Shown here: piece after piece, positions 1 to 64,000 of the stretch
Layout: every line of letters begins with the position of its first letter
How positions within the stretch are numbered: position 1 is the first letter of the stretch
Assembly: GCF_009914755.1 (NCBI RefSeq)
Contig: NC_060927.1
DNA from: the human T2T-CHM13v2.0 reference genome, Homo sapiens
Length of the DNA stretch: 64,000 bases
Reading direction: 5' to 3' (one strand)
Translations under genes and position numbers: made by a program
Notes under the pieces: model-generated
The model's database searches: none
Told to the model about the DNA's origin: nothing
What the model saw: the letters and a program-made list of their open reading frames with translations, nothing else

Positions 1-756
1 AGAGGGCCAGGTAGGGGCTGAAAGTGAAGAAGCAAGGGAGGTGGGTCTCTGGAGGAAGAATGTTCAGAACAGAGGAATTGACAGGTGCAAAGGCCTTGAG
101 TAGGGGTGATGCTTGCTTTGCTTAAGGAATAGCAAGGAGACCTGTGTGGCTGGAGAAAAGTGAGCAAGGTGGGATGGGAGGCAAGGCATGTCTCCCAGTT
201 CTTATTCCCCTCCAGGTTGGAAACTGCAGGTAAACTACAGTATCTTTTACTCCTTCCACCTTTCTTTCATCCAGCTACATTTGCTTATCTTTTCTAAACA
301 ATGATTCTCTAAAATCATCCCTTCCCTACTTCCCCTTCCTCTCTCAACTTAAATCAGCCTCCAGTCACTTTATATCCAGATTATTCATGAGCCTCCTAAC
401 TGGCTTTCCAGCCTCTTGCATCTTCAACTGCTCCAATTACTTTACTAAGCTTCCAGATTAATCTTCCTAGAGCATTGCTTTTATCACATCTTTTCTTTCC
501 CTGCATAAAAATGGCTTAGCATTAGCTGTAGGATAAAGCAGAAGCTCTTTAGCCCACCCCCGCCTCAATCTGGACCAAATCTCATCACCCTATGATCCAT
601 TCCCACCTTTCCAACTCCAGTGGCCTCCCCGCATTGTGCCATACTCTGTGTAATCACTCTCAACCTTGAAGCCCAGACTAAGACACATGTTAGCCTACAC
701 TGTGTGACCCAGCCAGAAACAGACTATCCCCTTTCTTTAACAGTTGGAGCACTAAG

Positions 757-757
<1 letters not shown>

Positions 758-803
<46 letters not shown>
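758..803. repeat. (CA)23 microsatellite
   Basis: Read directly. Confidence 0.97.
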
Positions 804-808
<5 letters not shown>

Positions 809-2939
809 TACTGTTTAATATACAGCAGATATATTGCTTCCTTCTTTAGTCCTGGCTCACCAATTGGACCAAATTCATTGCAACCGGGAGCCATGTCTTA
901 AACATCCTGTACATCATTTGAGTCCATATATGTATATGCCATAATCTATATAATATGTGGATGATAAATATTAACAAACAAAGACTTCTGGGTTGTCAGG
1001 CATTGAACTGGGTAAGAAAAAATGAAATAAAATGACCATATTGTGTCCTTAAAGCCCTTTCTTTTTTGCAGGGAAAAGGCACTGTTTAGTGCAAGATCAT
1101 TTTCCTCTTAATGGGAGCAATAGTAAGGTCAGAAACATGGTCATAAAAATCTTATTTAGCTCATCCCCTATGCTCAGTAGCTAGTTAGCCAGCTATCTAA
1201 CATATTTATTTCAATCACTGAGCATATGTAACTATAAACTCTCTAGGGAATATTATCAACATGGTAGAACCAAATGTGGAAATGTGGGCACCTACATGGG
1301 CCTCTAATACGTAAGGCTAAAAGATCTGAAAAGCCTTATAAAAGTGAGAACAAGATATATTTCTTCAATCCTCCAAACCACTGTTAAAAGCTAGGCAATA
1401 GCAATATTTTGTCCACACACAGAAGGTTCACATGGGTACAATAAAAACAGAGCAAGGTTCATAAATCCTGCTTTGTTATGGAGAAAATATAAAAATTGCA
1501 TTCTTAAATAGAAAGGTTTTCAACAAGAGGCTAATGTAAAATTTCTTTTCAGCTTTGGATGCCTGATGGCCTTGCACAGATTTGCCCAACAGAGTTGAAC
1601 TGTCTGGACAGTGTTTTATGTGGGTGCTTTCAAGTTAGCACCTGCCAGCTTCTTTAAAGTCCTGTCTTTCACAATAATAACCACAATACAGTTAAAAATA
1701 ATGGATGCAGGAATTCTGTATTCCATTCATATTCACTTGCTTTCAGCAGGATGAAGCACTTGAAGGGAAGGCGGTGCATCTCTCCTCTCGCTTTCCACCC
1801 ACCTTTATCCTGGAAATTCAGACTGCCCTGTTGCTATTCACATGAAGCCTCAGTACAAGCCTTGCTCATAGCAAAAGAAGGCACAGGCCTTACTTGACAT
1901 TATACGCAGAAACCCTGATATCCTACAGGACCTCCTAATGGCTGAAGCCTAGAATACCATTATGAGTGCAATCTCTGCAGCTTCCTTCCTTCTCTGTGAA
2001 ATTGCAAGAATTTGGGGAAAGGATAATACTTTAAGCTGTAAATTATATCTTAATGCAAAGGTTAAAATCCTAGTGTTTACAGGGCTAGATAGGAGGAGGG
2101 GACTAAACAGCCTAACTCACCTCCAGCCAAAAGGATTCATGTAACATGAGCCCAATGCCTTCTGACTTTAAGAGAAGCCAGAAATCCAGATATTTGTGTG
2201 AAATCACCCAATTTTTTTTTAAATGATGACAACTGACTGATTTTCTATGATGCTGTACAGATCAAACCAAACCCACCTTCAGGCTAGCAGCAAAACATGT
2301 TTGCAACCTTCCTCAGCACAGCCAAGGCATGAAAGAAGAGGAGAAAAGCTAGCACCCACTTGGTGGCAAAGGAAGGAAGGTGGGGGTGGGAGGCTCTAGG
2401 AAGAAGCCAAAGGTCCAATAGTGAGTTAAGCAGCTTTGCCAAAGATGAGCTCTGCAGCAGCTTGCCTTTACCCCAGCATGGAGAGTGGAGGAAGGGACCA
2501 ACCACACAGCGATCCTCTGGAAAGACCTCCAAGCAACAACTTTGTCCCTATCCCATCTACTTCTATTCTACCCTCCCATCAGGCCCCCGTTATGACTTTC
2601 ATGGGTCCTAGGCACTTTTGCCTTCACGGGTGACTTCCTCCCTAAATATATAAAATATTTTATGGCTATGCTGGTATAAAGACAAATACTATTCAGGCTA
2701 GATCATATTCATTTTTTCCTTATGATTTTAAAAGATATTTTCTTAGGTCCCTGAAAATATCATGGGCCTTAGATCCTGGCCTATTGAGCCTAAAGGCTAA
2801 AGCTGGCCCTACCTCCAGCTGGGTGGTGCTTGGCTTCAACACTGGATGAAAGCTCTCATTACTTAGCAGCTGATGTTTTTCACTGTAAATATGGCAAATC
2901 ACTCGCCATGTTGGGAGGTAACCGTAATATTGTGGACAT

Positions 2940-3170
2940 AGCATGGGCTGAAGTCAGACTGCAAAAGTTCAAATCCCAGTTCTGCCATTTATAATTTAAG
3001 TGACTTTAGGCAAATCATTTAACTTCTCTGTGGCTTGATTTCCACAACCATGAAACAAGAATGATAATAGTACCTACTTGAGAATTGCTATGATGATTAA
3101 ATGAGTTAATACATGTAAAATGCTTACAATGGTACCTAGAAATAGTAGAAAATAGATGTTAGCTATTTCT
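2940..3170 (+). mobile_element. MIR SINE
   Basis: gttcaaatcccagttctgcca...gtgactttaggcaaatcatttaacttctctg...aatagtacctac. Confidence 0.75.
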
Positions 3171-3477
3171 GTGTTCTGTAGTTTCCCCACGACTGATTGA
3201 CTTTATGGTTTTGGATATTGATAAAATTATTGAGTTAACACATAAGTACTCTTGAAGAGCTGACCCTTCTGAGGTCTTGAAGGCAATAACTTCATTGTGA
3301 TTTCCCAAAGATAACCTAGTTGCACAAAATTCAACAGACGGATGAAAGTCCATGCAGGCTTGCCTCAGCTAGCTTTTAGTTGTATCTTACATTCTTCCTG
3401 TTAGCTTCCTGAGTGCCCCCATTTGTCTATAAAAGAAATTCAAAGTGAAGACTTGAGCATAAAACCTTGTCCAGGGG

Positions 3478-3816
3478 GCGGGGGGCGGTGGCTCACGCCT
3501 GTAATCCCAGCACTTTGGCAGGCTGAGGCAGGCGGATCACTTGAGGTCAGGAGTTGGGAGGCTGAGGTGGGTGGATCACTTGAGGTCAGGAATTCAAGAC
3601 CAGCCCAGCCAACATGGCAAAGCCCATCTCTACTAAAAATACAAAAATAAGCCCAGCGTGGTGGCATGCACCTATAGTCCCATCTACTCAGGAGGCGAAG
3701 GTGGGAAAATCGCTTGAATCCAGGAGGCGGAGGTTGCAGTGAGCTGAGGTTGCATTGCACCATTGCACTCCAGCCTGGGTGACAGAGTGAGACTCTACCT
3801 CAAACAAACAAACAAA
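3478..3816 (+). mobile_element. AluS with an internal 39-bp duplication
   Basis: Alu consensus motifs, (CAAA)n tail, degenerate TSD aaaac(c)ttg(t)tccaggg. Confidence 0.92.
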
Positions 3817-4296
3817 ACTTGTTCCAGGGATTCTAAAGAAATGTGCTCTTTCAATAAATATGCTTTGCATTCATCAATAAAGTGCCTAGCAGCTTTCAAA
3901 GCTCAAACATTATATAATGAGATAACACACTCAAAGCATCCAAAGACAAGAGAGAATGTTAGAAAACTTCATGACACTGGGAGGCCCCAGAGTGTCAATC
4001 TTCCCTATTGTACTAGAATAATTATCACTAATGATCTGTTATGATCCACAGAATTGCAAGGCGGAAGAGCCTCTCCATTCATTCTTATTGGCTGAAGACA
4101 CTAAGGCCGAGAAAATTCAGTTGTTTCCTCAAGGTCACGTAGATTAGTCTCCTGTTTTCCTCTGTGGCTACCCCAGCCATTTCTGTTATCATTTTTTTTT
4201 AATATTGTTTATACTGAGTTCTTTAAATCAAATCTATATCTTTCATGCTAGAATTGTTACAGCTAAAGATGGTTAGAGACTTTTGTGCAGATTTTA

Positions 4297-4686
<390 letters not shown>

Positions 4687-4702
4687 TTAAGCTTTTCTGT
4701 CC

Positions 4703-5007
4703 TTTTTTCTTTTTTTAAGACAGGGTCTTACATTCCCACCCAGGCTGGAATGCAGTGGTGCAAACACAGTTCACTGCAGCCTCAACCTCCTGGGATCAAC
4801 CAATCCTCAAATAGCTGAGACTAGAGGAGTGTGGAGTGTGTCACCACACCACCATGCCACCACCCCTCGGCTAATTTTTTTTTTTTTTAAGATATGGGGG
4901 TCTCGCTATGTTGCCCAGGCTGGTCTTCAACTCCTAAGCTCAAGCAATCTGCCCACCTTGGCCTCCCAAAGTGCTAGGGTTGCAGGCTTGAGCCACTGCA
5001 CCCAGCC
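4703..5007 (-). mobile_element. AluJ
   Basis: Diverged antisense Alu motifs. Confidence 0.9.
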
Positions 5008-7501
5008 TAAGCATTTATTTTGTACCCTCTGTGATCTCATTGTTGAATTCCTCATCGTTTTATAAAGTAGAAGGAGGAAATGGAGACTCTCTTCTATTAT
5101 CATGTTCTTGCTGTACATATAATCCAAATGGTTCATAACCACATATGGTTGATGTGTTGAGAAGGCATGACATATTCATATTTCTAAATGTTTAAAAGAT
5201 TATTTTAAAATGAGTGTTGTTTGATTTCAAAAGACTTGATGAAAATGTATCTAAAGACACATGATTTGGTGATTCCTGAAGACAAGAATAAGGGAGGCCA
5301 TATGGAATCTCTGGCTAAGCTGAGCCTACTTTCCTTGCTGTTTCTACACAGTGTACTTTTAACTGCTCCAAACTGCAAAGAAACAAAAAACAAAACACTT
5401 ATTCTCATCTAATCAAGAGGAAATGGCATAATTTTAAATCTCTTACATCAGCTAAGAACAAATGCATTTTTCAAGAGACATATTTCCTATTTACAGTTCC
5501 CATTCCAAAAAAAAATCAGCAAATATCCCTCGTGCATTTGCAAAATATTGTAAAATTAGTAATTCCTCCCAATAGCATTGACAGCCCGTTAATAGCAAAG
5601 GTGCTAAAGAAAGAGGCATATTACAGAATTTTATGTAACTCAAGTTCTAGTCTGTTATTGAGTCCAGTGAGCCATGCTGCATTCCTAATGTTCACATAGA
5701 TGTCTGAATCTTTCTTTGGGCCAAAATAAACCTATTGGTTGCATCTGAAATAGCTGTTTTGTTAAAATTTGGAGTCATTTATAAACCAAATGGTTATTTC
5801 CTTATAGCAAAAGAACAAAACCCATTCCTAACCTATGCTCATATATGATATTCAGTTCTATGGGCCCAAATGCAATTCCTGAACATAAGCCATGTCAGCA
5901 CTGAGTGGTTAATACAGGCTAATATATTGGCTTTTTTTAACTGGACTATTAAGTCCATTAACATTTAATGAAACAATTTTAACTGTATCCACAAAACACT
6001 CACAATGCCTTTCCATCAACTCCCTAAAGGCAAAACAACATAAATTTAAGAGAAAAATAACTACGAAGATTTAGTAAGTGCAAATGATTTCTGTAGAACA
6101 GGTTAAGTCTCAAATTTCTGTCTCAATACAGTCCACATTTGATTTTTACTACAAAGATAAGCCCAAACCCTACCAAATAATCTCAGCATGAAGACATTGG
6201 CATTCCTCTAGCTACAATGTAATATATATAGAATTAACACATAATTTCACAAAGAGTCTTAGAAATCCATTGCAAAATTATGCGGTAAAACATTTTCTTT
6301 TAAAATATCATGTTAATCCTTTTCCCTTTATAGAAGTCTCAAAGTAAAATTATATTCATTTTGCCTTGAATGATTAAGATCTAGAAACCAAAGTCCTTTA
6401 CAGAGATTCGACTGTCATATTGCCACAGAGAGACATATACGGAACACAAATAAATCAAATTGTTCATTCATTTGTGCTTTATTGATTGTTACCTTCAACA
6501 CATACATATACTAGTTTAAGCTTATGTTTGTTCTGAACCTTAAATCTGAATCTTTTTATAAATACATTTTTTCCAAGGCCTATTTTGAAACTTCTGAAGT
6601 AGAGAGAAGTAACATTGGCCCCCTTATTAAGATTTTAGAAAAGAAACTAACATATTCTTATTCATGTTTCTTAGTAGATGCCACTATCTGGACAATTCTA
6701 TAGATCTAACAACTCTACATTCACTCCACCCAAATTTGATCCCTTTGAAAATAGCTCCTCTCTCCTCAATAAAAAAAAATAAAAAAAGCTACTAACAGCC
6801 CCCCTCAATTAAAAAAAAAGCAACAAAAACATGGACTTATAGCAATATTTTGGTAAACTTATTTAATAACCTAATGATTAAAAAAAGAAGTCATATATTT
6901 TTTAACACCTGTCTTGAAAGACCTCAAATGGCAGCTTCAGGGATTTGAATACCTTTGAGAAACCTGAACATCTAAAGGAGTTAGTGGGACTGATTAGGTC
7001 AAAGCTCAGAACATTTGACGTGGCAGTTGTAGAAGTTGTAAATGTACCACAGTAGGAAACAGCTTTCCATGGACTTCAAAGCAAATGACAGTTAATTATC
7101 TAGCTTTCAGGAGCAGCATGGACTTACTGTGACAGCTGTTAGGCGAGGACACATGGGTATCTCCACAACTGAACATCAGCCTTCAGATTGTGTCATTGTT
7201 CAGCTTGGATCTCATTGGAACGAAATGCTTAAGGTCTCAGCTTGGTTCAATTCAAATTAGTCTAAGAGTTTTCCCAGATGGTTTCTCAGCACAAGCCTAT
7301 TTCTCACCCCAGAGCCTGCGCTTCACCATCACTCAGAGCCCCAGTCGACATGCTGTTTGCATATGCTCAAGCTCCGTTTTTAATGCCGTGTATGGGATAT
7401 CCATTTGAACTTTCTCCTCCCTATCATTACTGAATTCAACCTGGTGGTCTTATAACTTGGTGAGAAAAGAAATGCTTCTTCTTTGGGGGGATTTTTAATC
7501 A

Positions 7502-7504
<3 letters not shown>

Positions 7505-7534
<30 letters not shown>
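7505..7534. repeat. (TC)n microsatellite
   Basis: Read directly. Confidence 0.95.
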
Positions 7535-7536
<2 letters not shown>

Positions 7537-10500
7537 TCCTTTGTCCCCTCCCCCTTATTTTTTAACTGACAGAGAAGATTGACTGTCTCTGCCTTGTGCT
7601 TAACAGGTGGGATGTCTTGGGGTGTTCTCCATGGCTGACCAAATACAGTAGGCCCAACAATTATTTGACTTGCATGAATCCAAGCAGGGCCTGGCATGCT
7701 CACATTTTCCCAAAGCATCCGCTTCTATCTATAACCTCATCATGGCTCCAGATCAGCCATGTGAAAATTCCCAAAGTAACTGAGTTTATTCCTGGCCGCC
7801 CTGATACCACCTCCAAATCAAGGGTTGTGATAAGAATTGTGTAATTTTTTGTATCTGGCACCTTTGTAAGATCATGAACTCATCTTTCTGGAACAACATC
7901 AGGTAGTCCATAAACATAAGATGTGTGCCCTAAAAGAAAGAAGACAGAAAAAAAAAGTAGAGTATATATTCCTCATATTCCTTTGATTACAGCTGCTGAA
8001 GATAGGAAAGAATAAAATTTGAAGGGGGAAAATGAGAGATAGAGTTACAGAGGTCAGAAAGCTAATTAGGAAAGAGTTAAGAGAAGGAAAATTGTTCCAA
8101 AAAAATAAAATTGACACGACAGACTGTTCGGTATGACCTAAACTAACTTTATTCCTTTTAGAAAATTTCCGACTTTAGATATTCTAAGTTGGTGAAGACT
8201 TGTTCTTAAAATTGAAAAGAAAAAAAAAACACTTGAACAAAAATCCCCAGCAATTGTTGACCTCTTACTGCCCTGTGTTTCTAAGCCATTCACTTCAATC
8301 AGCCACATACTGTTTCTTGACATGTCCAGAGTCCCTAATGAGGTCTTGCTGATTCTGAGCAGTTGGTAACTATGTGCAATATATGCAGAACCATCTTCTG
8401 GGGGCTTCAGGAATCCAAGCCTCTCCCTGTCCCTCTACCTCCAGGAAACAAATATTAAATGCTTCATCATTCTACTGTGCAAATTGTTTTCAAGCTGCCT
8501 GTAAAATGTGTGATGCCAGCAATTTGGTTAAAAAGTTATACATATTTATTAATTATGTTTAAACATGTTTCCTTACATTTTTCAGTTCATCTTACATGAA
8601 GTGCTGAGCAGAAACTGACTTTGTTTCTTGCAGCCAAATTACACAAGAGGTATAAATCTTTAATATCCTTGGCTTCCTTTACTTTCTTCTAGAAAGGTCT
8701 AAATGCCTCTGAAAAACATGCTGGACAAATTCCCAAGATGCCAGGCTGCTTGCCAAAATACTCAATGGTGATAGGCCACAGCTGCCTCCTTTCTTCCTAG
8801 GGAAAAAGGTGCAGGATACTGGATACTCAACAAATTTGTGACTACCAAACATTCAGGCTCTGCCTTCTAAGAAGATGGTAAGTAAACCATGTTAAAGCAG
8901 GTTGCTTCATATGAAGAGTTTGCATAGTTGAACAGGCCTAGGTTTTCTGGTCTTAATTAATGAAACACTATTCAATAAATCATAAAAGCTAAAATGAAAA
9001 CTTATTTCAAAAGTCATGTTGCCCAGACATCTGACCCGTAAATGCTCCCTACTATACCCCTAGTAAGTAATCATATGTTTGAATACCTCTGGGGCAAATA
9101 ATTTATTCTGTGTTAAAAATAGTCTAGTTATACACACAATTGTAATTCATATTAGACAAATAGATATCTCTATAATATGTAAAGAGCTACTACACCTCAT
9201 GAACAAAAATTCTGAGTCCAATAGAAAAATGAGCAAAGGATATGAAAAGAAAAAGAAATATAAATGACTCAAATATAAAAAGAGGTAGAAGATACACTAA
9301 ACCTCACTGATAGAAGAAATGTAAATCAAAATTTCACTGAGATAACACTTTTCAGGTATTTCATATGTTACTCTCATGAGTGTAAATTTGTATAAGTCCT
9401 AAGGGGAGTAATTTAGTAATCAAAGTAACAAGTGCACATACGCTTTTACTTACCATTTCAACTTTTAGAAATTTGCACACATGCAAAATGATCTATGTAT
9501 GTGGAAGTTATTGTTTTTATTTAAAAATCTATTCATGGCCTAAGATGATCTGCTATTCATTCACAGTATATTGAGGGAGAAGGGGACATAAGTCTCCATG
9601 TGTATTACTGAAGAATTACTTTCCTTTAGTATGCCAGTGACATCGGCTTCTGCTTGTATCCAGCACATGTACTTTCAGGGCCTCATTTAAGAGGGATTAG
9701 AAAAGATGATCCCAAGGTTCATTACAATCCAGATTTAGTGATTCTGTTGACTGCAGGGGTTTTGCCTGAAGAGCCAAAAACATGGATAGAGAAAATGTTA
9801 TTGTTGCCAAACCTCTAGGTCACAACAATAGGAAAAGCACTCTCCTGTGGATTGACTCATTTGACCCTCAGAATAACCCAGCCCTGAAACTTCAAGGTGA
9901 AGGTGAGGGTGAGGCTGAGGTTGAGGGATGGCTATTGTATACAATGTTTGGAAACAAACAAACAAAAAAGTGTTTTGTTTTTCTTTTCCTTGGGGTGAAA
10001 AGGACTTTCTTTAGTGCATCCAGGATTACTGCCCCATATTAAAGATGATAAGACTGAGACTAAGAGAAGTTAGAACATTTCTCAAGGTCATTTCACTAGA
10101 GAGTGGTGTGTCCAAGTCTTCTTAAACTCAGCTGCTTCATGGAAATTTGAGTGTCATGCAGAAAAATCCAGAGTTTGGAACCTCAGAGATACTCATTGCC
10201 AGTGTAAGCAGTCAGTATGTCAATAAGCTCCCACCCTCTGCTTCTCTGTTTGATATACAGGAAATGGCAAAACGAATGGGACATTGGATATTGCCCCATA
10301 TAGAAGATAGACGCGTGCATAGAGGAAGCCTGAGAGAGGCTCCAGCCCATGGGCAGGCAGAGAAAGAGTGAGGGTGGAAGGACAAACAGCAAAGGCTCCA
10401 AGGTCCTGAAAAGTCATTCTCAAAGGAAATGTGTTGCTTCACTCCCAGTAATTCTCAAGCAGCTCCCGGAATAGATTCTACTACTTACTCTTGGTACCAG

Positions 10501-11128
10501 GAAAGGGTCATCTGAATAAAGGCTTAATGATTTATTGGAATATCCTAAACTCCTGAAATATCTTCATCTACCTGAAATTCCTTTTACAAAGAATAAAAAA
10601 ATTTCCCCTACAATTAAAGAGAAAAATAAGTTCTGGTTGAAAGAGAAGAGATATTAATTTTGAGAGCTAATTAGTATCAGGCACAGTAAAGAATAGGTAT
10701 TACATGTATAGTTTCATTTAATCTTTCCAACAGTCCTGTGCAGGAGATATTATTAGCTTCATTTTGCACACAAATATGTTGAAACTGAGAGGTTAAGAAA
10801 CTTTACTTTCCATGTGAATATGTCTTTTATGAGCCAGTAAATAGACTCCATGTCCAGAGTTATTTCCATAATATATAAGTACACATAGTTTTGCTTGAAA
10901 TGATTACTGAAGATTTTTGAGAACAAACTTCTTAATAAAGCAACATGTTTTTAGAAAACACATTGATTGAGGCCTCACTATTTTGTGCACAGAGCTATTA
11001 TAGTAACACCGAATTCTTGGAACCATGAATAGCTAGTGCTGTTGTGGCCATTCATAAATTGAAGAGGTGTTAATGTAGAAGTGGAAATTTACTCAGTGCT
11101 TGTTCTTAACTTTTAAAGGGGTATTTAA

Positions 11129-11132
<4 letters not shown>

Positions 11133-11214
<82 letters not shown>

Positions 11215-11233
11215 CAGAGAGAGAGAGAGAGAG
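11133..11233. repeat. Compound (TA)18(GA)n microsatellite
   Basis: Read directly; the GA tract is interrupted by GGGAC. Confidence 0.97.
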
Positions 11234-11257
11234 CATTTTTTTAAAAATAAGGTGATA

Positions 11258-11588
<331 letters not shown>

Positions 11589-13953
11589 TCAATATGGTCT
11601 TTGAGTTGTAAAATATTTCCTCACTTCTGCTTTGTGTTACTTGATACATGCTTCTGATTGCTTTCACTTTTGGTTCTGATGAACTGGCAAGTTCTTTACT
11701 TTTGGAGTTTCTTGTGATAGTAAGATATATGCTCAGTTCCAAAAATATTTCATGTTTCTTTCTGTCAAATTATCGAGATAATTTTGTATTTGGGTTTAAA
11801 CAGATTTAAAAAGTTACTGAAGTATTCACCATGTTAATCTCCATCGGCAAGTATTTAGGAATCACGGTCTGTTAATATCTATATTCTAGAAACAGATTTG
11901 CAATCAAAAGTTTCAGAGCTTGTGAACAGACTAACTCTATATAGCATAGGCTAACCTTGAGCCAAAGATTTTTTCCTGCCAGTTTGCATCAGGAAAACCC
12001 CTTCTGCAGCTCAGGATCTTCCTTGAATACTACAGAGCTGAAAGCTGTCACCAGAATTTGATACTACACCATTCTATTGCCAAACGGGGCGCTGCAGCCA
12101 AAACAGCTTGGCCACTGTTAAGCACTACCTAGCTTTCGGCCTGGCCAAAAGCTTAGGAGCAGTGACAGTATCTAACCTTATTGGGCCTATCAAAAAATCA
12201 GCATGTGAACTCTTTGGCAAGTTCTGTTGGTGTCAGCCGAGGGCAGCACTTTCTGGAAGCAAGTGAGTTCTACCACAGGGAGTGAGACAGAACTTCCCGG
12301 CCATGGGCCCTGAAATGGTACTCATTTAAACGTCTGGTATGTTAGCCTAGCATTGGATTCACCAAGAAACTGTGAGACCACTGTATGTGAAACTCACAGG
12401 GAATATCTATAAGAAAGGTACTTAACATCCTTGGGACATACGGAAGCACCCCCTTTTATCAAAGATAGCACTTCTGACAATCTATCTAACAGACCACCTG
12501 GACAAATTGATTTTGGAAAGAAACAGCATTTGTCTCGAAAAGGTGTTTGGCTGCTTTTTGAGGTCAGGAGAAAAATACTTCAGAGAGCCAGAGGCCTTGC
12601 TGCTAGTAGTTTCCAGAGACTCTGCTCAGCTGGTAAGGACAGCTGTATGTGCGCTGGCTGTTTCTGACACACCCGATACAGACAGCACGATGTGTTCCCT
12701 GCCTGCAGAATCTTCTGGATGGGAGGATTAAAAGTTAAATAATCAAGAGAATCAGAGAATTAATCAAGACTGATGAATGACGTTTAAGGTGAAGTTTTAA
12801 ATAAGGACAAAACTGGAAGACAGAGGTTAGCATACGAATCTATAGCCTTTTAGGATTTGATTTTTCTTCTTTGGAGGTTTTAGAACATTTTCCTTATACT
12901 TTTATTGGTTTCTAGAAGATGGAAAATTGGATCCAAACTTTCAGGGTTAAAATCGATAAACTATTGTGTGATTGTCTTAGTTTTAAAAAAATATGAAAAG
13001 AGTTATTTGGGGCAGTATTTCAGTAGAGAAATGGGCTTTATAACGGACTATAAGAAAGGGATGGGACAGGCCATTTTGATGTACTTTTGAATTATTTAAT
13101 TCTTGAATAGATAATATTTTAATCAATTAAGAATAAGTATAAAAAGGTCTATGGTGAAAAAATCTTCCTCCCACCCTTGTCCTACTCCTCACAAGTAATA
13201 ATTTCATGCATAAGAAAAATGTACACATAAAATCCCTTTACCCCTCTTTTTTCATGCAAATCACAACGTCCTATACATCTTGTTATGTGATACTTTGCTT
13301 TTTTACTGATAAACTTTATTTTTTGGAGCACTTTTAGGTTCACAGCAAAGCTAAATGCAAAGTATTATACTTTATAATACTTTATAGTTCCCATTATACC
13401 TTGTGTTCCCACTTAAACATAGCCTCTCCCACTATCAGCTTCCCTCACCAGACTGGTACATTTGTTTTAGTTGACGAACCTACACTGATTGGCACATCGT
13501 TATCACCCAAAGTCTATAGATCACGTCAGGTTTCACTCTTGATGTTGTACATTCTGTGAGTTTTGACATGTATCATGACATATATTCACCATTATAATAT
13601 CATGCAGAATAGTTTTATCATCCTAAAAATCTTTGTGTTCTGCCTATTCATTCCTCTTTCCCCCTAACCCTAGCAATTACTGATCTTTTTGCTGTCTCCA
13701 TAGTTTGCCCTTTCCAGAATGTCGTATAGTTGAAATCATCCAGTATGTACCCTTTTCAGATTGGCTTCTTTCATGTAGTAATATGAATTTAAGTTTCCTC
13801 CATGTCTTCTCGTGACTTGATAGCTCATTTCTTTTTAGTGCTGAATAATATTCTATAGTCCAGATGTACCACAGTTGATATATCCATTCACCCATTCAGT
13901 TGGAAGGACATCTCAGTTACTTCCAAGTTTTGGCAATTATGAAAAAAGGCTGG

Positions 13954-14295
13954 TGATACGGTTTGGCTGTGTCCCCACCCAAATCTCATCTTGAATTCTC
14001 ATGTGTTGTGGGAGGGACCTGGTGGGAGGTAATTGAGTCATGGGGACAGGTTTTTCCCATGCTGTTCTCATGATTGTGAATAAGTCTTACAAGATCTGAT
14101 GGTTTTAAAAACTGGAGCCTCCCTACAAAAACTCTCTTCTCGACTGCCACCATGTGAGATGTGCCTTTCACCTTTTGCCATCATTGTGAGGCCTGCCCAG
14201 CCATGTGGAAGTGTAAGTCCAATAAACCTCTTTCTTTTGTAAATTTCCCAGTCTCGGGTATGTCTTTATCAGCAGTGTGAAAATGGACTAATACA
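13954..14295 (+). mobile_element. THE1-family solo LTR (MaLR)
   Basis: TGATACGGTTTGGCTGTGTCCCCACCCAAATCTCATC...GGACTAATACA; 5-bp TSD GCTGG at 13949-13953 and 14296-14300. Confidence 0.93.
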
Positions 14296-15451
14296 GCTGG
14301 TATAAACACTTATGTGCAGGTTTTTGTACGGACATAAATTTTCAACTTCTTTGAGTAAATACCAAAGAGCATGACTGCTAGATCATATGTTAAGAGTAAG
14401 AAACTACCAAATTGTCTTCCAATGTGGCTATATCATTTTACATTTCCACCAGCAATAAAGGAGAGTCCCTATTTTTCCACATCCTCATCAGCATCTGGTG
14501 TTGTCAGTGCTCCAGATTTTAGCCATTCTAATAGGTATATAGTGGTATCTTGTTGTTGTTTTAATTTGCATTTCTCTGATGACATATGATGTAGAGCAAC
14601 TTTTCATATGTTTATTTGCTATCTGTATATCTTCTTTGGTGAGGCATCTGTTAAGATGTTTGGCCTATTTCTTCAATTAGGTTGCTTGTTTTCTCATTGT
14701 TGGGCTGTAAGAGTTCTTTGTACATTTTTCATACAGTCGTTTATTAGTTATGTCTCTCACAAATATTTCCCAGTCTGTGGTTTGTCTTTTCATTTTCTTG
14801 ACAGCGTTCTCTGAAGACCAGAAAGTTTTTATTTTAATGGGATCTAGCTTATCAATTCTTCCTTTCATGGATTGCGCCTTTGGTGTTGTATCCAAAAAGT
14901 TATCATCAAACCCAAGGTCATCTAGATTTTCTCCCATGTTATTTTTCTAGGAGTTCTATAGTTTTGCATTTTACATTTTTCATTTGTCTGTGATCCATTT
15001 TGAATTAATTTTTGGGAAGGGTGTAAGGTCTATGTCTGGATTCTTTTTCTTTTCATGTATGAATGTCCAGTTGTTCCAGCAGCATTTCCTGAAAACAGTA
15101 TCTTTTCTCTATTGCCTTTGCCCCTTTGTCAAAGATCAGTTGACTATATTTACGTGGGTATATTTTTGAGCGCTCTATTCTGTTTCATTGATCTATGTGT
15201 CTGTTTTTGTTTGTTTGTTTTTTGCCAATACCACACTGTCTTGATTTAATAGTAAGTCTTGAAGTCAGTCCTCCAACTTTATTCTCCTTCATATTGAGTT
15301 GGCTATTTTGGGTCTTTTGCCTGTCTCTATAAACTTTAGAATCAGTTTGTTGATAGAAAATAACTTAGTGAGATTTTTATTGGGGTTCCATTGAATTTAT
15401 ACATCAAGTTCAGAAAAACTGACATCTTGATAATATTGAGTCTTCTTATCC

Positions 15452-15797
15452 TCTATAGTTGAATGTTTGTGTTGCCACAGAATTCAAGAGTTCAAATCTT
15501 AACCCCCAAAGTGATTGTATTAGGAGATGGGACCTTTTGGGAGGATATTAGGCCATGAGGGATTAGTGCCCTTTATTATAAGATAGTTCCTAGAGAGCTC
15601 ATTCATCCCTTCCACCATGGAAGAAGACAGCAAGAAGGCAACATCTATGGACCAGGAGACAAGCCGTCACCAAACACTATCTCTGCTAATTCTTTAATCT
15701 TCAACTTCCCAGCCTCCAGAACTGTGAGAAATACATTTCTGTTGTTTTTAAGCTACTCAGCTTATCATATTTTGTTATAGCAGCACAGACTGAGATA
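15452..15797 (+). mobile_element. MLT1A/MST-like solo LTR
   Basis: tgaatgtttgtg...cttcccagcctccagaactgtgagaaatacatttctgttg...tttgttatagcagc. Confidence 0.8.
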
Positions 15798-17172
15798 CTA
15801 TTCATGAACATGGACTATCTCTCCATTTATTTAATTATTCTTTGATATCTTTCATCAAGTTTTCCTCATATAGATCTTGTACATACTTTCTTAGATTTCA
15901 ACCCAAGTATTTTATTTTTGAAGGTGTTAATGTAAATGGCATTATGTTTTTAATTTCAAATTCTACTTGTTCATTACTGATATATAGGAAAGTGATTGAT
16001 TTTTATATATTAGCCTTGTATCCTACAACCTTGCTATAATTGCTTATTAGTTCTAGGAGTCATTTTGTCTACTCTTTTGAATTTTCTGTATAATCATGTC
16101 ATTTTTTAACAAAACCAGTTTTACTTATTCCTTCCCAATCTGCATACTTTTGATTTTATTTTCTCCTCTTGTTGCTAGGACTTTCAGCACAATGTTGAAA
16201 GGCAGCATTGAGAGAGAACAGCCTTGCCTTGTTCCTAATCATAGGAGCAAAGCTTCCAATTTGTCACCATTAAGTATGATGTTAGCTGTAGGTTTTTTGT
16301 AGATGTTTTTTATTGAGTTGAGGAAGTTCCCCTCTATTCCTAGTCTGTCGCAGGTACCTTATTTTTTTCTTTTACAATATAGTTTGGAGAACATTCTATC
16401 ATAGACATTAAGAGCAGTCATTATTATTATTGCTTTCTACAGATGCATAGCATAGTATTTTATTGCATGGATATATTATAGTTTATTTAACCTGACCCCT
16501 ATTAACGGTTATTTAGGTTGTTTGCATATCTTATATTGGCACAAACAGTGCTGCAAATGTCCATCTTCTGGCAAGTGAATAAATACACTGTGATATATGC
16601 ACACAAAATAATTCTGCTCAGCAATACAAAGGAATGAACCAATGATACGTTCAACAACATGAATAAATCTCAAAAGCATTACACTGAGAAAAAAAAACAG
16701 ACACAAAAGACTACATACTCTTTTATTACATTTGTATTAAATTCTTGAAAAGGCAAATCTATATGGACAGAAATCAGAGCTACATTTGCCAGGGGACAGG
16801 GAATGGGATTAACCATAAAGGCAGAGAGGGAAGTTTTGTGAATGATTGTGGAGATGGTTATACCTGTGGTGATAGTTTATATCTATCACAGCTCATTGAA
16901 TTTTTTACTTTTAAAAAGTGACTTTTATTGTATATAGATTTTATTTCAATAAAGTTGATTTTAAAGAAAAAGTAACTGCCAAATGATTTAACCCATGAAC
17001 TAAAAGATCACAAATATGGTAACCAAAGTTTGAAAGGTGAAATATATTTGAAGGACTGAGAGTTAGAGATCCTGGACAATCTTATCCTTCTTTTTGACCA
17101 CTATCATGTTGTTATTACATTACCGGCAGAACACGTAATAAAAGTAAGATGAAAAGATCAAGCATTCACTGT

Positions 17173-17470
17173 ATTTTTCTTTTTATTTTTTTAGAGACAA
17201 GGTTTTTGCTCTGTTGCCCAAGCTGGAGGACAATGGCACTATCATAGCTCACTATAATCTCAAGCTCCTGGGCTCAAAAAAAATCTTCCCAACTAAACCT
17301 CTCCCTAGGAATTATAGGCACCCACCATCACACCCTATCACACCCAGCTAATTTTTTATTTTTTGTAGAGACTGGGTCTCGCAGTGTCACCCAGGCTGGT
17401 TTCAAGCAATCCTCCTGCCTCAGTCTCCCACAGTGCTGGGATCACAGGCGTGGGCCCCTGGGCCCAGCCC
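17173..17470 (-). mobile_element. AluJ
   Basis: Diverged antisense Alu. Confidence 0.88.
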
Positions 17471-18635
17471 AGGATTTTAACTAATTACAGAAAATTATTC
17501 CCGTGTCTGGATCAATAACTATGCCTCTTTAATTTATGAAATATTCATTTTACTAACAAATCACTAGAAAAACCTCCAAAGTCACCGAAATTGAGCTGAA
17601 TTTCATCTTTCCGTTCTACTCCCACTAGAAACCCTCTTATCATTTAATTATTTACTAATTAACTCCCCATTCCCTCCTACTTCCAAAGGATCTCAAACAA
17701 CTTCATAAATAAGTGAGGCAAGTATAATAATGGGAAAAAAGTTAAAGCATAGATAAATAAATGCAGGGTAGAGAGCCTAAATAATGACTAGAAGTGGCTA
17801 CAAATTTTGCTCCAAGTTTCTAATTGGCCTCCCAAAAGAGGAAAACATGTATTCTATGTGTTTGATATACTTATAAACATCAAAGTTTCTATGAAATAAA
17901 GAAAAATCTAAGTGTTAAGGAAATGCAACATTTATTTTTGATATGATGACCAGTGTGACAATTTTCCCATGGATCTTTCAATAGAGGAAATTGCATAACA
18001 TAGTGAATGTCTTCAATGGCACATTGGAAAAGCCATGATAGTGAGATTTCTGAGGCACCCTTAGAGCCACAGAGAAAGCCAAGAACAGAATGCCACTCTA
18101 GGAAAGAGAACCTGGTGGCTGGAGGACAAAGGTGGCAGATAAGAGTTACTTCATTGTACACATACCCTTTTGCAGCTTTTGAGCAGTGGACACCCCATAC
18201 ATATTACCAAACAGTGCTTAATTGTACAGACTGGGGAAGCAGGCTCCCTGGTTCAAATCACAGCTGTACAAACTACCAGTTACAGTATAGTGGGCAAGCT
18301 CTGTGCCTTATCTCTGAAGTGGGGATTGCAGAATATCTGCCTCATTCGATCACTGGAAAGGTTAAATGTGTTAATATGTAAAAGAACCTTAGTATCAGGT
18401 TAAGTGGTAGTTATTACTAATGATAATGCCAAAGTACAGTTTTGTAAAAGTTGTCTTATGAAGGACCAAAGCAATGTTACTCTATGTATAAAGCTCCATG
18501 ATAATCAGATTTTAGATACCAGCATAAATTTAGAATATCTGACACACATGAAAATCAGTTGTCATGCCCATGGGGTTTATATAGCGAACAGACCCAATTT
18601 TGGGTTTTGTTACCTGTTTTAAAAGGCAATGCACA

Positions 18636-18943
<308 letters not shown>

Positions 18944-19021
18944 TTATTGGAAGAAACTGAAGACTATCTCGGTAAATAAAAAGACATCCCATGTTCATGG
19001 ATTAGAAGGCATAAGCTGTAA

Positions 19022-19318
19022 GGCTGGGCACGGTGGCTCATGCCTGTAATCCCAGCACTTTGAGAGTTCAAGGCAGGTGGATCACCTGAGGTCAGGAGTT
19101 CAAGACCAGCCTGGCCAGCATGGTGAAACCCTGTCTCTACTAAAAATACAAAAATTAGCTGGGCATGGTGCCAGGTGCCTGTAATCCCAGCTACTTGGGA
19201 AGCTGAGGCAGGGAGAATTACCTGAACCTGGGAGGCAGAGGTTGCAGTGGGCCAAGATCGCGCCACTGCACTCTAGCCTGGGTGACAGAACAAGACTCTG
19301 TCTCAAAAAAAAAAAAAA
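19022..19318 (+). mobile_element. AluSx-like
   Basis: Alu motifs. Confidence 0.93.
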
Positions 19319-19504
19319 GCAGGTTTAAGCTGTTAAGTTGGCAATACTCCCCAAACTGATCTACAAATTCAATGAAATCCTTATCAAAAGCCCAGCTTTC
19401 TTTGTTTCAGAAACTTATAAACTGACCCTAAAATTCATATGGAAATGCAAATTACCCAGAATAGCCAAAACAATCTTGAAAAAGAAGAAAAAATTTTTTA
19501 AGAT

Positions 19505-19804
19505 TTTATTTTTATTTATTTATTTAAAAAAATTTTTTTTGAAATGGGGTCTTGCTCTGTCACCCAGGCTGGAGTGCAGTGGCACGATCTCGGCTCACTG
19601 CAACCTCTGCCTCCTGGGTTCAGTGATTCTCTTCTTGCCTCAGCCTCCAGAGTAGCCACCACACCCGGCTAATTTTTATATTTTTAGTAGCGACGGTGTT
19701 TCGCCATTTTGGCAGGCTGGTCTCAAACTCCTGACCTCAGGTTATCCACCCATCTCAGCCTCCCAAAATGCTAGGATTACAGGTGTGAACCACGGTGCCC
19801 GGCC
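19505..19804 (-). mobile_element. AluS
   Basis: Antisense Alu motifs. Confidence 0.9.
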
Positions 19805-20922
19805 CTCAGAAGAACAAAATTCGTTCACATTTCCAAATTTCAAAGTTACTAGAAAGCTACAGAAATCAAGATGGTGTGGAACTAACATTAGGATTGACAT
19901 ATAAATCAATGAAATAGAATTGATTCCAGAAATTGAATTTAGTCACATTTATGATCAATTGATTTTTCATAATCGTGCCAAGACAATTCAGTGGGAAAAG
20001 AATAGTCTTTTCAACAGATGGTATTGGAACAACTCAATGTTCACACACAAAAGAAAAAACCTGAACTCCTACTTCACAACATAAAAAACTTAACAAAAAT
20101 TAACTCAAAATGGACTATGGACATAATTTTAAAAGCTAAAACTACAAAACTCCTGAAGAAAACATAGGAGTAAATCTTCATGACTTTTGGTTAGGCAATA
20201 GTTTCCTAGGTATGACACCAAAAACAGAAGCAACAGAAGAAAAATAAATTGGACTATATCAAAATTTAAAACTTCTATGCTACAAACAATACTACCAAGA
20301 ATATGAAAAGTTAACTCGCAGAATGAGAGAATATATTTGCAAATCATATAGCTGATAAAAGATTTGCGTCTAGACAAAGAAATTTTACAACTCAATAACA
20401 AAGTAAACCCAATTAAAAAGTGAGCAAAGGGTTTGAATAGACATTTCTCCAAAGAAGTTGTACACATGGTTAGTAAGCACATGAAAAGATAATCAATATC
20501 AAAAGTCACTAGAGAAATGCAAATAAGAATCACAACGAGATATCACTTCAGACAACAACAAATGTTGGCTAAGAAACGAAGAAATTTGAACCATCATACA
20601 TTGCTGGTGGAAATGAAAAATGATACAGATGTTCTGGAAAACAGTCTGGCAGTTCCTAAAATGTTAAACATAGAATTACCACATGATCTAGCAATTCTAC
20701 TCTTTGTATATATTTAGGAAAAAAAATATGTCAATGCAAAAATTTGAACACAAATGTTCACAGCAGCATTATTCATACCAGCCAGAGTGGAAACTACCCA
20801 AATGTCCACCAACATGTTCATCCATAATGAATGGATAAACAAAATGTGGTATACCCATAATGAAATATTATTTGGCAATAAAAAAGAAATGAATTTTTTT
20901 TTTCACAACAAAGACCACGCCA

Positions 20923-20928
20923 TTTATT
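20923..20928 (-). terminator. PolyA signal AATAAA of the retrocopy
   Basis: Minus strand reads gtAAATAAAtggcgtggtctttgttgtgA10. Confidence 0.85.
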
Positions 20929-22579
20929 TACAAAGGCCAGTGTGGGAGCTGGGGGAGGCAGGGAGGGAAAGCCACACAGACATCTTCTCTGGACTGCTTG
21001 GGACCCTTTCCCACTTGGAGCAAACTCTGTTCCTCTTGCCGTCATATTCTCAGCCATGGGGTCGGTCCTCCAAGCAGCTGGGCCAAGTAGGAGAGGGAAG
21101 AGGTGATATGAGCCTCCTCTGTGCTCTGACAGAGCAATGTCCAATTCCAGATCAAAGGCATCATTGCCACCCTCTCCTCTCCTTCCTCAAAGAAAACTTT
21201 CTGGCCTGGAGGGAAATAGTTAAGAACTGAAAGGCCAGGGGCTCTGGAGGAAAAAAACCCTCTACTATTCCCACAAGGCAGTGAGGGGTGATAAGGGTGC
21301 TAGTCACAGCCCTGACAGCTTCAGAAAGGGTACCCACATTACCTCTGGGTTACCCAGCATCCAGAGCTCCAAGGGACCTAGCTCTCCCAGATATATATTC
21401 CTGCAATGGACTGACCTTTTTACCCACTTGTCTCTGGTGGTGGGAGAGCACTCTGAACCAGAAACCAACAAGGAATCCACTTCCCACCCAACTTAAGAGT
21501 GTATGCACACATGTGGATACACATGCACCTCCCCACTACTCACACAGACCCCAACCCCCTTCATGTCTTTTGAGGGGGGCTCAAATTACTGGTGCCTGGG
21601 GACACAAGCAAGACCTGGGTCCATGGAAATGTGTGTGTGTGTGCATATAAGCACATGTGCTTGAGGAACTAAAGCCAATATGACCCCTTGTGGGGCGTGG
21701 CGCTTAGCTTCATTGAGCTCCTTTCTTCAGTTTAAATTCCATTAGCATCTCTAAGTCTCTTCTGCCAGCTTGGGCCTGGATTCTTCTGCCTAAAAGAGCT
21801 ACGAGTGCTTCTGCTCCCCACTGTTAATTCCAACTTCCAAGCCTTTTACTCAGGCTGTCTCCCCCATTCCCCTCCTCCGAATAATCTCATTCCCTCCTCT
21901 TTCACATCAATTTCCTCTGAGCTGCTCCAGGGTTTGTTAATTCCTGTCCAGAGAGCTCTCTCATCTCCCTCTTCAGACAGGGAGAACAGGCGTCTTCCTC
22001 CTTACCCTGGAATTTCCAACAGTTCCCACCAAAAAGTGCTGAATGAACCAGAATAGGGGCCGAGGAGGAAAATTACCACCTGTTTCACCTGCTCCTCCTT
22101 CAGAGCGAGAAATTCTAGCATTGGTTGGGCTAGGGGTTGGGGGGTAGGGAGAAAAAGAAGGAAGAGAGTTACCAAAAGTAAACATAAGACAAAACCCTAG
22201 TGGTATAGATGGAAGACTATGTTCCAGTAAACCAGAGAGCTGGTTCCTCCCTCGACTCTGCACAGCCACTGAAAGTTTAAAGATTGCAAAAGTGGTGTGG
22301 GGCAAGGAGGTAGAGTCAATCAATGAAACTGTGAAAACTGTTTAAGTAGCACTGCTCAAGGAGACCAGGAGAGAAGATTCTGTTAGAGACGTAGCAGTAA
22401 AACCATAATTCTCAGACAGAGCTAAGGGGTTGGAGCCCATGTCTCTAAAGTCACCCTGCTGTTTGGAAAGGATGAGGGAGAAGACGGAAGGGATGACAAG
22501 CTGCAGAGGGTAAGGATTGACAGAAGAACCGAATGCTGACATCGAGGGAGGGGAGAGGCAGGAGGCATGGGACGAGGGA

Positions 22580-24385
22580 TTAGGAGAGCTGGGAGCCCAG
22601 CAGTCTCTCGATAGCTGCGTTGATGTCCCCTCCTGTGGCAATCAGGGCCTGCAGGTTGGCCTCACGATTGATGAAGCCCATGGAGTTGAGCTGCTCCAGC
22701 TGCTGCTGAAATCTCACTTCTGACGTCTGCACCTGTGAGTTTCCACTTCCAGCCAAAAGCTGGATCATCTGCTGCATGAGTTGCTGCTGGGTGCTGGAAG
22801 CCCCTGTTGGAGAAGATGTGGCTGGCGTGGCTGGTGAGGAAGTGGGGGCCTCGGGCGTAGACCCTGCGTTGCTGCCTGCTGAGGGTGCTGGGGTCCGGGA
22901 CATCCCGAAGGAGACAAGGCTGGGTACCAGCCCAGGGGCCTCGGTCTGCAAGGTCTGTAGTCCCTGCTGGATCTGCAGCAATGCCTGCATGGCTCGGGGA
23001 TTGGTAAGGATGGAGAGTGACTCTGGGTTCTGCATCTGCTGCAGGAAGACTGGGAGCTGCAGGCGGAGCTGCTCCTGCAGTTGGGGGTTCCCCGCGAAGA
23101 GCGGCACATTCACCATCATCTGAGCAGCGAAGTCGGGGTTCTGGGCAAGCGTCTGCATCATGCTGCGCATGTAGGGTGCTGAGATCACATTCTGCATCAG
23201 CTGGGGGTTCTCAGAGATCTGCTGGAGGAGGGCTTGCATTTCTGGGCTATTGAACATCCCTGACCTCAGGCTAGCCGCATTGATCCCAAAGGGGTTCAAG
23301 ACTGTCGGGTGCACCTGGCTGGTCCCCGATCCTCCGGTGCCCTCCCCACCGGACCCGGGGGCCTGGGAGGTGGGGGGCGAGGGGCTCCAGGGGTTAGGGA
23401 GGGGCTCTCGATTCTCAGTCCGCAGAGGCTGGGAGGATGAGCTGTCGGAGTTCCCGGCCAGGGAAGAGAAGGGATTGTTGCCAAACTGTTCCCGGGCAGC
23501 ACTGAACATGGGCTCCTGGATGTCCGTGTACATGCGGCGGAGGGCATTATACCCTCCAGGGATGCTCTCAAGGTTGCTCAGGGCCCGGTCCTGGTTCCGC
23601 ATCATCTCTTGCATCACGGCTGGATTCCGAGCAAGCTCCATTGTCTGCCTCATGAGTTCAGGGTTATTGAGCATGTGGCTGATCTCAGGGTTCCGCTCCA
23701 TCAACTGCTGCATCTGGGGTTTGGCAATAATCATGTGACGCATCAGGTCAGGGTTAGACATCATATCCTGGACCAGGGGGTTCTCCATGATCTGCAACAG
23801 CATCTCAGGATTGGACATCAGCTGCCTCTGCATCTGCTGCTGCAGCTCCATGAAGTTGGCAGAGCCCAGGCCCAGGCTGCCCAGCCCCAGGATGCCCCCA
23901 AAGCCAGAGAGTATGGACGCAGTAGCACTGGGGGATCCCTCCCCAGTCCCTGGAGAGGGCCCCCCACCACTGCTCCTCCGGCTTCCACTGCCAGCATCCG
24001 AAGAGGCACTGTCAGAGGTGGAGGGCTGGGTAGGGGTGGTGGGTGAAGCAGGCGTGGTGGAGGGTGCTGAGGCAGGGTCAGGTGTGGAGGGGGAAGAAGC
24101 AGTGGCAGCAGCTGGATCTTGAGCCTTCTGAGGGGTCTTGATGACCAGATGGACAGTGAGCCCGTCCTTGATTCCGTGCTGGTTCAGTGTGTCCCCATCC
24201 TTGAGGATCTTGCCTGACAAGATCAGGACCAGCTGATCCTGCTGAGCCTTAAACCTCCGGGAGATTTCCTCTTTGAACTCCTTGACCGAGGCTCGATCGC
24301 AGATCACAATTTCCTCCTTGTCCTTGGGGGTCTTGACGGTGACCCGAATGGGGGGCCTCGTCTCGGCCCCGCTCGGCTCCGCCAT
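22580..24385 (-). CDS. Intact ubiquilin-4-like ORF, 601 aa (UBL - STI1 repeats - UBA); extends to 630 aa from the ATG at 24472
   Basis: [25 protein letters not shown]...[34 protein letters not shown] with no stops or frameshifts. Translation is not demonstrated. Confidence 0.6.
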
Positions 24386-24472
24386 GCCGCCGCCGCCACC
24401 CGGCCGCCCGCCAGCCCGCCCGGCTCCTCCTCCTCCCCGCTCGCCCGGCCGGCCCGGCTCGGCTTCTGCCAT

Positions 24473-24765
24473 TTTTTTTCTTTTTTTTGAGACAAAGTCT
24501 CACCCTGTCACCCAGGCTGGAGAGCAGTGGCGCAATCTTGCCTCACTGCAACCCCTCCCGTGTTCAAGCGATTCTCCTGCTTCAGCCTCCTGAGTAACTG
24601 GGATTATAGGTGTGTGCCACTATGCCCGGCTAATTTTTGTATTTTTAGTAGAGATGGTGTTTCGCCATGTTAGCCAGGCTGGTCTTGAACTCCTGACCTC
24701 AGGTGATCTGCCTGCCTCAGCCTCCCAAAGTGCTGCAATAGAGACGTGAGCCACTGCACCTGGCC
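24473..24765 (-). mobile_element. AluSx-like element directly 5' of, and co-oriented with, the UBQLN4 retrocopy
   Basis: Full-length Alu whose A8GA8 tail abuts the retrocopy 5' end. Confidence 0.95.
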
Positions 24766-25122
24766 AAGAAATGAAATATTGATACGTTTCACAACATGGA
24801 AGAACTTTGAAAACATTATGCTAAATGAAAGAAACCAGTTACACAAGACAACATATAGGTAAATCTCAATAGACAAATGTTTAGACAGAAAGTAGATTAG
24901 TAGTTGCCCAGGACTGAGGGAAAGAAGAAGAGAGTAAGGAGTGACTGCTAATGGGTACAGATTTCTTTTGGGTTGATGAAATTGTTCTAAACTTAGATTG
25001 TGGTAATAGTTGTACAACTCTGTGAATACACTAAAAACCATTTAGGTATACACTTTAATTCAGCACAAGTGGCTGAATTTTACACAATGTGAGTTATGTA
25101 ACAATAAGGATTAAAAAAAAAA
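24766..25122 (+). mobile_element. L1M 3' end (continuation of 18935-20893)
   Basis: aagaaatgaa...acaacatggaagaactttgaaaacattatgctaaatgaaagaaaccag...gactgctaatgggtac. Confidence 0.85.
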
Positions 25123-25819
25123 GCTATGTAACCAGCCATCAGGCTACTGCAACTTTTGGAGTTTGGGACTCTAGCTTTCAAGTGAAGAACGGACTACTTT
25201 GGGCCTCCAAGGATATTATTTCTTGAAACCAAACTTTTGCTTGATATTGTGATTACCGACAACAATCCCAGGTACAGATTGTGTATGTTATCAATTAAGG
25301 GCAAAATTTTAAGTTAGTTGACTAGTTAGTTCCTGTGTCTGGCCAGATGTGGTATATGTATTTCACAAACTTTCCGTGGGAACCATTTGATTCTCAGGCG
25401 AGTAGGTTGCCCTCTGCTCCGGAATATATTTCCAGGTCAGTTGCCCCCACCATCAATTAGTGTGTGTGCTCAAAAGAATGCAAACTGATTTCAGCATTAT
25501 CTTAAACAAAACTTAATTAGGAAGGTAAGTATCCTGCCAAAAAAATTACATAATGCATTACAAAGCCAATTTAAAATGAATTTTGGACCATTCCGAATAT
25601 ATGAATTCAGCATAGGTTTAAATGGTTAATAGTCATGCCTACTGATGTAGGGTATAACTTATCTTTTTTAACTTAAATCTTTCTTTTAGGATTCTGTAAT
25701 TTTACTAGTTCAAGTTTCACAAGAAAAAAAATAACAAGCTAAAATCTGAAACATTTGCCTCACTATACCATGTTTATCCACTACCTCTAAGGCCTTACAA
25801 TCCAAAATGTTTGAACACC

Positions 25820-25952
25820 TCACTATTCAAAGTGTGGGTCCATAGCCTGGGGATCACCTGGGAGACCCACCCCCAAACTACTGAGTCAGAATCCGCATTT
25901 TAATAAGATCCTTGGGCAATCTGTGTGCGCATTAAAGTTTGAGAGGTCTTGC
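25820..25952. mobile_element. MER5-family DNA transposon fragment
   Basis: ctactgagtcagaatccgcattttaataagatcc...cattaaagtttgaga. Confidence 0.7.
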
Positions 25953-26684
25953 TCTCACACCAGACTGAAGCTCACTGCAGGGCAGCCTCAGGAAAAGTAG
26001 GCAGTGGGGTCATTATGATCTATATTAAGACAATGAAGAAGAACAGATTGTAGCAACCTCAAAATGTCCCTATTTGATTCAAAGTGGTAAAAGCTGTAAA
26101 CTTTCTATTTGTGTAAATATACATGAAGCTCAGGAAGGGAAGCTGTGGTAACCGTTCCTTTTACTTAAACGTCCTGGGAGTTGCAGCAGAGAGGAGCTTG
26201 TTCTAAGGGAAGCTTTTCTGTTTTTCCCAGTTGTCCCCAGTTCTACCTCCTGGCTTTGCCCTTTCAGCCCCATCACCACATCCCTGGCTAAGTCCAGCCT
26301 GAGATAGTAGGCTGCAAGAAGTAGATGGTTAAGGGTCAGCTGATGGCAGGAGGGTTCTGGGTGAAAGATGGAAATCTCACTCTTCCAAGTTCACCTCTCA
26401 GTCTGCAAAAGAGCAATCAGACTGAGAAGTACCTCTCTTTGTTTTCCCTCTCCCCACTTAAGATACAAAAGTGTAGCCTTTGTGTTCCTTAAAGAGCTCC
26501 AACTCTTCTATGTCTATATCTTTTGAATAAGTGGAAACCCATCTATTGCCCTTTCCACTTTTCTGTTTCCTACAACGGAAGCACATAATGCCAAGTAACT
26601 GGGAGGGCCTCCCATGTGATCAGCGGTCTCTAGGCCATGGTCAAGACTAGGAAGGACTCAAGAGAGGCTCCTGGAAGGTGATAT

Positions 26685-27035
26685 TTAAAATACTGATTTT
26701 AAGGTTCTACCCTTAAGATTCTTTTTGTTTTGTAACCTGTTTTTCTTCAAATAATATATTTTGAACAGCTTTTTATATTAAAAATATATAATGATTATGC
26801 CTACAGAGTATTTCATTACCTCAAGAGTATATGACGCGACTTCAAAAAGTCCATAGAATATACATATTATAAAAAAAAAATGCATGGATTTCAAAATTAT
26901 TTTGCACCAAAATAAACCTACCCTTAAGATTCTGATTCAGGAGGTCTGGGCTTAGGCCCAAAAATCTACGCTTTAACCAGTGCCCCCAAGTGATTCTGAT
27001 GTAGGAGATCCACACCCACACACGAGGAAACAGTG
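26685..27035. mobile_element. MER5A-like element split by a 195-bp insertion that carries an Hsmar2-like end
   Basis: gattctgattcaggaggtctggg...aagtgattctgatg; 16-bp direct repeats at 26707-26722 and 26918-26933. Confidence 0.7.
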
Positions 27036-27497
27036 ATATAACTGGTTTGAGGACAGCAGTACCACCTTTGCAAATAAATCACTTATTCTTAAGCATCTGT
27101 TTTGCTTTTTGAACTGATGTCAACTTCCTGATTGGTTTCCAAATGGCTTTGCAGTACTCATTCAACATTTACCGAGCAATTTCAGTTTTCAGTTTGCAGA
27201 GAACTGAACTACCCGAGGCTTGTTCTGTGTTTGGACTGGGGATGGGGAGCAGAGAAGGATGTGATCACATTAAAGCTATTTCTCAACTTCCTAGAAAAAT
27301 GACAAATTGACCATTTCAAGATTTGTGAAACAGGTTAGCATTGGCTAACCACAGTTACAATAATTTACTAACCTTTTTGGAGCCCCTGTGTACAAGAGGC
27401 ACCAAGACTTTCTGGGTGGGAAGGTTGATTCTGTAACCAAACTGCCAGGGTTTAAATCCTACTTTCTCCATTTATATTATATGACTATAGAAAAGTT

Positions 27498-27614
27498 AGC
27501 ACTTTGGGAGGCTAAGGCTGGCAGATCACTTGAGGCCAGGAGTTCCAGACCAGGCTGGCCAACATGGTGAAACTCTGTCTCTACTAAAAATACAAGAAAA
27601 AAAAGAAAAGAAAA
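27498..27614 (+). mobile_element. Alu left monomer/FLAM inside a MIR
   Basis: agcactttgggaggct...ctactaaaaatacaag. Confidence 0.85.
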
Positions 27615-28204
27615 GTTAATTTAACTTTTCTGAGCTCAGTTTCCTCCTCGTCTGTAAAATGAATATGTAACACCTCACTGAGTTCGTACAAGGATTAAAT
27701 GAAGCACTTAAATGCCTAATTGATGCAGATGGCTCCAAGAATTTAACATTTACGAAATATTCACTATATTTTTTAGGTTAAGGGTACAAAACCATTGTGA
27801 GTACACTAAGGAATGATTATAGAGGCTGATCGAAATTCTGCAAAAAAAGCGTAAATTTTACGTTTCATTCAAGCAGTTCAGACTCACGATTTTAACTAGA
27901 GTAATCTGGGGTTTGTTTGCTTGTTTTTTAAGGTTCCCTAACCCTTGGCTTCTTGGGGAGTTTGATGCCGCACTCAGCCCCAAAGTCCCCCTTAACTCCC
28001 AGGTTTAGCGGCGACAGGGGGCGCGCGGTTGACAAGGGCAGGCGCCCCGGGGAAGTAGGAGCAGGGGCGCCGGTGAGCCGCAGCCGCAGCGGCAGCCTAG
28101 CCCCGAGGGAGGGAGGAGGAGCCGAGGGAGACGCGGGACCCGGAGCCCCGCGGGCCACCGCCCCTGCCGGCCGCGCAGCTGGGAGGATGCGGACGGCAGC
28201 GAGA

Positions 28205-28316
28205 GCGTGCGCGGCCACGTGACGGCCGCTATAAGAGCGCACGGGGCAGACGCTCGGTTCCCCGCCGTGCCTCCTCGCTGGCCGCGCTCCCTCCCGGTGC
28301 CGGCTTCTCTGAGTCA
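28205..28316 (+). promoter_or_regulatory. Core promoter motifs: E-box CACGTG 28216-28221, CRE half-site TGACG 28220-28224, TATA-like TATAAGA 28230-28236, AP-1 TGAGTCA 28310-28316
   Basis: Motifs read directly from the sequence, 45-155 nt upstream of the ATG; function is inferred. Confidence 0.65.
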
Positions 28317-28359
28317 CCAACCTGAGGCTGCCCCGGCCGCCTGCGCACCCGGCAGCACC

Positions 28360-63647
<35,288 letters not shown>

Positions 63648-64000
63648 AAACACTGCATTTTTCTGTGAACACATCCACTTCACAAGCCTTGTTTCTGATA
63701 CTTAGTATCTAGAGCTGGGTTGAGAAAAGTCTGTTACAGTTGCTAGAGGTTTTCATTAAAACTTATCAGATGAGAGGCTTTTTTAGGATAAGAGGTGAGA
63801 ACTGGGCAAAAGTTGTGAAGCAGCAATTCTGTTATATGGACAGTGTTCTGCTTTTTAATCCTATTTAGCTTGTTTCAGAAATTCTCACTTTTGTTGACTG
63901 CCAACATACAAAGTAAGGGAAACTCAAGATATTAAGATGGCTGTATCAGTTCTTAAAATCTGCAGAGCCTGGTTCAAAATCAGTCACTCCCTTCAGAAGC
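63648..64000 (+). other. GYG1: GYG1 3' UTR (probably continues past the window); ATTAAA at 63755-63760
   Basis: Follows the stop codon; a variant polyA hexamer is present, but its use is unknown. Confidence 0.75.

What the first reader, a model, noticed from the sequence alone, without database searches (positions are those of the whole stretch)
24383..24490. The insertion junction created a new in-frame start codon in strong Kozak context
Seen on the minus strand: Alu tail A8-G-A8-T, then GGCAGAAGCC, giving AAAATGG (A at -3, G at +4). The 'AT' matches the A8T at the 3' junction (20893-20901), so it is target-site derived; the G appears to come from the retrocopy. This ATG (24472) is in frame with the native ATG (24385), with no stop between. 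It turns the parental GC-rich 5'UTR into a 29-aa Gly/Arg-rich extension ([29 protein letters not shown]). Inference: any transcript starting upstream would make a novel 630-aa isoform with an RGG-like N-terminus.
Basis: partly seen in the sequence, partly recalled or inferred. Interest (0 to 1): 0.7.

Follow-up and report, generated by a model that had tools for sequence, protein, structure and literature searches.

The report
Chance start codon at pseudogene junction
A young, promoter-less retrocopy of the human UBQLN4 gene landed in the tail of an older Alu repeat, and the joint happens to spell an in-frame ATG, but nothing shows this start codon is ever used and the copy is drifting like a dead gene.

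Summary
On the minus strand an ATG at 24472-24470 (A at -3, G at +4) lies 87 nt upstream of, and in frame with, the native UBQLN4 ATG (24385). No stop intervenes, giving a 630-aa ORF.

The parent gene on chr1 has no such ATG. Homology to it starts at 24469, and the parent has C where the retrocopy has G 24470. So the A and T come from the target site (Alu tail plus first flank base). The G is untemplated, most simply a reverse-transcribed cap.

The retrocopy matches the spliced parent over 3567 nt without gaps, with 49 differences spread evenly across UTRs and CDS. Pairwise dN/dS is 0.56, as expected for a neutral copy. It has replaced conserved residues, including in the UBL LIFAGK motif. An intact ORF at this divergence is unremarkable.

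The ATG is the first AUG only for transcripts starting within 24473-24667. I found no retrocopy-specific evidence of transcription. The extension has one RGG and is not an RGG motif.

Verdict: a fortuitous junction ATG in an annotated processed pseudogene. Low interest.

The parts
24766..24775 (-). 5' copy of the Alu's target-site duplication (TTCATTTCTT)
   Evidence: Read. An identical 10-mer lies at 20884-20893. The pair brackets Alu plus retrocopy together.
24489..24765 (-). Old Alu element (body), same orientation as the retrocopy
   Evidence: The best other genomic copy is 88% identical (40 of 5071 candidates scored). There are 19 mismatches in 277 aligned bases plus 5 gap columns against the majority of 29 other copies.
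24645..24668 (-). Nearest upstream ATG (24668; A at -3, G at +4) with a 7-codon uORF inside the Alu, in a different frame
24472..24488 (-). Alu A-rich tail A8-G-A8. Its last A (24472) is the A of the junction ATG.
24471..24479 (-). Putative 5' copy of the retrocopy's target-site duplication (A8T, at most 9 nt). T 24471 is the T of the ATG.
   Evidence: It matches A8T at 20893-20901. It is low-complexity, so its length is uncertain.
24470..24472 (-). Junction-created ATG
24470..24470 (-). Untemplated G between target site and retrocopy (parent genome has C here), probably cap-derived
   Evidence: Literature passages.
24386..24469 (-). Former UBQLN4 5'UTR (84 nt, 1 difference from the parent), read as codons 2-29 of the extension
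22580..24385 (-). Parental-type CDS: 601 codons plus stop, intact. 25 nt differences from the parent, giving 16 amino-acid replacements.
   Evidence: Pfam finds UBL, UBQLN1/STI1 and UBA domains.
20904..22579 (-). Former 3'UTR (23 differences in 1677 nt counted to 20903), ending 19 nt after the AATAAA signal
20894..20903 (-). A10 run. It holds the poly(A) remnant plus the A part of the 3' target-site duplication. The first A may be templated by the parent.
20884..20893 (-). 3' copy of the Alu's target-site duplication (TTCATTTCTT). Its first T doubles as the T of the retrocopy's A8T duplication.

Best explanation
UBQLN4P1 is a young, full-length, L1-mediated processed pseudogene of UBQLN4. It integrated in sense orientation at the end of the A-rich tail of a much older Alu.

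The three bases of the junction ATG have three origins:
- A is the last A of the Alu tail.
- T is the first base of the Alu's downstream flank. A and T together were duplicated as the retrocopy's short target-site duplication.
- G is an untemplated 5' G added when reverse transcriptase copied the mRNA cap.

The parental leader is 84 nt, very GC-rich and free of stops in that frame. The ATG therefore falls in frame by accident and extends the ORF by 29 codons.

The copy carries no parental promoter and evolves neutrally. Most likely the ATG is not used.

If a capped transcript did start within 24473-24667, scanning ribosomes would meet this AUG first, in a strong context. They would make a ubiquilin-4-like protein with a Gly-rich, disordered N-terminal tail ahead of the UBL domain.

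Shown: the anatomy, the absence of the ATG in the parent, the order of insertions, and neutrality. Inferred: the cap origin of the G, the exact duplication length, and the lack of use.
For: Intronless copy:
- All 11 parental exons on G000:C1 155173767-155192251(-) align contiguously with GT-AG introns removed.
- 3567 nt align without gaps, with 49 differences (1.37%): 1 of 84 in the 5'UTR, 25 of 1806 in the CDS, 23 of 1677 in the 3'UTR.

5' end:
- Homology starts at 24469. The parent reads GGC where the retrocopy reads ATG.
- The parental leader has no ATG.
- Untemplated 5' G on full-length L1-mediated insertions is documented and attributed to the cap (PMC3287187 passage; PMC2912911 passage).

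3' end:
- An A-run follows the parental polyadenylation site.

Order of events:
- The 10-nt duplication TTCATTTCTT brackets Alu plus retrocopy.
- The Alu differs at 15 of 257 non-CpG sites from the majority of 29 copies chosen for their likeness to it. The retrocopy-parent non-CpG divergence is 0.89%.
- No other Alu above 88% identity was found among the 40 of 5071 candidates scored.

Neutrality:
- Nd = 16 and Sd = 9, giving dN/dS 0.56 for the pair. This does not differ from 1 (p = 0.16) and is about what one neutral plus one constrained lineage gives.
- Of 16 replaced residues, the X-linked paralogue agrees with the parent at 7, with the retrocopy at 1, and with neither (or a gap) at 8.
- In well-aligned blocks, 6 of 6 side with the parent, including F56L and A57S in LIFAGK.

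ORF survival is not surprising:
- In simulation, 44-66% of copies stay open after 25-13 substitutions (5000 trials each).
- P(no indel in the CDS) is about 0.18, using the indel-to-substitution ratio of the old chr2 copy.
Against: - Zero indels over the whole 3567 nt is somewhat fewer than the chr2-based yardstick predicts (3.3 expected, P about 0.04). That yardstick comes from a 75%-identity alignment that may inflate indels.
- None of the 24 CpGs in the first 192 nt is lost, against 10 of 67 elsewhere (Fisher one-sided 0.039, two-sided 0.057). This could mean the 5' end stays unmethylated in the germ line and has some promoter-like state.
- If the duplication is the full A8T, the poly(A) remnant is only 1-2 A long.
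- G/A8 is not a canonical L1 endonuclease site (consensus recalled; see also the passage in PMC3215922).
- UBQLN4P1 appears in three differential-expression lists, so some reads are assigned to it.
- I had no expression, CAGE, Ribo-seq or primate-orthologue data.
Confidence: 0.8

Rival explanations
1. UBQLN4P1 is a functional, recently born retrogene. It is transcribed from a start site in or just upstream of the Alu tail, and the junction AUG gives a ubiquilin-4 paralogue with a new Gly-rich N-terminal tail.
For: - The 630-aa ORF is intact, with UBL, STI1-type and UBA domains all recognised.
- No indel in 3567 nt.
- 0 of 24 CpGs lost in the first 192 nt against 10 of 67 elsewhere.
- Strong Kozak context.
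- The name appears in three transcriptome lists.
Against: - Divergence is the same in the CDS (1.38%) and the 3'UTR (1.37%).
- dN/dS is as expected for a neutral copy.
- Derived replacements sit at residues conserved between paralogues, including the UBL LIFAGK motif.
- The parental promoter is not carried: homology stops at 24469.
- The published qPCR primers match the parent's exons perfectly, so they cannot tell the two genes apart.
- RNA-seq assignment at 98.6% identity is prone to mis-mapping (inference).
- RefSeq curates the locus as a pseudogene (hub annotation).
Confidence: 0.04
2. Alu and UBQLN4 copy arrived together as one chimeric retrotranscript. Reverse transcriptase reached the capped 5' end of the UBQLN4 mRNA and switched template to the poly(A) end of an Alu RNA, so the ATG was made at an RNA-RNA switch point rather than at a target site.
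For: - A single 10-nt duplication (TTCATTTCTT) flanks the whole Alu-plus-retrocopy composite, and both parts have the same orientation.
- Under this model the retrocopy's poly(A) would be 10 nt rather than 1-2.
- Chimeric retrocopies of this layout are described in the literature (recalled; not read here).
Against: - The Alu is at least 6 times more diverged than the retrocopy: 5.8% non-CpG from a majority biased towards it, against 0.89%.
- No near-identical source Alu was found. The best is 88%, among 40 of 5071 candidates scored.
- The T at 24471 is unexplained by this model. It is explained by duplication of the Alu's flank base.
Confidence: 0.05
3. The G at 24470 is not cap-derived. It is a random extra nucleotide added at 5' joining, or a later C-to-G change in a transcript that began one base further upstream.
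For: - Extra nucleotides at 5' junctions occur in about 12% of Alu insertions (PMC2912911, Table 4 passage).
- The parent has C at that place, so a single transversion would suffice.
Against: - The copy ends exactly where the parent homology ends, which is also where RefSeq places the pseudogene's end (24469, hub annotation). Full length plus one G is the classical cap signature.
- One specific transversion at 1.4% overall divergence is improbable, roughly 0.1-0.2% (inference: 14 transversions among 49 differences).
- The base before it (T against the parent's G) does not match either.
Confidence: 0.1

Closest known systems
L1-mediated processed pseudogene (retrocopy), full-length class with an untemplated 5' G
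   Same: - Intronless copy of the spliced mRNA, on another chromosome.
- A-run at the parental polyadenylation site.
- Short A-rich duplication at the flanks.
- One extra G at the 5' end (literature).
   Different: - Very short remaining poly(A).
- The insertion point is the very end of another element's A-tail, so the duplication is low-complexity and its length cannot be fixed.
Retrogenes that gained new N-terminal coding sequence or promoters from their surroundings (Carelli et al. 2016, PMC4772013; abstract read)
   Same: A retrocopy whose reading frame is extended by sequence that was not coding in the parent.
   Different: - No sign of selection, no own promoter shown, no exon gain.
- The extension comes from the parent's own leader, opened by three junction bases, and not from flanking DNA.
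Upstream in-frame AUG-creating changes in 5'UTRs that give N-terminally extended proteins (recalled from human genetics literature; not read here)
   Same: A new AUG in a strong context, in frame and without a stop, turns the leader into coding sequence.
   Different: Here it arose by retroposition in a pseudogene, not by a point variant in an expressed gene.
Alu-mRNA chimeric retrocopies made by template switching (recalled)
   Same: Alu followed directly by an mRNA copy in the same orientation, with one duplication around both.
   Different: The two parts differ at least six-fold in divergence, so they were not inserted together.

Membership tests
L1-mediated processed pseudogene | Colinear with the spliced parental mRNA, all introns absent | tested here: met
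   11 exons with GT-AG introns in the parent. Gapless 3567-nt alignment to the spliced parent.
L1-mediated processed pseudogene | Poly(A) tract at the parental polyadenylation site | tested here: met
   A10 directly follows ...TTGTTGTG(A), 19 nt after AATAAA. The parent genome continues GAGTG. The tract is short.
L1-mediated processed pseudogene | Flanking target-site duplication | tested here: inconclusive
   A8T lies on both sides (24479-24471 and 20901-20893). It is low-complexity, so chance cannot be excluded, and no empty site was available.
L1-mediated processed pseudogene | Target resembling the L1 endonuclease site (TT/AAAA on the sense strand; consensus as in the PMC3215922 passage) | tested here: inconclusive
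   The A-run target fits the A side. The base before it is G or A, not T.
Full-length insertion with cap-derived G | One untemplated G between the duplication and the first base of the transcript | tested here: met
   G 24470 against C in the parent genome. Homology starts at 24469.
Full-length insertion with cap-derived G | The 5' end coincides with a real parental transcription start site | not testable with these tools
   Only indirect: RefSeq's curated pseudogene span also ends at 24469 (hub annotation). No CAGE data here.
Functional retrogene | Intact ORF | tested here: met
   601-codon parental frame and 630-codon extended frame are both open. Expected by chance in a sizeable share of copies of this age.
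Functional retrogene | Purifying selection (dN/dS significantly below the neutral expectation) | tested here: not met
   Pairwise dN/dS 0.56, Nd 16, Sd 9, p = 0.16 against equal rates. Derived changes at conserved residues.
Functional retrogene | Own transcription, shown specifically for the copy | not testable with these tools
   Only gene-list mentions. The published primers match the parent perfectly.
RGG/RG motif | Several closely spaced RGG or RG repeats (definition recalled) | tested here: not met
   One RGG and one RG in 29 residues.
Strong Kozak context | Purine at -3 and G at +4 | tested here: met
   A at 24475 and G at 24469. The native ATG and the Alu ATG at 24668 also meet this.
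Template-switch chimeric retrocopy | Both parts inserted at the same time, so of equal age | tested here: not met
   Alu 5.8% non-CpG divergence from a biased majority against 0.89% for the retrocopy-parent pair. Best other Alu is 88%.

The most novel reading that the evidence does not exclude
UBQLN4P1 is a great-ape-specific retrocopy whose CpG-dense former leader has stayed unmethylated in the germ line and acts as an orphan promoter. Some start sites lie in the Alu tail region, so the junction-born AUG yields a ubiquilin-4-like protein with a new Gly-rich N-terminal tail in some tissue, for example testis. This would be a gene being born in which a reverse-transcribed cap supplies the last base of the start codon.
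Probability: 0.03. Interest if true: 0.55.

Novelty: new member of a known kind. Interest (0 to 1): 0.13.

Why it matters
As it stands it matters little. It is a neat dissection of how a retroposition joint (target A and T plus an untemplated G) can spell a start codon and open a parental leader for translation. The host is an annotated pseudogene that drifts neutrally.

It would matter only if capped transcripts covering 24472 and translation from it were shown. Then it would be a clean example of new coding sequence created at the moment of retroposition.

A practical by-product: the published 'UBQLN4P1' qPCR assay cannot tell the pseudogene from UBQLN4.

Tried and rejected
- **Old chr2 copy as outgroup (L011).** It agrees with the parent at 20, with the retrocopy at 22, and with neither at 7 of 49 sites. 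It is too diverged (75% identity) and too affected by parallel CpG decay to give clean lineage counts. It does show that a good share of the differences, mostly synonymous or UTR, arose in the parent. I used it only qualitatively.
- **RNA fold of the leader.** The fold is stable (-49.8 kcal/mol) but no more so than shuffles (z = -0.85). This reflects composition, not a specific structure.
- **Pol III read-through from the Alu.** No T4 run occurs on the sense strand until 22758, so such a transcript would not stop early. Pol III RNAs are uncapped, so I rejected this as a route to translation (inference).
- **10-nt identity TGTTGTGAAA** between the retrocopy's 3' end and the Alu's 5' flank (family D15). 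Eight of the ten bases are the parent's own 3' end. I judged it chance.
- **Supplements of PMC4772013** could not be read. Its retrocopy expression tables may bear on whether this copy is transcribed.
- **Alu-tail preference.** PMC2836564 (passages) deals with hotspots inside Alus and says nothing direct on 3' tails.
- **Not attempted:** structure prediction, complex prediction and large protein searches. The protein family is obvious from Pfam.

Full report
**1. The observation**

Read on the minus strand, the region runs as follows:
- a 10-nt direct repeat TTCATTTCTT (24775-24766);
- an Alu body (24765-24489);
- its tail A8-G-A8 (24488-24472);
- T (24471) and G (24470);
- then GCAGAAGCC... 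from 24469.

The ATG at 24472-24470 has A at -3 and G at +4. The native UBQLN4-type ATG is at 24385-24383. The two are 87 nt apart, in frame, with no stop between them. The ORF listing gives a 630-aa ORF at 22580..24472(-). An in-frame TGA at 24502-24500 closes the frame upstream.

**2. What the parent looks like**

A search of the window's own assembly found the parent on contig C1 at 155173767-155192251(-), exon by exon. I fetched it and defined 11 exons with GT-AG introns.

The retrocopy aligns to the spliced parent over 3567 nt (24469-20903) without a single gap. There are 49 differences (1.37%): 1 of 84 in the 5'UTR, 25 of 1806 in the CDS and 23 of 1677 in the 3'UTR.

Homology begins exactly at 24469. 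Directly upstream the parent's genome reads GGC where the retrocopy reads ATG. The parental leader contains no ATG.

**3. Where the three bases come from**

The repeat TTCATTTCTT occurs just before the Alu (24775-24766) and again just after the retrocopy's A-run (20893-20884). It brackets Alu plus retrocopy together. So the Alu was there first, or the two arrived together.

The Alu is old:
- Its best match elsewhere in the genome is 88% identical (40 of 5071 first-look candidates scored).
- It differs from the majority of 29 other copies at 19 of 277 aligned bases plus 5 gap columns. At non-CpG sites the figure is 15 of 257. Those copies were picked for their likeness to it, so this is a lower bound.
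- The retrocopy-parent pair differs at only 0.89% of non-CpG sites.

The retrocopy therefore entered an Alu that was already old, at the boundary between its tail and its flank.

The 5' joint reads A8-T. The 3' joint reads A10-T (20903-20893).

The G at 24470 matches neither the target nor the parent, which has C there. One extra G on a copy that otherwise starts where the parent homology and the RefSeq span start is the known signature of full-length L1-mediated insertions. [quoted passage not shown] That the end at 24469 is a true parental start site rests only on the hub's RefSeq span. I had no CAGE data.

**4. Is the copy under selection?**

The evidence points to no selection.
- Divergence is the same in the CDS and the 3'UTR.
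- The 25 CDS differences fall in 24 codons and give Nd = 16, Sd = 9 and dN/dS = 0.56. This does not differ from equal rates (p = 0.16). It is about what one neutral and one constrained lineage give together (inference).
- Seven sites are CpG in the retrocopy but TG or CA in the parent. This shows that part of the change is on the parent's side.
- Of the 16 replaced residues, the X-linked paralogue agrees with the parent at 7, with the retrocopy at 1, and with neither or a gap at 8. In well-aligned blocks all 6 informative sites side with the parent: F56L and A57S in the UBL LIFAGK motif, M220I, N222K, M257V and P555S.

The domain layout is still recognisable: UBL at 44-113, UBQLN1/STI1 at 224-294 and UBA at 589-624 of the 630-aa form.

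An open frame is not surprising at this age.
- After 13, 18 or 25 random substitutions, 66%, 55% or 44% of simulated copies stay open (5000 trials each).
- I used the old chr2 copy as a yardstick, at 0.068 indel events per substitution. P(no indel) is then about 0.18 for the CDS and 0.04 for the whole 3567 nt. That yardstick probably overstates indels.

**5. Would the ATG be used?**

The copy carries none of the parent's promoter.

On this strand the nearest upstream ATG is at 24668 inside the Alu. It also has A at -3 and G at +4, and it opens a 7-codon uORF in another frame. There are 43 ATGs between 24473 and 28400. The junction AUG is therefore the first AUG only for capped transcripts that start within 24473-24667.

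Divergent transcription from the GYG1 promoter would run towards the copy. GYG1's start is at 28259 on the plus strand (hub annotation), 3.8 kb away and head to head. Such a transcript would carry all those upstream AUGs unless it were spliced (inference).

The leader downstream of the ATG folds stably (-49.8 kcal/mol), but no better than shuffles (z = -0.85).

The extension has 14 Gly and 4 Arg but a single RGG. 'RGG-like' is not justified. It is a Gly-rich, low-complexity tail.

**6. Literature**

'UBQLN4P1' occurs in 4 papers of the library, 3 of them listed. I read only the passages containing the name. All are gene lists:
- a melanoma ceRNA analysis with qPCR (PMC10332930);
- a schizophrenia meta-analysis (PMC11282642);
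- a COVID-19 blood transcriptome (PMC10216228).

The qPCR primers of the first paper match the parent's exons perfectly as well as the pseudogene. That assay is not specific. None of these papers deals with the start codon or with translation.

Carelli et al. 2016 (abstract only) describes how retrocopies gain promoters, including from CpG islands. Its supplements could not be read, so whether this copy is in their expressed set is open.

**7. Points against my reading**

- 0 of 24 CpGs are lost in the first 192 nt, against 10 of 67 in the rest (Fisher one-sided 0.039, two-sided 0.057).
- There is no indel anywhere in the copy.

Either may be chance. Together they leave a small opening for a germ-line unmethylated, promoter-like 5' end. 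Even then, start sites could well lie at or below 24469 and miss the ATG.

**8. Rivals**

- A template-switch chimera of Alu and mRNA fits the single outer duplication. It fails on the age gap and on the T.
- A non-cap origin of the G cannot be excluded, whether a random extra base or a later mutation. It is less economical.
- A functional retrogene is not excluded but has no positive support beyond the open frame.

**9. Verdict**

The sequence facts are right and the origin story is essentially right, with the G reassigned to an untemplated, probably cap-derived base. The functional inference is unsupported. This is a chance start codon at the joint of an annotated, neutrally drifting processed pseudogene. 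Interest is low.

Noticed in passing
window 24278-24469 (first 192 nt of the retrocopy, minus strand): All 24 parental CpGs are kept here (GC 74%, CpG observed/expected 0.97), while 10 of 67 CpGs are lost in the rest of the copy (Fisher one-sided 0.039). This may reflect a germ-line unmethylated mini CpG island, or chance.
   Followed up: partly
L011 (G000:C2:153328800-153332800): A second, much older intronless UBQLN4-like copy on chromosome 2. It is about 75% identical to the parent mRNA. Within the CDS it has 22 indel events (18 of them frameshifting) and 19-25 stops in every frame. It is clearly dead.
   Followed up: partly
window 24787-24796 and 20901-20910: The 10-mer TGTTGTGAAA (minus strand) occurs at the retrocopy's 3' end (8 bases are the parent's own 3' end plus 2 A) and also 11 nt upstream of the Alu's 5' duplication. 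I judged this a coincidence, though it sits oddly close to both junctions.
   Followed up: partly
window 22758-24765, minus strand: No run of four or more T occurs for about 2 kb downstream of the Alu's start on its sense strand. Any Pol III transcript from this Alu would read through the tail and most of the UBQLN4 frame before meeting a terminator.
   Followed up: no
window 23470-23690 region; parent loci L009 and L010: The 'UBQLN4P1' qPCR primers published in PMC10332930 match the parental UBQLN4 exons without mismatch, so that assay measures UBQLN4 mRNA at least as much as the pseudogene.
   Followed up: yes
window 24766-24775 and flank: The Alu's own duplication (TTCATTTCTT, preceded by AATAT in the flank) does not look like the usual A-rich L1 endonuclease target.
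   Followed up: no
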